Positions 1 to 64,000 of a stretch of DNA of 64,000 nucleotides are shown piece by piece. This stretch comes from Bacilli bacterium. GTDB taxonomy: Bacteria > Bacillota_I > Bacilli_A > RFN20 > CAG-826. The DNA is taken from assembly GCA_045226015.1 (NCBI GenBank), contig JBGVBY010000013.1:147922-211921 (forward strand). The letters run 5' to 3'. The notes beneath the pieces were generated by a model that had not been told where the DNA came from, did not search any database, and saw nothing but the letters and a program-made list of their open reading frames with translations. The stretch's first letter is position 1; each line of letters opens with the position of its first letter. The translations under genes were made by a program, and so were the position numbers.

Positions 1-242
1 ACACAGTAAAAGTTAGAAACATGACTAGTCGATATGGAAGTAATTCAAAAAGAACCAAGAATATCAATTTTGCTTTCTTACTCATTCATTATTCAATCGA
101 AATCATTGATTCAGTTGTGGTGCATGAACTCGCTCATATCGAAGTATTTAATCACTCGAAAAAGTTCTATGATGTAGTGTACAAATACTACCACAAATAT
201 GATGAATGTCATAAGAAGTTAAGGAAAGGAGAATTCAAATGA
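1..242 (+). CDS. YgjP/DUF45-family metal-dependent hydrolase, C-terminal fragment (5' end lies outside the window)
   Basis: HELAH zinc-binding motif followed by NHS...F, typical of the YgjP/M48-like family. The frame is open to position 3, so the listed start at 21 is internal. Confidence 0.55.
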   Translation, partial: TVKVRNMTSRYGSNSKRTKNINFAFLLIHYSIEIIDSVVVHELAHIEVFNHSKKFYDVVYKYYHKYDECHKKLRKGEFK

Positions 243-955
243 TTAAAGCAATCACATCTAAAGACAACCCAAGAGTCAAATTTGCGTGTTCATTAAAAGA
301 AAATAAATACCGTAATGAACACAAGATGTTTTTAGGCGAGACTAAAAAGTCTCTTGAGATGGCGTTAGCCACTAAATCGGTAGTGGAAGTATTTGCTACT
401 GATTACGTTGAACTTCCTGAAAATATACCCTTAAATCTAGTGAGTGAAGAAGTCTTAAAAAAGATTTCTAGTAATGTCCATCCAGAAGGAGTGGTGTTCA
501 TCGCTAAAATGGATGAAAGTGAGGTTAAAGACGTTCATAAGATTTTATATCTTGATGAAATAAATGATCCTGGTAATATGGGGACTTTAATTCGTACCGC
601 TTTAGCGTTTAGTTATGATCTTGTTTTAGTCAGTGAAAACTCCGTCTCCATTTATAACGAAAAAGTAGTGAATTCCTCTAAAGGCGCAATCTTTGCTATT
701 CCAGTAAGAAAAGGCAAATTATCTTCATACAAAGGAACACATAAAATTATCATCAGTGAGCTCAACTCAAAATCAGTGGAGTTCGATAAAATCGAAGTAC
801 CAGAAAATTTTGTCCTAGTGCTCGGTAGTGAATCTCATGGAGTTAGTAAAGACACAATTAAGCTTGCAGATATAAGCGTTACTATTCCTATTAGCAACAT
901 TGATTCACTCAATGTTTCTGTAGCGGGTGGAATACTAATGAATAAAATTCATTAA
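239..955 (+). CDS. TrmH/SpoU-family RNA 2'-O-methyltransferase (YsgA/RlmB-like)
   Basis: SpoU motif DPGNMGTLIRTALAF. It sits directly upstream of pheS, as ysgA does in Bacillus. Confidence 0.8.
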   Translation: MIKAITSKDNPRVKFACSLKENKYRNEHKMFLGETKKSLEMALATKSVVEVFATDYVELPENIPLNLVSEEVLKKISSNVHPEGVVFIAKMDESEVKDVHKILYLDEINDPGNMGTLIRTALAFSYDLVLVSENSVSIYNEKVVNSSKGAIFAIPVRKGKLSSYKGTHKIIISELNSKSVEFDKIEVPENFVLVLGSESHGVSKDTIKLADISVTIPISNIDSLNVSVAGGILMNKIH

Positions 956-996
956 TACCGATTAAATCATCATATATTCAGTATATTTATAAAAGA

Positions 997-1029
997 GGGA
1001 GTGAAATATATTTCAAATCCCTTTTTTTG
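997..1029 (+). terminator. Intrinsic terminator after the trmH-like gene
   Basis: GGGAGTGAAAT..ATTTCAAATCCC hairpin followed by TTTTTTT. Confidence 0.6.
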
Positions 1030-1065
1030 TGATATACTTTTTAACTGATATTAAAGGTGAAACAT

Positions 1066-2103
1066 ATGGAAAAAAATAACATCAATGACATCTACAAGGA
1101 AGCGATGGAGGAAATCTCAAGTTCTAGTGATAGTAACCGTATCCAAGAATTAAGAATTAAATTCCTCGCTAAGAAAAGTGTTTTGTCCTCACTTATGTCA
1201 ACTTTAGGACAACTCCCTCCAGAAGAGAGAAAAGAATTTGGAAAACATTTAAACGAGGCTAGAAGTCAAATCGAAGCTGCGATTAACGCGAAAGAAGCAG
1301 AAATTCGTAAGCAAGAATTAGACAAAAAACTTCAAAAAGAAACAATTGATATTTCTTTACCTAGCAAGAGAGTGGAATTAGGTGGACAAAACCCATTCTA
1401 TGTTGTGAAAGATGAAATTACTGACATCTTCCTTAACATGGGCTTTGAAGTTGCCGATGGACCAGAAGTTGAATCTGATTTATTTAACTTTGAACTCCTC
1501 AACATTCCTAAAGACCATCCTGCTAGAGATATGCAAGACACCTTTTATATTAGTGACTCTGTTCTCTTAAGAACACATACTTCACCTGTTCAAGCTCATA
1601 CAATGAAAGCAAGTGAAGGAAAACCAATTAGAATTATTTGCCCTGGAAAAACATATCGTAGAGACGATGATGATGCGACACATAGTCATCAATTCGCTCA
1701 AATCGAAGGACTTGTAATTGATAAAGATATTAATCTTGGACATTTAAAAGCCACTCTTGAACTCTTCGTGAAGAAGATGTTTGGAGAAAAAAGAGAAATC
1801 AGATTACGTCCTTCTTATTTCCCATTTACAGAACCAAGCGTAGAAGTGGATATCACATGCGCTAACTGTGGAGGAAAAGGTTGCTCGATGTGTAAGGGCA
1901 CTGGATATATTGAAATCCTTGGAGGCGGAATGGTTCACCCTCACGTTTTAGAGATGAATGGTTATGATCCTAACGTCTATAGTGGATTTGCTTTTGGTAT
2001 CGGTATAGAAAGAGTAGCAATCTTACGTTATGGCATTGATGACATCCGTAAATTCTACCAAAACGATGTAAGATTCTTACATCAATACCGTAAAAAAGCA
2101 TAG
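1066..2103 (+). CDS. pheS: Phenylalanine--tRNA ligase alpha subunit
   Basis: Class II aaRS motifs (FPFTEPSVEVDI, GxGxERV). An AAAGGTGA Shine-Dalgarno sequence precedes the ATG at 1066; the track's GTG at 1057 lies inside that SD. Confidence 0.96.
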   Translation: MEKNNINDIYKEAMEEISSSSDSNRIQELRIKFLAKKSVLSSLMSTLGQLPPEERKEFGKHLNEARSQIEAAINAKEAEIRKQELDKKLQKETIDISLPSKRVELGGQNPFYVVKDEITDIFLNMGFEVADGPEVESDLFNFELLNIPKDHPARDMQDTFYISDSVLLRTHTSPVQAHTMKASEGKPIRIICPGKTYRRDDDDATHSHQFAQIEGLVIDKDINLGHLKATLELFVKKMFGEKREIRLRPSYFPFTEPSVEVDITCANCGGKGCSMCKGTGYIEILGGGMVHPHVLEMNGYDPNVYSGFAFGIGIERVAILRYGIDDIRKFYQNDVRFLHQYRKKA

Positions 2104-2114
2104 GAGGTATCGTC

Positions 2115-4505
2115 ATGTTAGTTAGTATTAATGAATTAAAGAAATACGTAGATTTAAGTGGACTAGATGCGAATAAAATCGCTGATGGTTTAACTTTTGC
2201 CGGCATCGAAGTTGAAGAAGTTAGTAAACTCGCTAGCGGAACAAACTTAGTTATCGGACATGTTTTAGAATGTGAAGAACATCCTGATAGTGATCACCTC
2301 CATGTTTTAAAAGTTGATTTAGGTGACGAAGTTAAACAAATCGTTTGTGGTGCCCCTAACGCAAGAAAAGGACTAAAAGTCATTGTTGCTCGTATCGGTG
2401 CTAAACTTCCTGGAGGAGAAATTAAACCTTCTACCATTAGAGGAGTTGCTTCCGAAGGAATGTGCTGTTCCTTGCTTGAACTTGGAGTTGACTCAAAGTA
2501 CTTAAAAGAAGAACAAACTAAAGGTATTGAAGAATTACCTAGTGACGCTCCAGTTGGAGAAAGTGAAGTCCTTAAATATTTAGGTTTAGATGATGAAATC
2601 CTTAACCTTAAGATTTTAGCGAATCGTCCAGACTTACTTTCTATTTATAACGTCGCTAAAGAAGTTGGCGCTATCTTTGATAGAAAAGTTAATATTCCTT
2701 CTTTTGAAGTTAAAAACAGTTTTGAAACTGACTTAGTCGTCGGTTCAAAAACTTCTAGATGCTCTCAATTCTCAGGTAGAGAAATCAAAAATATCCATAT
2801 CAAAGAATCTCCAAAATTCATTGTTGAGGCTCTTAGATCAATGGGTATTAGAAGCATCAATAATATCGTTGATATCGGTAACTATGTAATGCTCCTTACT
2901 GGACAACCATTACATATGTACGATAAAGATAAACTCGATAAAGCCGAATTAATCGCTAAAGATGACTTAATGGTGGACTTTGTTGCTCTTGATGAAAAGA
3001 GCTATTCCATCATTCCTAATGACATCGTTATTACTTGTAATAACAAAGCGATGTGTTTAGGTGGAGTCATGGGCTCTTTAGGATGTGCGGTTGATAACAA
3101 CACTAAAAACATTTATATTGAAGCCGCCTCTTTTGATGGAGCCTCTATTAGACATACATCTTCTCGACTTGGTTTAAGTAGCGAATCTTCTTCTAGATTT
3201 GTCAAAGGTACAAACCATTTCCAAGCCGAATCCGTTATTGAACTCGCTTCATACTTAATCAAAGAATATTGTGAAGGCCAAGAGTTCTCTAATATCGTTA
3301 CCTATCAAAGTGAAAAAGAACCAAATCAAGTTCTTCTTTGCTCCGTTAAACGTATCAATAATCGCTTAAGAACAGAATTTACTGAATCACAAATGAAAGA
3401 CGTCCTTAATCGACTTAACCTTAAGGTTAGTGAAGTTAATGATGACGAATTCAAAGTTAAAGTTCCTAATTACAGATTAGATATAAGTAGGGAAGCCGAT
3501 ATTTCTGAAGAAGTTATTAGACTTCTCGGATTTGATAATGTGAAAAGTTCTTTACCTACTTTAGATGTTAGAGTCGGTGGCTTAACACTTAGACAATCTC
3601 GTTTAAGAAAGATTAGAGAATCCTTATTAAATAAAGGATTGGATGAATGTGTAACATATTCCCTTCTTAGCAAGACTAATAGTGAGAAGTTCAATCTTCT
3701 TCACGACGAAGAACATTATGTATTACTCAACCCATTAACTGATGAACACGAAGTGTTTAGAACCCATATCCTTTATTCACTTTTAGATGTCGCTAGTTAC
3801 AATCTCAACCGTCAAAATAAGGATTTAGCATTATTTGAAACTGCGAATATGATTTCTAAATCCACACATCAAGAGCATTTAGCGGTTGTCCTTGTTGGTA
3901 ACTCATTAACTCAAGATGTGATGAAAAAGGAACCATATGATTTCTTCCATATGAAAGGAATCGTGGAAAACATCTTTGCGTTACTCGGAATTGAAAATTC
4001 TAGATATAGATTTGATAGATTTAGTTCTTTTCTAGAAGAACTTCACCCAGGAAAGAGTGCTTCTATCATCTTCCAAAACCAAGTTATTGGAGTGATGGGT
4101 GAACTTCATCCTGTTGCTAAAAACGAATTAGGATTTAGTAAAACTAATGTTGTCGTTTTAGAAATAAATTTAGAAGCTTTGCTTGAAGCAAAAGTCTCCT
4201 TAGCAAAGATGAGCCCAATTTCTAAATTCCCAACCGTTAATCGTGACTTAGCGTTAATCGTTAAGAGTGATATCGCAGTTGGAGACATCATTAAACTCGT
4301 GAAGAAAAATGGTGGTGGCCTAGTTAAAGATGTCAAAGTATTTGACGTCTACGAAGGGGCTAACCTATTAAAAGACTCTAAGAGTGTCGCTATTTCTATT
4401 TGCTTAGGAAAAGAAGGCACCTTAACTGATAAAGAGATTAATGACACTCTTGATAAAATCAAGTTTGAATTAAGCAAAAACTATAACGCTCAACTCAGAA
4501 TGTAA
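2115..4505 (+). CDS. pheT: Phenylalanine--tRNA ligase beta subunit
   Basis: 796 aa with tRNA-binding, B3/4, B5 and FDX-ACB domain order, immediately after pheS. Confidence 0.96.
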   Translation: MLVSINELKKYVDLSGLDANKIADGLTFAGIEVEEVSKLASGTNLVIGHVLECEEHPDSDHLHVLKVDLGDEVKQIVCGAPNARKGLKVIVARIGAKLPGGEIKPSTIRGVASEGMCCSLLELGVDSKYLKEEQTKGIEELPSDAPVGESEVLKYLGLDDEILNLKILANRPDLLSIYNVAKEVGAIFDRKVNIPSFEVKNSFETDLVVGSKTSRCSQFSGREIKNIHIKESPKFIVEALRSMGIRSINNIVDIGNYVMLLTGQPLHMYDKDKLDKAELIAKDDLMVDFVALDEKSYSIIPNDIVITCNNKAMCLGGVMGSLGCAVDNNTKNIYIEAASFDGASIRHTSSRLGLSSESSSRFVKGTNHFQAESVIELASYLIKEYCEGQEFSNIVTYQSEKEPNQVLLCSVKRINNRLRTEFTESQMKDVLNRLNLKVSEVNDDEFKVKVPNYRLDISREADISEEVIRLLGFDNVKSSLPTLDVRVGGLTLRQSRLRKIRESLLNKGLDECVTYSLLSKTNSEKFNLLHDEEHYVLLNPLTDEHEVFRTHILYSLLDVASYNLNRQNKDLALFETANMISKSTHQEHLAVVLVGNSLTQDVMKKEPYDFFHMKGIVENIFALLGIENSRYRFDRFSSFLEELHPGKSASIIFQNQVIGVMGELHPVAKNELGFSKTNVVVLEINLEALLEAKVSLAKMSPISKFPTVNRDLALIVKSDIAVGDIIKLVKKNGGGLVKDVKVFDVYEGANLLKDSKSVAISICLGKEGTLTDKEINDTLDKIKFELSKNYNAQLRM

Positions 4506-4506
4506 G

Positions 4507-4986
4507 ATGAAAATTAATCGTCATTTATTTAATAATAAAGATTACGTTATTGAAGATGATTTGGATTTTTCTAATGTTAAATTAGATCCAACTCATATTC
4601 GTAAGATCAGTAACGCTCACGCTAAGATTAGCGGTTTTGATTATGACGATTATCTTCTTCTTAACATCAGTTTAGATGCTGATACAATAGGAGTGTGCTC
4701 ATACACTCTAGAAGATGTACCATTTAAGGTACATATTAACACAACTCTTACCTTCACTTATGAAGATGAAGAAGACACAATCAAGATTGATAATCCAATT
4801 TTTGATATTGATCCGTATCTTCTTGATCTCATCATCTCTGAAGTTCCATTAACATTAGTTAAAAAAGGAGCTAAACTCCCAACAAGCGGTAATGGATATC
4901 GAGTGATAAGTGAAGATGAATATAACAAAGAAAACGAGAACAAAGTAGATAGTCGATGGTCTAAATTAGATGACATCGAATTATAA
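4507..4986 (+). CDS. YceD/YlbN (DUF177)-family acidic protein
   Basis: Block-by-block similarity to B. subtilis YlbN: the VDF..LP.V.P.IR..S block, an acidic DEDDE stretch, and a C-terminal ...ITEDDY...VDPRLADL-like ...ISEDEY...VDSRWSKL. Confidence 0.7.
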   Translation: MKINRHLFNNKDYVIEDDLDFSNVKLDPTHIRKISNAHAKISGFDYDDYLLLNISLDADTIGVCSYTLEDVPFKVHINTTLTFTYEDEEDTIKIDNPIFDIDPYLLDLIISEVPLTLVKKGAKLPTSGNGYRVISEDEYNKENENKVDSRWSKLDDIEL

Positions 4987-4998
4987 GGAGGAGAGACT

Positions 4999-5919
4999 AT
5001 GAGTTCTTTTAAAGATTTACGTATCGTTGATAATTTTTATCAAACAAGTGCATTTTTCCCAATGCCAACACTTCTAATTTCTACATTAGATGAAGAAGGT
5101 AATACCACCTTAGGAGCGTACTCATTATGCTTCCCATATTACATTGCTGGAAAAGATTATTATGCGATGATATTGGAATGCCGCAATAGTTCTAATACCG
5201 CTCAAAACATTTTAAGAACTGGAAAATGTGCTCTTAACTTTATTGAAGACAGTCGTAAAGATTTTGCAACTGCCGTTAAACTTGGTTTCCCAGGAGAAAC
5301 TCCAAAAGAAAAGATGACAAAGTCTACCTTTAAACTTGAAAAAGGTTTAGCAGAAGGAGTTCGACCAGAAGTTATCTCTACTGCTTATCAAGTATTTGAA
5401 TGTACTTGGGATGATACTTTAGAAGATGCTTATTTAGATAAATCTAAAATTGGTCAACTTGAAGGTATAGAAGGACCATATCGTAACTTTAATGGAGTTA
5501 CCTCTAAGTTTGGATGTCACTTCATTTTAAAAATCGATAAGATTCTCATGAAAGAGAAATTCTATAACGCGATCATTAATGGAGTGAAGGCGAGTAAGTT
5601 CCCAAAAGTTCCTGTTGATTACGGATATCGTGATAGTACATATTTCTGGTACACAAGGTTCAAATCAAGACCAATTAAAGAACCAATTCCTGCTGGAAAA
5701 GAAGCGAATATCGATAGTGTGATGTACGCTGCTAATAGAATAGATGATAAGGTCAAATTCACTAAAGAAGCTTGCCAAATGATCGTCAAGATTCCTCGTG
5801 TTTTCCTTAAAGCCGCTCTTACCCAAATGGTGGATTACGCCAAAAAACAAGGTTGGACTCTGATCGATGTTAAAGAGATGCAAGAAATCAGAGATAAACG
5901 TAGTAAAGAGAAGAAATAA
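4999..5919 (+). CDS. Flavin reductase-like (FMN-binding split-barrel) domain protein with a ~100-aa C-terminal extension
   Basis: The N-terminal FPMPTLLISTLDEEG...CALNFIED pattern resembles the flavin reductase domain and is paralogous to the protein at 24613..25176. Confidence 0.5.
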   Translation: MSSFKDLRIVDNFYQTSAFFPMPTLLISTLDEEGNTTLGAYSLCFPYYIAGKDYYAMILECRNSSNTAQNILRTGKCALNFIEDSRKDFATAVKLGFPGETPKEKMTKSTFKLEKGLAEGVRPEVISTAYQVFECTWDDTLEDAYLDKSKIGQLEGIEGPYRNFNGVTSKFGCHFILKIDKILMKEKFYNAIINGVKASKFPKVPVDYGYRDSTYFWYTRFKSRPIKEPIPAGKEANIDSVMYAANRIDDKVKFTKEACQMIVKIPRVFLKAALTQMVDYAKKQGWTLIDVKEMQEIRDKRSKEKK

Positions 5920-6032
5920 TTTTCTATGAAAATTAAATTGAAATAAGATTGCTGGAAACGGCAATTTTATTTTTGTAAAAATTCTTAAATTTATATATTG
6001 CATATAATAAAAAAACTCGGTAAAATGTAGTC

Positions 6033-6059
6033 AAGTGGTAAAAAGTGGGAGAAAGTGGT
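6033..6059 (+). promoter_or_regulatory. Candidate MraZ operator: three direct AAAGTGG repeats at 10-bp spacing immediately upstream of mraZ
   Basis: AAGTGGT (6033-6039), AAAGTGGG (6043-6049), AAAGTGGT (6053-6059). This matches the MraZ binding repeats described upstream of mraZ in Mollicutes and Bacillus. Confidence 0.6.
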
Positions 6060-6060
6060 A

Positions 6061-6498
6061 ATGCTCTTTGGTAGTTACAAACACACTCTTGATGATAAAG
6101 GCCGTTTACTCATTCCTAAAAAGATTAAGGAAGAACTCAAAAACAGTCCTTCTTTATACATCATGAAAGGATTTGAGGGATGTTTAGCTATTTACAATCA
6201 AGGCGAATTTGAAAAACTTGTCACAGAATGCGAATCTCTTTCTTTCAATAAAACAAACAATCGTTCCTACTTAAGAGTGATGCTCGCTAGTGTTAGCGAA
6301 CTTCCAATTGATAAAGTAGGAAGAATTCAATTACCATCTCAAGTTTTAGCAAAATTCCAGATCGGCAAAGAAGTGGTGATACTTGGAGTAATCGATCACT
6401 TTGAAATCTGGGACGCAGTTAAATTTGATAAATATCAACAAGAGGCTAATGACAATTTCGAAAATATCGCTGAATCATTAGATAGAAGCGATGACTAA
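6061..6498 (+). CDS. mraZ: Transcriptional regulator MraZ
   Basis: Duplicated DxxGR motifs (DDKGRLLIPKK, DKVGRIQLP). The ATG at 6061 is preferred over the GTG at 6055 listed in the track. Confidence 0.9.
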   Translation: MLFGSYKHTLDDKGRLLIPKKIKEELKNSPSLYIMKGFEGCLAIYNQGEFEKLVTECESLSFNKTNNRSYLRVMLASVSELPIDKVGRIQLPSQVLAKFQIGKEVVILGVIDHFEIWDAVKFDKYQQEANDNFENIAESLDRSDD

Positions 6499-7420
6499 CG
6501 AACATATCCCAGTCCTTCTAAAAGAAGTAATAGAAGGCCTCAACATCAGAAAAGATGGAAAGTACTTAGACTTAACTCTTGGTAGAGCAGGTCATAGTAG
6601 TGAAATCTTAAAAAGATTAGATAAAAACGGATTACTGATCGGAGTCGATCAAGATGATGAAGCAATCGCTAAAAGTGAAGAAAGACTAGGTCATATTAGT
6701 TCAAACTTCGTATTAGTCAGAGACAACTTCGTTAATATTGATGAAATCCTTAAGAATCTAAAGATTGATAAAGTCGATGGAATCCTAATGGATCTAGGAG
6801 TAAGTTCTCCTCAATTCGATGATGAAAGCCGCGGATTCTCGTATCGATTCGATAGCGAACTCGACATGAGAATGGATAAAAGAAATAACGTCACAGCTAA
6901 ACGAATCGTAAACGAATATTCAATTCAAGAATTAACCCGCATATTTAATGAATATGGGGAAGAAAAATATTCATTCCAAATCGCTAGAAATATCGTCAAG
7001 AGTAGAGAAAATAAGCCAATAGAAACAACGTTCGAACTAGTTGACATCATTAAAAGAAGTAAACCTAGTAAAGAATTAAGTAAAGTTGGTCATCCTGCTA
7101 AACAAGTCTTCCAAGCCTTAAGAATTGAAGTCAATGATGAAATCAATGTCTTAAAGAACACGCTTGGTAAAGCTCTAAGCCATCTAAACAAGAATGGTAG
7201 ACTCGCAGTCATCACATTCCACTCTGGAGAAGATAAAATAGTTAAAAAACTATTTAAAGACTTAACTGTTATTGAAGGTAATCGATATGATCTTCCAGAT
7301 AATAACGAAAAAGTTGAATATCGCTTGATCACTAAAAAAGGAGTTAAACCAAGCGAACAAGAAATCGAAATTAATCACCGTTCAGTGAGCAGTGTATTAA
7401 GAATAATTGAAAAAATCTAA
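6491..7420 (+). CDS. rsmH: 16S rRNA (cytosine1402-N4)-methyltransferase RsmH (MraW)
   Basis: HIPVLLKEV start, SAM-binding motif, and its position after mraZ. Confidence 0.95.
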   Translation: MTNEHIPVLLKEVIEGLNIRKDGKYLDLTLGRAGHSSEILKRLDKNGLLIGVDQDDEAIAKSEERLGHISSNFVLVRDNFVNIDEILKNLKIDKVDGILMDLGVSSPQFDDESRGFSYRFDSELDMRMDKRNNVTAKRIVNEYSIQELTRIFNEYGEEKYSFQIARNIVKSRENKPIETTFELVDIIKRSKPSKELSKVGHPAKQVFQALRIEVNDEINVLKNTLGKALSHLNKNGRLAVITFHSGEDKIVKKLFKDLTVIEGNRYDLPDNNEKVEYRLITKKGVKPSEQEIEINHRSVSSVLRIIEKI

Positions 7421-7434
7421 GAAAGGAGAAAATT

Positions 7435-7671
7435 ATGGTTTATAAGAACAAGCTCTACAAACATCATAAGAGTAAAGCGGTTTTAGTAATCCGTAATTTT
7501 TCATTCTTCTTTTCTGCGATGATAGCCCTTGCCGCTATCGCTGCAATTCCAACCTACATTAACGCTGCAAGTGTCAAAGAAACAAAAGCCGCAGAAGTGG
7601 TAGAAAAAGTTTCTGAAGAGAAAGAAAATGACACTAAAGAAGAAAAGTTGGAAACCTATAAAAGCTTATAA
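7435..7671 (+). CDS. Small bitopic membrane protein, possibly a minimal FtsL-like division protein
   Basis: Basic N-terminus, a single TM segment (FFFSAMIALAAIAAIP), then a short charged ectodomain. It occupies the ftsL position between rsmH and ftsA. Confidence 0.3.
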   Translation: MVYKNKLYKHHKSKAVLVIRNFSFFFSAMIALAAIAAIPTYINAASVKETKAAEVVEKVSEEKENDTKEEKLETYKSL

Positions 7672-7695
7672 AACTTGATCCCCCTCGAGTTTTGG

Positions 7696-7720
7696 GTCTG
7701 TGGCGACACAGACTTTTTTA
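7696..7720 (+). terminator. Intrinsic terminator
   Basis: GTCTGTG-GCGA-CACAGAC hairpin followed by TTTTTT. Confidence 0.65.
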
Positions 7721-7779
7721 TTGGTTTTAATTAACAAATTATTGTTAATAATACCGATATAATGTAGAATATTTCTCGT

Positions 7780-8976
7780 ATGAAAAAGAATACTATTGCT
7801 ATTGAGATATCCCACAAATTCATCAAAATCGCTTTTGGTTTTGTTCAAGACGAACGTGTATACCTCAATTATGTTAAAAAAGTTAATATCAATCACCTAT
7901 TAGAAAATGGTGCGATTAAAGAGAAAAACGAACTTATTAAAGAACTTAGTAGAGTGAATCCAGTCGTGGATCAAGAATACTTAGTTAATTATTTAATTAA
8001 TAATGTCAGTTTTGTTCTTCCTCCATATGGACTTGAAGTATATCAGACTTCTCAACTTACTTCAGTAACCAGCCCAGAAAAAGAAATTGGCGAGATTGAT
8101 ATTGTTAACTTATATTCAATGATCCGTAACAAAAAGTTACCTGTTGATAACGTCTTAATTGATATCATCCCTGAATCATTTGCGATTGATAACGGTAACA
8201 TGTACGCTCAAGCGCCTTTAGGCAAATTTTCTAGCGCAATTACTGCACACGCAAAAGTTTACACTGTTCCTAGAAGAATTGATGAAGAATATAGTGGCAT
8301 CTTAAAGGCTGCTAATATTCAAATTAAAAGAAAAGTTGCTTCAACATTTGCTAGTAGTGAACTATTAGCATCTTATAAAGATGTTCCTCAAACATATTTC
8401 TTGGTGGATATCGGTAGTGATTCTACATCTGTTTCCTTAGTAGGAAATAAGACTTTATTTGCTACACGTACCTTCTCTTGGGGTGGAGATAAGATTACTG
8501 ATCGCATCATCAGTGCTTTTAACATCTCGGAAAAAGATGCTGAAAAAATCAAAATCATGTTTGGTTTAGATAAACGTGAACTCAAATTCAACTATGTTGT
8601 TTCTTCAAATGAAAGCGAATTTGGTGATAACAAACATATCATTGATGAACTTAATTCCATCATTGAAAATGAACTCAATGAATTCTACAAGAGTTTCATC
8701 GTTGCCATTGATGAATTATGCAAAGCATATAACGTCAGTGATTATACAAAACTCCCTCTCCTTTTAATTGGAGGAGGATCTAAACTTAAAGGATTAGTTC
8801 CTTTCTTAGCAGATAAATCATCATTTAACGATATAAGATTAATGACTCCAAATTCTATTGGAGGAAGAGACCCAAGCTTATTTGGAGTTCTTGGAGCAAT
8901 ATATATTGAACATAAATACCCAAGTATGGTTAAAGTGAATAAAACTCAAACTAGTAACGTTAGTAGGGAAGAATAG
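7780..8976 (+). CDS. ftsA: Cell division protein FtsA (actin-like ATPase)
   Basis: 398 aa, immediately upstream of ftsZ, with an FtsA/actin-fold signature (DIGSDSTSV) and C-terminal GGGS.L.G. A TATAAT box lies at 7758-7763. Confidence 0.85.
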   Translation: MKKNTIAIEISHKFIKIAFGFVQDERVYLNYVKKVNINHLLENGAIKEKNELIKELSRVNPVVDQEYLVNYLINNVSFVLPPYGLEVYQTSQLTSVTSPEKEIGEIDIVNLYSMIRNKKLPVDNVLIDIIPESFAIDNGNMYAQAPLGKFSSAITAHAKVYTVPRRIDEEYSGILKAANIQIKRKVASTFASSELLASYKDVPQTYFLVDIGSDSTSVSLVGNKTLFATRTFSWGGDKITDRIISAFNISEKDAEKIKIMFGLDKRELKFNYVVSSNESEFGDNKHIIDELNSIIENELNEFYKSFIVAIDELCKAYNVSDYTKLPLLLIGGGSKLKGLVPFLADKSSFNDIRLMTPNSIGGRDPSLFGVLGAIYIEHKYPSMVKVNKTQTSNVSREE

Positions 8977-8987
8977 GAGAATAAGAT

Positions 8988-10091
8988 ATGCAAAACTATG
9001 ATTTAGACAATTTCGAACCTGCCGCAAAGATTGTTGTCATCGGTGTTGGAGGCGCTGGAAATAACGCCGTCAATCGTATGATTGATGAAGAAATCAGTAA
9101 TGTTGATTTCTACGTTGCAAACACTGATAAACAAGCCTTAGCTACTTCTAAAAGTAAAAACCGTATTATTTTGGGTGAATCTTTAACTGGTGGACTTGGC
9201 GCTGGTGGTGAACCAGAAATGGGTGAACAAGCCGCTGAAGCAAGCGCTGATGATATTAGAGAAATCGTTAAAGACGCTAATATGGTTTTCGTTGCTGCTG
9301 GTATGGGAGGAGGAACCGGTACTGGTGCTGCTCCTGTTGTTGCGCGTATTGCTAAAGAAGCAGGCGCTTTAGTCGTTGCGATTGTTACTCGTCCATTCTC
9401 CTTTGAAGGAAAGAAAAGAACTGTCAATTCTATTGACGGTTTAAATAAACTTAAAAACGCTGTTGATAGCTTAATTGTTGTCAGTAATGACAAGCTCTTA
9501 ATGACTAGTGGAAACACCACAATTAGTGACGCTTTTAATCAATCTGATATGGTCCTTGCTAGATCCGTTAAGACCGTTGTTGATTTAATCCTACTTCCTG
9601 CAATTATCAACCTTGATTTTGCTGATGTTAGAAACACTCTTAAAGATAGTGGTGTTGGTTTAATTGGCTTTGGAACTGGTAGCGGACCAAATAGAGCAAA
9701 AGAGGCTGCAAGTAACGCAGTGAGTTCTCCTTTACTTGAAGCAAGCATTGCTGGAGCAAGAAGAGCGATCGTTGCTATCACTTGTGGTACACAAGTAAAT
9801 CTATTTGAAGCTCAAGAATGTGTTAACCTTCTTATTGATGCGGCTGGTAACAATATCGACATCAAATTTGGTATCACAATTAACGATCAATTAACTGATG
9901 AAATTCTCGTTAGTGTTATTGCGTCTGACTTTGAAAATGATGTTGATTTCACCGCTCAAACAGTGGCTACTCCAATCATTAACAAAGAACAAGATGAAGA
10001 AGTCAGTGAACTTGAAGACACTGTTAAACGTGAACACGAACGTTATCTTGAAGAAGATTCAATTATTCCTAACTTCTTAAAAGAAAAATAG
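8988..10091 (+). CDS. ftsZ: Cell division GTPase FtsZ
   Basis: GVGGAGNNAV motif and tubulin signature GGGTGTGAAPVVA. Confidence 0.97.
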   Translation: MQNYDLDNFEPAAKIVVIGVGGAGNNAVNRMIDEEISNVDFYVANTDKQALATSKSKNRIILGESLTGGLGAGGEPEMGEQAAEASADDIREIVKDANMVFVAAGMGGGTGTGAAPVVARIAKEAGALVVAIVTRPFSFEGKKRTVNSIDGLNKLKNAVDSLIVVSNDKLLMTSGNTTISDAFNQSDMVLARSVKTVVDLILLPAIINLDFADVRNTLKDSGVGLIGFGTGSGPNRAKEAASNAVSSPLLEASIAGARRAIVAITCGTQVNLFEAQECVNLLIDAAGNNIDIKFGITINDQLTDEILVSVIASDFENDVDFTAQTVATPIINKEQDEEVSELEDTVKREHERYLEEDSIIPNFLKEK

Positions 10092-10105
10092 AGATTAGAA
10101 ACAAT

Positions 10106-10134
10106 GAAAAAGAGCGATTTCGCTCTTTTTTTGT
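10106..10134 (+). terminator. Intrinsic terminator after ftsZ
   Basis: AAAAAGAGCG-ATTT-CGCTCTTTTTTT. Confidence 0.7.
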
Positions 10135-10179
10135 GCGTGTTTATGTGTAATAATATCTATGATATCGGAGGATTGTCCC

Positions 10180-13074
10180 ATGAAAAAGAACTCTCTAAAA
10201 GTATTTACTCTAGTCACGTCACTTTTATTTATTGCAGGATGTTCCTCTATTAGTGAAGGTTCTACTCCTAGCGTTCACGTTCATCATTTCGATGAGGAAT
10301 GGAGTTATGATAATAATCACCATTGGCATAGTTGTATATGTGGTGCTCAATCAGATTATGAGACCCACCATTTAAGTGATTGGGTTATCGACAGAGAAGC
10401 CACAATTTATGAAGATGGATTAAAACATCGTAGTTGTGACGTATGTGGTTACTATATTGAAGTTGTTATCGATAAATTAACTCCTTCTAACATTGAAAGA
10501 GTGTATGTTGCTACTGATACAGGATCAATGCTTCAAGGTAACACTAGGACCATTACTGCGGTTACATTCCCTAACGACGAAGAAAACAACTTGAAATATG
10601 TTTCAAGTGATGACACAATCCTCAGCGTTGAAGATGGAATCATGACTGGAAATAATGCGGGAACCGCTCTTATTACTGTCTATAACGATAATAACAGAAA
10701 CAATGTTTTTGATGATAACGAACCATTCGCTTATCTTTCTTATACCGTTAACGCTAGAGATTCTAGTAAAAGTGTTTCTCTTTCTGAGAGCTATCTCGAA
10801 CTTAAAGTTGATGAAGAGGTTGAGCTAACAATTAGTAAGAAAAATATTACCGCATCTTATTATTCATATTATGTTGAACATCCAGAACTTGTTTCTATTG
10901 TTCCAACTGGAAAGAACACTAACAAAGTTAGAGTTAAAGGACTTAGAAAAGGTGAGTCTTATGTTTCTGTATCATGTGATTCGTATGACGGAAGATGTAC
11001 AGTTCTTGTTACTGATAACGTTGATTCCCATGGTTTAAGAGCAGAAGCAGTGGAATTTGGAGAAAAAGCCATTGTTGTTAATGTTGGCGATACTTTTACT
11101 CCAGATGTTAACGTTTTGCCTTATGGAGCGATTGATGATTATACATTAATGTCTAAAGATTCAGGTTTATTAATTACTGGCAAATCCGTAACCGCTTGTT
11201 GCCCTGGAACATTCATATTAACTGCAAAAACTGAAAACGATAAAATTGGAACAACTAGAATAGTTGCTAAAGATAAATTCGAAAGTGAATCAATATATTA
11301 CGGTAACTACTATGGTGATTTAACTTGGGAAAATAGTGAAGACTTAAAAGCAAAACTTCACACCATTATTTCTACAGGTAAGACTAATCTACGTTTTGAA
11401 TCTTCACCAACAAACTGGGAAAGTAATTCTAACGCTGATGAATATATTTATGACAGTGCCTATGTCGATACCGTTTATTCTGAAAATCCAGTCTTAAAAA
11501 CTCAAACCACAACTGGTTGGCAAAGAGAACACGTTTTCGCTGCTTCATTAATGACTGGTTTAGACACAGACGATTCAACCGATAACTATAACAACTCTCC
11601 AATCATGCCTAGAGCTACAGATTTCCATAATCTTTACGCTGGTGCTACTAGTGGTAACACAAGTAGAGGAAAGAAGAATTTTGGCTACGCCGATAAAAAT
11701 AGCGACGCTTATACCGAAACTGATGACTATTCTTACGACAAGTACAATTTTGAGCCTAGTAATGAAGACAAAGGAAGAATTGCTCGTGCTATTTTCTATA
11801 TGGGTGTGATGTATAACCAAGATGTAGTAGCCCGTATCACTGAATCTGGGAAAACATTTGATATCACCACAAAAGGATTAACAATTACTGAAGACGTTGT
11901 TGCACTTTCTAACAGTAAACTTAGCGACTTCCTCAATCCTTCTGGAGAAAATGAAATCGCATTCGTAAATGCTTACAAAGACTATGTCAGCACTTTAGAT
12001 CCTGAAGTTGAAGGCGATGAACTTGCTGTTGCAGCGTATCAATATTACCGCAACGAATGTTCACCATATGCAATTGGCAACTTATCTGATTTACTTATGT
12101 GGAACTCCTATGGAGTTGACTTTAAGGAAATGCAACATAATAACTCTGTTTATTCCTATAACTGTTCCGCTGGAGGAGGAGTTCAAGGGAATAGAAATCC
12201 ATTTGTCGATTATCCAGAACTCGTTGAATATGTTTACGGTTCTTTAAAGGACACCGCCGGAAGTATTAAAGATTTAACTCCATCAATAGAGAAATTAGAA
12301 ATGGTTGATCCTAACGGAATTCACCATTATCAAAAAGACTCTACTAAATACATCGATTTCAACGTTGGTGAAGATTTTGATCCAAGTAAATGTTTCATAA
12401 GTGCGATTACTAATGACTTTAGGAAAGTAGTACCTGATTATTCTTTATTTGAATATGAAGAACATACATTTACTGACGCTGATGTTGATTCAGGATGGGA
12501 CACATCTATTGAAACTCCAGCAAATAATATTTCTCTTCATATTAACGTTATCGATAGTGGTCTAGCAGGACACGGAGGTAACTACTTAGAAGATTGTAAT
12601 TACTATTACATTCCTAAATACAAAAAAGGTATAGACGACTTAAGTGAAAGCAAAAACGTTACTAATATAACTGCTACTTGGGGTAGTCACATCTTTGATG
12701 TGTCTTTCAAAAACACTGTGTCAATTACTAACTCTAATACCGGCACTAGCGATGCTGATGGACATGGAGGAATTAAAATTGGTACAGGTACTGCTCCAGC
12801 AGGAGAAGCAACATTTATTTCTCAAGATATTTTTGAAGAAGTGCACGCTGTTTATTTCAATGCATCTGCAGCAAGTCAAAAGACTTATACTTACAAGATT
12901 TATATTGGAGATGAAGCAAATCCATCATTTACAGGCACAATCAAAGGAAACACACAAAACAAGTGTGGTGGAAAAGTGCTTGGAAAGAAAACCGGTAAAG
13001 TAAAGATTGAGATTACCGGTATTACCGCTGCCTTAGTTATTGATGGCATCGGTATTAACACCTACGATAAATAA
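10180..13074 (+). CDS. Surface lipoprotein: endonuclease I-family extracellular nuclease with Ig-like (Big_2-type) domains
   Basis: Lipoprotein signal peptide MKKNSLKVFTLVTSLLFIAGC, with a GGAGGA SD before the ATG at 10180. Endonuclease I motifs QREHVFAAS, FEPSNEDKGRIARAIFYM and GNRNPFVDYPELVEYVYG are present. The DxHHL box is altered to DFHNL. Confidence 0.7.
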   Translation: MKKNSLKVFTLVTSLLFIAGCSSISEGSTPSVHVHHFDEEWSYDNNHHWHSCICGAQSDYETHHLSDWVIDREATIYEDGLKHRSCDVCGYYIEVVIDKLTPSNIERVYVATDTGSMLQGNTRTITAVTFPNDEENNLKYVSSDDTILSVEDGIMTGNNAGTALITVYNDNNRNNVFDDNEPFAYLSYTVNARDSSKSVSLSESYLELKVDEEVELTISKKNITASYYSYYVEHPELVSIVPTGKNTNKVRVKGLRKGESYVSVSCDSYDGRCTVLVTDNVDSHGLRAEAVEFGEKAIVVNVGDTFTPDVNVLPYGAIDDYTLMSKDSGLLITGKSVTACCPGTFILTAKTENDKIGTTRIVAKDKFESESIYYGNYYGDLTWENSEDLKAKLHTIISTGKTNLRFESSPTNWESNSNADEYIYDSAYVDTVYSENPVLKTQTTTGWQREHVFAASLMTGLDTDDSTDNYNNSPIMPRATDFHNLYAGATSGNTSRGKKNFGYADKNSDAYTETDDYSYDKYNFEPSNEDKGRIARAIFYMGVMYNQDVVARITESGKTFDITTKGLTITEDVVALSNSKLSDFLNPSGENEIAFVNAYKDYVSTLDPEVEGDELAVAAYQYYRNECSPYAIGNLSDLLMWNSYGVDFKEMQHNNSVYSYNCSAGGGVQGNRNPFVDYPELVEYVYGSLKDTAGSIKDLTPSIEKLEMVDPNGIHHYQKDSTKYIDFNVGEDFDPSKCFISAITNDFRKVVPDYSLFEYEEHTFTDADVDSGWDTSIETPANNISLHINVIDSGLAGHGGNYLEDCNYYYIPKYKKGIDDLSESKNVTNITATWGSHIFDVSFKNTVSITNSNTGTSDADGHGGIKIGTGTAPAGEATFISQDIFEEVHAVYFNASAASQKTYTYKIYIGDEANPSFTGTIKGNTQNKCGGKVLGKKTGKVKIEITGITAALVIDGIGINTYDK

Positions 13075-13102
13075 TTTTTACGACATAGAAAGGAAGTAAC
13101 AT

Positions 13103-15847
13103 ATGGATTATAAAGATACGTTACTAATGAACAAATCCAATTTTGAAATGAGAGGAAATCTTAACCAAAAAGAACCTCTTCTCGTAGAAAAATGGAAGAA
13201 TGAGAATTTATATGAAGAGATGAATCTAAATCGTAAAGATGCGAAAGAATTTCTTCTTCATGATGGCCCACCATACGCTAATGGTGATATGCACTGTGGT
13301 CACATGCTTAATAGAATCTTAAAGGATTTTGTTGTCCGTTATAAAAACATGTGTGGATATAAAACCCCATTTGTTTTTGGTTGGGACACACATGGTCTTC
13401 CAATTGAAAATCAAGTCACTAAGAGTGGTGTTAATCGTAAGACCACCCCAATTGTTGAATTCCGTAAGAAATGTGAAGAATACGCTTATAAACAAGTTGA
13501 AAGACAAAAAGAACAAATTAGACGTTTAGGACTAGTGGGAGATTTTGATCATCCATATTTAACACTTCAAAAAGAATATGAAGCGATGCAAATCGATGTC
13601 TTCTCTAAGATGGCTCTTAAAGGTCTTATCTATAAAGGTTTAAAACCAGTTTATTGGTCTCCTAGCTCTGAATCTGCTTTAGCAGAGGCGGAAATTGAAT
13701 ACGCAGATGTCTTATCGCATTCAATCTATGTCGCGTTCCCTATTAAAGACGGCAAAGGCGTGATTGATAATGATGCGAGACTTGTTATTTGGACAACAAC
13801 TCCTTGGACATTACCTGCTAACTTAGCGATTTCTGCTCATCCAGATTTCATTTATGGAGAATATCAAACATCTAATAGAGGCAAGCTCGTCTTCCTAAAA
13901 GAATTTGAAGAAAATTTAACTAACGAACTCGGATTAGAAGATGTAAAACTTTTAAAAGAGTTCAAAGGTAGTGACCTCGATTTAGTGGTTTGTAAACACC
14001 CATTCTATGATCGTGATTCTTTAGTCATTAACGGTACTCATGTCACTAATGACGCTGGTACTGGCTTAGTCCATACTGCTCCAGGACACGGTGTTGAAGA
14101 CTATCAAGTGTGTTTAAAATATCCAGGACGTGGACTTGATCCATATTGTCCAGTTGATGAAAAAGGTTTTATGATGCCTGGAACAGGAGAAGGAATTGAA
14201 GGACTTTTCTATGAAAAGGCTAACGATGCGGTTCTTAAGATAATTGAAGAGAATGGTAGCTTACTTAAACATAGTACTTTCACTCACTCCTATCCTCACG
14301 ATTGGAGAACAGGTAAACCATTAATCTTTAGAGCGACTTCTCAATGGTTCTGTTCAATTGAGCCAATTAGAGATGAACTCATTAAAGTTATTCACGACAC
14401 CAAATGGTACCCAAGTTGGGGTGAAAACCGTATGGTTAATATGATTAAAGATAGAGGAGACTGGTGTATTTCCCGTCAAAGAGCGTGGGGCGTCCCAATT
14501 CCTATCTTCTATAACGAAGATGGTTCTCCAATTATTGAAGAAAAAGTCTTTGATCACGTTAAAGAATTATTTAAAGAACATGGAAGTAATATTTGGTACG
14601 AAAAGAGCGCTAAAGAGTTACTCCCTGAAGGATACACAAATCCACATTCTCCTAAAGGAGAATTCACCAAAGAAAACGACATCATGGATGTCTGGTTTGA
14701 TAGTGGTTCTTCTTGGAATGGATGTCTTGTTAATCGAGGATTAAAATATCCATCAGATTTATATTTAGAAGGTAACGACCAGTATCGTGGTTGGTTTAAT
14801 GCCTCTCTAATTGTTTCAGTTGCATGTAATCACGTTGCCCCATATAAAACAGTAACCACCCATGGTTGGGTTTTAGATGAACACGGTGAACAAATGCATA
14901 AATCCATAGGAAATGGTGTTGATCCAGTTAAGATTGCTAATATCTATGGAGCAGACATCCTTAGACTTTGGACCGCTAGTATTGATTATCAACAAGATGT
15001 ACGCATTGGCGAGAACTTGATCAAACAAGTTGCTGAACAATATCGTAAGATTAGAAACACTCTTAAGTTCATTTCTTGGAACTTAGTGGACTATGACGTA
15101 AATAACGAAGCTAAAGAATTCTCTTTAGTCGATAAATTCATTTTAGCAAAGCTAAATAGACTCGTTAGAATCTGCAAAACCAGCTTTGATAAATACGATT
15201 TCAGTAGCGCCACTATGGAAATCCTTAACTTCTGTTCTACAGAATTAAGCGCGTTCTATTTAGACATCTCTAAAGATAGCTTATATTGTGACGATAAGAA
15301 TTCAGTTAGAAGAAATCAAATTCAAACTGTTTTATATAAGGTTGGAGAAACTTTACTAAGAGTCCTTAATCCAATCCTTCCATTCACAATGGATGAATTT
15401 AATAGAAATCTTCCAGGTAAGAGAATAAGTAACGTTCAATTATTAGATTATCCATCTTATAGCGAATCCGAAGATAAAGAACTCTTTGAAGAATATGAAA
15501 GAATTATTTCTTTAAGAAAAGACGTTTTAAAGGCTTTAGAAGAAGCAAGAACCGATAAGGTAATTGGATCTTCTCAAGAAGCACTTATTTCTTTAGAAAT
15601 AACTGATAAAGATGTTAAAGCATCAGCGTCTAAATTATCATTAGAAGAACTCGCAACATTATTTGTCACTTCTGAAGTTGAATTAGTGGATAACTTATCC
15701 GCGAATCAATACGAAGTTAGTAAAGTGAAGATTAGCCGTCACACAGGTAATTTCTGCTCTAGATGTTGGAATTATTCTAAATTGGCTTTAGTGCAAGAAG
15801 ATGGTACCTTCTTATGCCCAAGATGTCAGAAAGTGATTCATAAATAA
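13103..15847 (+). CDS. ileS: Isoleucine--tRNA ligase
   Basis: HIGH-like motif PYANGDMHCGH, KMSKS-like motif QMHKSIGNG, and a C-terminal Zn finger CSRCW...CPRC. Confidence 0.97.
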   Translation: MDYKDTLLMNKSNFEMRGNLNQKEPLLVEKWKNENLYEEMNLNRKDAKEFLLHDGPPYANGDMHCGHMLNRILKDFVVRYKNMCGYKTPFVFGWDTHGLPIENQVTKSGVNRKTTPIVEFRKKCEEYAYKQVERQKEQIRRLGLVGDFDHPYLTLQKEYEAMQIDVFSKMALKGLIYKGLKPVYWSPSSESALAEAEIEYADVLSHSIYVAFPIKDGKGVIDNDARLVIWTTTPWTLPANLAISAHPDFIYGEYQTSNRGKLVFLKEFEENLTNELGLEDVKLLKEFKGSDLDLVVCKHPFYDRDSLVINGTHVTNDAGTGLVHTAPGHGVEDYQVCLKYPGRGLDPYCPVDEKGFMMPGTGEGIEGLFYEKANDAVLKIIEENGSLLKHSTFTHSYPHDWRTGKPLIFRATSQWFCSIEPIRDELIKVIHDTKWYPSWGENRMVNMIKDRGDWCISRQRAWGVPIPIFYNEDGSPIIEEKVFDHVKELFKEHGSNIWYEKSAKELLPEGYTNPHSPKGEFTKENDIMDVWFDSGSSWNGCLVNRGLKYPSDLYLEGNDQYRGWFNASLIVSVACNHVAPYKTVTTHGWVLDEHGEQMHKSIGNGVDPVKIANIYGADILRLWTASIDYQQDVRIGENLIKQVAEQYRKIRNTLKFISWNLVDYDVNNEAKEFSLVDKFILAKLNRLVRICKTSFDKYDFSSATMEILNFCSTELSAFYLDISKDSLYCDDKNSVRRNQIQTVLYKVGETLLRVLNPILPFTMDEFNRNLPGKRISNVQLLDYPSYSESEDKELFEEYERIISLRKDVLKALEEARTDKVIGSSQEALISLEITDKDVKASASKLSLEELATLFVTSEVELVDNLSANQYEVSKVKISRHTGNFCSRCWNYSKLALVQEDGTFLCPRCQKVIHK

Positions 15848-16500
15848 TGGAAAAGATAAAGAAATACGGTAAATGGTTCTTAGGATCATTTATCTGGATC
15901 GGAATATTAGTACTTGGATTAGATTTGTTATCTAAACTTTTAGTGGTCGCTAATAAAGACTATATCCAGGAAACTGGTGGAATAGTTTTGATTCCTAACT
16001 TTTTGCGTATCAATTACGTGATTAATAACAAGGTTGTATTCGGAATTGACCTCTTTAAAAACGACACAGCGAATCGTGCAGTGTTCTGCGTTGTGGCCTT
16101 ATTGATCTGTATCGGCATCATTTTCTACTTAATTAAAAAGTGGGATAAAACCGGTAAGATGATGAAAGGCTGCTTAATCGCGGTAGTTGCAGGCGCAATT
16201 GGTAACGTCATTGACCGTATTTTCTACACTCCAGAATTCTTGGGAGTTCCATATAACGGAGTAGTTGACTGGATTGATTTCTACGGCATTTGGGGATTCA
16301 ACTTTAATGTTGCCGACGCCGCTGTAGTAGTTTCAGCAATCCTATTAATTATTTATATGATTGTTACTGATTTAATCGAATACATTCAAATCCATAAAAA
16401 GGATAAAGCTGAAAATCCTAAAGAAGATAAAAAAGAAGAAAAAGTTCTTTCCAAAACTGAAAGAGAAAAGAACAAATATTTAGAAACCAAAGATGAATAA
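15847..16500 (+). CDS. lspA: Lipoprotein signal peptidase II
   Basis: Four TM segments and the FNVAD motif, with conserved ileS-lspA-rluD order. It has a K/E-rich C-terminal tail. Confidence 0.85.
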   Translation: MEKIKKYGKWFLGSFIWIGILVLGLDLLSKLLVVANKDYIQETGGIVLIPNFLRINYVINNKVVFGIDLFKNDTANRAVFCVVALLICIGIIFYLIKKWDKTGKMMKGCLIAVVAGAIGNVIDRIFYTPEFLGVPYNGVVDWIDFYGIWGFNFNVADAAVVVSAILLIIYMIVTDLIEYIQIHKKDKAENPKEDKKEEKVLSKTEREKNKYLETKDE

Positions 16501-17401
16501 ATATATCGTTAACATTGAAGAGTCTAATCAAAGATTAGATAAATACCTTTCTAATGTCATTAGTGATCTTTCACGTACTCACATCACTAAGCTAATTGAG
16601 GAAGGCAATGTTTTAGTTAACGGTAAATTGTCTAAAAGCTCATTAAAAGTTAAAGAAAACGATATCGTTGAAGTTAATATTCCTGAGAATAAAGAATTAA
16701 CGTTGGAGAAGGAAGATATACCATTAGATATTGTTTATGAGGATAAAGACATCTTAATTATCAACAAACCTCAAGGAATGGTGGTTCATCCATCTAACGG
16801 ACATAATGAGCATACTTTGGTGAACGCGATTTTATATCACTGCAAAGATCTTAGTGGTATCAATGGAGTTGTTCGACCTGGTATTGTTCATAGAATTGAT
16901 AAAGACACTAGTGGGTTAATATGCGTCGCTAAAAATGATAACGCTCACATTAAACTAGCGGAACAACTTAAAGACCACACAATGAGTAGAACCTACATCG
17001 CTTTAGTTAAGGGTGTCATTGTCGAGAATAGTGGAGAAATTAATCTCCCAATTGGAAGAGATCCAAACAATCGCCAAAAGATGGGGGTTACTCGTTCTAA
17101 TAGCAAAGAAGCAATTACTTACTTCAAAGTTTTGAAAAGATATAAAGACCACACACTTGTGGAGTGTCATTTAAAAACTGGAAGAACTCATCAAATTAGA
17201 GTTCATCTATCTTATATTGGCTATCCCGTTGAAGGAGATCCTTTATATTCTGGTAAAAAATATGATGCATTATATAAAAATGGGCAACTTTTAGTTGCCA
17301 CATCTTTAAAGCTTATACATCCTTCCTTTAATAAAGAGATGGAATTTCATATTGAACTCCCTTCTTATTTTGAAGAGATTTTGTCTCAGTTAGAGGAATA
17401 G
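16493..17401 (+). CDS. rluD: RluA-family 23S rRNA pseudouridine synthase (RluD-like)
   Basis: N-terminal S4 domain and catalytic HRIDKDTSGL motif. Confidence 0.9.
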   Translation: MNKYIVNIEESNQRLDKYLSNVISDLSRTHITKLIEEGNVLVNGKLSKSSLKVKENDIVEVNIPENKELTLEKEDIPLDIVYEDKDILIINKPQGMVVHPSNGHNEHTLVNAILYHCKDLSGINGVVRPGIVHRIDKDTSGLICVAKNDNAHIKLAEQLKDHTMSRTYIALVKGVIVENSGEINLPIGRDPNNRQKMGVTRSNSKEAITYFKVLKRYKDHTLVECHLKTGRTHQIRVHLSYIGYPVEGDPLYSGKKYDALYKNGQLLVATSLKLIHPSFNKEMEFHIELPSYFEEILSQLEE

Positions 17402-18288
17402 TTCTTAAAATTCTTTTTTACTAATCTGTCATATTCCTCTTGTCCGACTTTGTCTAAGAGGATTTTTTTAAATTCGTCGACTTTCTTGCCTGCTCCACAA
17501 GGGAATTCGAGCCCATATTTCTTTTCTAACTTCTCTTTTTCAAGTAAGAACGAATATCTAGCAATAACGCTTGCTAAAGCGACACTTGGGAAAAGTGATT
17601 CGCCTTTAGTCTTAAATGAGATACCTTTCACTACTGGCTCATTTTTATCGTTAAGGTAACGGTAATAGTGGTCTTCATTAACGAATTGATCAACGTATAT
17701 CGCATAGATGTCTTCATATTTCTTGTGAAGATTATATAGGGCACGATTATGCATTTTAGCCTTGAGGCTATTGAGATTTTCACCTTTAGCGACCATCTCA
17801 TTATATTTTTCGTTTGGTAGAGTTAATTTAGAATATTCGAACTCTTTCATGAGGAGTGGTCCGATTTCTTTGATTTTCTTATCAGTAATCTTTTTGCTAT
17901 CTGCAACTCCGAGTTCCACTAAACGATGGAATTTACCTCTAGGTAGATAAGCTGCAACGACAATCATTGGTAATAGGTAATCGCCAACACCGACTTCGTC
18001 GCTTCCAATTTGTTCATCGATATCAACATAGTGGAGTTTGACTTTTTCTTTAACGGGGATATCAAGTTTTTCTACCCATTTACTAGCTTCAGTTTCAGCG
18101 TAGTCTCCTTTAAAAGTGATAGATCTCTTACTTTTACTAGAAGAATAGCCAGTAATAGTGGTGTTATCTTTAACCGCAACAAAATCAACATAATCTCCAT
18201 TAGCAGGAATCATGTATTCGTTATAGGCTTCTTTAATATAATTAAATAAGTCGATATCAACTTTGATTGTGATTATTTTTTCACCCAT
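17386..18288 (-). CDS. rnhC: Ribonuclease HIII
   Basis: GSDEVGVGDY active-site motif, C-terminal SVALASVIAR, and a Bacillus-like location next to mutS2. Confidence 0.85.
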   Translation of the reverse strand: MGEKIITIKVDIDLFNYIKEAYNEYMIPANGDYVDFVAVKDNTTITGYSSSKSKRSITFKGDYAETEASKWVEKLDIPVKEKVKLHYVDIDEQIGSDEVGVGDYLLPMIVVAAYLPRGKFHRLVELGVADSKKITDKKIKEIGPLLMKEFEYSKLTLPNEKYNEMVAKGENLNSLKAKMHNRALYNLHKKYEDIYAIYVDQFVNEDHYYRYLNDKNEPVVKGISFKTKGESLFPSVALASVIARYSFLLEKEKLEKKYGLEFPCGAGKKVDEFKKILLDKVGQEEYDRLVKKNFKNYSSN

Positions 18289-18371
18289 ATTGATTAGTTT
18301 ACTAATGAATAGAAAAATAATAAAGATATTTTACGCTTATACCTAACCCTATTAGTGGTTTATACTAAGTA

Positions 18372-20693
18372 TTGAAAGCGAATACTATGTTAGATACTTA
18401 TAAGGTTTTGGAATTCTCTCTTATTCAAGGCAGAATCGTAGAAAAATGTAAGACAGAAAGAGGAAAAGAACTCACTCTTTCTTTAGAAATGTCTACGAAT
18501 AAAGACGAACTTCAAAAGTCTTTAAACAAACTTGATGAAATGATGAATCTTATTTCTAGATACGGCGCTTTACCAATCCATAATAGTGTTCATATCCTTA
18601 AGCTAATTGAACTCGCTAAAAAGACTGCCTTACTCACACCTAATGATCTCAATTTTGTTCTTAATGATATTGAAACCTCAAACAAAATCATTGAACAATT
18701 TGATAAATATAGTCTTTCTTTCCCACTTATTAGAGAAATTATTTTCTCTATGAAAGAACTTTCAAGTCTAGAGAAAGCTATCAAAAAAGTTATCACTCAA
18801 TCTTTAACAGTAAGTGATAACGCTAGTCCAAAACTAAAAGAAATCAGACAAAAGATTAAATCTTTAGAGAGTGGATTAAACTCCAAAGTCTCCTCTTTAG
18901 CGTATTCCTACTCTACTTACTTAAATGATGGAAACGTTACAATCAGAGATGGACATTTTGTTTTACCAGTTAAGACCGCTTATAAAAATAAAGTCCTTGG
19001 TATTATCTATGATGTCAGTGATAGTGGTAACACAACATTTATTGAGCCATTAGAGTTAGTCCAACTTAATAACGATATCGCTTCAAAGAAAATCGAAGAA
19101 AATGAAGAAGTAAGAAAAATCTTAAAAGAACTTACCGCTTTAGTGTTACTTCAAGAAGACGAAGTCATCCATAATAACTTAGTGATTGGAGAACTCGATT
19201 TCTTAAGCGCGAAAGCATTATATGCTTTAGAAGATGATATGCATATCGCTAAGTTATCTAACAAAAAGGAAGTACATTTATATGACGCTCGTCATCCTTT
19301 GATTGATAAAAGTAAAGTTGTTAGTAACGAATACCATCTTGATGAAGAAAAAAGAATCGTCATCATCAGTGGTCCTAACGCCGGAGGAAAAACTGTTTCA
19401 TTAAAAACAGTGGGACTTCTTTCCTTAATGAATCAATGTGGACTTGCTATACCAGTTAAAGAAGGAGCGTTAGGAATCTTTTCACATATCTATTTAGATA
19501 TCGGAGACAATCAATCTCTTAGTGATAACCTATCTACCTTCTCTGGACATATGAAAAATATCGCCGATATCTTATCAGTCACAGGCGGTAACGATTTAGT
19601 GCTACTAGATGAACTTGGTACAGGTACCGATCCAAAAGAAGGAGAAATCATCGCCTTAACAATACTTAAGGAACTTGAAAAGAAACATTCTTTAGCGATG
19701 ATTTCATCACACTATAGCAAGATCAAAGAATACGCTTACTTAAGTAAGAATATCGAAAATAGCTCTATGCTTTTCGATGAAAAGAACTTACTTCCTACAT
19801 ATATTTATAAATACCAGACTCCAGGTAAGTCATACGGGTTTGAAGTTGCGGAAAGATATGGAATATCTAAAGAGGCAATTGAAACCACCAAAGAGGAGTT
19901 CTTAAAAGACGATAAAAATGACTTTGAAGAGCTATTAACTAAACTACAAAAGCAAATCGATGAAAACGAACGTATAAGAAGAAATAATCTTCACGAAAGA
20001 GAAAATCTCGAAAAGGAAAGAAAAACCTTAGAGAACGCTCAAAAGAACGTTCAAAACCAAAAAGATCATCTTCTTGAAGATGTCAAAAAAGAAAAAGAAA
20101 GAATTTTAAACGAACTAAACGGAGAAGTTAATCAAATCATCAAGTCTTTAAGCGGTGGAGAACTTAAACTTCACGAGGCAATCGAACTCAAAAAGAAAGT
20201 GGATGCACTTAAAGATGAAGAGATTGAAATAACCTATAACGAAGAAATTGATATTAATGATTATGTTTCCGTTCCTTCTTTAAACTTAGAAGGTAAAGTT
20301 ATACGTCTAAAAGGAAATAAGGCACATATTATCACTATCGAAGGTATTGAGATGGATGTATCTAAAGATAAACTCCATAAAGTAGACGCTCCTAAAGTGA
20401 GCCATGTGAAGTCTAAATCCTATAATTACGAAAACAAAATCAATACGAATGTTGGTTTAGAACTCAATATTATTGGTTTACATAAAGATGAAGCAAAAGA
20501 AGCTTTGATCAAATATTTGGATAACTGCAAAATCAAAAACATCAAACAAGTACGCATCATCCATGGTTTTGGTAATGGAATCTTGCGTAAAATGGTGCAT
20601 GAATATTTATCCACACTTAAGGGAGTCAAATATCGTTTAGGGGATATCAACGAAGGAGGAGGCGGAGCAACCGTCGTCATTCTTCATGACTGA
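18372..20693 (+). CDS. mutS2: Endonuclease MutS2 (MutS domain plus C-terminal Smr)
   Basis: Walker A GPNAGGKT and a C-terminal Smr domain (LNIIGLHKDEA...VRIIHGFGNG). The start could instead be the ATG at 18384. Confidence 0.92.
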   Translation: MKANTMLDTYKVLEFSLIQGRIVEKCKTERGKELTLSLEMSTNKDELQKSLNKLDEMMNLISRYGALPIHNSVHILKLIELAKKTALLTPNDLNFVLNDIETSNKIIEQFDKYSLSFPLIREIIFSMKELSSLEKAIKKVITQSLTVSDNASPKLKEIRQKIKSLESGLNSKVSSLAYSYSTYLNDGNVTIRDGHFVLPVKTAYKNKVLGIIYDVSDSGNTTFIEPLELVQLNNDIASKKIEENEEVRKILKELTALVLLQEDEVIHNNLVIGELDFLSAKALYALEDDMHIAKLSNKKEVHLYDARHPLIDKSKVVSNEYHLDEEKRIVIISGPNAGGKTVSLKTVGLLSLMNQCGLAIPVKEGALGIFSHIYLDIGDNQSLSDNLSTFSGHMKNIADILSVTGGNDLVLLDELGTGTDPKEGEIIALTILKELEKKHSLAMISSHYSKIKEYAYLSKNIENSSMLFDEKNLLPTYIYKYQTPGKSYGFEVAERYGISKEAIETTKEEFLKDDKNDFEELLTKLQKQIDENERIRRNNLHERENLEKERKTLENAQKNVQNQKDHLLEDVKKEKERILNELNGEVNQIIKSLSGGELKLHEAIELKKKVDALKDEEIEITYNEEIDINDYVSVPSLNLEGKVIRLKGNKAHIITIEGIEMDVSKDKLHKVDAPKVSHVKSKSYNYENKINTNVGLELNIIGLHKDEAKEALIKYLDNCKIKNIKQVRIIHGFGNGILRKMVHEYLSTLKGVKYRLGDINEGGGGATVVILHD

Positions 20694-22437
20694 GAAAATT
20701 AAGCTCCTCATTTCTAATCTTAAACACTCTCCTGGAGTGTATTTAATGCACGATGTTAATGGGACTATTATCTATGTTGGCAAAGCCAAAGACCTCCAAA
20801 AAAGAGTGTCACAATATTTTTTACGTCCTCAAACTGGAAAAGTTTTTAAGATGGTGCAATCTGTCGATTATTTTGAGACCATCATCGTTCAAAATGAAAA
20901 AGAAGCACTTATCTTAGAAATGAATCTAATTAAGGAACATTACCCTAGATTCAATATCCTTCTAAAAGATGGAAGTCATTACCCATATATTGCAATCAAA
21001 AAGAAGGGTGATGTCACTCTTACTATTAAAAGAAATAATAAAGACAAAGGTTATGACTATTATGGACCATACCCTAATAGTGGAGCGGCCTACAAAATGG
21101 TGGATCTCCTTAATAAAATCTACCCAATCAGAAAATGTCGTTCTATACCTAGTTCAGTGTGTCTATATTATCACCTTGGACAATGTTTAGCCCCTTGCGT
21201 CAATAAAATCGACGAAAGTGAGTATGATACGTTAAGAGAAAAGATAAAATCTTTTCTAAATGGCAATAATGACGAAGTTATTAAAGAGTTAAAAGTAAAG
21301 ATGAACATTGCTAGTGAGTCACTCAACTACGAACTTGCTAGAGACTATAAAAACCTCATTGATTCTATTGAACACATCAATACTTCAATGTCTGTAGAAC
21401 TCAAAGACAAAATTGATCGCGATATTTTCGCTTATTCTACTAGAAATGGCTATATATCAATCGCGTTCCTTCTTTTTAGAAATGGAATGTTATTAGGCAA
21501 AGAAAGTCATGTTGTGGAATCCTTTGGAGAAATTGAAGAACAAGTTAGCGACTTAATCACTCAGTTCTACGACAAGATGCCTTTACCAACTCAAATCATC
21601 ATAAATGATGATAAGGTTATAGATAACTTAAGTGGATATTTAGACACTAGTATTTTAAAAGTGTCGCGTGGACACATCTATGATTTGGTGATGTCAGCGA
21701 AAAGTAATGCGGATAACGCGCTTGATGAGTATTTCCTTTCTTCTAAACTAGACGAAGATAAGGTTGCTTTATTAGAAGAACTTGGAGAACTTTTATCTAT
21801 CTCCACTCCATATCATATCGAATTATTTGATAATTCTCATTTACAAGGCTCTTCTCCAGTGGGAGCGATGGTGACCTTCATTAACGGAGAACCAGCAAAA
21901 AACTTATATAGAAAATTTAAAATCGAGCACGATGAGGCTCGCGATGACTTTAAGAGCATGGAAGAAGTGATCACTCGTCATTACTCTAGACTTAAAAATG
22001 ATCACAAAAAGTATCCAGACTTAATCTTAGTGGATGGAGGATTGCCCCAAGTTAAAAGTGCTTCTCAAGCGTTAAAGAATATTGAAGTAGATATTCCTGT
22101 CTATGGTTTATTTAAGAATGATAAACACTCCACAAGTGGATTAATCGATATTGATGGAAATGAATATCCTATTACTGATAAGAAGTTATTTTTCTTATTA
22201 ACAAGGATGCAAGATGAAGTACATCGCTTTGCGATCTCTTTCCATAAGGAGAAAAGAAATAAGGCAATGACTGTCTCGATTTTTGATGAAGTAAATGGAT
22301 TAGGTCAAAAAAGAAGAGAATTAATTTCTAAGTTCTACCCCGATATCAATTCGTTAAACGAAGCGACAGTGGAGGAACTAAGTCAAATTCTTCCTAAAGA
22401 CGTTGCTACTTCTTTGTTTAATAAATTACACAATTAA
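20686..22437 (+). CDS. uvrC: Excinuclease ABC subunit C
   Basis: GIY-YIG motif (GVYLMHDVNGTIIYVGKAKDLQKR), UvrBC-interacting and RNase H-like/HhH C-terminal regions. Its ATG overlaps the mutS2 TGA stop. Confidence 0.95.
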   Translation: MTEKIKLLISNLKHSPGVYLMHDVNGTIIYVGKAKDLQKRVSQYFLRPQTGKVFKMVQSVDYFETIIVQNEKEALILEMNLIKEHYPRFNILLKDGSHYPYIAIKKKGDVTLTIKRNNKDKGYDYYGPYPNSGAAYKMVDLLNKIYPIRKCRSIPSSVCLYYHLGQCLAPCVNKIDESEYDTLREKIKSFLNGNNDEVIKELKVKMNIASESLNYELARDYKNLIDSIEHINTSMSVELKDKIDRDIFAYSTRNGYISIAFLLFRNGMLLGKESHVVESFGEIEEQVSDLITQFYDKMPLPTQIIINDDKVIDNLSGYLDTSILKVSRGHIYDLVMSAKSNADNALDEYFLSSKLDEDKVALLEELGELLSISTPYHIELFDNSHLQGSSPVGAMVTFINGEPAKNLYRKFKIEHDEARDDFKSMEEVITRHYSRLKNDHKKYPDLILVDGGLPQVKSASQALKNIEVDIPVYGLFKNDKHSTSGLIDIDGNEYPITDKKLFFLLTRMQDEVHRFAISFHKEKRNKAMTVSIFDEVNGLGQKRRELISKFYPDINSLNEATVEELSQILPKDVATSLFNKLHN

Positions 22438-22489
22438 ACTTGAAAAAACATTTATCATTTAAGATAATAATAAAGCGCAAAGCGTAAAT

Positions 22490-22566
<77 letters not shown>

Positions 22567-22580
22567 TCACATAATACAAT

Positions 22581-22614
22581 ATCCAATGTCTAAAGACATT
22601 GGATTTTGTTTTGC
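22581..22614 (+). terminator. Intrinsic terminator after the tRNA
   Basis: ATCCAATGTCT-AAA-GACATTGGAT followed by TTTTGTTTTG. Confidence 0.75.
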
Positions 22615-22791
22615 TTATATACAAGATTTCAATGTCTAAAAGCTATATAAAAAGTTCCTAAAAGCAGTGGGAATAAAATGGTTAAAGAAAAGTTAAAAGT
22701 CTGCAGGAGATGTATAATAGTGGAATGTGTGACACTTTTGTGGCAGACTTTGTGGTAATATTAAAAATATTTTTAAAAGTGAGGTATTTTT

Positions 22792-24282
22792 ATGCAAAAG
22801 AAAAAACTAGTATTATTAATCACATCGATTTTGTCAGTCGGTGCTGTTTCTACTACCATTTTAGTGTCAAATAATATTTCACTTTCTTTGAACGCTAAAG
22901 CTGATGTTGAACCATATACATTAACTATTAACGCCTCAAACAAATCTAATTTTGTGCAAGATGGCGATGTCTATAGAGGAACATTTAAAACCGCTCTTGG
23001 AAATGATATCGTTTTTAGAACAAAATCAGCCCCATCTAGTCAGGTAGGTGTTGTCTTTGAATTTACTAGCTTAAGCGATTATTTAATCAATGAAACTCCT
23101 CTTAGAGGGGTCACAAGTATCGAATTTACTGGCCATTATTTAAGAAATGGAAGTTTAAGTACATTTGGCTCTCTATACACATATTATCTAGAAGACCTTG
23201 ATATGGCCAGTTTAGATAAGGACGATCTTACCAATTCTACTAAACGCATAGAACCAGTAAGCGAATATCATCATCAATATGTTGTAGAAACTGGAAACTC
23301 GTTTGATAGAGCGGGCTCTTTATATTATTACATTGGTAATAAAGACTATGTTTATTCAAATTCAGATTGGGTTATTGAATCAGTCAAATACGTTTTTAGC
23401 TGTCAAAGCACTAAAACATATGTCAGTGTGACAAGTTCTGATTCCTCAAAAGGCAATGTTGCTATCGATAGTGCGGTAGCGAATAATAAAGGCTATAAAG
23501 TTGTCGCTAATGGAACTTCTGTCAAAATTCATGCTTACCCATTCTATAATTATCAAAATGATAATTTCTGTCTCTTTAAGGGATGGCATTTAAATGGCAG
23601 CGAACAAATCATTAGCACCGATGCTGATTACGCGTTCGTAACTGAACAAGATGGTGTTTATAAGTTTGTTGCAGAATTTATCGAAGCACCAAGTGAAACT
23701 TTTAGACAAGGTGTTAGATTATGCTATCAAGAAGAAGATTATTTTGGTAACATGCAATGGTATGAAGAAGATACTGATACATTCGTTAAATCTTATGATG
23801 GAGCATATTATGACCTCGAAAGTTATGTTGACACCATTAGTGGAAAAGGCCATTGTGAAACTCAAAGTTTTGATGAAGATGATTTATGGCATCAACACGC
23901 TAGAGGCACATCTGCCCTGACTCCTTATTTACGTTTAAACAAAAATTATAGTAAATACTATAAAGCGGACGGACAAGGCCACCAAGAAAAGGTTAATGTC
24001 AAAGACTTCGATCCTGATAAAGTTAGCTGTATTGAATTAGTGCTTGATAAGAGTGATGCGTGTGCAAGAGATGATCTTTCAATTAGTGGTGGCAATTTTG
24101 CCCACACAAAAAAAGATATCAATGATACTGACGGCAAAAAGATTTCTAAATTCTATATCGATAGTTTTACAAAAGACGTAATCAAAATCAGTATTCCTGA
24201 TAATATTAGTGACGTTAACTTCTTTAAGGTCAAAAGATTAGTGGTTCACTACAAAGTTGAAATTCCTCAACTCGAACAATAA
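22792..24282 (+). CDS. Secreted or surface protein of unknown function
   Basis: N-terminal signal peptide. A TGTATAAT extended -10 box lies upstream at ~22708. Confidence 0.5.
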   Translation: MQKKKLVLLITSILSVGAVSTTILVSNNISLSLNAKADVEPYTLTINASNKSNFVQDGDVYRGTFKTALGNDIVFRTKSAPSSQVGVVFEFTSLSDYLINETPLRGVTSIEFTGHYLRNGSLSTFGSLYTYYLEDLDMASLDKDDLTNSTKRIEPVSEYHHQYVVETGNSFDRAGSLYYYIGNKDYVYSNSDWVIESVKYVFSCQSTKTYVSVTSSDSSKGNVAIDSAVANNKGYKVVANGTSVKIHAYPFYNYQNDNFCLFKGWHLNGSEQIISTDADYAFVTEQDGVYKFVAEFIEAPSETFRQGVRLCYQEEDYFGNMQWYEEDTDTFVKSYDGAYYDLESYVDTISGKGHCETQSFDEDDLWHQHARGTSALTPYLRLNKNYSKYYKADGQGHQEKVNVKDFDPDKVSCIELVLDKSDACARDDLSISGGNFAHTKKDINDTDGKKISKFYIDSFTKDVIKISIPDNISDVNFFKVKRLVVHYKVEIPQLEQ

Positions 24283-24612
24283 AATACAGGCTCTCTACAT
24301 TCTGACGGGGTTTAACGGGGACCCTTGAGCCAAACTCCCAAAAACTCTACATTCTAAGGTGGTATATCCTCAGTGGTATATCACCTTTGATTTTTATAGG
24401 TCAAAATAAGCATTACTCTTGATCCAAATCTTTTAAAACTTCGATATTCATGAGCGAAGCGCATAGTAAATGTCTAATTCTAAGTTATTAACTATGTTAC
24501 AAATTGCTTATTGACTATTAACTCTGTTACAGCTAGACATTGTTAATAACAGCATCGATGTTATTCGGTGCTGTTTTTGTTTATAATTGTATTAACAAAT
24601 AGGAGCAAAATT

Positions 24613-25176
24613 ATGAAAAAAGAAATCAAAACCAAAGACGCAATATTTCCAATGCCAGTGCTTTTAATATCAACATTTAATGAAGACGGAAGTGTTGATG
24701 TCATGAACGCTGCATGGGGAACAATGCTTGATCAAGGTGTTGTCGCTTTAAATTTAAGCGAAACACATAAAACGGTTGAGAATATCAAAGTTAGAAAAGG
24801 ACTTGTGGTCCATATTGCTGATGCAAAGCATGTTGTGGAAGCTGATTATTTTGGAATGGTCAGTGGACATAGAGAGCCTAAAAAGTTTGAAAAATCAAAA
24901 TTAACATGTGTTAAATCCGAACTTGTAGACGCTCCAATTATTAATGAATTTCCAATCGCCATAGAATGCGAATTCGTTGAATTCCAAAACGATGCAACAG
25001 GCATCGGATTAATCGCTAAGGTTCTAAGAACCTCTGTTGAAGAAAATTGTCTAACAGATGGTAAAGTAGATATCAATAAAGTTGAAGCTATCGCCTTTGA
25101 TCCATACACTCATAGCTACTATAAAGTCCATACAAGAGTGGGAGACGCCTTCAAAGACGGACTTAAATTAAAATAG
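24613..25176 (+). CDS. Flavin reductase-like (FMN-binding split-barrel) protein
   Basis: IFPMPVLLISTFNEDGSVDVMNAAWG, typical of the flavin reductase-like domain. An AGGAG RBS precedes the ATG at 24613; the track start at 24568 is probably too early. Confidence 0.65.
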   Translation: MKKEIKTKDAIFPMPVLLISTFNEDGSVDVMNAAWGTMLDQGVVALNLSETHKTVENIKVRKGLVVHIADAKHVVEADYFGMVSGHREPKKFEKSKLTCVKSELVDAPIINEFPIAIECEFVEFQNDATGIGLIAKVLRTSVEENCLTDGKVDINKVEAIAFDPYTHSYYKVHTRVGDAFKDGLKLK

Positions 25177-25217
25177 TTTTAAAATCATAATACGATTAAC
25201 TTTGATGCTGGATGGTG

Positions 25218-26276
25218 TCAATGTTTTTTATTTTTAGACAGCTCTTTTTCAATTTCTTCTATAGAAGGTAAACTGCCTTTGTAATTATCAGGAATTAATT
25301 TAGATAATTCAAACGAAGAAACGCCTAATGGCTGAGAAGAAGATTCCATGGAATAACTTGCTAATACATTATCTTTGTCTTTACAAACAAGAATACCAAT
25401 TGTCTTTGAATCTATCTCGCTTTTTAAGATATGATCAACTGCTACTACATATGTGCCTAATTGACCTGTATATTCTGGCTTGAAAGTAGTGGTTTTAACT
25501 TCAATAACAACATAGGCATGTACTTGAGTGTTATAGAATAACATATCTAGGAATTGTTCTGTTTCTCCAACCATTAAACGATATTCTCTTCCTATGTATG
25601 CAAAGCCAGTTCCTAACTCTAATAGGAATTTTTGAATGTTATTAATTAATGCATCTTTTAATTCTTTTTCTGAGAAATCATTATCAAGGGAAATGAAATT
25701 AAAATTATAAGGATCCTTCGTCAGTTGTTTTGCTAAATCGCTATTTTCTTTTGGTAATGTTAATTCAAAATTGTTAATAGCCTTACCTTGCCTTTCATAA
25801 AGATTAGAATCAAGTTGGACTCTTAAAATTGATCTAGACCATCCATTTTCTATTGTTTTTTGAATATAAAATAGAGCTTTCTTTCGGTCTTTTTTCACCT
25901 TGTCTAGAAGAATAAGAATATGGCCCCAAGGCACCATTGTAATTTGCGCAACAACTTGCTGCGTAATTTTATTTTCCGGAAACAATTCATAGAATTGATG
26001 CATTGCTTGAAGGTTTCTTATAGAGAATCCTCTAGCGTCTTGAAACTGCTCATTTAGGTCTTTTGAAAGGGATGCATAAAATTTAGAACCCCATCTAGCT
26101 TCACTTTTCATTTTTACGATGTCTCTTCCAAGTGACCAATAAAAACGAATTAATTCACTGTTTACATGAACTGCTGCTTTGATTTGAGATTGTCTATATC
26201 TCTTTTTTAATTCTTTTATCCAGTTTTGATAATCTTCATCAAGTATGGATAATACTTTTTCACTAACTTCTTTCAT
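25218..26276 (-). CDS. DUF1016 (YhcG-like) PD-(D/E)XK nuclease-fold protein
   Basis: Characteristic DUF1016 N-terminus (NSELIRFYWSLGRDI...WGSKF...LSKDL...ARGFSIRNLQAM..FY) and a C-terminal PD-(D/E)XK-like core. Confidence 0.75.
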   Translation of the reverse strand: MKEVSEKVLSILDEDYQNWIKELKKRYRQSQIKAAVHVNSELIRFYWSLGRDIVKMKSEARWGSKFYASLSKDLNEQFQDARGFSIRNLQAMHQFYELFPENKITQQVVAQITMVPWGHILILLDKVKKDRKKALFYIQKTIENGWSRSILRVQLDSNLYERQGKAINNFELTLPKENSDLAKQLTKDPYNFNFISLDNDFSEKELKDALINNIQKFLLELGTGFAYIGREYRLMVGETEQFLDMLFYNTQVHAYVVIEVKTTTFKPEYTGQLGTYVVAVDHILKSEIDSKTIGILVCKDKDNVLASYSMESSSQPLGVSSFELSKLIPDNYKGSLPSIEEIEKELSKNKKH

Positions 26277-26730
26277 AATAAAATCTCCTTTCGATAGTTA
26301 GGCAAAGTGATGCTTTCAAAAGGAGATAAAAAGCCATCCAAATTGAAAACACCTTTTTGTAACTAACTGCTGATATCCCTATCAACCATAGTTACTGGTG
26401 TTTCATCCCACGTTGGATGGCCTCTGATTCAAATGCTAATAATTGTGTGGAGCGTGGACGATGATATCGTCTTCTGGGCGATGCTTTCCACAATGCAAGA
26501 TCCTAACACGTCCAATCTTGCAGTTTATAGTAGGGTGCCCTATCGTGTACCTGCGTATGGTCGACTTTGCTTATAGCTAGTTCATAGCGCCGATAGTCTG
26601 CTAATATATACACTTTTATTATAAGTTTTTGTTGTCTATGCATCAATGTAATTTATTTATAAATTATTAGGCAGTTACTAAAAACAAGAGTAATATGATA
26701 GGTAGTTATTTTTAAAAGAGGAAATGTATT

Positions 26731-27051
26731 ATGAGTGCTATTGAAATTGCAGTTTTGATTTTATCAAGTGTTGACGCTTTTTGCTGTGTTGTCTGTCGAG
26801 TACCTCAAGTAGTGAGGTTGATCAAATTAAAAGAATCTCAAGCTATTTCGATTCCTTTCTGGGCGTGTAACATTTTATCTTGTTTTATGTGTATTACTGC
26901 TTATTCTTTGCAGTTATCAATTGGTAATATTTCAATGGTTATCTTCTTATGTTCAGCGACATTTAATCTTGTGCTTAACACTTTGATTTTCTTCTTGGTT
27001 CGTAAGTATCGTAAGAGAAACTCTAAAATGACTCCAGTAGTGCAGCAATAA
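26731..27051 (+). CDS. Small 3-TM PQ-loop membrane protein (SemiSWEET-like)
   Basis: 106 aa, three predicted TM helices, with a PQ motif in TM1 (CRVPQVVRLIK). Confidence 0.5.
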   Translation: MSAIEIAVLILSSVDAFCCVVCRVPQVVRLIKLKESQAISIPFWACNILSCFMCITAYSLQLSIGNISMVIFLCSATFNLVLNTLIFFLVRKYRKRNSKMTPVVQQ

Positions 27052-27685
27052 CTCTTTGTAATACTTCATTCACTTTATAGACGTTATCTTCATATAAAGT
27101 GCCTCTTAATTCATTATTAGAGATGATTCTAAACGCGATTGTAGGAATCATCTTTTCTTTACAAGCTTTATATATAGCGATAGTCTCCATGTCTTCACAT
27201 AAATGATGATGTTTACTGTGTAAAGATTTAATCATTTCTTTATCTTTGGTGAAGAAATCTCCTGATAGAGTCGCTCCGTGACGAATATGGGCAGTAGAGT
27301 TTTTGTCTAGTAATTTTCCTAACTTTTCATCACCTTTAATAACTATTTTCGTTTCATCAATTACATCCCAAGTAGATGTAGGAGTGTTACTCATGACATA
27401 ACCTCCGTGATAAATTGCTTCATCACAAATAACAATGTCTCCATCGTTAACGTCTAAAGTGTGTCCACCTGCAGTTCCAATGTTAATCACAATATCTGGA
27501 TGAATTTCTTCAATTAAAGAGTTAGTGGATGAAAAAGCGTTTATGATACCCACTCCTGTAAGAGCGGTGTATATTTCGTTATCATTTATTTTTGCAAAGC
27601 AAAAATTAACTTTTGATTCTGCTTTAATAAGTTTGTTCAACAAAGAAATTTCTTTAGTTAGGGCCGCTAAAATCAGGATTTTCAT
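27023..27685 (-). CDS. mtnN: 5'-methylthioadenosine/S-adenosylhomocysteine nucleosidase
   Basis: PNP/UDP phosphorylase fold motifs VINIGTAGG, SGDFF and EDMET. Confidence 0.85.
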   Translation of the reverse strand: MKILILAALTKEISLLNKLIKAESKVNFCFAKINDNEIYTALTGVGIINAFSSTNSLIEEIHPDIVINIGTAGGHTLDVNDGDIVICDEAIYHGGYVMSNTPTSTWDVIDETKIVIKGDEKLGKLLDKNSTAHIRHGATLSGDFFTKDKEMIKSLHSKHHHLCEDMETIAIYKACKEKMIPTIAFRIISNNELRGTLYEDNVYKVNEVLQRVIAALLESF

Positions 27686-27806
27686 ATTTCAATTATCAAA
27701 CAATTCTCTCTCAAAGTCTAATTATAACTATGTAATGTGTTATTTATTTTAAATAAGAAGTGTGATAGATTAATACCGTTAGATCAAATAATGAAGAGGT
27801 AGAAAT

Positions 27807-30329
27807 ATGATCAAGAAATTTCTCGGTATCACAGCTTTATCTTTAGCGTTTTCAGTCGGATTAAACACTAATTCCATTAAAGAAGAAACTGCTAAACCAA
27901 TTAAAGATAACCATTACTCATTAATCACTGATGATGTTCAAATTAAATCAAGTGATTCGCAGTGGTCAGCTTTTACTGGAAGTTACGCTCACGTTAATGG
28001 AAGTAGCATTGTCTTTAGTGAAATAGCTACTGGTGCAGACGCTAAATACGACCAATTAACAAAGACTTTAACTTTATATAACGATGAATCTTATCCCCTT
28101 ATTGATGGAGTTAAGGCTAGTGGTGAACTCGATTTAAAGATTGAATTTACTTGTGATTACAACGAAGATCACATGATTTGTTTTGAGCTTGATTGTGATA
28201 GTGCAGAATTAACTTCTACCGATAAGCATTCAATTTCTGTTTCATATTTATTCTCTAAAGACTTAACGTTATCAGGAAATTTAACTACTGTTGTCAATTT
28301 CTTTAAAGATAGTAGTGTTGCTGACGCATTTTTTGATCAAAGCATTGATCCACCTCATAACACTATTTTTGGAGCAACAAATTTCAATCTTAAAGGTAAT
28401 GCATCTTTAGATGGAACAAACGTCTATAACATGAGTAGCGTTAAAGAGCTTTATAAACCAAGCGATTTCTCGCTCTTTGCTTTAGATAATATGTATATCA
28501 ACACGAACGGATTCTTTAATATTGGAATGGATGCTTCTTCAAAATTCCCTACTGATTTTAACTGCTTGTTAAAAGTTGAAACTTTACCTTCTATTTTAAA
28601 ATGTGATCAAGGCTTCGCTATGAGATGCACAAATGGTAGGATTACCAATCTTGACGAATTAAACTATGTATTTGGTCAGTATTTTAACAATCATTACTAT
28701 ACGAATTTTCAACCAAATTATAAAATATTAAGCACTGTTAAAGAATGCACTTTGGCACCTTTATTTCACGCTACAGACATTCAAGCCGATGAAATCGCTA
28801 TTTATAATGATTCCACCAAGAAAAACTTTACTAACTATGAATATAGTGGATTAAAATTTGAAGATGGTGTTGTTGTTTTTGAAAAAGGTTGCACCTACAA
28901 TAATTTGATTATTGTAGAATCAAAAGGTAATAGGCCAGTTGATCTTGTTATTAGATTTGAAGAAGGCTCTTATGGTTCTATCTCTAGCATTCATAACAAA
29001 TTATTAATTATCAATAGATACGGAAATATCACTTTAACTACCGGTGAAAAAGAAGCGCATGTTGATTTGGGTGCGGTTTGCTGTACAGGCATTCTCTTTA
29101 TTAACGGCAATCTCAGTGTTAGAGAAAGAGGAACTATAGACTACTCTACAGCGTCTTCTTTTCCGATGTACATAATGGATTCGTATGCATATATTAGTAC
29201 TCACGGACTAATTAATGGTGATATCCAAATTGTAATTGAAGAAAATGCTTCTTTATACGCTGTCGGATCAGCATATGATTTTGGATTTATGTCAACTACC
29301 TTTGAAGGTGGTAATGTAGCGATTATTCGTACTGATAGATTATTGGTTACAACAAATAAATCTGTTACTCTCGGTTCGGTAACTAAACCTGAGAGTAGTA
29401 TTAGATACATAACTGCTCTTTCTTTTAATAGAATTACTTCCCAATATTGCTTATTAAGAAATCAAAAGAGTATTGAAGGTGCTACATTCAAAATTTATAG
29501 ATACAAACATACCGGTGTTGCGTTCTCAAATCCTGGTAGTTTTGATGGCTTTTGTAACGAATCTAAGACAACATATACTCTTTATAATGATGAAGAGCAC
29601 GAAAACGTTGAAATTGCTGAATTTAATACAAATAGTGTAGATAACTGGATTAAAAACCGTGTAATAACATTTGCTCCTAATGGTGGATATGGCACTATGC
29701 CAGAAGTAAATGGTTTAGTGGCCTATCAATTCTACACACTTCCAGAATGTAGTTTCATTGCTCCACTTGGTAAATTGTTTAAAGGTTGGGCGTTCAAAGA
29801 TAAAGATCCAAATGTGATTAAACAACCTGGTGAATTAGTCCAAGTTATTAGTCTTTCTTTAGAGATTTATCCAGTTTGGGAAGATTCTCCGGTTCAACCG
29901 TTGTCTGGAACAGTAACAATTGCTGGTAATTTAAAAGTTGGACAAACATTAGTTGCTGTTGTTACAGGTTCAAATAACACTGGTATTCTTTCTTATCAAT
30001 GGAGAAGAAATGGCGAAGATATCATTGGTGCGACTAGCAGCACTTATGTCCCTACTGAAGAAGACGTCGGTTACACTTTAAGTGTAGTCGTTACTAGCTC
30101 TATTGAAACAGGATCAATCATTGGAAGCGCAACTGGTGTCATCTCAGAAGCAGATGCTCCAGTGGTTCCAGTCGCTGATAGCGGCTCTAAAGGACTTAGT
30201 GGCGGCGCTATCGCAGGAATTATTATCGCTTCTATCTTAGTGGTAGGTATTGGAGGAGCTGCTATCTACTGGTTTATTATTAAAAAGAAAACCTGGGCAG
30301 ACTTCGTTAACTTATTCAAAAAGAAATAA
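27807..30329 (+). CDS. Large surface protein with Listeria/Bacteroides-type (Flg_new) repeats and a C-terminal TM anchor
   Basis: Signal peptide, the ITFAPNGGYGTMPEV...FKGWAF repeat, a C-terminal hydrophobic helix (AGIIIASILVVGIGGAAIYWFII) and a KKK stop-transfer sequence. Confidence 0.55.
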   Translation: MIKKFLGITALSLAFSVGLNTNSIKEETAKPIKDNHYSLITDDVQIKSSDSQWSAFTGSYAHVNGSSIVFSEIATGADAKYDQLTKTLTLYNDESYPLIDGVKASGELDLKIEFTCDYNEDHMICFELDCDSAELTSTDKHSISVSYLFSKDLTLSGNLTTVVNFFKDSSVADAFFDQSIDPPHNTIFGATNFNLKGNASLDGTNVYNMSSVKELYKPSDFSLFALDNMYINTNGFFNIGMDASSKFPTDFNCLLKVETLPSILKCDQGFAMRCTNGRITNLDELNYVFGQYFNNHYYTNFQPNYKILSTVKECTLAPLFHATDIQADEIAIYNDSTKKNFTNYEYSGLKFEDGVVVFEKGCTYNNLIIVESKGNRPVDLVIRFEEGSYGSISSIHNKLLIINRYGNITLTTGEKEAHVDLGAVCCTGILFINGNLSVRERGTIDYSTASSFPMYIMDSYAYISTHGLINGDIQIVIEENASLYAVGSAYDFGFMSTTFEGGNVAIIRTDRLLVTTNKSVTLGSVTKPESSIRYITALSFNRITSQYCLLRNQKSIEGATFKIYRYKHTGVAFSNPGSFDGFCNESKTTYTLYNDEEHENVEIAEFNTNSVDNWIKNRVITFAPNGGYGTMPEVNGLVAYQFYTLPECSFIAPLGKLFKGWAFKDKDPNVIKQPGELVQVISLSLEIYPVWEDSPVQPLSGTVTIAGNLKVGQTLVAVVTGSNNTGILSYQWRRNGEDIIGATSSTYVPTEEDVGYTLSVVVTSSIETGSIIGSATGVISEADAPVVPVADSGSKGLSGGAIAGIIIASILVVGIGGAAIYWFIIKKKTWADFVNLFKKK

Positions 30330-30340
30330 AAAAGTTTAAT

Positions 30341-30365
30341 GGCACCTTTTTGAGGTGCCTTTTTA
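30341..30365 (+). terminator. Intrinsic terminator
   Basis: GGCACCT-TTTTG-AGGTGCC followed by TTTTT. Confidence 0.75.
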
Positions 30366-30378
30366 AAAGGAGAAAGAT

Positions 30379-30894
30379 ATGTTAAAAGAAATTGAAAATC
30401 GTCGTTCATGTCGTAACTTTGATAAGGATAGATATCCTAGTGATGAAGATATTAATAAAATCGTAAAAGCAGGATTACTCGCTCCAAGCGCGATTAATGG
30501 TCAAGACGGAGTGATAATCATCTTTAAAAACAAAGAAGCTAGAGATAAACTCATGCTTCTAAATAAGAAATACGCTCATTTCCCAGTAGACGATCCTTTC
30601 TATCGCGCGCCCGTGATATTATTAGTAATGAATAAGAAGACTCCGTTTGCTAAATACGATGGTTCTTTAATGATGGAAAACATGATGTTAGAAGCCACTC
30701 ACTTAGGAATCGCTAATATCTGGATTCATCGAGCAAAAGAATCAGTGGAAGATCCTGAATTCAAAGAATTAGTTAAGGACTTAGATATCAATATTGATGA
30801 ATATGAGGGTATTGGTAATTTGGCGATTGGTTATTCTTTAAACGATAATTATCCACCTAAAAAGATCAAAGAAAATCGAGTTTATAAAATTTAA
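30379..30894 (+). CDS. Nitroreductase-family protein
   Basis: RRSCRNF...LLAPSAINGQ N-terminal signature. Confidence 0.85.
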   Translation: MLKEIENRRSCRNFDKDRYPSDEDINKIVKAGLLAPSAINGQDGVIIIFKNKEARDKLMLLNKKYAHFPVDDPFYRAPVILLVMNKKTPFAKYDGSLMMENMMLEATHLGIANIWIHRAKESVEDPEFKELVKDLDINIDEYEGIGNLAIGYSLNDNYPPKKIKENRVYKI

Positions 30895-30966
30895 TATAAA
30901 AATATCAAAAAAATAATTTTACTTAGTAAAATTAAAAAAACATTTCAAAAAAAGTTAAAAAAGTTG

Positions 30967-30995
30967 TTGCGTTAATTTTTCAATAAGCGCATAAT
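30967..30995 (+). promoter_or_regulatory. Sigma70-like promoter for the downstream ORF-free locus
   Basis: TTGCGT (30967-30972), a 17-nt spacer, then CATAAT (30990-30995). Confidence 0.5.
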
Positions 30996-31000
30996 TTTAA

Positions 31001-32057
31001 ACATCCACACCGCGAAAGCGATATGGAAGAGAATTAACTACTGATAAGTAGTTAGTAGACTCAAGACTAGGTAAGACAGTCACCGCGAAACAGAAGTTGA
31101 TACAGCGGATTCTAAAAAAAAGGTTTAGATTAATGACTGCTCTAGCAAGAGATGCCTTAAAACATCTCAAGGCTAAGTCCTCCCCGACAAAGTGGAAGCT
31201 GAGTTAGAACTTAACAGCGTAAAACCACCGCCTGACAAGAACGAAGAGGACAGATATGAGGTAATAGCCATATCAACCGACCGAGTCGTGCTAAGATCAA
31301 CTCAAAACACGAAATAAGTAAGAGAATTGCAAGATATCGCTTACAAAAAGGTTCGAAGTTCAGCTAACGTAAGACAATCAACCCATTACACGACGTTGAT
31401 AGTAAGGTTCTAGAATTAAAACTTCTAGTTAATGATTGCAGTTAACTTATCATCACTCGTGATGATTAAACGGCCCACCTCCCTGTTACAGTGGTCACTG
31501 AGTTAGAGTTTAACAGTGTAGAAAATCCACCGCCGGACACGATCAAAGAGGTAAAAACAAGACCTATTAACTAAAAAGAATAGGTAAAGCCTAATCCACA
31601 TTATTCAACTCAAAGTGTGGAGATAGTAGAAGAGTTACAAACCTCCTAGCATCTTCTATGAAAAAACGGTCTAATGAACTTAAGACTAGGTAAACCAATC
31701 AGGTCCTTGAATTGAGTGGGGACCTCTGGAAATCAAAAGCTTCCAGTTAAATGATTGTTCTAGCAAAGAATTAGGAGAGATCCTAATTATCGGTACGTTC
31801 CTCCCTGATAGCCTGCTATCACTGGTCCCTACGTTAAAGTTTGATAGGGTAAATCCAGCACCGGACATGACGAAGAGGAAAACAGCCTTGACGCTAATAA
31901 CGAAAGGAAGCTGGCCATCGATACGCTAATCAATTCAAAACGTATCAAAATCAAGAAGCACCACCAGCCAAAAGGAACTTAACTTGGATATTGTTGCAGG
32001 GTGAAATCCCCTGCACAGTATAACGGTTAGCGGTAAAGAGTAAAGCCGCTTTTTTTC
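31001..32057 (+). ncRNA. Candidate large structured ncRNA of three tandem ~300-320-nt homologous units, not assigned to any known family
   Basis: ~1.06 kb with no credible ORF and higher GC than the surrounding sequence. Three homologous units each begin TTAATGA(C/T)TG at 31133, 31432 and 31751. Each has a hairpin at the same offset with a different sequence and a CCUCC/GAGGA helix whose flanking base co-varies. An upstream promoter and a downstream intrinsic terminator (32029..32057) flank it. Confidence 0.55.
32029..32057 (+). terminator. Intrinsic terminator for the candidate ncRNA
   Basis: AGCGG-taaagagtaaag-CCGCT followed by TTTTTTT. Confidence 0.6.
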
Positions 32058-32076
32058 TGATTTCAGAATAAAAAAT

Positions 32077-32099
32077 AAATCACTACTAAGTAGTGATTT
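32077..32099 (-). terminator. Terminator for the convergent SDR operon
   Basis: Perfect inverted repeat AAATCACTAC-TAA-GTAGTGATTT. A T-run follows on the minus strand. Confidence 0.6.
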
Positions 32100-32101
32100 A
32101 A

Positions 32102-32899
32102 TTATTTAATAAGTATTTGTTTGATAACCCAGTTTTGAAATCTTTTAGGCATGATATTAAGTAATCTTAATAATGGGTTACGATTTATTTTATAAATATA
32201 GTTAGGTTTCTTCTTTTTAAATACCTTAGCAATGATTTTAGCAATCTTACTAGGTGGTATCTTCTTAGCTTCTACTTTATCAACAATGTTTTTAAATCTA
32301 GTGGCGTTATAGGAATAATTAGTAGTGGATTCACAGAACTTATCAAGTTTAGTAGTGGAGACATTAAGTAAACCAGTATCCACTGCACCAGGACGAATAA
32401 CTACGACTTGTTTATCCAATAATTGAAGTTCCATTCTTAACGAATAAGCGTATTTTTCAATCGTAGTTTTTGTGATTCCGTAGATTCCCGTAAATGGAAG
32501 AGGATCTAAAGGAGCGAGCTCACTAGAAATGATGATGATTTTACCTTTTTTCTTCAAAGAAGAAACAAATGTCTTATTGATTCGATAAATAGAGAAGACA
32601 TTGATATTGAAGATACGAATAAAATCTTCTTCTTTCATCTCTATAAGAGAATTTAAATCATAAATTCCTGCAAGATGAATAATTGCGCTTAAACTAGCGA
32701 ATTCTTCCTTGTTATCGTTATAAATCTTTTCAATGGATTCGATATTAGTGAGATCAACTTGATGAAAAATGAAGTTTTTATCTTCTAAATCTGGTTTTTT
32801 AATATCAAGTCCAATAACTTGATGGCCCAAAGAAAGAAACTTTTTAAGAGTTTCTAACCCCATTCCTCCAGAAGCACCAGTGATGAGTACTTTTTCCAT
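32102..32899 (-). CDS. Short-chain dehydrogenase/reductase (SDR)
   Basis: TGASGGMG Rossmann motif near the N-terminus. Confidence 0.85.
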   Translation of the reverse strand: MEKVLITGASGGMGLETLKKFLSLGHQVIGLDIKKPDLEDKNFIFHQVDLTNIESIEKIYNDNKEEFASLSAIIHLAGIYDLNSLIEMKEEDFIRIFNINVFSIYRINKTFVSSLKKKGKIIIISSELAPLDPLPFTGIYGITKTTIEKYAYSLRMELQLLDKQVVVIRPGAVDTGLLNVSTTKLDKFCESTTNYSYNATRFKNIVDKVEAKKIPPSKIAKIIAKVFKKKKPNYIYKINRNPLLRLLNIMPKRFQNWVIKQILIK

Positions 32900-32938
32900 A
32901 TCAAAATTATAAAGAATGATTTAATAAAAAAGCACGAA

Positions 32939-33814
32939 TTATTTATCGTGCTCATTTAGTAAATATTGTCTTTCTCTTCGTTTTGGGAATTCTTTGATTT
33001 TAGGATAACCACTCATCGTGAATAATCCACGAGGAACAATATAATCACCTTTTTTAGATAAATCACTAACCCCAGTAAGAAGAGTTAACGATGCCTTTTC
33101 AGGACTATGGAAGAAGGCAATTAGGAAACATTTTCCTAAAAATCTAATTAATCTGTTAAAGTGGCGAATAATTCTAGTCGAAGATATGCCAGGTTCAGTT
33201 AAGACAAACTTAATGTTTTCTGGTGTATTTATATTCCAATAATAGAAGTTAGCCTCTAGATATGTTTTGGAGGTGTTATATTGAGTGAACACTCCGTTTT
33301 TTGGATTGTTAAGATCTAAAGATTTACTAACTCCTTTAACAGCGACAATTGAACCTTGAATAACGATTTTATGTTCGCCTTCTAAATGAGGAAGTAAAGA
33401 ATCCACAAAGTGTTTAACTCCATAGTAATTAACACCCATGGAGTAAGGATATCCATCAACTGTAACTCCACCCTTTTTACCAATAAGGACACCTGCGTTC
33501 AACACTAAAGAATGAAAGTCTTTATATTCTTCAAGAATATAGTTAACAGTTTCTTCAATGGAAGCGAAACTACTTTGATCATAATAATGGGTAGAAATAT
33601 CGGCGTTAGGATAACTAACTTTTATCTTGTTAATTTCTTCGTTAGCATTATCTAAATTTCTAACTAGTAAAACTACTTTCGCGTGCTTATTCACTAAGTG
33701 ATGAAGAAGTGCGTTTCCGATTCCAGAAGTGCCTCCAGTTAGGATAACTGTTCTTCCTTTAAAATCTTCTATTTTAGATAAGTATTTCTTAACACTCATG
33801 AAACAATCATACAC
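32939..33814 (-). CDS. Short-chain dehydrogenase/reductase (SDR)
   Basis: TGGTSGIG motif and NAG, tandem to the preceding SDR. Confidence 0.8.
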   Translation of the reverse strand: MYDCFMSVKKYLSKIEDFKGRTVILTGGTSGIGNALLHHLVNKHAKVVLLVRNLDNANEEINKIKVSYPNADISTHYYDQSSFASIEETVNYILEEYKDFHSLVLNAGVLIGKKGGVTVDGYPYSMGVNYYGVKHFVDSLLPHLEGEHKIVIQGSIVAVKGVSKSLDLNNPKNGVFTQYNTSKTYLEANFYYWNINTPENIKFVLTEPGISSTRIIRHFNRLIRFLGKCFLIAFFHSPEKASLTLLTGVSDLSKKGDYIVPRGLFTMSGYPKIKEFPKRRERQYLLNEHDK

Positions 33815-33870
33815 AAAAAACTAATAGAGATAAATTGTTTATAACAATTACTGAGCATATAATTAAGAAG

Positions 33871-34482
33871 ATGAAACTCGTAAACTTAACTAAATTACAT
33901 GAAGGCAAGTTCTTAACTTATTATGTTGCGGATTATGAAACTAAATCTGGACATATTAAAAAGTATGAATTCATTTCTAGAAACAAGAATCTAGACTTTT
34001 CTACTTTTGGGAATGTTGTTCCTGCTGGAGTAGGAATGGTGACTTTATCAGAAGATGGACAAAAAATCCTTCTTCAATCCGAATTCCGTATGGCGACAAA
34101 TAACTGGGTTTATAACTTTCCTGCTGGATTAATTGATAAAGGAGAAGACGCGGTTAAAGCCGCTAAAAGAGAGTTAATAGAAGAAACTGGTTTAGAAGTA
34201 GTGGACATCATAGATGTCCTTCCACCAAGTTTTGCGTCTCAAGGAACGAGTGATGAGGCTATGCAAATCGTTATCTGTACTTGTAAAGGCGAAATAAAAG
34301 AATCAATCTATGAAGATGAAGAGATAAAGGCAAGATGGTACAGCAAAGAAGAAGTTAGAGATCTTTTACTTAAAGGTGCCTATATGTCAGTTAGAACACA
34401 GATGTACTTATACGAATGGGTGAAAGATCTTAAACCAAAGAAGATACGAACACATTGTGAAGGTATCAAAAAAAGCCGATAA
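33871..34482 (+). CDS. NUDIX hydrolase
   Basis: Nudix box GLIDKGEDAVKAAKRELIEETGLEV. The ATG at 33871 (MKLVNL) is preferred over the listed 33835. Confidence 0.85.
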   Translation: MKLVNLTKLHEGKFLTYYVADYETKSGHIKKYEFISRNKNLDFSTFGNVVPAGVGMVTLSEDGQKILLQSEFRMATNNWVYNFPAGLIDKGEDAVKAAKRELIEETGLEVVDIIDVLPPSFASQGTSDEAMQIVICTCKGEIKESIYEDEEIKARWYSKEEVRDLLLKGAYMSVRTQMYLYEWVKDLKPKKIRTHCEGIKKSR

Positions 34483-34496
34483 CGGCTTTTTTATTT
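34472..34496 (+). terminator. Intrinsic terminator, probably bidirectional
   Basis: AAGCCG-ATAA-CGGCTT followed by TTTTTATTT. Confidence 0.65.
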
Positions 34497-34511
34497 CCAG
34501 AAAAGATTCAA

Positions 34512-34682
34512 TTATTTCTTTTCTTCAAGGATTTCAGCTCTTCTTGCTTTACATAATTTAGCAAGTTCTGCTAATGCTTTTCTAGCACGACCAGCAGCGG
34601 CTTTGTTTCCTTTGGAGACGAATTTTTCGTTTTCAGCAACGAAAGTTTCATAAGCTTCTTGAATTTTTTCTAATGTTGACAT
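34512..34682 (-). CDS. 56-aa histone H1-like basic nucleoid-associated protein (ORF not in the supplied track)
   Basis: Minus-strand ORF MSTLEKIQEAYETFVAENEKFVSKGNKAAAGRARKALAELAKLCKARRAEILEEKK. An AAGGAAAAAG RBS lies upstream. The lysine/alanine/arginine-rich composition is typical of bacterial histone H1-like proteins. Confidence 0.5.
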   Translation of the reverse strand: MSTLEKIQEAYETFVAENEKFVSKGNKAAAGRARKALAELAKLCKARRAEILEEKK

Positions 34683-34741
34683 TATCTTTTTCCTTTATGT
34701 GGTTACCCACAAACCTTTCATATATCTATTAAAACAAAACT

Positions 34742-35311
34742 TTATTTTTTAATCAAAACCATTTTGTAGAAAGTGTCTGATTCCGATAATTCTATCGGAG
34801 TGAAATATTTTAAGAATGGTTTAACTTCCTCTTTTGGCTCTTTTAATAGCCTAGAAACGTTCTCTGCGTGACTTTCATGATGTTTGTTTAAAGTTGGTCT
34901 ACCTATATCGTGAATAATTGCTAGAACTCCGTTTTTAGTAAGTAGTTCATTACATTTATTCACAAATCCTTCAACATCGAGGAAATGTGGGTAGGCATCA
35001 AAACAGATAATCGCATCAAAAGATGAAGAGTTATAACCATAAAAATCTACGTTAACTAATGTTACATTCTTACTTTTAACATTTTCTTTTGCGTATTCAA
35101 TCATCTTTTCAGAGATATCTAACGCTACAACCTCTCCTTTGGAGAGAGTGGCGAGTTTATCAGTGATGATTCCTTTGCCACATCCTAAATCTAAAACTTT
35201 ATGAGCTTTCTGTAAAAACAAGGACTCTAAAAGCTCGTCAATCATCTTATTGTCGTTATGGACATAATTGACAGCGATGTTATTAAAGAAGTCTCTAACT
35301 GTTTCGTTCAT
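34742..35311 (-). CDS. Class I SAM-dependent methyltransferase
   Basis: Motif I VLDLGCGKG. Confidence 0.8.
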   Translation of the reverse strand: MNETVRDFFNNIAVNYVHNDNKMIDELLESLFLQKAHKVLDLGCGKGIITDKLATLSKGEVVALDISEKMIEYAKENVKSKNVTLVNVDFYGYNSSSFDAIICFDAYPHFLDVEGFVNKCNELLTKNGVLAIIHDIGRPTLNKHHESHAENVSRLLKEPKEEVKPFLKYFTPIELSESDTFYKMVLIKK

Positions 35312-36459
35312 CAGGCAATTAATTCGTCAAGATTGATTTTATTATACGCTCCATAGGCGTCAGCACGCACCTTATATTCTTGGTACATTGCTTTTTTATT
35401 GAATACTTCAAACACTTCATCGTATTTAGCTTCTAAATCCATGTTTTCAAATAGTGGATCATTTGGATGAGCGATACTAGCAACATATAATGTTGAAGTG
35501 AGTTGAATTTCTAAATTTGTGTAGTAAGCATTATATGGAAGAAGAGTATAAACTTCTCCATTTTCTAAAGCGGATATTCCTTCATAACTGCTCTTATTGG
35601 CTTTATAGTCCGCTAAAAATGTTCCTAGACCCGCGCTATCAATGAAGATTTTGCTTGGGTTAGAAGAAACTAGTTTTTCTTTATCGATTGATACTTGTTT
35701 ATTGTTCACTAAGTCAGAGTATGAATCGACAACATTAGTGACTTTAGCGTAATCAAATATTGGGAAGTTCTTGTAGGAACCATATAAATTAGTTTTACCC
35801 CAGTTACCGATACATCCGGCGTAATATGAATCAGTGGACACGGTAAGATTTGCTAAATCAGCTTTGAAATCTTTAACGTAGTTTGCAATACGTTCAACTT
35901 CGTTAGTTTTGTGGAAGATTTTACCTAAAAGGTAAAGAGAAGACATAGTGACTTCATCAAACACTCCATCAACTCCTTGAGATAGAGCAACTACAGGGAT
36001 ATCAACTGTATCAACAATTCTTTGGTTACTCTCAGCACTTAAGAAAGAAATGATGATATCTGGTTCTAAATTAACAAGTGTTTCAAGCTGAGCGTCAGTA
36101 ATTAATTGTCCGTTCATAACTGGTCCACCTTGTCCAGCAGTTGGAAGAGCGCCAAATGTAGCTTTGTTAGCATCATAATATGGTCTAACAGCGGCTCCAA
36201 CTCCAAATGTAGTGGCGCTATCAATGCCTTCAACAGCGATAAGTTTACTTAAATCACCGATATAGGAGTAATAACGTAATGCGCCTGCTCCTAAACAAAC
36301 GACACGACTATAAGAATATGCACCTACATTAATAGTGTCTAAATCGTTAATCGTGTAGATTCTCTTCGCAAGTGGCCCGTAATAAGTTGAATCTTCACTT
36401 TTGCCACAGCTTGCTAATGATGTTAATAACGCTATTGCGATTAAACCTTTAAATTTCAT
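35311..36459 (-). CDS. ABC transporter substrate-binding lipoprotein (iron-siderophore/cobalamin type, class III PBP)
   Basis: Lipobox LTSLASC. Placed in an operon with a FecCD permease and FepC-like ATPase. Confidence 0.8.
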   Translation of the reverse strand: MKFKGLIAIALLTSLASCGKSEDSTYYGPLAKRIYTINDLDTINVGAYSYSRVVCLGAGALRYYSYIGDLSKLIAVEGIDSATTFGVGAAVRPYYDANKATFGALPTAGQGGPVMNGQLITDAQLETLVNLEPDIIISFLSAESNQRIVDTVDIPVVALSQGVDGVFDEVTMSSLYLLGKIFHKTNEVERIANYVKDFKADLANLTVSTDSYYAGCIGNWGKTNLYGSYKNFPIFDYAKVTNVVDSYSDLVNNKQVSIDKEKLVSSNPSKIFIDSAGLGTFLADYKANKSSYEGISALENGEVYTLLPYNAYYTNLEIQLTSTLYVASIAHPNDPLFENMDLEAKYDEVFEVFNKKAMYQEYKVRADAYGAYNKINLDELIA

Positions 36460-37192
36460 AATAATAAATCCTTCCTTCCTTATGAATTTTGGTGTTATAG
36501 ATCTCTTCTAAAAGTTTTCTATTTATATCTTCTTTGGAGCAAACTTTATGCAGTTCATTATCTTTTATAAAGATAAATTTTTCTCCAATAGATATAGCCT
36601 GATTAATATCGTGCATCGTAAGAATGATTGTTTTTCCATTCTTTTTTGATGCATCTATGATGATTGATAATATCTCCTTTTGAGATTTGATATCAAGGTT
36701 AGAGGTTGGTTCATCAAAGATAATAACTTTACTATCTTGGACTAACGCAGTGGCGATACTTACTCTTTGGAGTTCACCTCCAGAGATTTCATATGTTGTT
36801 TTATCTTTAATTTCTTCTAAACCCAATTGAGCAATGATTTCATCAACAGCTTCTATGTCTTCTTTTCTTGGGTATAAGGTAAAGTCGTGAAGCCTACCCA
36901 GTAAAATTGTCTCTTTAACAGTCAAATCTGTTCTTTTTGATTCTTGAGGAACAAAAGACAACAAAGTGGCCTTATCTTTTGCCTTCATCCTTTTGATTGA
37001 TTTTTCATCAATCTGAATGTTGCCATTTTTGATTTTTAAAAGTCCAAGAATGCAGTTGATAAGAGTGGTTTTACCCGCTCCATTAGGGCCAAGAAGAACA
37101 GCGATTTCTCCTTCGTTTATTTCTAAAGAAATATCACGTAAGATTTCTTTCTTATTGTCGTAAGAAAAAGAAAGATTGTTAATCTTAATCAT
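36449..37192 (-). CDS. ABC transporter ATP-binding protein (iron-complex type)
   Basis: Walker A GPNGAGKTT, signature LSGGELQRV, Walker B IIFDEPT. Confidence 0.9.
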   Translation of the reverse strand: MIKINNLSFSYDNKKEILRDISLEINEGEIAVLLGPNGAGKTTLINCILGLLKIKNGNIQIDEKSIKRMKAKDKATLLSFVPQESKRTDLTVKETILLGRLHDFTLYPRKEDIEAVDEIIAQLGLEEIKDKTTYEISGGELQRVSIATALVQDSKVIIFDEPTSNLDIKSQKEILSIIIDASKKNGKTIILTMHDINQAISIGEKFIFIKDNELHKVCSKEDINRKLLEEIYNTKIHKEGRIYYYEI

Positions 37193-38231
37193 GTTTCTTC
37201 CTCCTACTTAATAAAAGTAATACAACAAATATAGGCGCTCCAATTATTGGAGTAATTGCTCCTACTGGTAGTGTATATCCATTTAAAGCAATCTTAGAAA
37301 TCATGTCACAGATTACTAAAGATGTGGATCCAAGAAGCATACTTGCAGGTATTAGAATCTTATGATCATTACCAACTATCTTTCGACAAATTTGAGGTAT
37401 AACAAGTCCGATAAACCCTATAATACCCACCATAGAAACAGATACCGCGGTGAGTAATGAGGCAAGAAGTAGTGATATAAATCTAAATAAATTTAGATTA
37501 ATACCTAGCATTGATGCGTTATCACTTCCTAAAAGTAATGCGTTATATCGATAGGCAAAAACCATAAAGAAGACAAGAGAAATAACAACAACCACTAAAA
37601 TGATTAAATCATCTGTGTAACTGGCTCTACCTAAATCTCCAAACGACCAATATATTGCGGTGCTTAAAGATGTATCAGTTGCGAAATATTGAATAAGAGT
37701 GGTAACTCCAGTAGCAAACATGCCAAAGGTGATACCAATTAAAACCGTAGTGGCAGGATTAAATCTAGAAAATCTAGATAAGAACAACACTAAAAGTGTT
37801 GATACAAAGGCAAAGATAAACGCCATCGCACTTACAAAATAAGGAGATTCAGTAATTAGATTACCTCCATTAACGGCGATAACTCCTCCGCCCATTGTGA
37901 TAATTGCGACGTTAGCACCTAATACAGCAGAGTTAGAAACACCTAAAGTAGTAGGAGAGGCCATAACGTTATTTGACACTGTTTGAATGATAAGCCCACT
38001 CATAGATAAAGCAGCACCGATTAATACAGCGGCTATAATTCTTGGTAACCTAATCTTTTGAACGATCGTGTTATTTGCTTTCGTGCTTTCTCCAAACAGT
38101 CCTTTTATTCCTTCAACAAAGCTAATATGACTTGACCCTATAAATATAGAGGCAACAAACGCTACAAGTAAAAGAACACTGATGGAGATTAAAAATATCA
38201 GTCTTTTTTGTTTGAGTGATAATGAACTCAT
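37185..38231 (-). CDS. FecCD-family ABC permease (iron-complex/B12 type)
   Basis: ~9-10 TM segments and a length typical of BtuC/FecCD proteins. Confidence 0.85.
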   Translation of the reverse strand: MSSLSLKQKRLIFLISISVLLLVAFVASIFIGSSHISFVEGIKGLFGESTKANNTIVQKIRLPRIIAAVLIGAALSMSGLIIQTVSNNVMASPTTLGVSNSAVLGANVAIITMGGGVIAVNGGNLITESPYFVSAMAFIFAFVSTLLVLFLSRFSRFNPATTVLIGITFGMFATGVTTLIQYFATDTSLSTAIYWSFGDLGRASYTDDLIILVVVVISLVFFMVFAYRYNALLLGSDNASMLGINLNLFRFISLLLASLLTAVSVSMVGIIGFIGLVIPQICRKIVGNDHKILIPASMLLGSTSLVICDMISKIALNGYTLPVGAITPIIGAPIFVVLLLLSRRKKHD

Positions 38232-38244
38232 GGTTTAATCCTAA

Positions 38245-38258
38245 TCTATAAATATAGA
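38245..38258. promoter_or_regulatory. Perfect palindrome TCTATAAATATAGA, candidate TetR operator
   Basis: Located in the divergent region between the ABC importer operon and the TetR gene. An ATAGATA direct repeat is adjacent. Confidence 0.4.
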
Positions 38259-38303
38259 TAAGAATAGATAAAAAGAAACAATAATAGTATAATGTGTTCG
38301 ATT

Positions 38304-38861
38304 ATGAGATATAAGAGTAGTGAAAAAAGTGCGTTAAAAAGAATCGAAGACGCTTTATGTGACCTCATTCAAAAAGAAGACTATAACAAGTTAACTTGTT
38401 CGGACATCATTAAAGAGTCAAAAGTATCAAGATCGACATTCTATTTATACTTTAAAAACAAGGATCAAGTTGTCACTTTATTATGTGATAACATCTTTAA
38501 TCATGTTTTTGATCATCATTTGAGTAAAGAAAAGCATCATGATTTCTCTCATGAACATGAAAACTACATCAAGATGATTGATCATTCTTTCTATCATTTT
38601 CTTGAAGATAAAGAATTAATTCTTTCTATCCTCAATAGTGGGGCATCTTCCATCTTCTTAAAGCAACTAAGAAAAAGAGTGAGGCCTCTAATAAGCCATC
38701 TCTTAGAAGAAGGGATAATTGGGAATAACGATGTACCGTTTGATATGAAAGAACATCAATATGTGAACGGTTATACCTCTTTACTTCAGTATTATTTAAG
38801 ACACGCGAATGACGTTAAACCTGAAGTGATAAGCGAATATTTCATAAAAATGTGTAGATGA
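38304..38861 (+). CDS. TetR-family transcriptional regulator
   Basis: N-terminal helix-turn-helix CSDIIKESKVSRSTFYLYFKNKDQV. A TATAAT box at 38288-38293 overlaps the upstream ATG at 38292, so 38304 is preferred. Confidence 0.75.
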   Translation: MRYKSSEKSALKRIEDALCDLIQKEDYNKLTCSDIIKESKVSRSTFYLYFKNKDQVVTLLCDNIFNHVFDHHLSKEKHHDFSHEHENYIKMIDHSFYHFLEDKELILSILNSGASSIFLKQLRKRVRPLISHLLEEGIIGNNDVPFDMKEHQYVNGYTSLLQYYLRHANDVKPEVISEYFIKMCR

Positions 38862-38936
38862 ATTTCTATATTTTTTTATTTTTCTATTTTTAATAGATAT
38901 GTTTTTGAGTATCATATTACAAATGAGGTAAAAATC

Positions 38937-40145
38937 ATGGATGAATTATTAGAATTAATTAGTAAAGAACAAGACCGTCAAAATAGTGGCATTGAACTCA
39001 TTGCAAGTGAGAATTATACATCTAAAAATATAAGAAATTTAACTGGCAGCATCTTAACAAATAAGTACGCGGAAGGATATCCAGGAAGAAGATATTATGG
39101 AGGATGTGAATTCGTTGACGAAATCGAAAGAATTGCAATTAAAGAATTGTGCAATCTTTTCGGTGCGAAATACGCGAACGTACAACCTCATTCTGGCTCT
39201 CAAGCTAACGCGGCAGCGTATCGTGCTTTAATGCCAAACGGAGGAAAAGTATTATCACTCGTTCTTAATGATGGAGGACACTTAACCCATGGCTCTAAAG
39301 TTAGTTTTTCTAGTAACTTCTATACCTTTGTCCATTACCCACTTGATAAATCAGGTAGATTAAATTACGACTCAATTAGAGAAATCGCTTTAGCAGAAAA
39401 ACCAGACGTTATCTTAAGCGGTTATAGCGCTTATCCTTATGAAATTGATTTTAAAAAAATCAAGGAAATCTGTGACGAAGTAGGTTGCTTCATGATGGTG
39501 GATATGGCCCATATCGCTGGACTTATTGCTGCTAAAAAACACATTTCTCCTATTCCATATGCAGATATCGTTACTAGTACCACTCATAAGACCTTAAGAG
39601 GACCTAGAGGCGGAATTATTCTCACTAACAGTGATGAATTAATTAAGAAAATCAACTCTGCTGTCTTCCCATTTTATCAAGGCGGACCACTTGAACACGT
39701 TATCGCCGCTAAGGCTCAATGCTTCAAAGAAGCAAATAGTGGTGAATTCGTAAAATATGTAGAAAGTTTGATGAACAACACCAAAGTATGTTCAAAAACA
39801 TTACGTGAATTGGGCGCTTTAGCAACAGATACAGAAAATCACTTATTCCTTCTCAATACCTTAGATTCATTTGGAATCACTGGCTTAGAAGCTCAAAAGA
39901 AATTAGAAGAAATTGGAGTGACCACGAATAAGAACATGATTCCTGGAGATAAACTTACTCCAAAAGAAACTAGTGGACTTCGTATTGGCTTTGCGGCAGT
40001 TACTACTAGAGGCTGTACTGAAAGCGATGCAAAAGAAATTGCAAAACTGATGTTTGACTATCTAAAAGGCAATATCGACACCGATTCTGCAAAAGCGAAA
40101 GTCAAAGAAATCACTTCTAGATGGAAGCTCATTGAAAACATTTAA
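38937..40145 (+). CDS. glyA: Serine hydroxymethyltransferase
   Basis: PLP-binding motif TTTHKTLRGPRGG. Confidence 0.97.
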   Translation: MDELLELISKEQDRQNSGIELIASENYTSKNIRNLTGSILTNKYAEGYPGRRYYGGCEFVDEIERIAIKELCNLFGAKYANVQPHSGSQANAAAYRALMPNGGKVLSLVLNDGGHLTHGSKVSFSSNFYTFVHYPLDKSGRLNYDSIREIALAEKPDVILSGYSAYPYEIDFKKIKEICDEVGCFMMVDMAHIAGLIAAKKHISPIPYADIVTSTTHKTLRGPRGGIILTNSDELIKKINSAVFPFYQGGPLEHVIAAKAQCFKEANSGEFVKYVESLMNNTKVCSKTLRELGALATDTENHLFLLNTLDSFGITGLEAQKKLEEIGVTTNKNMIPGDKLTPKETSGLRIGFAAVTTRGCTESDAKEIAKLMFDYLKGNIDTDSAKAKVKEITSRWKLIENI

Positions 40146-40151
40146 AAAAAT

Positions 40152-40177
40152 AAGACCAATAGGGTCTTTTATTTTTG
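40152..40177. terminator. Bidirectional terminator between glyA and the convergent hydrolase gene
   Basis: AAGACC-AATAG-GGTCTT flanked by A/T runs. Confidence 0.6.
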
Positions 40178-41098
40178 TTCGATGAATTCTTTAACCACTC
40201 TTTTGTAGCGATCTTCATTGATGATATAACTAATTCCGTGTTCCGCTCCTTTAAAGAGTTCATATTGGACTTTATCAGGATAAGCGTCGTATAGTCTCTT
40301 TGAGAATTCGTATGGAACAATTGTGTCGATATCACCGTGGATGATCAAGAATTTAGCCTTTGAATCTTTTACACTTAGTGAAGCGTCATCTTTTGAAAAA
40401 CTAGAATGACCAAAGATGATTGAAGTTAAATTGGCGATTGGGTATAAAATCTTTGGATTTGCTTTAAGGAACACTTTGATTGTCTGATAAATAATTTCTT
40501 TTGGTTTAAGATAAGGACAATCAGCGATGACTAAATCTCCTTCTTTAAGGTTATTAGAGGCAAGTAAGACACTTGCTCCACCCATAGAAATGCCGATTAA
40601 AACGATTTTAATATCGTTTCCAAAGGTTTTATAGGCAAAGTCGATCCAACTCTTAACATCTTTCTTTTCACGCACTCCAAAGGTTATTTGGTGGCCCTTA
40701 GATAACCCGTGTCCTCTTTCATCAGCAAGGATAACGTTATAGCCAGAATCAATCATGAGTCGAGCGCCACCAGAGAAGTCTCTAGTTGCGGTTCCACGAT
40801 ATCCATGCATCATGATGCAAACTGTTTTGGAATTATTTCTATATAATCTAGCGTGCAGTTTGATTTTATCAAAAGAAGTGATATATGCATCTTCATAAGG
40901 GACTTCGTTAATTCTATCTATAAGATTCATCACTCTTTCTTTAGAAGCAAACTTAAGAGTGGCGGCAGTTAATTTACGGTCATCATTTTGTCCTTTATGG
41001 GGACTATAGTAATTCGCATAGTTAATGTAAGCTAGGAGCGCAAAAAAGATGAGAACTAGTCCACCAAAAACTCCTAAAGTGATATACAACCAAAGCAT
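40169..41098 (-). CDS. Membrane-anchored alpha/beta hydrolase (S9/esterase-like)
   Basis: N-terminal TM segment, nucleophile elbow GISMGGA, C-terminal IHGDID and AEHG. Confidence 0.8.
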   Translation of the reverse strand: MLWLYITLGVFGGLVLIFFALLAYINYANYYSPHKGQNDDRKLTAATLKFASKERVMNLIDRINEVPYEDAYITSFDKIKLHARLYRNNSKTVCIMMHGYRGTATRDFSGGARLMIDSGYNVILADERGHGLSKGHQITFGVREKKDVKSWIDFAYKTFGNDIKIVLIGISMGGASVLLASNNLKEGDLVIADCPYLKPKEIIYQTIKVFLKANPKILYPIANLTSIIFGHSSFSKDDASLSVKDSKAKFLIIHGDIDTIVPYEFSKRLYDAYPDKVQYELFKGAEHGISYIINEDRYKRVVKEFIEQK

Positions 41099-41172
41099 GT
41101 AAATATTTTACTTAATAAGACTAAAAATAAAAATATTTTATTTGCGACTTATTTCTTTTATAATCAATTGCG

Positions 41173-42180
41173 ATGAAAAAAGATATTTACGATATTAATT
41201 ACCATAGTGTTCTTGATGTCTATGAGACTCAAAAGGCAATTAAGTTTGTTAAAGACACATTCCAAAAGTCTTTATCTAAACGTTTAAATCTTTTAAGAGT
41301 GACCGCTCCATTGTTTGTGCTTAATAAAAGTGGATTAAACGATGGATTAAGTGGAAAAGAAACTCCGATATCTTTTAATGCGAATAATATTGACGATGAT
41401 ATTGAAATCGTCCATTCTCTAGCAAAATGGAAAAGAATGGCCCTTTCTAAATACGATATCCATGTCGATAAAGGCATCTACACTGATATGAACGCGATTA
41501 GAAAAGATGAAAACATCGATTTCATTCATTCAATCTACGTTGATCAATGGGATTGGGAAAAACATATCTTAGAAAAGAATCGTACTTACCGTTATCTTAA
41601 AAGTGTAGTGAGAAAGATTTATGCATGCATATTTGAATTATCAAATAAAGTTGCAGAAAAATACCCTGATTTAAAGAATGAATTACCCAAAGATATCTTC
41701 TTTATATCCACGAAAGAATTAGAAAAAATGTATCCAAATCTCTCTAGAAAAGAAAGAGAAGATGAGATTACTAGAATCCATAAAGCGGTGTTCTTATATC
41801 AAATCGGAGGAAATCTTAAAGATGGTAGACCTCATGATGATCGAGCTGCCGACTATGATGATTGGAAACTCAATGGAGACATCTTAGTCTATTATTCTCT
41901 TTACGATATGGCGTTTGAACTATCTAGCATGGGTATCAGAGTGAATAAAGATAGTTTAGTTAAACAACTCAAAGCTAAAGGTGAAGAATATAAGCTTAGT
42001 AACGATTACTGTAAATCAATTCTTGATGATACACTTCCTCAATCAATCGGAGGAGGAATTGGACAATCCAGACTCTGTATGTTCATGCTTAAGAAAGCAC
42101 ACATCGGAGAAGTCCAAGTATCAAACTGGAACGAAAAAGAAGTTGAAGAACTCAAAAAACATAATATATATCTTTTATAG
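41173..42180 (+). CDS. asnA: Aspartate--ammonia ligase (asparagine synthetase A)
   Basis: AsnA blocks VHSLAKWKR, SIYVDQWDWEK, ILVYYSLYDMAFELSSMGIRV and QSIGGGIGQSRL. Confidence 0.95.
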   Translation: MKKDIYDINYHSVLDVYETQKAIKFVKDTFQKSLSKRLNLLRVTAPLFVLNKSGLNDGLSGKETPISFNANNIDDDIEIVHSLAKWKRMALSKYDIHVDKGIYTDMNAIRKDENIDFIHSIYVDQWDWEKHILEKNRTYRYLKSVVRKIYACIFELSNKVAEKYPDLKNELPKDIFFISTKELEKMYPNLSRKEREDEITRIHKAVFLYQIGGNLKDGRPHDDRAADYDDWKLNGDILVYYSLYDMAFELSSMGIRVNKDSLVKQLKAKGEEYKLSNDYCKSILDDTLPQSIGGGIGQSRLCMFMLKKAHIGEVQVSNWNEKEVEELKKHNIYLL

Positions 42181-42189
42181 AGGCTAAAT

Positions 42190-43377
42190 ATGGAAGAAAC
42201 AGCAAAAAAAACAAATAAAATATTAGATTTCTTTATTAAAACCCTTAACGGAACCGCTTATGGATTATTCGCTACTTTAATTGTAGGAACAATCTTTGGA
42301 GCGATTTCAACATTTTTCTCCTATGGAGAATACGATAATGGTTTTTGCTGGTTCATGACGAGACTATTTAGTTCTTCCGTCCGTGTTATATATTCCTATG
42401 AAACCCTAGATGGAGTAAAAACCATCTCTAGTGGTGGGCTTGGTTATGTTTTACAAATGTTAACAGGTGCAGGAATAGGAGTTGGAGTTGGCTTATCACT
42501 TAAATTTGACCCACTTAAAACAATAGTTTTAGCGGCTGTCGGAGAAATTGCTGCTTTCTTCTCTTTATCCACTGGATTTGTAACTGATCCAAGCAATTTG
42601 AAGTATTTATTTGGTTCTTTCCAAGCTGGAGATCCATTAACTATTTATTTCGTCTGCATATTAACCGCTTTAGCGATGAAATATCTATTCCGTAAGAAAA
42701 CACCTGTAGATGTGGTTTTGATCCCATTATTAGGAGCGTCTATTGGTTTAGTTACCGCTTTAGGAGTAAGGTATCCTTCTATATGTGTTACTTACGCGAT
42801 TAGATGGCTCGTCGCTAATGGAACACAGGCTGAGCCATTCTCTATGGGAATTATTGTTGCTGTACTTATGGGTATGGCCCTTACCGCTCCTATTAGTAGT
42901 GCGGCTATTGCTGCCGTTATATTTGTTAAAGATGGAGCAGATTCTACTGGATTAATGATTGCTAGTGGAGCAGCAATTGTTGGCTGTTCAACGCAAATGA
43001 TTGGTTTTGCGGTTCAATCTAGAAAAGATAATCCGATTGGAACAGTTATCTCCGTTGCCATTGGAACAAGTATGTTCCAGTTTAAGAATATTCTTAAAAA
43101 ACCTGTTATTTGGTTACCAACTATCATCACTTCAGCGATTTTAGGCCCTATTTCTACATGCTGGATTAAATTACAATGTGAAGGGGCTAATGCTGGTATG
43201 GGTACCGCAGGACTAGTTGGTCAAATTGGTACAGTTGTATCTACTGGAGTTGATAAATGGCAAACCTGGGTTGGAATATTTGGGCTTCAAATAGTGGCCC
43301 CTGCCATTTTGGTGTTCTTGTTTGATTTACTCTTTAGAAAACTTGGTTGGATTAAAGAAGGAGATTTAAAGATTTAA
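42190..43377 (+). CDS. Polytopic integral membrane protein of unknown function
   Basis: ~10 glycine-rich TM helices. It follows asnA. Family could not be assigned from sequence alone. Confidence 0.4.
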   Translation: MEETAKKTNKILDFFIKTLNGTAYGLFATLIVGTIFGAISTFFSYGEYDNGFCWFMTRLFSSSVRVIYSYETLDGVKTISSGGLGYVLQMLTGAGIGVGVGLSLKFDPLKTIVLAAVGEIAAFFSLSTGFVTDPSNLKYLFGSFQAGDPLTIYFVCILTALAMKYLFRKKTPVDVVLIPLLGASIGLVTALGVRYPSICVTYAIRWLVANGTQAEPFSMGIIVAVLMGMALTAPISSAAIAAVIFVKDGADSTGLMIASGAAIVGCSTQMIGFAVQSRKDNPIGTVISVAIGTSMFQFKNILKKPVIWLPTIITSAILGPISTCWIKLQCEGANAGMGTAGLVGQIGTVVSTGVDKWQTWVGIFGLQIVAPAILVFLFDLLFRKLGWIKEGDLKI

Positions 43378-43397
43378 GGCGCTTTCGCGTCTTTTTT
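43378..43397 (+). terminator. Intrinsic terminator
   Basis: GGCGC-TTTC-GCGTC (with a G-U pair) followed by TTTTTT. Confidence 0.5.
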
Positions 43398-43410
43398 ATA
43401 AGAGAAAGAT

Positions 43411-45213
43411 ATGAAGAAAATTGTTTTATTACCAATTTCATTACTCGCTAGTGGATTACTTTGCTTAAATGAAGGTCAATCTACTTACGAATTAAAAGCC
43501 ATCGATGGATATGTGATTGCCACTGACGGATGTTCTAAAAAGAGTTTACCAAAATATATCGATTTAAATGATGTTTCTGATTCAGATATTAGAAGCTATT
43601 ATTCTTCATTAATTTCACTTAGTGAAGAAGAGAGAAAAGGCACTAACCTTCTTAAGAATCTTAAGCCTATTCTCTACCAAATGAATTATTACACATATGA
43701 CGACATTTGGAAGGCATATGAAATCACCGATCGTAACTGGGAATTATCTCCTGCTAGTGAAGATGCCTATGGAAATTATGACATTACTTCTAAAACATAC
43801 TCAAACTATGTTTATAAGAAGAACAACCCATACGTTCATACTCTTTATAGAGATTTAAATGACGAAAGTGGATACATCCAAGAGTGGGGTGACCACACAA
43901 TAAATGGCACTAATAGAGAACACGTCTGGTGCCAATCTCGTGGATTTAAAGCTCCTGAAGGTGCTGAAGGCCCAGCTGGAACAGATTTACATCACCTCAT
44001 CAGTGGAGATGGCTATGTTAACCAACAAATTCATAATAATAGTCCTTATGGATTCGTTAATGTTGTGAGTAAAGTTGGTAATCAAGAATACACAAAAAAC
44101 AATAAGCTTGGTACCGCAAAACATACTTCTAGTGAAGATCAATCAACTTTAGTGTTTGAACCTCAAGATAGTGATAAAGGTGATATTGCTAGAGCTATAT
44201 TCTATATGGCAGCCCGCTATAACAACTATAGTGGCACTGATATAATCAGTGATTATGAGCCAAACTTAATCGTTGTTAATTATGCAACTGATGACGGGAA
44301 AAGCGAAATGAGTAGTGCAACTCATCCAGTGGGAATGGGTATTTTAAGCGATCTTCTCGCTTGGAACAAACTCGATCCTGTTGACGAATACGAAATTCAT
44401 AGAAATAACTTAATTTATCGTAACTATCAAGGAAACCGTAATCCATTCATCGATTTCCCTGAATGGGCAGACTATATCTGGGGAACAGTGGATAACGATG
44501 GAAGTAACTATAATCCAACTGTTACTAGAGCTGCTAATCCAAGTAGTGATGCAATTAATGATAAGGGATTATCTATATCTATAACTCATGCAAAATTAGA
44601 TGTAAATGAAACTGCTAAAGTCAGAGCAATTACCGCTGATGAAAGTGGTATTACATGGGAAAGTAGTAACTCCAACATAGTTGAATTATCAAAAACTACC
44701 TCTAATAGTGGAGAAGAAATCACCTTAACCGCTAAAGCGTTAGGTAGCGCAATTATCACCGCTAGAGCAACTGTAGAAGGCGTTGATTTTGTTAGAGAAA
44801 TCAGTGTTTCTGTTAAACACTTAGAATCCATCTCCGTTAGTGGAATGAAGACTGAATATAAAACAAAAGAAATATTCACCACTGATGGAATGGTGGTCAT
44901 TGCTCACTATAGTGATGAGAGTACAGAAATCATCCCTCTTAGTGAAGTCACAATCACCGAGCCTGATATGTCCACAAAAGGTGAAAAAGTAGTTACTGTA
45001 ACCTATAAAAACGTCAGTGTTTCTTTCACAATTAATGTTAAAGGACCAAATATCGTTTTATACGCTGTGATAGGTGGAGGAGCACTTGTTCTTATAACTA
45101 TAGTTATAATTGTTTTTGCAAAAAGTAATAAAAAGACCAAAAAGAAAATCATTAGCACTGTTAAAAAGGGTGCGAAAACATATAAAAAGCCAACTCTAAA
45201 AAGAAATAATTGA
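43411..45213 (+). CDS. Surface-anchored endonuclease I-family extracellular nuclease with C-terminal Ig-like (Big_2) domains and a TM anchor
   Basis: Signal peptide; endonuclease I motifs NREHVWCQS, DLHHLISGDGYVN, FEPQDSDKGDIARAIFYM and GNRNPFIDFPEWADYIWG; Big_2-like repeats; C-terminal TM helix plus a KKTKKK tail. Confidence 0.7.
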   Translation: MKKIVLLPISLLASGLLCLNEGQSTYELKAIDGYVIATDGCSKKSLPKYIDLNDVSDSDIRSYYSSLISLSEEERKGTNLLKNLKPILYQMNYYTYDDIWKAYEITDRNWELSPASEDAYGNYDITSKTYSNYVYKKNNPYVHTLYRDLNDESGYIQEWGDHTINGTNREHVWCQSRGFKAPEGAEGPAGTDLHHLISGDGYVNQQIHNNSPYGFVNVVSKVGNQEYTKNNKLGTAKHTSSEDQSTLVFEPQDSDKGDIARAIFYMAARYNNYSGTDIISDYEPNLIVVNYATDDGKSEMSSATHPVGMGILSDLLAWNKLDPVDEYEIHRNNLIYRNYQGNRNPFIDFPEWADYIWGTVDNDGSNYNPTVTRAANPSSDAINDKGLSISITHAKLDVNETAKVRAITADESGITWESSNSNIVELSKTTSNSGEEITLTAKALGSAIITARATVEGVDFVREISVSVKHLESISVSGMKTEYKTKEIFTTDGMVVIAHYSDESTEIIPLSEVTITEPDMSTKGEKVVTVTYKNVSVSFTINVKGPNIVLYAVIGGGALVLITIVIIVFAKSNKKTKKKIISTVKKGAKTYKKPTLKRNN

Positions 45214-45271
45214 TACTCCGTTTTTGAATTGACTTATAATATAAGTGTCAATTTGTATAGGAGATAATATA

Positions 45272-46675
45272 ATGGCAAATTTAGACGAAAGAATTTGTAT
45301 TATTGGTGGTGGACCAGCTGGTATTTCTGCTGCCATGTACCTTCAAAAGAAGGGATACAAGAATTTTGAAATTTACGAAAAATTAAACAAAGTTGGTGGT
45401 AAATCCTATTCCCCACAAATCGAAGTTAATGGCGAAAAACGTTCCTATGAAACCGGAGCGATTATGGGTGCTTTAACTTATTGGGCTGTTAGTGAAGTCG
45501 AAGAATTCGGTGGAACTAGCCACGCTGATGGTCCAAACATGAGAAGAATGTACCGTGATAGTACAGGGAAAGAAATTCATCCATTTGAACCAAAAGTCGA
45601 TTTCTCATTCAAAAAACTCTTTAGTTTAGTAAAGCTAAAGAAACAAATGAAGAGACTTGTTAAGATCATGAACACCAAATACAAAGGATATGACTGCTAT
45701 GGTCATAGAGGTGTTGCTCAAGGTAAATATGATGGTCTTTCTAAAGAAGTTGATAATCACCTTCAAAGAATGACTGGCGAAAACCCAAATCTTAAAGATT
45801 TAGCATTACCATTTGCAGAATTTTGCAAATTAAATAAAGTTGAAGAAGTTATGAGAATCTGGATTGGTCCTTATACTTCGTTTGGATATGGATATTTTGA
45901 TGAAATTCCAGCCGCGTATGTTATGAAATATTTAGACACAACAACCGCGATTGAATTCGTCAATATGAGACTATGGACATGGAAAGACGGCACTCAATCA
46001 ATTTACGTTAACGCAAATAAGAAACTTCTCCATCCAGTTCACTTAAACACTGAAGTTGTCAAAGTTGAACGTCCAGAAGGTAAGAAAATTAAAGTCACCA
46101 TCAAAGATGAAAAAGGTAGTAGAGTGGAGGAATTCGATAAACTTATCGTTACGACACCTCTTGATAGATTCCTTAATTACAGTGACGCTAGAGAAGACGA
46201 AAAAGAATTATTCTCTAAGATCGTTCATGAAGAATATGTCGACTTCATCGCGAAGTTTGATAAAGATGGTGGCCCAACCATTTCTGGATATATCTTTGAT
46301 AACATGACTCCAGAAACTAGAGGACACGCGATGGTTTATTACCATCGTTGGGAAGATTTGAAAGCCAATTGTCCAAGTGTTGTCTATGCATTAAGAAATC
46401 ACGAAGGCATGGAAAGCATTCCTTACGATGACACGATTAGAATGATGCAAGAAGACATGAAGAAATGTGGCTTCCCAGTCAAAGAAAGACTTTACGAACA
46501 AGAAACATATTATTGTCCACATGTCTCTAGTAAAGATTATGCGGATGGATGGTATGATCGCTTAGAAGCAATTCAAGGTAAAGGAAATACATATTACGCG
46601 GGTGAAATTCTCTCATTCGGTGATATGGAAGACACCTGTGCTTCTAGTAAAGATATCGTTGAAAGATTCTTCTAA
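45272..46675 (+). CDS. FAD-dependent oxidoreductase (amine oxidase/desaturase-like Rossmann fold)
   Basis: N-terminal dinucleotide-binding motif ICIIGGGPAGISAAMYL. An AGGAGA RBS precedes the ATG at 45272. Confidence 0.65.
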   Translation: MANLDERICIIGGGPAGISAAMYLQKKGYKNFEIYEKLNKVGGKSYSPQIEVNGEKRSYETGAIMGALTYWAVSEVEEFGGTSHADGPNMRRMYRDSTGKEIHPFEPKVDFSFKKLFSLVKLKKQMKRLVKIMNTKYKGYDCYGHRGVAQGKYDGLSKEVDNHLQRMTGENPNLKDLALPFAEFCKLNKVEEVMRIWIGPYTSFGYGYFDEIPAAYVMKYLDTTTAIEFVNMRLWTWKDGTQSIYVNANKKLLHPVHLNTEVVKVERPEGKKIKVTIKDEKGSRVEEFDKLIVTTPLDRFLNYSDAREDEKELFSKIVHEEYVDFIAKFDKDGGPTISGYIFDNMTPETRGHAMVYYHRWEDLKANCPSVVYALRNHEGMESIPYDDTIRMMQEDMKKCGFPVKERLYEQETYYCPHVSSKDYADGWYDRLEAIQGKGNTYYAGEILSFGDMEDTCASSKDIVERFF

Positions 46676-46688
46676 TAACTATAAAAAC

Positions 46689-46726
46689 AAAGCCTAGTTT
46701 AGCTCATCTAAATTGGGCTTTTTTCT
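46689..46726 (+). terminator. Intrinsic terminator
   Basis: AAGCCTAGTTTAG..CTAAATTGGGCTT imperfect hairpin followed by TTTTTTCTTT. Confidence 0.55.
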
Positions 46727-46910
46727 TTGCTTGCAACCAAACTACCAAGATATAGTAAAGATTATAAATTAAAACGATATTATACAAAGTATAATATATG
46801 TTATCATTTTTATACCTATGTAAATAAAAATTAACATAATTATTAAAAAATGTTTTTATATATAAAATGATAGTGATATGATTATTCCGTTCGGAAAGTG
46901 AGGATTATTC

Positions 46911-48548
46911 ATGACAATATCTGAAAAAATTACACATTTAAGAATTGTTAACAACATTTCTCAAGAGAAGCTTGCTTCCTTGCTTAATGTTACTAGACAA
47001 AGCATTTCCAAGTGGGAAAGTGGTGAATCATTGCCACAAATCGATAAGGTTCAAGAAATTTGCGAACTCTTTAAGATTTCCGCTGATGAATTGCTTAATG
47101 ACAAAATTGTTATTCACCGTGGACAAAAACTCAAAATGAGTATCGGTGAAGACATTAAAACCAAATACTTTGGTACAGATGGTTTCAGAGGAGAAACAAA
47201 CAAAGTATTAACATGTGATCATGCTTATAAAATCGGTAGATTCTTAGGCTGGTTCTATGGAAATCCTAAATTCAACTCCCAAAAACCTGGCTATAGACCA
47301 AGAGTTGTAATCGGTAAAGACACACGTAGATCATCCTATATGTTAGAATACGCGGTTGCTGCTGGCTTAGCTGCTAGTGGTGCAGATGTCTCTTTACTCC
47401 ATGTTACAACCACTCCAAGTGTCGCCTTTGTCATTAGACAAGACTGCTTCGATTGTGGTGTAATGATTACCGCTTCTCATAACCCATTCTACGATAATGG
47501 TATTAAAGTCCTTAACTGTAATGGTGAAAAACTTGAAGACGCAGTTGCTTTCTTAGCCGAAGCTTACATCGATGGCGATTTAAAGAAACTCGGTGTTGAA
47601 GGTAATGACCTCCCATTTGCAGAAAGAGGAGATATCGGTTCTATCACTGATTATAGCAGTGGCCGTAACCGTTATATTGCTTACTTAATCTCCTTAGCAA
47701 GACACTCCATGAAAGACCTTAAGATTGGTTTAGATACCGCTAACGGTGCTTCCTGGATGATTGCTAAGAGTGTCTTTGATGCTCTAGGAGCACAAACATT
47801 TGTTATTAATAACAATCCTGATGGATTAAACATTAATCTTGATGCAGGAAGTACTCATATTGAGAAGTTCTGCAAATTCGTTAAAGATAACAAACTTGAT
47901 CTCGGCTTTGCTTTTGACGGTGACGCTGATAGATGTATCGCTGTAGATGAAAACGGCAAAGAAGTTGACGGAGATAAGATTATGTATCTCTTGTCTTTAA
48001 AGCTTAAAGATGAAGGCTGTTTAGAAAAAGACACATTAGTCACCACAGTTATGTCCAATAGTGGTCTCACAAAAGCCCTTAAACAAGTTGGAATTAGTAA
48101 TGTCCAAACTAAAGTTGGTGATAGATTCGTCTTTGAAAAGATGCAACAAGAAGGTTATTCCTTAGGTGGAGAACAATCCGGTCACGTTATTATTAAGAAA
48201 TACGCGACTACAGGTGATGGTGTATTGACCGCGATCATGGTTACTGAGACTGTTCTTGACCGTAAAGAAAAACTCTCTAAACTCGTTGCACCTGTTAAAC
48301 TCTTACCACAAATTACTAAGAATGTTCGTGTAACGAACAAAGCGGCAGTTGTCGCCGATGAAGCTGTTCAAGCTAAATTCAAAGAAGTTAACGAAGAAAT
48401 CGGTGATGATGGTAGAGCTCTTCTTAGACAAAGTGGTACTGAACCAGTGGTTAGAATTATGATCGAACTCGATAGCAAAGAAAAATGTGAAGAATATATC
48501 GATCGTATCTATAACGTTATTAAGAAAAGAGGATACATTTGTGAGTAA
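46911..48548 (+). CDS. glmM: Phosphoglucosamine mutase with an N-terminal XRE-family helix-turn-helix domain in the same frame
   Basis: Residues 1-65 form a Cro/C1-type HTH (ISQEKLASLLNVTRQSISKWESGESLP). From ~residue 76 a typical GlmM follows (MSIGEDIKTKYFGTDGFRG, phosphoserine loop TASHNPFYDNG, GFAFDGDADR). There is no stop codon between the two parts. Confidence 0.85.
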   Translation: MTISEKITHLRIVNNISQEKLASLLNVTRQSISKWESGESLPQIDKVQEICELFKISADELLNDKIVIHRGQKLKMSIGEDIKTKYFGTDGFRGETNKVLTCDHAYKIGRFLGWFYGNPKFNSQKPGYRPRVVIGKDTRRSSYMLEYAVAAGLAASGADVSLLHVTTTPSVAFVIRQDCFDCGVMITASHNPFYDNGIKVLNCNGEKLEDAVAFLAEAYIDGDLKKLGVEGNDLPFAERGDIGSITDYSSGRNRYIAYLISLARHSMKDLKIGLDTANGASWMIAKSVFDALGAQTFVINNNPDGLNINLDAGSTHIEKFCKFVKDNKLDLGFAFDGDADRCIAVDENGKEVDGDKIMYLLSLKLKDEGCLEKDTLVTTVMSNSGLTKALKQVGISNVQTKVGDRFVFEKMQQEGYSLGGEQSGHVIIKKYATTGDGVLTAIMVTETVLDRKEKLSKLVAPVKLLPQITKNVRVTNKAAVVADEAVQAKFKEVNEEIGDDGRALLRQSGTEPVVRIMIELDSKEKCEEYIDRIYNVIKKRGYICE

Positions 48549-49212
48549 ATTAAGTGTTAAAACCAAAGATTTATTTTCTACAGATTGCCCTTTCTTAAAA
48601 GAAGTCTTTGAAAAGAGTGAATATCCTTGGGAAATTCTTCCTCAAATCAAAGAAATCGTCGCCAAAGTGATGGAAACCGGTTTAGAAGGTTATCACTTTA
48701 TCGAAGAAGGAATCCTTGTTGGAGAAAACGTTAAAATCGCAAAAACTGCGACAATTGAAGCTCCTGCTATTATCGGTAAAGATACCGAACTTAGACCAGG
48801 TGCATTCTTACGTGGTAATGTGATCATCGGTGAGAAATGTGTTATCGGTAATTCTTCAGAATTAAAGAACTCAATCTTACTCAATCACGTCCAAGTTCCT
48901 CACTACAATTATGTTGGCGATTCCATCTTAGGTGATTACGCACATATGGGTGCAGGCTCAATTCTTTCTAACTTAAAAAGTGGTGGTAAAAATGTTGTTA
49001 TCCACGCTGATAAAGAATATGAAACCGGTTTAAGAAAAATCGGTGGCTTCTTAGCGGAACACGCTGATATTGGCTGTGGTAGTGTTCTTAATCCAGGAAC
49101 TGTTATCGGAAAGAATACACAAGTCTATCCACTTAGTATGCTTAGGGGCGCCTTCCCAAGCGACAGCATCGTTAAATCTCAAAAGAATGTTGTCGAAAAA
49201 AGGCCAGAATAA
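48541..49212 (+). CDS. Left-handed beta-helix (hexapeptide-repeat) acyltransferase resembling the GlmU C-terminal acetyltransferase domain
   Basis: Multiple [LIV]-G-x-x-x-x hexapeptide repeats in the C-terminal 150 aa. The GTG at 48541 with an AAGAGGA RBS overlaps the glmM stop. The track's 48487 start lies inside glmM. Confidence 0.55.
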   Translation: MSKLSVKTKDLFSTDCPFLKEVFEKSEYPWEILPQIKEIVAKVMETGLEGYHFIEEGILVGENVKIAKTATIEAPAIIGKDTELRPGAFLRGNVIIGEKCVIGNSSELKNSILLNHVQVPHYNYVGDSILGDYAHMGAGSILSNLKSGGKNVVIHADKEYETGLRKIGGFLAEHADIGCGSVLNPGTVIGKNTQVYPLSMLRGAFPSDSIVKSQKNVVEKRPE

Positions 49213-49242
49213 TTATTTATAATTAAAGGAGAAAATATAATT

Positions 49243-49965
49243 ATGAAAGTTGTTGTTGGAAGCAATGAAGAAATTTCCAAGTTAATTGCAGAAGAATTCA
49301 TTAAACAAGTCAATGCAAAACCAAACTCAGTTTTAGGCTTAGCGACCGGTACTTCACCATTACAAGTTTACGCAAACTTAGTCAAAGCCAACAAAGAAGG
49401 TAGAGTTTCCTTCAAGAATGTTGCTACATTTAACCTCGATGAATACATCGGATTAGACGGCACACACAATCAATCCTATCGTTATTTCATGAATGACAAT
49501 TTATTTGATCACATTGACATCGATAAGAGCAAAACCCACGTCTTAAAAGGTGTTGGAGACTATTTAGCGTATGCTAAACAATACGATGATGAAATCGCTT
49601 CCTTTGGAGGAATCGATCTACAAATCTTAGGTATTGGTAGTGATGGCCACATCGCCTTTAACGAACCAGGCACCTCTTTTGATAGCCTAACTCACGTTGC
49701 TGAACTCGCAGAAAGCACAATCGTTGATAACTCCAGATTATTCAACGACATCTCTGAAGTTCCTACTAAAGCTGTCACAATGGGTCTTAAGAGCATTATG
49801 AATGCTAGAAAAATCGTCTTAATCGCTACTGGTAAGAATAAGGCTAAAGCCATTAAAGACTTACTCCAAGGTGAAAAGACCGAAGAAGTCCCATGTTCCA
49901 TTCTTCAAGATCACCCAGATTGCACAATCTACGTTGATGAAGATGCCTACTCTTTAGTTAAATAA
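49243..49965 (+). CDS. nagB: Glucosamine-6-phosphate deaminase
   Basis: NagB pattern ...GLATGTSP..Y... and GIGSDGHIAFNEPG. Confidence 0.93.
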   Translation: MKVVVGSNEEISKLIAEEFIKQVNAKPNSVLGLATGTSPLQVYANLVKANKEGRVSFKNVATFNLDEYIGLDGTHNQSYRYFMNDNLFDHIDIDKSKTHVLKGVGDYLAYAKQYDDEIASFGGIDLQILGIGSDGHIAFNEPGTSFDSLTHVAELAESTIVDNSRLFNDISEVPTKAVTMGLKSIMNARKIVLIATGKNKAKAIKDLLQGEKTEEVPCSILQDHPDCTIYVDEDAYSLVK

Positions 49966-49989
49966 GGTTAAAGGACAATAATTAAATAA

Positions 49990-50016
49990 GGTGGAAAAAT
50001 ATTTTCCGCCTTTTTA
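49990..50016 (+). terminator. Intrinsic terminator after nagB
   Basis: GGTGGAAAA-TAT-TTTTCCGCC followed by TTTTT. Confidence 0.7.
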
Positions 50017-50018
50017 TA

Positions 50019-50810
50019 ATGTTTTTAATGAAAAAGATTAAGAAGCTATCTTACATTCATGATTTAGGTGGAATTAACACTTCTAATTTGAGGTACTTAA
50101 AACACGGTCTTCTTTTTCGTTCGTCTAATTTATCCAAGATAGATGAAGAAGGCTTAGATGTTCTTGTCAATCAATATAACATTAAAAATGTTATTGATTT
50201 AAGAACTGAAGACGAAATTAGTCAACAACCAGAAGACTTTGTCTCCTCAAAACTTAACTATCTTCATATGCCAAGTCTGACTAATGAAGAAAATCCAGCG
50301 GTTAATCGATTAAACAGAATGGACATCTTAACTGATTTAATCAAACTCCCTGGTGGAGTTAAGGCTCACATGAAGAATTTATATCGAATTTTAGTGAGTT
50401 CAGAAAGAAGTAGAAACGTCTATCGTAAATTCTTTAATATGCTTCTTCATAACGACAATAACGAAGCTTATTTATTTCACTGCACTCAAGGGAAAGATCG
50501 TACAGGAGTGCTTTTATATCTACTTTTAGTAGTGTTAGGGGTTTCCTCTCAAAGAGCGATTACTACTTATCTATCTTTTAATAGTCGTACAAGATTTAAG
50601 AGAATTGCAATTTTCTTAGGGATGAATATTGCGGTTTCTCCAAGAAAAGCAGTGGCTCTAAACAGGTGCTTAACCGCAAAAAGAATATATATTCATTCCG
50701 CTATTGATGAAATTAATGTAAAATTTGGTGGAATCAATAATTACATAAGAGAAGAATTAGGCTTAAGTGAAGATGATGTTGCTTTACTTAGGAAGAAATA
50801 TGTCAAATAA
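50019..50810 (+). CDS. Protein tyrosine/serine phosphatase (CX5R family, Y_phosphatase3-like)
   Basis: Active-site P-loop HCTQGKDRTG. An alternative start is at 50028. Confidence 0.7.
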   Translation: MFLMKKIKKLSYIHDLGGINTSNLRYLKHGLLFRSSNLSKIDEEGLDVLVNQYNIKNVIDLRTEDEISQQPEDFVSSKLNYLHMPSLTNEENPAVNRLNRMDILTDLIKLPGGVKAHMKNLYRILVSSERSRNVYRKFFNMLLHNDNNEAYLFHCTQGKDRTGVLLYLLLVVLGVSSQRAITTYLSFNSRTRFKRIAIFLGMNIAVSPRKAVALNRCLTAKRIYIHSAIDEINVKFGGINNYIREELGLSEDDVALLRKKYVK

Positions 50811-50824
50811 GGAGAATAAGGGAC

Positions 50825-51784
50825 ATGAAACATTTGATTATTGTTAACAGCAAAGCTGGACAAGAAAAAAATCTCGAAGAATTCAAAAAGAAAGTTGCTT
50901 CTGACTTTAAAGGATTAGACTTTGAAATATATGAAACAACTGGACCAAGAAGTGTCATTCCATTTTTAAAAGAATATTTAGGAAAAAGTAAAGACACAGT
51001 GAGAGTGTATGCTTGTGGTGGTGACGGCACAATTCATGAAGTAGTGAATGCGATCGTCGGACATAAAAACGTTGAACTCGCTGTTTTAGCGGTCGGTACT
51101 GGTAATGACTTTGTCAAGATCTATTCCGAAAGCAAAGATTATGACGACATCGTCAAAAATAAGAGTGGCGCTAATAGATTCCAAGACTTCAAAGCCTTAA
51201 TTAACGGCAAAGTCGAAGAAATTGACTTAAGCAAAATGACTGGCGAAAGTATGAAAGAACCATGGTATTCCATTAACGTCATTAACTTTGGTTTCGATGC
51301 GATTGTCGGTGCTAAAGGAAACGAAAATAAGCTCAAAGGAAGAAAGAATCCTTATGGTCCTAGAGCAATTATTCCTGCAATCATCGGTGGTAGATTCAAT
51401 AAAATCATCGTTAAGGCTGATGGAGAGCAACTCAATAAGAAGAGAATGCTTTTAGCATCATTAGCCCAAGGACAATGGGTTGGTGGACAATATCACGCTT
51501 CTCCTAAGAGTGATAACACCGATGGATTAATCGATGTTATGTTACTTAGATGCATGTCATTCTTAAGATTAATGGTTCAATATTTTGGTAGATACCAAAA
51601 AGGTGAACACATGGATAATCCAAAACTCATGAAACGCATTGTTTATAGAAGAGCTAAAGAAATTGAAATCATCGGTAACAAAGATATTGATATCTGTGTT
51701 GATGGCGAAATCGTTAGAGGCAAGACCTTCAAAGTTGAAGTTATGCCTAAAGCCCTTAAATTTGTCGTTCCAAACAATAAATAA
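50825..51784 (+). CDS. Diacylglycerol kinase-family lipid kinase (DgkB/YegS/BmrU type)
   Basis: DAGK catalytic-domain motifs VYACGGDGT and GTGNDF. Confidence 0.85.
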   Translation: MKHLIIVNSKAGQEKNLEEFKKKVASDFKGLDFEIYETTGPRSVIPFLKEYLGKSKDTVRVYACGGDGTIHEVVNAIVGHKNVELAVLAVGTGNDFVKIYSESKDYDDIVKNKSGANRFQDFKALINGKVEEIDLSKMTGESMKEPWYSINVINFGFDAIVGAKGNENKLKGRKNPYGPRAIIPAIIGGRFNKIIVKADGEQLNKKRMLLASLAQGQWVGGQYHASPKSDNTDGLIDVMLLRCMSFLRLMVQYFGRYQKGEHMDNPKLMKRIVYRRAKEIEIIGNKDIDICVDGEIVRGKTFKVEVMPKALKFVVPNNK

Positions 51785-51786
51785 TT

Positions 51787-52596
51787 ATGATTATTGAGGC
51801 ACTCATTGTTTTAATTGATTTCGCGTTTACCGCGTTATTAACCTTAACATTACCTTTAGGTAAAGGTTATCATTATTGGGTGCCTTTTCTATTCCTTATA
51901 ATTGGTTATATTGTCGGGGTAGCGTTAACTTGGCTTATTTTGACTGCCTTTGCAATGCCATTTAAAAAGGATAAATACTATAAGAAACCCAATAAATGGG
52001 CAAATTTCTTATTAACAGAATCTATTACTTATATAGATAATCACGCGAGAGCAAAAATTATCTATCGTTCTAAAATGGAACTTCCAAAAGAAAGATACCT
52101 TCTCGTCTGTAATCATCGTAGCAAGTTCGATCCGATGTTACTCACTAAGTTATATGGTCATAAAGGCTTATCCTTTATCTCTAAGCCCACTAACTTCAAG
52201 ATTCCTCTTGGTGGTCACTTCATGAAAGCAAGCTGCTATCAATCGATTGACCGTTACGACAAGTTGAAGTCCTTAGAAGTGATGAACGAGGCTTCTAGAC
52301 TAGTTTCTGAGGGTTTAACAAGCATTGGAGTGTTCCCGGAAGGAACAAGAAGTGAAGATAATAACTTACATGAATTCCACGAAGGCGTCTTCTCCATCGC
52401 TAAAAAGACTAATTGTCCGATTGTAGTGGTGACACTTGATGGAACCGAAAACATCCATTCAAACTTCCCACTTCATCGCACAAAAGTATATATGGATATG
52501 ATTGAAGTTCTTTATCCAAGCGATTATCAAAACATGATCGTTAAAGAGATTAGCGACCATGTTCATGATAAGATGCTAGAATCATTAGGAAAATAA
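51787..52596 (+). CDS. plsC: 1-acyl-sn-glycerol-3-phosphate acyltransferase
   Basis: HX4D motif NHRSKFD, FPEGTRS, and an N-terminal membrane anchor. Confidence 0.85.
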   Translation: MIIEALIVLIDFAFTALLTLTLPLGKGYHYWVPFLFLIIGYIVGVALTWLILTAFAMPFKKDKYYKKPNKWANFLLTESITYIDNHARAKIIYRSKMELPKERYLLVCNHRSKFDPMLLTKLYGHKGLSFISKPTNFKIPLGGHFMKASCYQSIDRYDKLKSLEVMNEASRLVSEGLTSIGVFPEGTRSEDNNLHEFHEGVFSIAKKTNCPIVVVTLDGTENIHSNFPLHRTKVYMDMIEVLYPSDYQNMIVKEISDHVHDKMLESLGK

Positions 52597-52618
52597 AAAG
52601 GGGTAAACCCCTTTTCTT
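52596..52618. terminator. Bidirectional terminator
   Basis: AAAAGGGG-TAAA-CCCCTTTT. Confidence 0.7.
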
Positions 52619-52619
52619 T

Positions 52620-53438
52620 TTACTTAATATCTCTCTTCTTGAAGAGTGCTAATCCGCTAAAGAAGAAGATTGCAGCCCATCCAAGTGGGACCAATATACC
52701 TGCAGCAATCATATCTCCAGATTGTTTATATGGTTCAGCAATAAGTCCACCTAAACTATTAATTAATGACATTACATCATTGGAGTAGAATCCTGGCATA
52801 TAAAGTGGATTAATCCACATTGACCAATGATTAACTGACAAGTTTGATTTAGACAAGCTTGCTAAGAACGCAATTAGCGGAATATATGTGAGCATAACTA
52901 GAAGGACTACAACAATTGGGATTGATCCTCCGATAGATCTCAACAAAGTTGCAAAGAAGATTGATAATGCGGTCAAGAATACGTAGGAACAAACAACATA
53001 TACTATGTATAATCCTGCAAAAGAAGCGAAGTGAGCAGGTAAAGTGCTGAAATCAAATCCTCTAATTCCATCATAAACAACACCTATAAGCACCATGATA
53101 GCGCTATAACCTATCGCTAAGATAAATGTGAAGATTAAACCAGTAATAAATAAGCCTAAATAAAGCTTACTCTTGCTAATTCCGGCAATAATTTTGTTTC
53201 TAATTGTACCAAAGGTAAATTCACCTACAGTGAAAACAATTAAGTTAATTGGGATAGTCAAACCGAAGTTGCTACCTAAGTTTGTGCTGGTTAAGAATGC
53301 ATTAGTGGTGCTTAGTGATTTTGACGCATAGTTGATAAGCGATAATAAAATCGCTAAAGAAACACCAATAATACAAGTAATAAGGAATGTCTTATCTCTA
53401 AATAATTTGAATAATGAGGATTTAATAATGTTAATCAT
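52620..53438 (-). CDS. ABC-2-type transporter permease
   Basis: Six TM segments, operonic with the ATPase. The ATG at 53438 is preceded by GGAGG; the listed start at 53453 is probably too early. Confidence 0.75.
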   Translation of the reverse strand: MINIIKSSLFKLFRDKTFLITCIIGVSLAILLSLINYASKSLSTTNAFLTSTNLGSNFGLTIPINLIVFTVGEFTFGTIRNKIIAGISKSKLYLGLFITGLIFTFILAIGYSAIMVLIGVVYDGIRGFDFSTLPAHFASFAGLYIVYVVCSYVFLTALSIFFATLLRSIGGSIPIVVVLLVMLTYIPLIAFLASLSKSNLSVNHWSMWINPLYMPGFYSNDVMSLINSLGGLIAEPYKQSGDMIAAGILVPLGWAAIFFFSGLALFKKRDIK

Positions 53439-54348
53439 TTTTAATACCTCCAATCAAATTGAGATAGTATTCTTCAACACTCATTTCGGTGGTGCGAATA
53501 TCACTAATTTCAATTCCTTTTTTCTCAAGTTTGACTAATAAGTCAACTGGCTTAATTGTATCATAAATTCTTATAGAATTTGTTGAGACCAATAAGTCTT
53601 TACATCCGATTTCATTAAGAACTTTTTCAAGTTTATTAACATCTTGATAACGGATATCAATTCCGCGTTTACATTCATTGATTAAATCTTCGGCGGAAAT
53701 TTCTTTAAGTAAATGCCCGTGAGAGATAAATCCATAGTAAGAAGCGACTTTCTCTAATTCAGAAAGAATATGACTAGAAATCAAGAAAGTAATGCCTTTT
53801 CTATTAAGATTAATAATTAATTCTCTTAACTCGGCAACTCCACTTGGATCAAGTCCATTCATAGGTTCATCTAAGAACATAAGATCTGGTTTGTTTAGTA
53901 AAAGAAGCGCAATTCCTAATCTTTGTCTCATACCTAAAGAGAAATTACCAGCTTTCTTTTTACCAGTATCTTCTAGACCAACGCTTTTCAAAGCGTCATC
54001 AATTACTTGTTTTGAATCTTTGATGCCGTAATATAAGCAAGCATATTTAAGATTTTGTCTAGCAGTCATTGATGGTACTAATGATGGAGCTTCAACAATT
54101 GCAGATATCTTCTTTCTAATTCCATAGATTTTTCTATCCTTAAAGTTGGTGTCATATAAAGAATATTCACCAGAAGTAGGATTAGCTAAACCCATTAATA
54201 AGCGGATAATAGTGGTTTTACCACTTCCGTTTTCTCCAACGAATCCATAAACGGATCCTTGAGGAATATGCATGTTTACTTTATTAACGGCGTAGAAATT
54301 GCTGCCATATCTTTTAGATAAGTCATGTGTTTCAACAACGTTTTTCAT
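53431..54348 (-). CDS. ABC transporter ATP-binding protein
   Basis: Walker A GENGSGKTT, signature FSLGMRQRL, Walker B LMFLDEP. Confidence 0.9.
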   Translation of the reverse strand: MKNVVETHDLSKRYGSNFYAVNKVNMHIPQGSVYGFVGENGSGKTTIIRLLMGLANPTSGEYSLYDTNFKDRKIYGIRKKISAIVEAPSLVPSMTARQNLKYACLYYGIKDSKQVIDDALKSVGLEDTGKKKAGNFSLGMRQRLGIALLLLNKPDLMFLDEPMNGLDPSGVAELRELIINLNRKGITFLISSHILSELEKVASYYGFISHGHLLKEISAEDLINECKRGIDIRYQDVNKLEKVLNEIGCKDLLVSTNSIRIYDTIKPVDLLVKLEKKGIEISDIRTTEMSVEEYYLNLIGGIKND

Positions 54349-54414
54349 AATATACCTCCGTGTAATAGTATACTCATAAGTAAATAAAATTTAAGTAAAA
54401 TCACAAAAACGTTG

Positions 54415-54431
54415 AATGATTTTTAATCATT
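54415..54431. promoter_or_regulatory. Perfect palindrome AATGATT-TTT-AATCATT, candidate operator
   Basis: Lies in the divergent region between the ABC-2 operon and the 398-aa membrane protein gene. Confidence 0.3.
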
Positions 54432-54463
54432 AACTAAAATAATCAATTAGAGGAAAAATTTAT

Positions 54464-55660
54464 ATGAAAAAAGATAGAAGATCATTTGATGGTGTTTCTA
54501 GATTTGCTTTGACTGTTTTAGTGGCATTAATTATTTTCTCAGTGTTCGCTAATTCATTCATCATGGTCTCAGACACCTTAAAAGAAGCAAACTTCCCAAG
54601 TACTGGTACATTAGGAATGCTTTTTGATTACAGTGCAACAGCCGGACACTCCATGAAATTCCTTGGACAAGTCCTTTCTAACATCGTGGCATATATCTTT
54701 ATGCTCTGTGGTGTAATCGTATTTTTCTTATCACTTGCATTAATCAAACACGACAAAGTCGTAAAAGCAAAATGTGCAGTTTTAGGATTAGCATTATTTG
54801 TTCCAGCAACAATCGGTTTAACTGGTGGAGTTATTGACTTCTTTGGACATGGTTTCAATTTCTTAAATAACACAAAGGGATTAGAACCATCACTCATTAT
54901 GGCGTGCTACATTTGCACATTATTACTTGATGTCGCATTCTTAGTGCTTGCCTTCATTAGCTTGGTTAGTGGTATTCGTACTGCTGTTAAAGTTAATAGA
55001 GGCGAAGTCATCTATGATGCACACCCAGAAAGAAAAGTTGCAAAACAAGAACAATCTCCAGCGGAAAAAGCTGCTGAAAGAGAAGAATTACTCAAGAGCA
55101 TCAGAGAAATCGTTAAAGAAGAACTCGATAAACTTGATCGTGTTGTTATCGCTAAAGAAGCTCCTGTTGTTCGCGAAGTAAAACCAGCTCCAGCACCTGC
55201 TCCAGTCGTGGAAGAAGAAAGCAAACTTTCTATTCAAAGAATTCCATTCGCTGAAAAGATTGTTAAAGCTGATAAAGATCTTCAAGAAAAATATAACGAA
55301 ATCAAGAGTGATTTCCTTGCATATGGAGCATCTAGTAGAGTTTCAGTTGCTGGCGATACATTCAGATTACATCGTAAACCATATGCAAAGATCACACTCG
55401 TTGGTAAGACCTTAAAAGTCTACTTTGCATTAAATCCAAGAGACTTCAGGGATTCACCAATCCCAGTTGTTGACGCTAGCGACAAAGTGGCTTATGAAGA
55501 AGTTCCAGCCTTACTTAAAGTTAAATCTAACTTAGCGGTCAAACGAGCTAAAGATTTAATGGAAATGGCAATGGCTAAAGACGGATACGCTAAAGAAAAA
55601 GAACCAGTTGATCATAACTGGGTTAGAGACATCCGCTTAGAACTCAAAGCTAAGAAATAA
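54464..55660 (+). CDS. Membrane protein with four N-terminal TM helices and a charged C-terminal domain with an Ala/Pro linker
   Basis: Hydrophobic N-terminal third, a KPAPAPAPVVEEE linker, then a lysine/glutamate-rich tail. Confidence 0.4.
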   Translation: MKKDRRSFDGVSRFALTVLVALIIFSVFANSFIMVSDTLKEANFPSTGTLGMLFDYSATAGHSMKFLGQVLSNIVAYIFMLCGVIVFFLSLALIKHDKVVKAKCAVLGLALFVPATIGLTGGVIDFFGHGFNFLNNTKGLEPSLIMACYICTLLLDVAFLVLAFISLVSGIRTAVKVNRGEVIYDAHPERKVAKQEQSPAEKAAEREELLKSIREIVKEELDKLDRVVIAKEAPVVREVKPAPAPAPVVEEESKLSIQRIPFAEKIVKADKDLQEKYNEIKSDFLAYGASSRVSVAGDTFRLHRKPYAKITLVGKTLKVYFALNPRDFRDSPIPVVDASDKVAYEEVPALLKVKSNLAVKRAKDLMEMAMAKDGYAKEKEPVDHNWVRDIRLELKAKK

Positions 55661-55668
55661 TTAAAGTT

Positions 55669-55696
55669 AAGATGTGCTTGCACATCTTTTCTTTTT
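55669..55696 (+). terminator. Intrinsic terminator
   Basis: AAGATGTG-CTTG-CACATCTT followed by TTCTTTTTG. Confidence 0.7.
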
Positions 55697-55731
55697 GTTT
55701 TTATAATTAATCATCGGAGGAGAATATTAAA

Positions 55732-56208
55732 ATGATTGGTAAAAAAGTAATTGCTTTTGTCGAGTTAGGATTTTCGTTCATCTTTTTTGTCGCGGCAATC
55801 GTTAACTTGGTTAAATGGAGTAACGCATTCCCATTAATCGGATTATCAGGATCAATGGCCTTAGCAGCTTTCGGATTATTTGCTATACTTCATAAATCAA
55901 AAGCAGAAGAACCAAATATTAAACCACATTACTTTAAAACAACAAGTGAATACGTCCATCGTATTGTTGCGATTGCGGCGATTATCTGGTACTTCTCATT
56001 CTTGACAGCATCATTCGTGTTTGTTGTTGTGCTACAACTCGTCTTTGCCCGTGGTAATTTAACATTCCTTATCATTGGTTCTGGTGTGCCACTAGTGAGC
56101 TGTTTAGTTTTCCATGCCATTTCTTTAGCGTTAACATATAAGCAACAAAGCGATTATGTTAGACTAGAGCAACTTGAAGTTCTTAAAGAAATTGCTGAAA
56201 AGAAATAA
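55732..56208 (+). CDS. Small integral membrane protein (4 TM segments)
   Basis: Hydrophobic profile only. Confidence 0.4.
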   Translation: MIGKKVIAFVELGFSFIFFVAAIVNLVKWSNAFPLIGLSGSMALAAFGLFAILHKSKAEEPNIKPHYFKTTSEYVHRIVAIAAIIWYFSFLTASFVFVVVLQLVFARGNLTFLIIGSGVPLVSCLVFHAISLALTYKQQSDYVRLEQLEVLKEIAEKK

Positions 56209-56221
56209 TTTAGGAATCACA

Positions 56222-56246
56222 AAAAAGAGCCGATTGGCTCTTTTTA
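56222..56246. terminator. Bidirectional terminator
   Basis: AAAAGAGCC-GATT-GGCTCTTTT. Confidence 0.7.
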
Positions 56247-56879
56247 TTATTCTTTGAATAATATCCTGCCTAGTCTTATATGAGTGGCGTCTTCTTTAAT
56301 CGCGTTTAGGTAATCATCGCTCATCCCCATGCTAAGGTAGGGAAGTTTGATTTTGAATTCTTTTTCCAATTCATCTCGTAACAAACTTAATTTATGGAAT
56401 TGTTCATCGGTGTTTTCGCTTGATTTAACCGCCATCATCATAAGGCCAACAAGTTTAATCTTCTTGTATTTTAGGAGTTCCTTAACAAAGTCTTTTACTT
56501 CATAATATGGAACGCCGTTTTTAGTTTCTTCAAGATTGATTGACACTTCGATAAAAGTGTTTAACTGTTCTTTTCTTTCTTTTTCAATAAGATCAGCAAG
56601 TTTTAATGAATCCAAAGAGTGGAGATAATCAATCTTGTTTATTACTTCTTTAGCTTTGTTTCTTTGTAAGTGTCCAATGAAATGCCACACGATATTTTTA
56701 TCGTTCAATAAACTTTGTTTATTAATAAAGGAATCGACACGGTTTTCTCCGAAGTTATTGATTCCAGATTCAAGTAAATTATTCATTGTCTCAGCGTCAA
56801 TGTATTTAGTAGCCGCAACAACAGTGATGTTATTAGGAATAGTAAGTAAGAACTCTTTGATATCGTCTCTGATTTTCAT
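56247..56879 (-). CDS. YggS-family pyridoxal-5'-phosphate homeostasis protein
   Basis: VAATKYIDAETMNNLLESGINNFGENRV at the N-terminus and WHFIGHLQRNK. Confidence 0.85.
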   Translation of the reverse strand: MKIRDDIKEFLLTIPNNITVVAATKYIDAETMNNLLESGINNFGENRVDSFINKQSLLNDKNIVWHFIGHLQRNKAKEVINKIDYLHSLDSLKLADLIEKERKEQLNTFIEVSINLEETKNGVPYYEVKDFVKELLKYKKIKLVGLMMMAVKSSENTDEQFHKLSLLRDELEKEFKIKLPYLSMGMSDDYLNAIKEDATHIRLGRILFKE

Positions 56880-56971
56880 ACTAAAGATTGTAGTGCTTCT
56901 CTTTTGACTTTTTCAAGTGTAATTCTATTGTATAAATAATTAATTATTATATAATTGAATTAGGACTATTT

Positions 56972-58801
56972 ATGGAAGAATTTAAGAAAGACGAAACTAA
57001 GTTTCAAGATACAGATTTGCTTGAACCAATCGAATTCTATAAGCATCAATTAAAAGACGCATTCCACGAAAACGCGGAAGATTATTTTGAGTACTTATCT
57101 AAGAAAGCTGAAACAAATGTTGAGGCTAATAGAGAAGCGGTCAAAAAATACGATGCAGAAGTCGCTAAGATTAATTCTTTAAGCAACAACGCCAAAAAAC
57201 AAAAGTCAGGAATTGGATGGATGATTTTCTTATTAATCATGTCTGCTTTTGGTATCGCTATTCCTTTAGTTCTTTTAAACAAGATTCCTCTAGCGGTTTC
57301 TATCGCAGTTCCTATTGGATGTGCTGGATTAATTGCTTTAGCAATCGTAATGATTGTTAAAATGAAGAAAAAATGGAAAAAACTAAACGAAGAAATTGCT
57401 AAACACCAAGAAATAGCCAACAAGCATAAAGCGGAAGCTGAAGGTTATATGGCAAAGCTTAACAGCATGTTTGAAGCCAATATGGCGGCTTTACTCATGA
57501 GTAAGACTACACCTGTTATTGATTTAGATCGTGATTTCGATCCTGAAAAATATACTCTGTTACACGAAAAATACGGATATACATCTAACCAATCTCCATC
57601 TGTTAGTACGTTGTTCGCTCAATCAGGACATATTTTAGGTAATCCATTCGTAATCGCAAAAACCTATGTTCAATCTATGCGCGACCATGTTTATAGAGGA
57701 ACATTAACAATTACGTGGACTGAAAGGGTGTCTGATGGAAAAGGCGGAACAAGAACCGTTTTAAGAAGTGAAACATTGGTAGCAACTGTTACAGCACCTG
57801 AACCAGCGTATCATATTGATACGACTTTAATATATGGCAATGAAGCTGCACCTAATTTATCATTCTCTCGTTCTCCAACAGGACACGGAAATGATGATGA
57901 TAAACACTTAGAAAAATACATAAAGAGTTTTGACAAGAAACTTGACAAAGAAGTGGAAAAAGATCTCAAAAGAAATGATGATAGTGTTTTCACTCGACTC
58001 CATAATAGTGAGTTTGAAGCATTATTTAATGCTTTGAATCGTGATAATGAAATGGAATTTAGACTTCTTTTCACTCCGCTCGCTCAAAAGAATATGATTT
58101 CTTTAATCAGAGATAAAGATAAAGTTGGTTATGGCGATGATTTCAGCTTTAGAAAATCAAAGAAACTCAATTACATCGGTGCTGGACACTTATATAACTC
58201 CTCTGAACTTGATAAAGGGCCATCTGATTTAAGATCATATAGTTACGATATCGCTCATAGAAACTTCGTTGATTATTGTGATAGATATTGTAAACAAATC
58301 TATTTCGCTTTAGCGCCTCTTATTTCCATCCCATTATATCAACAACATAAGACTTTAGATTTTATCTATAACGGTAGATTTGGACACAACGTTACTCAAG
58401 AAGAAGCAGAAGCAGCCGCTAACTGCCATAACTGGAATTTATTTAAGCACCCAGCAACTAGAAGCGTAGGCGTTATTCTTAAGAGCAAATTTGTTAGAAG
58501 CAACGAATCAGTTGATGAATGTGAAATTACCGCTCATTCATTCTCTGGAACAGATAGAGTGTCTTACATCAGAAAATACGGTGGAGATGGTAGATGGCAT
58601 GATGTTCCTGTTAAATGGATTGAATACAATCCAATCTCTCAAGTTACTCCATTTGCGGTGGGTAGAGCTAATGAAAACACATATTATGATTTTAACGGCA
58701 AATTCTGCGCTGGAGATTACAACAAATTATTAGAACGATATCAAAAAGCTGATCAAGTTCTATACAAAAAAGGGTTATTTTCTTTCGTTAAGAAAGGTTA
58801 A
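56972..58801 (+). CDS. Membrane protein of unknown function (two TM helices, large C-terminal domain)
   Basis: Cytoplasmic N-terminus, two TM segments (~residues 85-130), and a 470-aa C-terminal domain. It is located directly upstream of LemA. Confidence 0.4.
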   Translation: MEEFKKDETKFQDTDLLEPIEFYKHQLKDAFHENAEDYFEYLSKKAETNVEANREAVKKYDAEVAKINSLSNNAKKQKSGIGWMIFLLIMSAFGIAIPLVLLNKIPLAVSIAVPIGCAGLIALAIVMIVKMKKKWKKLNEEIAKHQEIANKHKAEAEGYMAKLNSMFEANMAALLMSKTTPVIDLDRDFDPEKYTLLHEKYGYTSNQSPSVSTLFAQSGHILGNPFVIAKTYVQSMRDHVYRGTLTITWTERVSDGKGGTRTVLRSETLVATVTAPEPAYHIDTTLIYGNEAAPNLSFSRSPTGHGNDDDKHLEKYIKSFDKKLDKEVEKDLKRNDDSVFTRLHNSEFEALFNALNRDNEMEFRLLFTPLAQKNMISLIRDKDKVGYGDDFSFRKSKKLNYIGAGHLYNSSELDKGPSDLRSYSYDIAHRNFVDYCDRYCKQIYFALAPLISIPLYQQHKTLDFIYNGRFGHNVTQEEAEAAANCHNWNLFKHPATRSVGVILKSKFVRSNESVDECEITAHSFSGTDRVSYIRKYGGDGRWHDVPVKWIEYNPISQVTPFAVGRANENTYYDFNGKFCAGDYNKLLERYQKADQVLYKKGLFSFVKKG

Positions 58802-58832
58802 TAATATACAATAATTATTGGAGGAATAAAAA

Positions 58833-59495
58833 ATGGCTAATGAATTAGACGAAATGACTGGTCCAGTTAATCAAGAAGGACGCGATGTTAATGTCATTGA
58901 AAAACAACTCAAAGTGGAAATGACCACAGGACTTAAAGTCTGTAACGTAATGTGCATTTTCCCTGGAGTACTTTTACTTGGAATTCCAACTATTGTTTGG
59001 CTTTATAAGAAAGCAAAAGCAAAAGAATATTTCCAAAAATTACAACAACAAATCCAACACAACGCTTCTCAAATCGATAATTTCTTAGAACAAAGAGTCG
59101 TTATCTTACAAAACGTTGCCCGTTTATTAGACAAGGCAATCGATTTAGATAAGTCTACCTTCACTGAAATCGCTAAGAATAGAAGTGCTGGTAGCTTAAA
59201 TGGCGCTGCTGATGCAATTGAAAGTGTTAATAAGGCAATCAATGTTTCCTTAGAAGCATATCCAGATTTAAGAGCACATGGTGAAATTGCTGATGCAATG
59301 CAACAAAACTCTTACTTACAAAAAGAAATTACAGCAGCTAGAGAAGTCTATAACGATTCTATTGCTTCCTGGAACAGAGAAATCAACACCTGGGGTGCAA
59401 AGAAATACGTTGCTGCTAAAGAAGGATATACAACCCGTATACCATTTACAACAAGCAAACAAATTAAAGAAGCTGCTCGTGGAGTATTCTTCTAA
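58833..59495 (+). CDS. LemA-family protein
   Basis: Single N-terminal TM segment and a LemA-like C-terminal pattern (AAREVYNDSIASWNREINTW...). Confidence 0.65.
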   Translation: MANELDEMTGPVNQEGRDVNVIEKQLKVEMTTGLKVCNVMCIFPGVLLLGIPTIVWLYKKAKAKEYFQKLQQQIQHNASQIDNFLEQRVVILQNVARLLDKAIDLDKSTFTEIAKNRSAGSLNGAADAIESVNKAINVSLEAYPDLRAHGEIADAMQQNSYLQKEITAAREVYNDSIASWNREINTWGAKKYVAAKEGYTTRIPFTTSKQIKEAARGVFF

Positions 59496-59510
59496 TTAAA
59501 GGAGTAAAAA

Positions 59511-60062
59511 ATGAAATATAGATGTAAAGTTTGTGGACAAATAGTTGAAGTCGCCGAAGGCGAACCATGTCCAATCTGTGGTGCTAGTCACGATAAATTA
59601 GTGCCAATGACTGAAGAGAAGAAACAAGGTGAATTAACCTGGGCTGCCGAACACGTTATCGGAGTGGCTAAAGGCGTCGATGAATTCATTCTTCAAGGAT
59701 GTAGAGATCATTTCAAAGGCGAATGCTCTGAAGTTGGTATGTATCTCGCTATGAGCCGTCAAGCTCTTAGAGAAGGCTACCCAGAAATCGCTTTACTATT
59801 AGAGCAAATCGCAAAAGAAGAAGCCGAACACGCTGCTAGATTTGCAGAATTATTAGGCGAAGTCGTCGAAGAAGATACCAAAAAGAATCTTGAAAAGATG
59901 CTTGCTGGAGAAAACGGAGCTTGTGAATCTAAATTCGCAATCGCTAAAAAAGCTAAAGAACTCAATCTTGACGCAATTCATGATTCAGTTCACGAAATGG
60001 CAAGAGACGAAGCTCGTCACGGCAAAGCTCTTGAAGCAATGCTTAAAAGATATTTCAAATAA
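59511..60062 (+). CDS. Reverse rubrerythrin (N-terminal rubredoxin-like CxxC...CxxC plus a C-terminal ferritin-like diiron domain)
   Basis: CKVCG...CPICG in the first 25 aa, then E..H diiron motifs ([19 protein letters not shown]). Confidence 0.8.
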
Positions 60063-60085
60063 GATAAACGATATATCGATAAATT

Positions 60086-60109
60086 GGCTGTTAAATAACA
60101 GCCTTTTTA
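60086..60109 (+). terminator. Intrinsic terminator
   Basis: GGCTGTT-AAAT-AACAGCC followed by TTTTTATTT. Confidence 0.75.
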
Positions 60110-60123
60110 TTTATAATTAATGT

Positions 60124-61356
60124 ATGTCTACCCCTTTAGCAGAATTGATTAGACCTGAAAAAATCGAAGACATGGTGGGACAAGAACACCTTTTTAAGAG
60201 TGGCTCTATCTTTAATAAAACCATCTCAAAGAATGTGATTCCTAACATGATCTTTTATGGTCCCCCAGGAGTAGGAAAAACCACGGTTGCCAATATCATC
60301 GCTAAAAACACAGAGATGTTACTCTGTAAACTTAATGGCACAATCGCGACCATTGATGATATTAAGAATGTAATTGATGAATCTAAAAGCGTATTTGCCT
60401 CTAAAGGTGTACTTCTTTATTTAGATGAAATTCAATACTTCAATAAGAAACAACAACAGTCTTTACTCGAATATGTTGAAAAAGGATACATAACCTTGAT
60501 CGCTTCAACTACTGAGAACCCATATTTCTATATTTATCCAGCCTTATTATCTAGATGTTCTGTTTTTGAATTTAAATCAATAAACAGCAAAGATATTAAG
60601 AAGGGATTAGAAAGAGTCATTAATCTTAAAAAGATTAAAATTGATGACGATGCTTTAGAAATGCTTTCTATATCCTCTAATGGAGATATGCGTAAAGCAA
60701 TCAACAACTTAGAGGTTTTATATAACGCATTAGGAAATAAGAAAATCACTTTAAAAGACGTGAACGAAGTAGTGGACAAGGCTCATATCAATTACGATAA
60801 AAGCGAAGATCGTCATTATGATCACTTAAGCGCTTTAATGAAGTCGCTTAGAGGAAGTGATCCAGATGCCGCAATTTTCTATTTAGCAAAGATGCTTGAA
60901 GCAGGTGATTTAATAGCGGTTTGTAGACGTATCTTATGCTCCGTAAACGAAGATGTTGGCTTAGCCTATCCTTCACTTATTCCAATAGTGAAATCTTGTG
61001 TTGATATTGCCCTACAAATTGGTTTACCAGAAGCAAAGCTTCCTCTTAGTAACGCGGTTATTTTAATTGCAACCGCTCCTAAGAGTAACTCTGCTTACAT
61101 GGCGTTTAACCGTGCAATGGAAGATATCAATTTAGGAAAAGGCATCTCTATTCCTAGACACTTGCAAAACACTCATTTTGACGGAGAAGATGATCTCGAA
61201 AGAGGTCAAAACTATAAATATCCACATGATTATAAGAATCATTATGTTAAACAGCAATATTTGCCAGACGATGTTAAAGACAAACATTATTATGTTTATG
61301 GAAACAACAAGTTTGAGCAGTTAAACAAAGAATATTGGGATAAAATCAAGAAATAA
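60124..61356 (+). CDS. rarA: Replication-associated recombination protein A (AAA+ ATPase RarA/MgsA)
   Basis: Walker A GPPGVGKTT, Walker B LLYLDEIQ, and a MgsA C-terminal domain. Confidence 0.9.
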   Translation: MSTPLAELIRPEKIEDMVGQEHLFKSGSIFNKTISKNVIPNMIFYGPPGVGKTTVANIIAKNTEMLLCKLNGTIATIDDIKNVIDESKSVFASKGVLLYLDEIQYFNKKQQQSLLEYVEKGYITLIASTTENPYFYIYPALLSRCSVFEFKSINSKDIKKGLERVINLKKIKIDDDALEMLSISSNGDMRKAINNLEVLYNALGNKKITLKDVNEVVDKAHINYDKSEDRHYDHLSALMKSLRGSDPDAAIFYLAKMLEAGDLIAVCRRILCSVNEDVGLAYPSLIPIVKSCVDIALQIGLPEAKLPLSNAVILIATAPKSNSAYMAFNRAMEDINLGKGISIPRHLQNTHFDGEDDLERGQNYKYPHDYKNHYVKQQYLPDDVKDKHYYVYGNNKFEQLNKEYWDKIKK

Positions 61357-61358
61357 AT

Positions 61359-62264
61359 ATGGACAATTTAAAAACATTAATAGATCAAAAGAAATACGAT
61401 TTAGTTTTAAAACTAACAGAAAGAAGCGAGACCGCAAACGATCTCTTTTATCGTATTTCTGCCTTTATTTATCTTGGTCAATATGAAAACGCTTTATTTG
61501 TGATTCAAGATCATCAAAAGGTTTTAGAATCTAATCTAGTTAGTTTAATTAACGCTCACATTAATTTACTGTGTGCTTTAGGAAGATTTGAACAAGCTCA
61601 TGCAGTATTAGATTATTACTCTAACCTACCTTATGAAAGTCAAATCGTGGAAGAAGTTTTAAGAAAAATGCCTGAGGTAATCGCTCTAGAAGAAGAGAAA
61701 CACAATACGATTCGCTTTTATGACGATGAGCAAATTGAGAAATTCTTAAGAAGCGAAAAGCTCGAAGATGTCTTAGTGGGGCTCGACACAATTCGTAATC
61801 GTGATATTTTCACCTTCCTTCCAATTCTTCAAGACCTATTAATCAACCATCCAAAACAAATCATCAGAAGTTATATCCTCATGCTTTTAGTGCAAAAAGA
61901 AGTAGACCGTTCATTAAAAATGAAAAGCATTGATGAAATCATTGATATCAATCCTAAACATATCTCTGTGCCATTTACATCCGTTGTCTTTAATGAGACA
62001 GTCAAATTGATAGAGACTAATTTTAAGGATCCAACGCTTGCACAAACTGCAACGCAATTGTTTTCTGAGTATGAAATGTATCGTTATCCACGTTCACACA
62101 TCCATGCTCCTATAGATTTATGTCATGCCTTATATTTGATTTCTCGTGAGTACATAAATTCTCCAATAGAAGATATCGATGCCTATATTAACGAGAAAGG
62201 TCTAAACAAAGACAACATCTTAAAAATCAAAAACGAAATTAACGAAATATTAAATATGATTTAA
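61359..62264 (+). CDS. Hypothetical helical (TPR-like) protein
   Basis: ORF only; translationally coupled to rarA. Confidence 0.4.
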   Translation: MDNLKTLIDQKKYDLVLKLTERSETANDLFYRISAFIYLGQYENALFVIQDHQKVLESNLVSLINAHINLLCALGRFEQAHAVLDYYSNLPYESQIVEEVLRKMPEVIALEEEKHNTIRFYDDEQIEKFLRSEKLEDVLVGLDTIRNRDIFTFLPILQDLLINHPKQIIRSYILMLLVQKEVDRSLKMKSIDEIIDINPKHISVPFTSVVFNETVKLIETNFKDPTLAQTATQLFSEYEMYRYPRSHIHAPIDLCHALYLISREYINSPIEDIDAYINEKGLNKDNILKIKNEINEILNMI

Positions 62265-62294
62265 TAAAGTAATATATTGAACTTATAACTCAAG

Positions 62295-62331
62295 TGCAAC
62301 TAACGATAGATATCGTTTTGGTTGCATTTTA
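62295..62331 (+). terminator. Intrinsic terminator
   Basis: TGCAAC-taACGATA-GA-TATCGTtttGGTTGCA followed by TTTTATTT. Confidence 0.65.
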
Positions 62332-62397
62332 TTTGCCTAAAATTATTAATTAATTTATAATTTTTCTCGCAAACTAAAAATTATTAAGGAGAAAATC

Positions 62398-63672
62398 ATG
62401 AAATTTACATTCAAAGATTTAGAAGCTTGTCACGTACAAGTTGATGTGGTTATCGATGAAGCTAAGTGGAAAGCTGCTCAAGAAAACAGCGCTAAAAAGT
62501 TAGCGAAAGAAGTCCAAGTTGATGGATTTAGAAAAGGCCATGTCCCAGAAAACATCGCTAAGAAACACATCAATCCAGAAAAGATGCTTGATGATGCTAT
62601 CAATTCATTACTTCCCGAAGTCTACAAAGAGGCTTTACAAAAAGGTAAGTTAGAACCATTTGCTCAACCAAAGGTTGATGTCACCAAATTAAGCGACACC
62701 AATCTCGAAGTGAGATTCATTATTGTCACTGCTCCAAAAGTGGAATTAGGACAATATAAAGGTTTAGAACTTGGTAAAAAAGAAGCCAAAGTTTCTGCTA
62801 AAGAAGTTACTGATTCTATCGAAGAACTCAGAAAGCAAAATGCTTCCTTAGTCTTAAAAGAAGGTGCTGCTGAAAAAGGTGACACCGTTGTTATGGACTT
62901 TGTGGGTTCAGTTGATGGTAAGAACTTTGAAGGTGGTTCTGCGCAAAACTATGAGCTCGAACTCGGAAGCGGTTCTTTCATCCCAGGTTTTGAAGACCAA
63001 TTAGTGGGTATTAAAGCTAACGAACATCGTGATGTTAACGTTAAATTCCCAGAACAATACACTCCAGAACTCGCTGGTAAAGACGCTGTCTTTGCATGTG
63101 ATGTTCACGAAGTGAAAACCAAAAAACTTCCAGAATTAAATGATGAATTCATCAAAGAACTCAACCTTGATGGAGTTAAAGATCTTGAAGGATTAAAAGC
63201 TTATAAGAAAGCTGAATTATTAGAAGCTAAAGAATCTAAAGAAAAGAAAGAATACTTAACCAAGCTTTATGAAGCTATTGCTAAGAATTCCAAGATTGAA
63301 ATTCCAGAAGAAATGATTCTTGATCAAGCTGAAAACATGAAGAAAGACATGGAAAACAGAATGAAACAATCCGGTCTTACTTTAGAACAATATTTACAAT
63401 TCACCGGCGAGACTGAAGAAAAATTCATGGAAAAATTAAAGGGTGACGCTAAAAAAGACATCACCAACTATTTCATCCTTGAAAAAGTCGCTGAAAATGA
63501 AAAATTCGAAGTTACTGACGCAGATGTCGAGTTCGAATACGCAAAACTTGCTGATCAATACAAGATGAAGATTGAAGATGTCAAGAAAGCTTTAAGTGCT
63601 CAACTTGATCAATTCAAACACAATCTTCGTATGACAAGAATCGAAGAAGAACTTCTTAAAAACAACAACTAA
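62398..63672 (+). CDS. tig: Trigger factor
   Basis: N-terminal ribosome-binding domain (GFRKGHVP motif), a central FKBP-like PPIase domain, and a C-terminal arm. Confidence 0.93.
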   Translation: MKFTFKDLEACHVQVDVVIDEAKWKAAQENSAKKLAKEVQVDGFRKGHVPENIAKKHINPEKMLDDAINSLLPEVYKEALQKGKLEPFAQPKVDVTKLSDTNLEVRFIIVTAPKVELGQYKGLELGKKEAKVSAKEVTDSIEELRKQNASLVLKEGAAEKGDTVVMDFVGSVDGKNFEGGSAQNYELELGSGSFIPGFEDQLVGIKANEHRDVNVKFPEQYTPELAGKDAVFACDVHEVKTKKLPELNDEFIKELNLDGVKDLEGLKAYKKAELLEAKESKEKKEYLTKLYEAIAKNSKIEIPEEMILDQAENMKKDMENRMKQSGLTLEQYLQFTGETEEKFMEKLKGDAKKDITNYFILEKVAENEKFEVTDADVEFEYAKLADQYKMKIEDVKKALSAQLDQFKHNLRMTRIEEELLKNNN

Positions 63673-63693
63673 TAAAGAAAAGGAGGTAAGCCT

Positions 63694-64000
63694 ATGGGTT
63701 CAAATCCATCATCCTTAACCTTGCCACTTCTTATCACAAAAGGAATGATTCTTTTCCCTCACAACCAAAGGTTGATTGATGCGGGAAGAGATTTTTCCAT
63801 TAATGCGATTAAAGTAAGTAGAGAAAAAGCAGATTCTTTAATCTTAATTACTTCTCAAAACAATTCTGATGTAGAAACACCTACTGAAAATGACATTTTC
63901 TTAACCGGTGTTCTTGCTCGTATTGTTTCAGTCACTGAAAGAGATAAAAGAATCAGAGCAAGAGTTGAAGTAATTGATCGTGCTTCATTAAAAAATGTTG
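63694..64000 (+). CDS. lon: Lon protease, N-terminal fragment (3' end beyond the window)
   Basis: Lon N-domain LPLLITKGMILFPHNQRLIDAGRDFSINAI. An AGGAGG RBS is present. It follows tig. Confidence 0.8.
   Translation, partial: MGSNPSSLTLPLLITKGMILFPHNQRLIDAGRDFSINAIKVSREKADSLILITSQNNSDVETPTENDIFLTGVLARIVSVTERDKRIRARVEVIDRASLKNV

Follow-up and report, generated by a model that had tools for sequence, protein, structure and literature searches.

The GC-rich island upstream of the DUF1016/YhcG nuclease gene is probably (we would put this at roughly 70%) the 5′ leader of the minus-strand nuclease mRNA, a COG3943 RNA of ~330 nt that would act in cis as a switch and keep toxin or defense genes off until a trigger arrives. 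The locus is a new member of the COG3943 RNA family (Rfam RF02941), which is catalogued but has no assigned function. Within the window, the 64,000-nt stretch of DNA that we analyzed, the island lies in a divergent intergenic region (Table 1). The nuclease gene corresponds to the PADLOC defense candidate PDC-S02 (E = 3e-148).

The original prediction had placed a GC-rich, self-complementary island at 26330-26610, and both its composition and its helices proved real. The GC content of the island was 42.7% compared to a window mean of 34.6% (standard deviation 3.5%, 281-base windows), a value reached by just 1.1% of 6372 such windows; in 100-base windows, GC stood at 46-48% across 26400-26600 and at 21-36% in the adjoining sequence. 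The minus strand of 26277-26660 folded with an energy of -97.7 kcal/mol compared to -79.0 +/- 4.5 kcal/mol for 100 dinucleotide shuffles (z = -4.1), none of which folded as well. All of the helices named earlier were present, with coordinates off by 0 to 2 bases. On the plus strand, CCATCCAA is at 26334-26341 (earlier given as 26333-26340) and TTGGATGG at 26413-26420, GAAAACACC is at 26345-26353 and GGTGTTTC at 26397-26404, and GTAACTA is at 26359-26365 and TAGTTAC at 26389-26395; the local hairpins GACGAT-GAT-ATCGTC and TAGGG-TGC-CCTA occupy 26457-26471 (earlier 26455-26469) and 26531-26542, respectively. We rejected a coding remnant as the source of the island, since the ORFs that cross it are short (33-47 aa) and the alignment described below shows indels and paired compensatory changes with no codon patterns.

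A search of Rfam on both strands returned only the COG3943 RNA, on the minus strand, and thereby resolved the strand (gathering score of the family, 71.8 bits). Over 25000-28000, no other family was detected at E up to 1, bar a chance snoRNA row with E = 0.95, and no riboswitch or T-box model matched at E up to 1. This is the single RF02941 copy in the source genome (1.17 Mb). The minus-strand match, the G-U pairs formed on that strand, and, in relatives, the same-strand downstream genes with a sequestered ribosome-binding site (RBS) led us to assign the RNA to the DUF1016 nuclease gene. The original prediction had raised the PQ-loop (SemiSWEET-like) gene as a possible target; this link fell away because Rfam matched the minus strand alone. 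The core of the island is an already catalogued family and not a new candidate. The option of a cis-regulatory leader was upheld as the most likely one, by its position 5′ of same-strand genes and by RBS sequestration. As for the three nested helices, two are helices of the Rfam COG3943 model, while the remaining one, CCATCCAA/TTGGATGG, is long-range, conserved, and in competition with the model's local hairpin. By naming convention, and from outside the model, the family name presumably implies a site upstream of a COG3943 (RhuM) gene. Here, a RhuM (COG3943-type) gene is absent downstream, where the DUF1016/YhcG gene lies instead, and RhuM was found in 9 of 72 relatives. We found no paper on the COG3943 RNA (RF02941) in the literature searched. 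The candidate reportedly comes from Weinberg et al. 2017, Nucleic Acids Res 45:10811; the term is absent from the main text of that article, and the authors' supplement may already cover gene associations or the larger structure.

Relatives were collected with an nhmmer profile search, which gave 106 matches, 81 of them unique and most across profile positions 1-378, in gut and rumen Bacilli genomes; the relatives among the matches listed belong to Bacilli, Erysipelotrichaceae, Mollicutes, and Firmicutes. At the level of the Rfam model there were 29 copies in 17 of 61 related genomes, with up to 3 per genome. The RNA was present in 2 of the 34 genera sampled within the order and in none of the 148 genomes scored out of 150 others drawn from across the phylum; as samples, these are no proof of absence. 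A DNA pattern scan yielded at least 123 stretches, including chance matches in unrelated high-GC genomes. Only one of the five pattern matches in IMG/VR was a true member (L157), and since its upstream ORF carries a ribosomal L15 domain, it is probably host flank and we make no claim of phage carriage. A Clostridium lundense locus (L083) and a viral contig (L153) were rejected as members, as they carry the RT-14 RNA instead. At every locus uncut by a contig end, a same-strand gene follows the leader.

Comparative alignment, which the original prediction had proposed as a check, revealed a conserved RNA much larger than the 108-base Rfam model. The leader is ~330 nt long here and up to ~420 nt in relatives, or ~3 times the model, and extends ~150 nt farther in the 5′ direction and ~70 nt farther in the 3′ direction; the RF02941 match stops 72 nt short of the start codon, and the conserved leader reaches the start codon on the nuclease strand. 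The model hairpins A:B, D:E, and H7 are all present at the locus, H7 with covariation, and among relatives both-side changes were found in 6 of 7 H7 pairs and 2 of 4 H5 pairs. The block that the model leaves unpaired at its 5′ end forms one strand of the long-range helix H3, and the A:B hairpin of the model has a conserved competitor, A:C. In the alignment of 57 leaders (A1), eight helices with 46 pairs were 97.1% paired and 26 pairs were changed on both sides, compared to at most 49.5% paired in controls whose partners were slid by 1 to 3 columns. The observed covariation score was reached by 0 of 500 shuffles; because the leaders are close kin, these shuffle statistics overstate the independence of the sequences. 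The compensatory changes conserved across the 57 relatives are the decisive evidence against chance and bear out the structured RNA that was originally suggested, and the many G-U pairs make the fold strand specific.

TABLE 1 Features of the locus, with positions as numbered in the window
Feature	Position	Strand	Details
Divergent intergenic region	between 26276 and 26731		454 bases between the nuclease start codon (26276) and the PQ-loop gene start (26731)
Downstream gene, predicted to be regulated	25218..26276	minus	352-aa DUF1016_N + YhcG_C PD-(D/E)XK nuclease; Pfam 3e-41, 1e-55
Whole conserved leader RNA, ~328 nt	26277..26604	minus	From the 5′ block TTAGCAGAC up to and including the last base 5′ of the start codon
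Rfam RF02941 COG3943 RNA match	26349..26456	minus	Whole model 1-108, 98.6 bits, E = 2e-18
Promoter-like site	26618..26646	minus	TTGATG 26646-26641, 17-base spacer, TATAAT 26623-26618
5′-most subdomain	26553..26590	minus	Closing stem GCGCUAU ... AUACGC; RNAalifold
Hairpin H2	26494..26523	minus	Invariant loop GUGUUAGG at 26502-26509
Long-range helix H3	26446..26492	minus	UGUGGA (26487-26492) with UCCACA within CGCUCCACA (26446-26454)
Segment A, shared switch strand	26413..26422	minus	GGCCAUCCAA; partner B (local Rfam hairpin) or C (long-range)
Segment B, local partner of A	26404..26408	minus	GGAUG; A:B pairing in 57/57
Segment D and inner hairpin H7	26359..26403	minus	AAACACC (26397-26403) and H7 (26359-26395); alignment pairing
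Segment E	26343..26353	minus	GGUGUUUUCAA; partner D or F
Segment C and U-rich tract	26326..26341	minus	UUGGAUGGCU (26332-26341), U-rich tract to 26326; A:C pairing
RBS-sequestering hairpin	26283..26327	minus	Anti-SD AUCUCCUUUUGA (26316-26327) with UCGAAAGGAGAU (26283-26294)
Segment F	26309-26319	minus	UUGAAAGCAUC; in and beside the loop of the RBS hairpin

From its sequence context, we infer that a sigma-70-like promoter lies just upstream of the leader. The promoter-like site agreed with the consensus at 10 of 12 positions (a consensus match only), and a TATAAT-like box is found at an equal distance upstream of the conserved 5′ end in the alignment of relatives. Leaders of relatives were matched, over 26316-26623 only, in contigs of four RNA libraries from four studies, which give no strand, ends, or level and may include DNA. 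Three of these contigs stop at 26592-26609, adjoining the predicted 5′ end. The 5′-most ~80 nt gave a weak consensus, and the 5′-most subdomain, the weakest part of the predicted model, showed two architectures among relatives (RNAalifold subgroups of 41 and 13 sequences). Farther downstream, hairpin H2 was changed on both sides at 9 of 9 pairs, with 99% of cells paired and the loop GUGUU invariant in all 57 leaders. Long-range helix H3 was 100% paired at its 8 pairs, 3 of which were changed on both sides (e.g., UGUGGA/UCCACA versus UAGGGA/UCCCUA), and encloses a conserved joining strand, AAAGCAUCGCCCAG (26474-26487), together with the variable hairpin H4 (26457-26471), which is 15 nt long here and up to ~100 nt in relatives. 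We also observed that the H2 loop GUGUU is complementary to segment D (AACAC) and the joining strand AAAGYAUC to segment E; both are candidate pseudoknots, and all of the strands are invariant.

In the 3′ domain, two sets of mutually exclusive alternative pairings are conserved as predicted from complementarity, A:B versus A:C and D:E versus E:F. The A:B helix comprised 5 bp in 46 leaders and 4 bp in the other 11, with four invariant core pairs and a fifth that was C-G in 25 and A-U in 21. Its competitor A:C ran for 7 or more uninterrupted bp in all but one of the 57 leaders and for 9 or more in 45, with a stem base of GGCC/GGCU, and the hairpin that it closes spans 82-124 nt; the mean folding energy of the A-to-C segment was -36.5 kcal/mol, and 5-7 U's followed within 8 nt after C in all 57. 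Just 1 of 7 pairs in the A:C core showed a both-side change; it is the variable extensions that lend A:C its support. To judge from this arrangement, A:C and the U tract may form a terminator; a terminator scan called none at the leader because its loop limit is 8 nt. D:E was 97.9% paired, and since its pairs are invariant, covariation does not speak for or against it. E:F was 91.6% paired (slid controls, at most 57%), and 4 of its 10 pairs carried both-side changes. In 49 of the 57 leaders it formed an uninterrupted helix of 8 bp or more whose loop did not exceed 40 nt, and it kept its complementarity even where the cargo gene, and F along with it, had been replaced. Minimum-energy folds of the full leader contained A:C in 56 of 57 cases and D:E in all 57.

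The ribosome-binding site itself is predicted to be masked. The anti-SD:SD helix has 12 bp at the locus, and an uninterrupted run of 7 bp or more covers the Shine-Dalgarno (SD) sequence in 61 of 70 relatives, with a mean probability of 0.09 across leaders that the SD is unpaired. When A:B was forced, this mean was just 0.25, and it was still 0.00 for the copy at 26277-26604. In the model, E:F and anti-SD:SD could coexist as an H-type pseudoknot, in which case E:F would not free the RBS. We propose that the ground state (A:C, D:E, and anti-SD:SD) would present a long terminator-like hairpin followed by U's and a masked RBS, and so be OFF, and that an alternative state (A:B and E:F) would break the terminator-like hairpin and be ON, with the RBS also freed provided that E:F and anti-SD:SD do not form a stacked pseudoknot. 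The large conserved 5′ and core domain would sense a trigger that tips the balance between the two states; candidates are a small molecule, a protein, an RNA, or a processing event.

We then considered the cargo, defined as the first ORFs downstream of the leader at 72 loci. DUF1016 genes made up 36 of these, followed by a family of ~110-117 aa with a MazF-like predicted fold (11), RhuM plus Fic (9), BrnT/BrnA (4), DUF4314 (1), and IS110 (1), with 10 unassigned end fragments, and no common domain was detectable among the three main cargo families (hhalign probability, 0.2%). At one pair of syntenic loci, RhuM-Fic (L032) is swapped for DUF1016 (L038) behind leaders that are 96.8% identical, with flanks of 92.9% identity over the upstream 1160 nt and 95.9% downstream. 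At syntenic sites, the exchange of cargo falls precisely between the 3′ end of the leader and the downstream terminator. The BrnT loci have no start codon after the leader SD, and since BrnT begins 38-40 nt beyond it, control of BrnT by the leader is doubtful. The IS110 transposase (L091), the first ORF downstream of its leader at +241 nt, looks like an insertion. A near-identical leader in front of unrelated, exchanged cargo points to a portable promoter-plus-safety-catch module and not to the partner of one protein.

This exchange also bears on the possibility that the RNA is free-standing, either a trans-acting sRNA or a type III-like antitoxin, whose 3′ end would lie at the A:C hairpin and U tract and which would neutralize the downstream toxin protein by binding it. 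Rfam types RF02941 as "Gene; sRNA," the terminator-like hairpin and U tract lie upstream of the gene in all 57 leaders, and the short contigs from RNA libraries are confined to the leader; one of them, 156 nt long, has a depth of 208 (neither contig depth nor missing coverage says anything on expression level). Among the 11 MazF-like genes, 9 have no neighboring same-strand ORF of at least 50 aa that might encode a protein antitoxin, and there is a precedent in the abiF-motif RNA, which, in the available part of the report, acts in cis and in trans through direct RNA-protein contact (bioRxiv 10.1101/2025.04.15.648962). However, with a 96.8%-identical leader before unrelated proteins, a single RNA would need to bind three or more different folds; Tandem Repeats Finder returned 0 rows at 26200-26750, and thus no ToxI-type tandem repeats; and the conserved anti-SD:SD helix and the reach of E:F into the mRNA indicate action in cis. 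We consider a free-standing RNA unlikely, although it is the best placed of the alternatives to a cis-acting leader.

Precise replacement of cargo at syntenic sites would also be expected if the block acted as DNA, as a recombination handle or cassette boundary for the exchange of defense or toxin genes with the RNA fold secondary. Consistent with this are the several copies in some genomes, the tandem leader-cargo modules (L057/L058, L075/L076, and the two G018:C51 places, L011 and L024), and the tRNA genes close downstream at 6 of 10 loci checked. Against it, the compensatory changes keep RNA-type pairs, many of which are G-U and would be A-C on the other strand, and the block holds one constant orientation to the gene and ends in an SD-masking helix. 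No recombinase stood out among the flanking ORFs listed (an ORF listing and not a protein-family scan), the lone IS110 being insertion-like, and homologous recombination between leader copies requires no special DNA function. A role as DNA is very improbable. Least credible of all is a role as guide or cofactor for the DUF1016 nuclease, on the pattern of the HEARO/omega RNAs, which adjoin IscB: a large structured RNA does lie directly 5′ of a nuclease gene at 36 of 72 loci, but the leader also precedes RhuM-Fic, which has no nuclease domain, as well as BrnT and the MazF-like family, it lacks a guide-like variable single-stranded end (the variable H4 is a closed hairpin), and its SD-masking helix favors translation control.

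Returning to the cis-acting leader, we tentatively suggest a broader role, which we regard as possible but clearly less secure than the switch itself: a new large sensor leader might serve as a portable cis antitoxin for unguarded toxins and single-gene phage defense effectors (DUF1016 nuclease, RhuM-Fic, and MazF-like), which would be freed on a macromolecular or infection-linked signal and swapped behind it by recombination. In the available part of one study, a RhuM-type system, PDC-S05, is reported to protect Escherichia coli against T7, T5, and T4, and the one DUF1016-type PDC-S02 tested there fell outside the four protective systems (bioRxiv 10.1101/2024.09.26.614923). The locus and its relatives make the orphan COG3943 RNA testable, in that they supply its full extent, a two-state platform with mutable strands, and a biological setting, in which the leader is proposed to gate toxin-like and candidate anti-phage genes. 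Should infection or stress prove to be what the leader senses, defense effectors would have in it a modular trigger at the RNA level.

With riboswitches and T-box leaders, the leader shares its site in the 5′ UTR, a large conserved sensor-like domain, exclusive helices with a common strand, a hairpin and U tract upstream of the gene, and a masked RBS. It is larger than most small-molecule aptamers, and the genes behind it are toxin- or defense-like and indicate no metabolite. In type I toxin mRNAs such as hok, the full-length fold closes the RBS until processing triggers refolding. The leader resembles hok as part of a toxin or toxin-like mRNA with its own fold-back translation lock and an alternative fold, but neither an antisense RNA gene nor a small hydrophobic toxin was observed, and the leader is far larger and common to several toxin families. 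Type III ToxI-like RNAs have tandem repeats and a single cognate toxin family, whereas the leader has neither and precedes at least three unrelated cargo families. Like the abiF-motif RNA RCd22 of Clostridioides difficile, which according to the available part of its description negatively controls its abiF toxin gene (bioRxiv 10.1101/2025.04.15.648962), the leader is an orphan structured motif directly 5′ of a toxic defense gene; RCd22, as portrayed in that same part, binds one cognate protein, whereas the leader here stands before unrelated cargo families.

The 454-base divergent spacer between a nuclease gene and a PQ-loop protein gene holds a further member of a known Rfam family, RF02941 ("COG3943 RNA"), itself without an assigned function. 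The covariance model matched in whole at 26349-26456 on the minus strand (98.6 bits, E = 2e-18; gathering score, 71.8 bits), both in a scan of 25000-28000 and in a whole-window scan, and no other Rfam model matched significantly in 25000-28000. This single match settles the strand, which the original prediction had left open. That prediction had started from composition and inverted repeats. The GC-rich island was borne out, with 42.7% GC where the window averages 34.6%, a value reached by 1.1% of 6,372 windows of 281 bases; in 100-base windows, GC was 46-48% at 26400-26600 versus 21-36% on either side. The minus-strand fold beat 100 of 100 dinucleotide shuffles (z = -4.1). Every inverted repeat named was present, with coordinates 0-2 bases off; two of the nested helices belong to the Rfam model, and the outermost, absent from it, corresponds to the conserved A:C helix described below. 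The proposed link to the PQ-loop gene fell away: the RNA match is on the minus strand, and this plus-strand neighbor is unconnected to it. The match stops 72 nt short of the start codon of the nuclease gene, which shares the minus strand with it and is assigned by PADLOC to the phage-defence candidate PDC-S02. No second RF02941 copy was found in the 1.17-Mb, 22-contig source genome. Elsewhere in the window, three matches to Rfam RF02946, cow-rumen-1 RNA (72-75 bits), lie at 31189-31878 (+).

Of 61 related genomes, 17 carried RF02941, at 29 places in all. These covered 15 of the 22 further genomes from the same genus and one other genus; the 32 remaining genera sampled among the 61 gave none, and a phylum-wide sample of 148 other scored genomes gave 0. 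A DNA pattern scan of genomes of 185,579 species yielded, among the matches listed, further loci from gut genomes (rumen, horse, deer, and others) labeled Bacilli, Erysipelotrichaceae, Mollicutes or Firmicutes, together with chance matches in unrelated genomes. One such chance match, in Clostridium lundense (L083:3323-3472, minus strand), is an Rfam RT-14 RNA (66.7 bits) unrelated to the leader, and an identical IMG/VR stretch (L153:3323-3472, minus strand) is likewise RT-14 RNA. Searching with a profile of the first 29 loci gave 106 matches, 81 of them unique. Because most run through the profile from end to end (TTAGCAGAC block to start codon), conservation extends over 26604-26277, and the conserved RNA, hereafter the leader, exceeds the Rfam model in size. 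Conservation begins ∼14 nt past a promoter-like TTGATG-17-TATAAT, and a TATAAT-like box precedes the leader in relatives as well. Expression data consisted solely of assembled RNA-library contigs at least 85% alike to the leader. Contigs from four runs in four studies, carrying the larger H4 hairpin of relatives, covered 26316-26623, and those of three runs ended at 26592-26609 with no loose ends there, a weak hint that the leader RNA is made and starts near the predicted 5′ end. The literature searched held no mention of "COG3943 RNA," "COG3943 motif," or "RF02941." The family's source is presumably Weinberg et al. 2017, whose main text lacks the name COG3943 RNA; the full extent of the RNA, its two-state platform, and the range of cargo may already have been described.

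For an alignment of 57 full-length leaders, RNAalifold predicted 44 pairs, 26 with compensatory changes. In a 46-pair, eight-helix structure, 97.1% of cells were standard pairs and both sides had changed in 26 pairs, while sliding the partners by 1-3 columns left at most 49.5% paired. The covariation score was equaled by 0 of 500 shuffles, a figure that overstates independence because the sequences are kin; the slid controls and many double changes carry more weight. The second strand of H3 is the conserved 5′ end that the Rfam model leaves "unpaired." The first ∼80 nt take two poorly resolved architectures. The H2 loop is complementary to segment D, and the joining strand AAAGYAUC to segment E; all of these are invariant and give no covariation signal.

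Features of the leader and its flanking genes (window coordinates)
Feature	Position	Strand	Remark
DUF1016_N + YhcG_C PD-(D/E)XK nuclease gene	25218-26276	-	Pfam
PQ-loop protein gene	26731-27051	+	Pfam
Segment A, GGCCAUCCAA	26413-26422	-	pairs with B or C
Segment B, GGAUG	26404-26408	-	Rfam hairpin partner of A
Segment C, UUGGAUGGCU	26332-26341	-	A:C is the outer helix of the original prediction
Segment E, GGUGUUUUCAA	26343-26353	-	pairs with D or F
Segment F, UUGAAAGCAUC here	26309-26319	-	conserved ...AAACACC-like block just after anti-SD strand
H2 hairpin	26494-26523	-	invariant GUGUUAGG loop; 57-leader alignment
H3 long-range helix	26487-26492 with part of 26446-26454	-	UGUGGA/UCCACA
H4 variable hairpin		-	15 nt here, up to ∼100 nt elsewhere
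H5, A:C, D:E, H7		-	remaining helices

At the 3′ end, two segments each have two possible partners. A:B comprises 5 bp in 46 of the 57 leaders and 4 bp in the other 11, the fifth pair being C-G in 25 and A-U in 21. For A:C, 56 leaders have 7 or more contiguous bp and 45 have 9 or more; covariation is seen in its extensions (CCAAC/GUUGG, CAC/GUG, CCAGG/CUUGG), and the 8 nt after C hold 5-7 U in all 57. D (AAACACC) and E form pairs invariant among leaders. E:F, with 8 or more contiguous bp and a loop no longer than 40 nt, was present in 49 of 57; it was 91.6% paired, with both sides changed in 4 of 10 pairs, against at most 57% for slid controls. An anti-Shine-Dalgarno (anti-SD) strand at 26316-26327 forms 12 bp with the ribosome-binding site (26283-26294) in this copy; in 61 of 70 relatives the pairing spans 7 bp or more. 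Minimum-energy folds contained A:C in 56 of 57 leaders, D:E in 57, and E:F in none; the A-to-C hairpin averaged -36.5 kcal/mol, and the computed mean probability of an unpaired SD was 0.09. By these energy calculations, the ground state would be A:C with D:E and anti-SD:SD. Forcing A:B cost ∼8.7 kcal/mol on average and raised mean SD accessibility only to 0.25; in the window's own copy it was still 0.00. We propose that the default fold, a long terminator-like hairpin with a masked ribosome-binding site, would be OFF. In the alternative fold, A:B with E:F, the terminator-like helix would be gone and the anti-SD:SD helix crossed, and E:F would either open the ribosome-binding site or stack on anti-SD:SD as a pseudoknot.

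The first open reading frames (ORFs) behind 72 leaders encode DUF1016 nucleases (36 loci), one ∼110-117-aa protein family (11), RhuM+Fic proteins (9; PADLOC PDC-S23/S05, weak Doc-family match), BrnT/BrnA (4), DUF4314 (1), an IS110 transposase (1), and fragments too short for naming (10). No shared domain was detectable among DUF1016, RhuM-Fic, and the ∼110-117-aa family. The last, aligned from L029:1074-1427 (-) and 10 homologues, has conserved motifs KYHFR, HPF, and NPNP.DD and matched no Pfam, NCBIfam, or PADLOC model. Its predicted fold (mean pLDDT, 85.6) gave no Foldseek match at E ≤ 0.001; the best were all MazF toxins, weakly (E = 0.04-0.3, TM ∼0.5), and two language-model look-ups likewise suggested PemK/MazF as a lead. 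Among the genes of this family listed, a hairpin and U run follow; a conserved block CTAGACGCTTCTCCTAAAAAGC...GGGTTTCCCACGA... lies after the cargo terminator in L029, L050, L059, and L062, with a tRNA called nearby on the opposite strand in L050. An adjacent same-strand, antitoxin-sized ORF (≥50 aa) was absent beside 9 of the 11 genes. It is possible, by analogy with a known antitoxin RNA, that the leader is itself a free-standing RNA antitoxin, which would fit the missing protein antitoxins; one RNA would then have to serve unrelated proteins, and repeats are absent at the leader. Three BrnT loci (L003, L004, L007) have no start codon after the leader's ribosome-binding site; since BrnT starts 38-40 nt further on, past a TATAAT-like stretch, the leader there may be a remnant. 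In some loci (L016, L026, L063, L075, L081, L100), a short ORF separates the leader from the DUF1016 gene, which comes ∼180 nt later; the short ORF of L100 (61 aa) matches DUF4314. Genes for DUF1016, RhuM, and Fic/DOC have been recorded within type I restriction-modification loci (PMC9881135). In another study, a RhuM-type PDC-S05 gave E. coli B protection from T7, T5, and T4, and the protective systems did not include the single PDC-S02 tested (bioRxiv 10.1101/2024.09.26.614923).

At syntenic sites in different species, the upstream flank, leader, and downstream flank were retained and the gene between leader and terminator differed. L032 carries RhuM-Fic where L038 and L040 carry DUF1016; there, identity is 92.9% across 1160 nt of upstream flank and 96.8% in the leader, and similarity returns at the terminator directly after the stop codon (95.9%). 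At a second site, L004 carries BrnTA and L014 and L022 carry DUF1016. Flanks at both are 88-96% identical, and the 5′ breakpoint falls inside the SD hairpin. Each replacement cargo brings its own F block with pairing to E kept, which speaks for selection on E:F. Tandem leader-cargo modules (L057/L058, L075/L076; paired pattern matches ∼1.65 kb apart on the same strand), including 20151-20261 and 21812-21918 on contig 51 of related genome G018 (L011, L024), form short arrays in which each toxin-like or defence-like gene has a leader of its own. At 6 of 10 related loci checked, tRNA genes on the opposite strand follow the module within a few hundred bases; the window has a tRNA gene (61.4 bits) at 22490-22563 (+), ∼2.7 kb past the 3′ end of the DUF1016 gene.

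That the conserved element acts as a cassette site at the DNA level is unlikely because its G-U pairs are strand-specific. A guide RNA for the nuclease is also unlikely, since RhuM-Fic has no nuclease domain and the other cargo families are unrelated too. The free-standing RNA antitoxin, for which the abiF-motif RNA RCd22, as outlined in a preprint (bioRxiv 10.1101/2025.04.15.648962), would be the model, is a possible but less likely alternative to the proposed two-state leader.

Follow-up and report, generated by a model that had tools for sequence, protein, structure and literature searches.

A three-domain structured RNA of about 1 kb containing the cow-rumen-1 motif in uncultured ruminant-gut Bacilli

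To our knowledge, large bacterial RNAs with an intricate fold are very few apart from rRNA, RNase P and introns, and in recent studies by cryo-EM, ROOL, GOLLD and OLE reportedly formed unexpected higher-order assemblies. Together with raiA, these three RNAs are long, ORF-free and free-standing, combine many pseudoknots and multistem junctions with conserved unpaired nucleotides, and occupy a narrow range of lineages or habitats, all of which applies equally to the locus described here. ROOL, GOLLD and OLE assemble into multi-copy complexes (PMC12286853), and ROOL is also found in cow rumen data in the study that is the source of the cow-rumen-1 motif (Weinberg et al. 2017, NAR 45:10811; PMC5737381). 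The Rfam entry for this motif (RF02946, type 'Gene; sRNA') consists of a 61-nt covariance model with a gathering score of 53.4 bits. Outside the supplement of the 2017 study, the literature searched describes cow-rumen-1 only by its Rfam entry and contains no tripartite rumen RNA, and a large modular RNA around the motif appears to be undescribed.

In the window, as we term the whole 64-kb stretch of DNA analyzed here, positions 30967-32056 hold a single independent gene, on the + strand, for an ncRNA of about 1,055 nt. A previous reading of the sequence alone (the sequence-only reading) had proposed at this place a large structured ncRNA with its own promoter and terminator and three homologous units, distinct from both a 5' leader and a decayed gene. 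More than 150 homologous loci support this central claim by their conservation, covariation and architecture. On neither strand does an ORF of more than 60 aa overlap 30965-32060, in agreement with the ORF-free character attributed to the locus, and its interior is indeed richer in GC than the flanking genes (0.38-0.44 versus 0.25-0.35). The + strand presents a strong A>T skew, and the many G-U pairs in the covariation model identify it as the RNA strand. The positions of ORFs and genes also bear out the proposed placement between a nitroreductase gene and two convergent SDR genes, where the locus is not a 5' leader. The main features are as follows.

30379-30894, + strand: nitroreductase gene, upstream neighbor
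30946-30995, + strand: promoter, with an A-rich UP-like tract (30946-30962), -35 TTGCGT (30967-30972), a 17-nt spacer and -10 CATAAT (30990-30995)
31004-31062, + strand: leader of two hairpins, L1 (31004-31027, GAAA tetraloop at 31014-31017) and L2 (31029-31062)
31036-31042/31047-31053, + strand: inner stem of L2, with a GAUA loop
31063-31361, + strand: unit 1 (U1), from the covariation scan with per-helix counts
31189-31249, + strand: cow-rumen-1 copy 1, in U1 (cmscan 75.4 bits, E = 4e-16), hairpin P6/P7 and conserved tail CCACCGCCUGACAAGAACGAAGAGG
31362-31681, + strand: unit 2 (U2), from the same scan and counts
31488-31551, + strand: cow-rumen-1 copy 2, in U2 (cmscan 72.2 bits)
31682-31980, + strand: unit 3 (U3), from the same scan and counts
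31819-31878, + strand: cow-rumen-1 copy 3, in U3 (cmscan 75.4 bits)
31981-32028, + strand: trailer hairpin (31981-84/32025-28; 31988-91/32018-21; tip GCAGGG 31997-32002/CCCTGC 32010-32015)
32029-32056, + strand: intrinsic terminator, AGCGG 32029-32033/CCGCU 32046-32050, 12-nt loop, T-run 32050-32056
32102-32899, - strand: SDR gene 1, convergent with the locus
32939-33814, - strand: SDR gene 2, convergent with the locus

The promoter is of the strong sigma-70 type with an A-tract, and transcription probably starts near 31002. Its hexamers and spacer lie exactly where they had been placed (30967-30995), and the arrangement recurs at the orthologous position in 43 of 43 aligned loci, with an A-tract, a -35 element of the form TTGACA, TTGCAA or TTGACG, a 17-nt spacer and a -10 element (C/T)ATA(C/A)T. 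At the other end, the intrinsic terminator assigned to 32029-32057 is confirmed as a stem and a T-run reaching 32056; the stem covaries in homologs (for example GCGG/CCGC, GAGGC/GCCUC, GUGGC/GCCAC), nearly all of which have a T-run after it. Conserved promoter and covarying terminator thus delimit an independent transcription unit. In a generic scan the window promoter scored under the threshold, and the terminator was missed because its 12-nt loop exceeds 8 nt; comparative alignment was therefore needed for both. Between these signals and the units lie two flanking elements. The inner stem of L2 has 7 pairs, 6 of which show compensatory changes, with 99.7% of cells paired, and a LEAD profile precedes U1 in 38 complete GTDB loci. 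A TRAIL profile comes after U3 in homologs; the GCAGGG/CCCTGC hairpin reported there exists, its arms being at 31997-32002 and 32010-32015 instead of within 31996-32014.

The three homologous units of about 300 nt are real. A three-way alignment of the window units yields 70% mean column identity, and nhmmer recovers each unit in full, the first at 30993-31311, the second at 31297-31621 and the third at 31605-31943. Each unit does contain a TTAATGA box, but the boxes start at 31130, 31429 and 31747-31750, and not at 31133, 31432 and 31751; moreover, they had been taken as the beginnings of the units, the structural boundaries of which are better set at about 31063, 31362 and 31682. The blocks GAGTTAGA..TTAACAG, CCACCGCC.GACA and GAAGAGGA, described as conserved, are found in every unit and jointly constitute the cow-rumen-1 motif. 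No family of short near-identical repeats (<50 nt, of the CRISPR-array type or as head-to-tail identical copies) occurs at the locus, and a CRISPR array or short tandem repeat is ruled out, the only repeats being the ~300-nt units, which are about 50% identical to one another.

All three cow-rumen-1 matches are full-length (model positions 1-61) and above the gathering score, and hence the locus belongs to the cow-rumen-1 family. A confident Rfam match had been named beforehand as a possible refutation of a new large RNA; the interpretation stands with three such matches, which comprise a 61-nt hairpin and tail per unit and together about 18% of the locus. As the sequence-only reading stated of the architecture, there is no match to ROOL, GOLLD, OLE or T-box RNAs; the element in each unit, however, was already catalogued. 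On account of the three matches, what is new here is the large architecture, whereas the presence of a conserved RNA motif is not. Thirteen other loci contain exactly one cow-rumen-1 match per unit (54 matches in total), the stems P6 and P7 covary in U1, U2 and U3, and the tail CCgCCGGACAcGAUCGAAGAGG after the hairpin is almost invariant in 43 loci. The 61-nt element is not the whole RNA, for it lies inside a conserved transcription unit of about 1 kb and its loop and tail pair outside the model. Whereas Rfam depicts one hairpin with an 'unpaired' tail, here loop and tail are engaged in the pseudoknots Pa, Pb and Pc, and the motif makes up just a part of a ~300-nt domain that is present at least three times in a transcript of 1 kb or more.

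Homologs were identified at 57 GTDB loci, which belong to 49 species-level MAGs of uncultured Bacilli from ruminant guts (labeled Bacilli, Bacillales or Erysipelotrichaceae), and on 117 metagenome contigs, so that the homolog search proposed by the sequence-only reading returned more than 150 loci. The order LEAD-U1-U2-U3-TRAIL is found in 38 complete GTDB loci, and rarer variants, (U1-U2)2-U3 and (U1-U2)3-U3, constitute 5- and 7-domain forms. At all three positions, the nearest relative of a unit is the same-position unit of another locus in 43 of 43 cases, with identities of 0.67-0.71 within positions versus 0.47-0.52 between them. Judged from these sequences, the triplication is ancient.

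The helices assigned to each unit, where Pk designates a kissing loop and Pc a loop-linker pseudoknot, are listed below.

U1, + strand: P1 31067-70/31142-45; P2 31077-82/31134-39; P3 31083-86/31105-08; P4 31113-15/31124-26
U1, + strand: Pa 31171-74/31230-33; Pb 31178-82/31246-50
U1, + strand: P6 31192-95/31225-28; P7 31198-201/31215-18; P9 31286-90/31308-12
U1, + strand: Pk 31095-101 with 31296-302; Pc 31207-12 with 31356-61
U2, + strand: P1 about 31362-66 with a partner near 31441-45; P2 31376-79/31434-37; P3 31390-91/31402-03; P4 31411-14/31424-27
U2, + strand: Pa 31471-74/31532-35; Pb 31477-81/31548-52
U2, + strand: P6 31491-94/31527-30; P7 31497-500/31514-17; P9 31595-601/31615-21
U2, + strand: Pk 31395-99 with 31605-09; Pc 31506-11 with 31676-81
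U3, + strand: P1 31686-89/31760-63; P2 31696-701/31752-57; P3 31704-07/31719-22; P5 31769-75/31782-88
U3, + strand: Pa 31791-94/31860-63; Pb 31798-803/31875-80
U3, + strand: additional hairpin 31806-10/31817-21
U3, + strand: P6 31822-25/31855-58; P7 31828-31/31845-48; P8 31886-93/31901-07
U3, + strand: P10 31910-14/31964-68; P9 31920-25/31941-46
U3, + strand: Pk 31710-15 with 31930-35; Pc 31837-42 with 31975-80

Comparative evidence for this structure is extensive. Of the 151 pairs predicted by RNAalifold, 99 show compensatory changes; the complete model, which includes pseudoknots, consists of 190 pairs in 40 helices, nine of which are pseudoknot or kissing helices. This model is 96.5% paired, versus 27-43% for slid controls, and the covariation score is 0.366, versus 0.06-0.08. 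Changes on both sides occur in 118 of the 190 pairs, far above the 34-46 of slid controls and the 69 ± 3.5 of shuffles (0 of 500 reaching 118), although sequence counts overstate independent events because the alignment takes in close relatives. Single-sequence folding energies are unexceptional, with z-scores of -0.4 to -1.3 for the three window units; as the reverse strand and the coding flanks give similar values, they carry no information, and the structure is argued from covariation alone. Two pairings put forward by RNAalifold were rejected: that of U1 CCUC with U2 GAGG is better explained by the intra-unit Pb, and that of the leader with the terminator T-run looks spurious. With its length above ~500 nt, absence of ORFs, covarying junctions and pseudoknots, and conserved unpaired nucleotides, the RNA can be placed in the operational class of large complex-folded bacterial ncRNAs.

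Every unit contains an H-type pseudoknot (Pa/Pb), a kissing loop (Pk) and a loop-linker pseudoknot (Pc) that reaches into the next unit. At 395 of the 451 canonical junctions scored, Pc is complementary at 6 of 6 positions, and it is kept, with new pair types, at the U2-to-U1 junctions of expanded arrays. P1 of U2 covaries and immediately adjoins the 3' strand of the U1 Pc, and the 3' strand of L2 sits where a Pc strand stands ahead of units 2 and 3. The four central Pb pairs (CCUC/GAGG), all of Pk in U2 and all of Pa in U3 never vary, for which reason they are compatible with pairing without proving it. Pc and the 3-bp inner stem drawn in the Rfam model, which also has one covarying pair, exclude each other, and the data are compatible with both; the double-compensatory changes of Pc (columns 305/559, 306/558 and 307/557) outnumber those of the inner stem, which changes mostly via wobbles. 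The two pairings could represent alternative states.

The gene boundaries, architecture, helices and pseudoknots are thus established by sequence comparison, and the reading that we favor, a single ~1,055-nt gene with three coupled domains that acts in trans as a multivalent scaffold RNA, has in our estimation a probability of about 60% as a whole, its functional part being a guess. According to this reading, the RNA would run as one chain from the sigma-70-type promoter to the intrinsic terminator, with three homologous, position-specialized domains of ~300 nt bounded by the two leader hairpins and the trailer. Each domain comprises a three-way junction (P1-P4) and a Pa/Pb H-type pseudoknot enclosing the cow-rumen-1 hairpin P6/P7, and in Pk the GAAGUUGAUA loop kisses the AUCAACUCAAAAC loop about 200 nt downstream. 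In the 6-bp Pc, the loop of the cow-rumen-1 hairpin pairs with the strand that enters P1 of the next domain after a linker of 0-2 nt, and it is because this strand runs into the next P1 that the domains are tied head to tail; Pc may be coaxially stacked on P1 of the following domain. The leader hairpin substitutes for the Pc strand ahead of U1, and the trailer comes after the last Pc. As to function, three near-identical, highly conserved unpaired surfaces, such as the GACAnGAUCGAA junction, might be presented in trans (five or seven in the expanded variants) and would bind or organize a putative protein or ligand partner.

A different view, which we regard as unlikely but which survives better than any other, is that of a polycistronic precursor, in which the ~1-kb transcript is cut into ~300-nt RNAs, one cow-rumen-1 each, that act separately as aptamer-like sensors, ribozymes or protein-binding sRNAs. 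The scan detected no covarying helix between units besides Pc; since only Pc joins them, the domains could fold independently, and all well-supported helices become intra-unit if the Pc 3' strand is counted as the end of a unit. Units can also be added in pairs, and Rfam classes cow-rumen-1 as an sRNA gene. Nevertheless, internal promoters or terminators are absent, the U1-U2-U3 order and its position-specific sequence are maintained over 49 species, the Pc strand adjoins the next P1 with a 0-2 nt linker, and leader and trailer resemble end caps. A further argument against cleavage comes from about 25 contigs, 1.0-1.05 kb or 1.58-1.69 kb in length, that carry nothing but this RNA and the ends of which fall inside the leader and the terminator hairpin. 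These contigs cluster in particular samples, with the JGI numbers Ga0138314-21, Ga0255060-62, Ga0326507-09, Ga0352976-79, Ga0256869/72 and Ga0307907, span all unit junctions and are consistent with full-length transcripts, and their shapes suggest an abundant RNA made as one full-length, unprocessed molecule. Given the conserved strong promoter, the several gene copies and these stand-alone contigs in some rumen data sets, the RNA is probably among the abundant ones of its host group.

Far less probable is a ribosome-mimic decoy, the units of which would imitate the 3' minor domain of 16S rRNA and titrate a factor, toxin or drug aimed at the decoding center. Its basis is a resemblance in sequence between the aligned units and 16S rRNA: the tail CCACCGCCCG(A/U)CA is similar to 16S positions 1395-1408, GAAGUUGAUA to GAAGUCGUAA, and the invariant CCUC/GAGG helix to the Shine-Dalgarno duplex. 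That this core is invariant though paired does hint at sequence-specific recognition. However, we estimate that chance would produce about one 11/12 match when a 300-nt unit is compared with a 1.5-kb rRNA, which is why mimicry is kept at a low probability; in addition, the matching pieces lack colinearity with 16S, GUUGAU is already taken up by the covarying Pk, and the SSU rRNA models of Rfam remain without a match up to E = 5.

We consider equally improbable that the locus is a selfish or mobile RNA-encoding element, multiplied by transposition or retro-mobility and not through a cellular function. Six MAGs carry 2-3 loci, some with two arrays a few kb apart, and flanking genes differ between lineages. 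Against mobility, no transposase, reverse transcriptase or integrase recurs beside the arrays, terminal repeats or target duplications were not seen, none of 2.9 million viral contigs matches, and among 35 loci a single tRNA turned up, at a distance of about 5 kb from the array; the promoter and terminator that are kept are of a housekeeping style, and synteny is retained among close relatives.

A cis-regulatory leader, be it a tandem riboswitch or a T-box-like array, is barely credible. Some riboswitches do contain tandem homologous aptamer-like domains, but the RNA stops at a terminator of its own, the genes that it faces in the window are convergent, Rfam riboswitch or T-box matches are absent, and no neighboring gene or partner protein is conserved, the commonest flanking family occurring at 9 of 60 arrays, all from close relatives. 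As the arrays are not the 5' UTR of a conserved gene, this reading is effectively refuted. Gene decay or replication slippage could also produce repeats devoid of ORFs (the longest stop-free stretches at homologous loci have a median of 88 aa), but a pseudogene or non-functional tandem DNA repeat is, in line with the sequence-only reading, effectively refuted by the compensatory changes in 118 of 190 pairs, position-specific conservation over 49 species and the conserved promoter and terminator.

Comparison with known large RNAs sets the tripartite RNA apart. Models of ROOL, GOLLD, OLE, raiA and HEARO give no gathering-threshold match in the window, and within 30800-32200 even a cutoff of E = 5 brings none. 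Unlike ROOL and GOLLD, it has no phage or tRNA association, and while those RNAs oligomerize as separate identical molecules, its modules are covalently joined as (U1-U2)n-U3. With its ~1,055 nt, or 2 kb and more in the expanded forms, it exceeds GOLLD in length. Tandem-aptamer riboswitches such as the glycine riboswitch likewise place homologous structured domains in series, but they are cis-acting 5' leaders, whereas the tripartite RNA ends at a terminator of its own and no gene is conserved downstream of it. In the CsrB/RsmZ sponge RNAs, too, a binding module recurs along an abundant RNA that acts in trans and, by analogy, multi-site binding of this kind would be the most likely mechanism; yet sponges repeat short GGA hairpins, and the tripartite RNA, which has no Rfam match to them, repeats a ~300-nt pseudoknotted, position-diverged domain.

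With somewhat less than even odds, we tentatively propose that these loci represent an unrecognized class of giant RNA, made of concatenated ~300-nt pseudoknotted modules in the form leader-(U1-U2)n-U3-trailer (n = 1, 2, 3), coupled by Pc, abundant from multi-copy genes in uncultured rumen Bacilli and constituting an intramolecular counterpart of the ROOL and GOLLD homo-oligomers, of which cow-rumen-1 would be only a fragment. The Rfam 'sRNA' indeed appears to be part of a far larger RNA in which its tail and hairpin loop are paired. The locus thereby adds a candidate large RNA longer than ROOL, GOLLD or OLE, with a distinct construction in which diverged copies of one domain on a single chain are locked by pseudoknots and occur naturally in 3-, 5- and 7-domain versions, and the host group of this probably abundant RNA is one of widespread but uncultured rumen bacteria.

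Over 30965-32060 neither strand carries an ORF longer than 60 aa, and the GC content is higher there (0.38-0.44) than in the flanks (0.25-0.35), both as proposed by the sequence-only reading, whose observation of the locus is confirmed; the plus strand shows, moreover, a marked A>T skew. The neighbours are by Pfam those named, and the promoter and terminator lie where they had been placed, even if a generic consensus scan of the window misses both of them. The three units (U1, U2 and U3) are indeed homologous, with a mean column identity of 70% in their mutual alignment, and the window holds exactly three matches to a profile made from these units. The box said to open each unit is present, with its coordinates off by 1-4 nt.

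Features of the locus (plus strand) and its neighbours
30379-30894 (+): nitroreductase gene, Pfam
30967-30972 (+): promoter -35 element, TTGCGT, followed by a 17-nt spacer
30990-30995 (+): promoter -10 element, CATAAT
31189-31249: cow-rumen-1 copy 1, full-length RF02946 match, 75.4 bits
31488-31551: cow-rumen-1 copy 2, full-length RF02946 match, 72.2 bits
31819-31878: cow-rumen-1 copy 3, full-length RF02946 match, 75.4 bits
32029-32033 with 32046-32050 (+): terminator stem, T-run to 32056
32102-32899 (-): short-chain dehydrogenase (SDR) gene 1, Pfam, convergent to the locus
32939-33814 (-): short-chain dehydrogenase (SDR) gene 2, Pfam, convergent to the locus

Under the curated Rfam thresholds (RF02946: 61-nt model, gathering score 53.4 bits), the blocks GAGTTAGA..TTAACAG, CCACCGCC.GACA and GAAGAGGA are the cow-rumen-1 motif. 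Apart from these three matches to a catalogued motif, the earlier view that the architecture matched none of the RNAs it named stands: a search relaxed to E = 5 gave no match of the locus to any other Rfam family. By score the locus is a cow-rumen-1 member; it does not fit the Rfam description, in which the family is an sRNA of 61 nt whose tail is single-stranded, and the three matches cover about 18% of the transcript. Thirteen homologous loci likewise gave exactly one cow-rumen-1 per unit (54 matches) and nothing else. The motif originates from Weinberg et al. 2017 (PMC5737381), is not discussed in the main text of that paper and is mentioned in no other paper of the searchable literature.

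A scan for the tail (the conserved 3' part of cow-rumen-1), with each GTDB species represented by one genome, yielded 61 loci, of which four lack unit homology and were rejected as chance matches. The 57 real loci are spread over 49 MAGs, all of ruminant foregut origin and carrying the labels Bacilli, Bacillales or Erysipelotrichaceae; one further MAG, labelled Alphaproteobacteria, is probably a binning error. Exactly three units over 940-1,000 nt are present in 43 of the 49 arrays not cut by the locus end. At each of the three positions, the nearest relative of a unit is the same-position unit of another locus (43/43), with identities of 0.67-0.71 at the same position vs 0.47-0.52 between positions, and hence the triplication is ancient and the units are distinct, conserved paralogs within one gene. 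Profiles of five parts, the units plus a two-hairpin leader (LEAD) and a trailer hairpin (TRAIL), assign LEAD-U1-U2-U3-TRAIL to 38 complete GTDB loci, and 119 more contigs from a metagenome scan (117 real) leave this grammar unchanged. About a dozen cases read LEAD-U1-U2-U1-U2-U3-TRAIL and two loci (L087, L094) have seven units, so that the RNA is at least 1.6 kb long and in places exceeds 2 kb. These expansions follow (U1-U2)n-U3, and the U1-U2 pair therefore behaves as a duplicating module. Separately, L089 (1-1681) reads LEAD-U1-U2-U3-U3-U3-TRAIL, the only case found with a repeated U3, which may be genuine or an assembly error. Some genomes carry more than one copy of the gene: there are 2-3 separate loci in each of six MAGs, and several single contigs (L028, L027, L064, L081, L109, L127, L142, L143, L171) bear two arrays, complete or partial, a few kb apart.

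Expanded arrays, (U1-U2)n-U3 with n = 2 or 3
L087 (7 units), L094, L028, L033, L010, L069, L104
L105, L116, L122, L158, L160, L175

Directly upstream of the leader, each of the 43 aligned loci has an A-rich tract followed by a -35 (TTGACA, TTGCAA or TTGACG) and, across a 17-nt spacer, a -10 ((C/T)ATA(C/A)T), and the promoter elements of the window occupy the orthologous positions. Every locus ends in a hairpin with a covarying stem, followed in nearly all of them by a T-run, and no internal promoters or terminators are evident within the locus. About 25 contigs of the metagenome collection consist of the RNA alone (1.00-1.05 kb; five-unit forms, 1.58-1.69 kb), with a start 5-25 nt into the leader hairpin and an end within the terminator hairpin; they come from particular JGI samples, other samples giving contigs with normal flanks. 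This pattern looks like assembled transcripts and not collapsed DNA repeats, and from these contig shapes we therefore infer full-length and abundant expression. The generic scan instead reported a perfect 12-bp palindrome at 32076-32100 (TAAATCACTACT-A-AGTAGTGATTTA), which, given the T-run following it on the minus strand, probably terminates the SDR gene ending at 32102; one arm resembles leader hairpin L2 (31032-31052 vs 32074-32094, 76% identity), possibly by chance.

RNAalifold predicts 151 pairs for the 43-sequence alignment, 99 of them with compensatory changes, and an all-against-all covariation scan adds pairings over longer distances, each of them present in U1, U2 and U3 alike. Pa (GGC with GCC of the tail) and Pb ((U)CCUC with GAGG(A) of GAAGAGG) enclose the cow-rumen-1 hairpin in an H-type pseudoknot, Pc is a 6-bp loop-linker pseudoknot between the loop of that hairpin and a strand some 150 nt downstream, and Pk is a kissing contact of the GAAGUUGAUA loop with the AUCAACUCAAAAC loop.

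Long-range pairings from the covariation scan (plus strand)
31095-31101 with 31296-31302: Pk of U1
31395-31399 with 31605-31609: Pk of U2
31710-31715 with 31930-31935: Pk of U3
31207-31212 with 31356-31361: Pc of U1
31506-31511 with 31676-31681: Pc of U2
31837-31842 with 31975-31980: Pc of U3

The full model, with Pa, Pb, Pc and Pk, comprises 190 pairs in 40 helices and was compared with slid pairings and column shuffles in an alignment in which many sequences are close relatives. Cells are paired in 96.5% of cases (slid 27-43%, shuffles 86.0% ± 0.2), 118 pairs are changed on both sides (slid 34-46, shuffles 69 ± 3.5, with 0/500 reaching the observed value) and the covariation score is 0.366 (slid 0.06-0.08, shuffles 0.162 ± 0.003). 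No variation is seen in the central four pairs of Pb or anywhere in the Pk of U2 and the Pa of U3; the folding energies of single sequences do not stand out (z = -0.4 to -1.3), and the frequency of G-U pairs identifies the plus strand as the RNA. Pc, whose rival is the inner stem drawn in the Rfam model (3 bp, one covarying pair), is fully complementary at 148/169 U1-to-U2, 152/164 U2-to-U3 and 95/118 U3-to-trailer junctions, and, where expanded arrays have U2-to-U1 junctions, it is kept there with new pair types. Helix P1 of the next unit begins 0-2 nt after the Pc 3' strand, whose place ahead of U1 is filled by L2 with its own 3' strand. We infer that Pc stacks on the following P1, which would couple the domains head to tail, with leader and trailer as caps.

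With its multiple copies, strong promoter and lack of shared context, the locus looks less like a regulatory leader or a mobile element than like a gene for a stable RNA that is present in several copies and highly expressed. Our best guess, at roughly one chance in three, is a trans-acting architectural or multivalent binding RNA, because near-invariant unpaired junctions recur in every unit, the ordered, capped domain chain is conserved and 5- and 7-domain versions exist in nature. Ranked second, and rather unlikely, is a precursor from which separate ~300-nt RNAs would be cleaved and act on their own. As for mobility, gene decay and cis-regulation, each is either unlikely or in effect excluded. 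The commonest flanking gene family accompanies 9/60 arrays, all nine syntenic close relatives, a search of 2.9 million viral contigs for the tail pattern found nothing and no tRNA genes lie near the arrays. Mimicry of the 16S decoding-site strand is kept as a lead only; the tail CCACCGCCCG(A/U)CA (31225-31237, 31527-31539 and homologs such as L020 and L056) matches the universally conserved 16S rRNA strand CACCGCCCGUCA (positions ~1395-1408) at 11-13 of 13 positions, but we estimate that chance alone would produce about as good a match.

Elsewhere in the window, a tRNA gene (22490-22563, plus strand, RF00005, 61.4 bits) lies ~8.5 kb upstream, unassociated with the RNA locus. A full-length RF02941 (COG3943 RNA) match (26349-26456, minus strand, 98.6 bits vs a gathering score of 71.8), ~70 nt upstream of a YhcG/DUF1016 PDDEXK-nuclease gene on the same strand (25218-26276), looks like a putative 5'-UTR element of that gene. 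Two plus-strand proteins, of 840 aa (27807-30329, signal-like at its N-terminus and with a hydrophobic anchor at its C-terminus) and 496 aa (22792-24282), have no Pfam match at E = 1e-5.

Similar in kind are the large ornate RNAs ROOL, GOLLD and OLE, but the locus matches none of their Rfam models and is not linked, as they are, to phages or tRNA genes; those families are separate molecules that oligomerise (PMC12286853), whereas here the repeated modules are joined in one chain. The large architecture is not described in the searchable literature, and the catalogued cow-rumen-1 motif is apparently part of a much larger, so far undescribed RNA.

Follow-up and report, generated by a model that had tools for sequence, protein, structure and literature searches.

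The repeat array on the + strand of this Bacilli contig is composed of three related folded domains of about 300 bases within a single RNA of ~1,050 bases. The core of each domain belongs to an already catalogued family, cow-rumen-1 (RF02946), whose 61-nt model spans only a fragment of the unit. In our judgement there is an even chance that the whole locus (31003–32056, + strand) constitutes a gene in its own right, encoding a large structured non-coding RNA that is made as one transcript and, acting in trans, serves as a multivalent binder or scaffold. Positions (Table 1) refer to the window, meaning the whole 64,000-nt stretch of DNA that was analysed.

Architecture of the array and its cow-rumen-1 core

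The units represent three ancient paralogue types, A, B and C, that always follow one another as (AB)nC, where n is 1, 2 or 3. Clustering grouped them by their position in the array and not by genome, and identity between types is 54–60%. The orders counted were ABC (71), ABABC (15) and ABABABC (1), with C always terminal. Every domain folds by itself into a 5′ multi-helix junction (P1–P4), a variable hairpin (P5), an H-type pseudoknot and the 3′ hairpins P10 and P11, and at least 11 helices per ~300-nt unit show covariation. The whole RNA would have some 36 helices together with six pseudoknot-type contacts, and the number of such domains varies.

Table 1. Features of the locus, with the two strands of a helix or contact separated by a slash
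Feature	Position	Strand	Details
Promoter-like site	30967–30995	+	TTGCGT 30967–30972, 17-nt spacer, CATAAT 30990–30995
Putative non-coding RNA, ~1,054 nt	31003–32056	+	5′ hairpins, units A, B and C, 3′ extension, terminator; kept along its full length in 21 genome arrays
Unit A, first paralogous domain	31020–31312	+	nhmmer envelope; clusters with first units of other arrays
Unit A P1	31065–31070/31142–31146	+
Unit A P2	31075–31140	+	31075–31082/31134–31140 (3′ part of TTAATGA plus CTGC)
Unit A P3, inside P2	31083–31086/31105–31108	+
Unit A P4, inside P2	31111–31116/31124–31129	+
TTAATGA boxes	31130–31136 and 31429–31435		Unit C equivalent TTAAATGA, 31747–31754
Unit A putative kiss K1	31095–31302	+	P3 loop AGUUGAU 31095–31101/P11 loop AUCAACU 31296–31302
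Unit A P5	31149–31168	+	GAGATG/CATCTC, 31149–31154/31163–31168; covaries
Unit A predicted PK stem	31170–31233	+	AGGC 31170–31173/GCCU 31230–31233, inside the Rfam "unpaired" tail
Unit A P6	31177–31251	+	GUCCUC 31177–31182/GAGGAC 31246–31251
Unit A RF02946 match	31189–31249	+	P8/P9 plus tail; 75.4 bits
Unit A P11 stem	31286–31290/31308–31312	+
Unit B, second paralogous domain	31313–31623	+	nhmmer envelope; clustering
Unit B P2	31373–31439	+	31373–31380/31433–31439; AU18/GC8 and AU16/GC9/UA2/CG1
Unit B putative kiss K1	31395–31609	+	GUUGA 31395–31399/UCAAC 31605–31609; invariant within type B
Unit B P5	31449–31466	+	ATCATCAC/GTGATGAT, 31449–31456/31459–31466
Unit B predicted PK stem	31471–31535	+	CGGC 31471–31474/GCCG 31532–31535; present in unit B MFE fold
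Unit B P6	31477–31552	+	ACCUC 31477–31481/GAGGU 31548–31552; orthologues keep only the CCUC/GAGG core
Unit B RF02946 match	31488–31551	+	72.2 bits
Unit B P11 stem	31596–31600/31616–31620	+
Unit C, terminal paralogous domain	31629–31943	+	nhmmer envelope; clustering; last in every (AB)nC array
Unit C P1	31684–31689/31760–31764	+
Unit C P2	31694–31758	+	31694–31701/31752–31758; CG20/UA9 and CG22/UA6
Unit C putative kiss K1	31710–31935	+	AAUUGA 31710–31715/UCAAUU 31930–31935
Unit C P5	31770–31787	+	ATTAGGA/TCCTAAT, 31770–31776/31781–31787
Unit C predicted PK stem	31791–31863	+	CGGUA 31791–31795/(C)ACCG 31859–31863; invariant within type C
Unit C P6	31798–31880	+	UUCCUC 31798–31803/GAGGAA 31875–31880
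Unit C RF02946 match	31819–31878	+	75.4 bits
Unit C P11 stem	31920–31925/31941–31946	+
3′ extension after unit C	31944–32028	+	CAAGAAGCACCACCAGCC...GGAACUUAACUUG, then hairpin GCAGGG...CCCUGC; conservation and alifold, 21 arrays
Intrinsic-terminator-like hairpin	32029–32056	+	AGCGG...CCGCU, then U7; conserved in 21 arrays

All three RF02946 matches cover model positions 1–61, against a gathering score of 53.4 bits. The hairpin of the family (4 bp + 5 bp + 3 bp, interrupted by an internal bulge) is kept through compensatory changes, with P8 100% paired and P9 94–98% paired, most P9 pairs changing on both sides, and the 3′ tail ...CCGGACAnGAnCGAAGAGG is found in all units. This tail is drawn as single-stranded in the model, whereas here its GCCx′ is predicted to pair with an upstream xGGy and its GAGG with an upstream CCUC. 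Moreover, the model describes one lone hairpin with a 21-nt tail, while in the array the same element lies inside a ~300-nt domain of at least 11 helices plus a kissing loop, and such domains are joined as (AB)nC in an RNA of 1.05–2.2 kb; the rumen habitat is common to both. Cow-rumen-1 was a candidate motif of Weinberg et al. (2017, Nucleic Acids Res 45:10811, PMC5737381), and that paper's main text does not discuss it. A literature search on cow-rumen-1, RF02946 and large rumen RNAs returned this paper and otherwise unrelated work, and a permissive scan (E ≤ 10) of 30700–32300 for other Rfam families gave chance-level matches only. The large, pseudoknotted, modular RNA around the cow-rumen-1 core is thus far not catalogued.

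Evidence for conserved pairing

The initial annotation argued from compensatory changes among the three copies that RNA structure, and not a peptide, is under selection. Three copies alone are weak evidence, and it is the homologues that settle the structural question: 24 species-level rumen MAGs and 115/115 metagenome matches preserve both the unit and the array, and these homologues keep the pairing. With at least 11 covarying helices per unit and no conserved ORF, selection on structure is strongly supported. The longest + strand ORFs (27–67 aa, at scattered positions) have a median of 44 aa, versus 52 ± 16 aa in shuffles. In alignments that were not fitted to structure (MAFFT for type C), the type C 3′ domain was 90.8% paired versus 78.4% when shuffled (score 0.356 versus 0.117) and the whole type A unit 94.6% versus 86.8%, with 32/51 pairs changing on both sides (score 0.271 versus 0.132 shuffled and 0.03–0.07 in slid controls), all shuffle controls in this work ignoring phylogeny, so that the counts are not probabilities. 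The 94 units of the covariance-model alignment were 92.4% paired versus 72.1%, with P6 and the PK stem misaligned by one column in some units of types A and B; since this shift produces spurious double changes in the CCUC core, fixed sequence anchors were used instead for these two helices. The unit-by-unit folding that had been proposed as a check was less informative: the MFE fold of unit B is unlike those of A and C, and single-sequence folding was unremarkable (z = −1.8, +0.3 and −0.6) and is left out of the evidence. Folding all 1,051 nt together by MFE was likewise uninformative.

The three P5 hairpins noticed at the outset read in the window exactly as described, in sequence and position, and their compensation is borne out by the 29 type-C orthologues (MAFFT), where 9/9 P5 pairs change on both sides. 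P5 loops are variable. A CUAGC/GCUAG helix closing around P5 was dropped because it fits unit A only. The TTAATGA that had been taken for a sequence box is instead the 3′ strand of the covarying helix P2, its partner being an upstream CAAUCA block; in 30 type-A units, both partners change in 6/7 pairs of P2 and pairing is kept in 99% of cells, and types B and C show this pattern as well.

Every unit, moreover, appears to be closed by a loop–loop kiss (K1) between P3 and P11. The contact covaries in type A (GC27/AU3 and UA13/CG10/UG3/AU2) and shows a G-C to A-U switch in unit C relative to types A and B, a pattern that would fit a kiss within one molecule or between molecules equally. A helix between GAGUU at the apex of P9 and the AACUC of the P11 loop was also considered and dropped, type C being without it; conservation of the P11 loop is explained by the covarying P3–P11 kiss.

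The outer helices, P6, had been placed correctly to within 1–3 nt (the 5′ arm of unit A was 1 nt off). P6 is predicted to be one stem of an H-type pseudoknot whose other stem, PK, the initial annotation missed; the two stems, xGGy/(G/A)CCx′ and CCUC/GAGG, carry hairpins P7 and P8/P9 within them. The covariation claimed for the P6 flanks is clear in type C and present less often in type A, but it does not extend to type B. In the 29 type-C orthologues (MAFFT), the two flank pairs read UA23/AU5/GC1 and UA26/CG3 with zero unpaired cells. With fixed anchors on 280 distinct units, they are paired in 63/63 and 62/63 type C units and in 142/217 and 74/217 units of types A and B together, versus shuffled means of 92 and 54. 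Taken separately, type A gave 27/30 and 15/30, and type B gave 12/29 and 7/29, which is not above shuffles, so that the A-U flank pair cited for the second unit is not conserved. The CCUC/GAGG core is invariant and therefore uninformative on covariation, save for one UCUC/GAGA double change, and it is the only support for P6 in unit B. For the PK stem, the x–x′ pair is paired in 208/217 A and B units (CG81/GC78/AU40/GU5/UA4; shuffled mean 92), and the y–z pair covaries between types, being U-A in C and C-G or U-G in A and B.

Ends, context and distribution of the locus

In the promoter-like site, the TTG and the −10 positions A2 and T6 are conserved in the alignment of 21 arrays; the site scores under the threshold of a consensus scan, and the loop of the terminator-like hairpin exceeds the length that such a scan takes. 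One transcript would run from this promoter of its own to its own terminator. Forty-seven metagenome contigs, from particular sample series, consist of the RNA and nothing else. The 5′ ends of 38 of them fall 21–38 nt before the start of the unit A match and none lies upstream of AUCCA, the sequence just 3′ of the promoter-like site; none of the 47 continues past the terminator, all ending within or before the hairpin or at or before the U-run. Contigs made of the RNA alone suggest a discrete transcript of 1.0–1.6 kb, with expression read here only from contig boundaries, a pattern that assembly breaks at the edges of conserved elements could mimic.

The distribution of the RNA is limited to an uncultured lineage of rumen Bacilli, and all matches come from rumen MAGs or contigs. 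Nothing matched among viral contigs or among phage and plasmid records, and two genome matches (L008 and L013) were discarded as chance pattern matches without a model match. The genome flanks contain no conserved neighbour gene, the largest flanking family occurring 4 times, and no partner gene that co-occurs with the RNA was found in them. In the window, the downstream gene is convergent, with the terminator between the two, and neither tRNAs nor prophage genes adjoin the RNA.

Possible functions and comparison with known RNAs

Covarying nucleotides are structural, and those that are invariant in all three types are probably functional. The never-varying nucleotides, namely CCUCCCUG, the P9 internal loop and the fixed-length linker GACAnGAnCGAA, cluster around the pseudoknot, where they might form a recognition site shown three, five or seven times per molecule. 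Because such a site would be repeated on each molecule, the most likely role is that of a multivalent binder or scaffold acting in trans, and this is our best guess at function. The putative partner would be several copies of one protein or a small ligand.

Another means by which the RNA could conceivably act is as a precursor, a polycistronic array cut into ~300-nt small RNAs that act singly. Each unit is self-closed by P1/P2, the pseudoknot and the probable P3–P11 kiss, the number of units varies (3, 5 or 7), and Rfam classes the core as an sRNA. However, the order of units is fixed with C always terminal, the 3′ extension is unique, the linkers between units are very short and carry no conserved processing signal, and contigs resembling full-length transcripts of 1.0 and 1.6 kb were assembled. 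The contig collection apparently holds only sequences of ~1 kb or more, so a 300-nt species would escape it; on balance we regard processing of this kind as unlikely. A similarly low probability is given to a pseudo-symmetric RNA assembly, in which the linked domains would pack together or with other molecules through their kissing loops, giving an RNA-only assembly comparable to the ROOL, GOLLD and OLE homo-oligomers. All units have kissing loops and large conserved loops, and those of A and B are cross-compatible, with GUUGA/UCAAC in both. Large ornate bacterial RNAs provide a precedent, forming RNA-only multimers via kissing loops and A-minor contacts (PMC12286853). Yet the argument is one of pure analogy, and a kiss inside the unit fits the covariation equally.

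The initial annotation had also raised the idea of an SD/anti-SD mimic. On this reading the repeated CCUCC and GAGGA would titrate ribosomes, an SD-binding protein or the Shine-Dalgarno sites of mRNAs. Neither strand of CCUC/GAGG varies in 210/217 A and B units (type C differs only by wobble or terminal changes) while all other helices covary freely, an invariance which suggests that they are read and not just paired, and there are 3–7 copies of the SD-like elements per RNA. Against this, CCUC and GAGG pair with each other and their flanks extend the helix by covariation in types A and C, so that neither element is free in the folded RNA; in addition, the CC that follows CCUC is not constant in type C (CCUCAA, CCUCAC), and conservation reaches far past the SD-like motifs. 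We hold mimicry to be quite improbable. Tandem riboswitch-like elements that sequester the SD of a downstream gene are a very improbable reading. The GAGG in a pseudoknot stem does recall SD-sequestering riboswitches, and an AUG (31256–31258) lies 5 nt after GAGGA in the window and its closest relatives, but this AUG opens a 2-codon ORF and is missing in most orthologues. The gene context contradicts such a role: units B and C are without a following ORF, a terminator ends the locus, the next gene is on the opposite strand and downstream genes differ in every genome. Finally, three direct repeats of ~300 bp might represent a DNA-level or protein-coding repeat (a satellite, repeat protein or CRISPR-like array) without RNA structure. 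This is refuted by the covariation, with compensatory changes throughout and no ORF, and we give it practically no credence; the units are orthologous by position with 54–60% identity between types, unlike homogenised repeats, and the viral, phage and plasmid collections held no match.

RNAs of the CsrB/RsmZ type sequester a protein through short hairpin modules that expose GGA in their loops. The array resembles them in repeating a module with a purine-rich, SD-like element, and a sponge acting in trans would be an analogous mechanism; it differs in having 300-nt domains with one GAGG per unit, base-paired in P6, and CsrB/RsmZ-type Rfam families gave no match in the permissive scan of 30700–32300. 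The preQ1-II and SAM-II riboswitches are SD-sequestering H-type pseudoknots. As in these, a GAGG-type element on the 3′ side is paired to CCUC further upstream, beside highly conserved linker nucleotides, but here there is no ORF after the units, no expression platform and no Rfam match.

Cow-rumen-1 may be, with a probability that we place midway, no more than the best-conserved piece of a hitherto undescribed class of very large modular RNAs, (AB)nC, of 1.05 to ~2.2 kb, that arose by ancient duplication of a ~300-nt domain. The duplicated domain bears two pseudoknot-type tertiary contacts. If this is true, few bacterial non-coding RNAs other than those of the ribosome would be as long or as intricately folded, and the RNA would be plentiful enough in the rumen for a stand-alone transcript to be assembled. 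It might act as a multivalent scaffold or, with its domains covalently linked, as a pseudo-symmetric RNA assembly. What was a 61-nt orphan motif is now a testable 1–2-kb RNA whose ends are defined and whose secondary structure is laid out in detail, its internal paralogues provide a built-in comparative data set, and the RF02946 model could take in the upstream CCUCCCUG and xGGy elements together with a pseudoknot annotation.

Very large folded bacterial RNAs are rare and have repeatedly proved unusual, as with ribozymes, OLE and the RNA-only nanocages of ROOL and GOLLD. Covariance models for ROOL, GOLLD, OLE, raiA and HEARO gave no match at the gathering score in the whole window or at E ≤ 10 in 30700–32300. 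Nevertheless, ROOL, GOLLD and OLE are like this RNA in being large, with their own transcription, multi-stem junctions, pseudoknots and kissing loops (PMC5737381; PMC12286853), and ROOL was likewise first found in cow rumen (PMC5737381). They also share with it the lack of an associated protein gene. Internally repeated paralogous domains in variable number occur here and have not been described for ROOL, GOLLD or OLE, and the array provides a natural case of domain duplication that bears on the evolution of large RNAs.

The orphan core and its relatives

Each of the three ~300-nt units of this RNA (A, B and C) contains one match to Rfam RF02946 (cow-rumen-1, 61 nt), scoring 72–75 bits where the gathering score is 53.4; an orphan motif already known to Rfam makes up the core of each unit. 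The family originates in Weinberg et al. 2017 (PMC5737381), whose main text carries no discussion of it, and its model consists of a hairpin plus a 21-nt tail shown unpaired. Since the model begins downstream of the CCUCCC element, the variable hairpin (P5), the 5′ arm of the outer helix (P6) and the "TTAATGA box" of the initial annotation all lie outside it. As far as checked, the 1–2-kb modular, doubly pseudoknotted RNA surrounding the core is undescribed.

The repeats and helices of that annotation were confirmed, with three perfect hairpins of unrelated sequence and three CCUC/GAGG helices lying within 1–3 nt of their described positions. Three copies by themselves are little proof of structure. 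The units share 68% identity per column over their whole length, single-sequence folding of units 1, 2 and 3 is unremarkable (z = −1.8, +0.3 and −0.6), and the minimum free energy structures of units 1 and 3 hold the hairpin and outer helix while that of unit 2 does not.

A search with a 25-nt pattern taken from the cow-rumen-1 tail gave 29 true loci, spread over 24 species-level MAGs that all belong to uncultured rumen Bacilli, Erysipelotrichaceae or Bacillales, the animal sources being cow, buffalo, goat and reindeer; two further matches were rejected as chance, and viral contigs held no match to the pattern. Nothing similar to the RNA was found in phage and plasmid records. A profile search with the whole unit yielded 95 units, and untruncated arrays almost always comprise exactly three. 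Units cluster by array position, not by genome (26, 25 and 26 of 26), and are 0.68–0.75 identical within a type versus 0.54–0.60 between types; the triplication is therefore old, with A, B and C being distinct paralogues in fixed order. Scanning metagenomes brought in another 115 contigs, every one a true match, with unit orders ABC (71), ABABC (15) and ABABABC (1), plus adjacent array pairs and fragments. The general array form is (AB)nC.

Two or three arrays occur in some genomes, at times side by side. In MAG RUI564 there are three, with one in locus L015 and two in L018 (ABC and ABABC, 1.5 kb apart); L017 has two, 0.8 kb apart, and L110, L111 and L136 read ABCABC. An extra A-like unit in L027 (4092–4311, −), degenerate, AT-rich (33% GC) and followed after ~200 nt by a normal ABC array, has a core decayed to CUUUC/AAAGG and looks like a dying duplicate. 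Inverted partial units in L063 (Ga0255061_10031794, 2364 nt) and L054, with orders BbaABABC and ABCc, are probably assembly chimeras of a kind met in transcriptome assemblies.

The fold of one unit

RNAalifold, applied to whole arrays and per type, gave the same architecture for A, B and C, and covariation supports the structural interpretation of the initial annotation, which was nevertheless incomplete. At the 5′ junction, helices P1 (aCUAG/CUAGc) and P2 surround hairpins P3 and P4. In P2, AUGAUUG pairs with CAAUCAU, and its 3′ strand is what had been called the "TTAATGA box"; both sides change in 6/7 pairs, the paired share of cells across 30 type-A units is 99%, and types B and C behave alike. 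All nine P5 pairs covary among 29 type-C orthologues in an alignment made independently of structure, as was seen again in a covariance-model alignment of 94 units. P7 is a small hairpin that lies downstream of CCUCCCU and upstream of the Rfam hairpin (P8/P9); its closing pair may be G-C, C-G, A-U or U-A. Two further hairpins follow, P10 and P11, each with a conserved loop.

A conserved xGGy upstream of CCUC has its complement, (G/A)CCx′, inside the Rfam tail. Counted from fixed sequence anchors rather than a structure-fitted alignment, x-x′ is paired in 85/88 genome units (CG54, AU16, GC14) and in 208 of 217 distinct A/B units, metagenomes included (CG81, GC78, AU40, GU5, UA4; shuffled mean 92), and y-z in 87/88 units (C-G or U-G in A/B, U-A in C). 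The strands run PK-5′, P6-5′, [P7, P8/P9], PK-3′, P6-3′, such that this stem (PK) and P6 cross and therefore form an H-type pseudoknot. The linker from PK-3′ to P6-3′ (GACAnGAnCGAA) is constant in length, at 12 nt in A/B and at 11 nt in C. The P6 core, CCUC/GAGG, is invariant save for a single double change, to UCUC/GAGA, and some wobble U-G pairs. Its flanking pairs, previously said to covary, do so in type C (pair 1, 63/63: UA43, CG19, AU1; pair 2, 62/63: UA47, AU14, GC1) and exceed shuffles in type A (27/30 and 15/30), but not in type B (12/29 and 7/29).

Eight type-A units, counting metagenome units, carry a 24-nt insertion (AUGCUUACAGAAUAAAGCA(C/A)AAUUA) between the pseudoknot 3′ strands, giving a linker of 36 nt instead of 12; examples are L017:2165–2282 (−) and L023:511–629 (−). 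A two-codon ORF in unit A occurs only in the closest relatives (L007, L009, L016, L022 and L026), being absent from other type-A units, and is thus probably fortuitous.

Within each unit type, the P3 loop is also complementary to the P11 loop: AGUUGAU with AUCAACU in A, GUUGA with UCAAC in B, and AAUUGA with UCAAUU in C. The between-type switch from G-C to A-U is compensatory, and type A shows further double changes (AGUUAUC/GAUAACU, AGUUGAC/GUCAACU and AGUUGAA/UUCAACU). In a MAFFT alignment, the type-A pairs include GC27/AU3 and UA13/CG10/UG3/AU2, and 96.7% of the cells are paired. Among 446 distinct units the share of paired cells is 81%, versus 13–47% with the partner slid. This kissing contact would close each unit, the covariation fitting intramolecular and intermolecular contact alike.

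The locus as a gene

Between 30895 and 32101 there is no ORF of more than 60 aa, and the RNA contains no conserved ORF. It is flanked by a nitroreductase-family gene (+) and a short-chain dehydrogenase (SDR) gene (−), and the flanking genes vary from genome to genome.

Features in the window
Feature	Position (strand)	Details
tRNA gene	22490–22563 (+)	Rfam RF00005, 61.4 bits
COG3943 RNA	26349–26456 (−)	RF02941, full length, 98.6 bits (gathering score 71.8)
840-aa ORF	27807–30329 (+)	no Pfam match
Promoter-like site	30967–30995	TTGCGT-17-CATAAT, upstream of conserved AUCCA
P5, units A; B; C	31149–31168; 31449–31466; 31770–31787	perfect hairpins
P6, unit A	31177–31182/31246–31251	CCUC/GAGG
P6, unit B	31477–31481/31548–31552	CCUC/GAGG
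P6, unit C	31798–31803/31875–31880	CCUC/GAGG
Lost P7, unit A	31183–31195	CCCCGACAAAGUGG; CUG-loop-CAG in most type-A units
Two-codon ORF	31256–31264 (+)	AUG AGG UAA, 5 nt past unit A GAGGA
Hairpin + U7	32029–32056	follows unit C and a 3′ extension; hairpin and extension conserved in 21 arrays
Palindromic hairpin	32076–32100	TAAATCACTAC-TAA-GTAGTGATTTA, perfect 11 bp, between RNA terminator and convergent SDR stop codon

Forty-seven contigs, all out of particular sample series, hold this RNA alone, at about 1.0 kb for ABC and 1.6 kb for ABABC; contigs of other series have kilobases of flank. Most start 21–38 nt ahead of the unit-A match, none of these upstream of AUCCA, and none continues beyond the terminator. 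Judged by these boundaries, they would be assembled transcripts and evidence for a discrete, abundant RNA; alternatively, assemblies may break where the conserved element ends.

The palindromic hairpin is probably the SDR gene terminator, because T-runs come after it on the − strand. The 840-aa ORF has a hydrophobic N-terminal segment and a hydrophobic C-terminal anchor followed by KKK, and so probably encodes a surface protein. COG3943 RNA is another orphan motif of the 2017 survey (PMC5737381).

Possible functions

Across three ancient paralogues, CCUCCCUG, the P9 internal loop, the pseudoknot stems and the fixed-length linker are constant, and the stems vary freely. The constant elements point to one putative recognition site, present in 3–7 copies per RNA, and on this basis a multivalent binder or scaffold acting in trans is the favoured reading, with low confidence. 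A cis-regulatory role is contradicted by the data, as is a DNA or protein repeat.

Alternatively, the transcript could be a precursor cut to ~300-nt RNAs. The initial annotation had speculated on a Shine-Dalgarno/anti-Shine-Dalgarno mimic, for example a sponge; the pairing of the CCUC and GAGG elements with each other argues against this, and the unusual invariance of both P6 strands would agree with it. Besides the favoured multivalent binder, the repeated units might instead build a pseudo-symmetric assembly of RNA alone, the analogy being with ROOL, GOLLD and OLE (PMC12286853).
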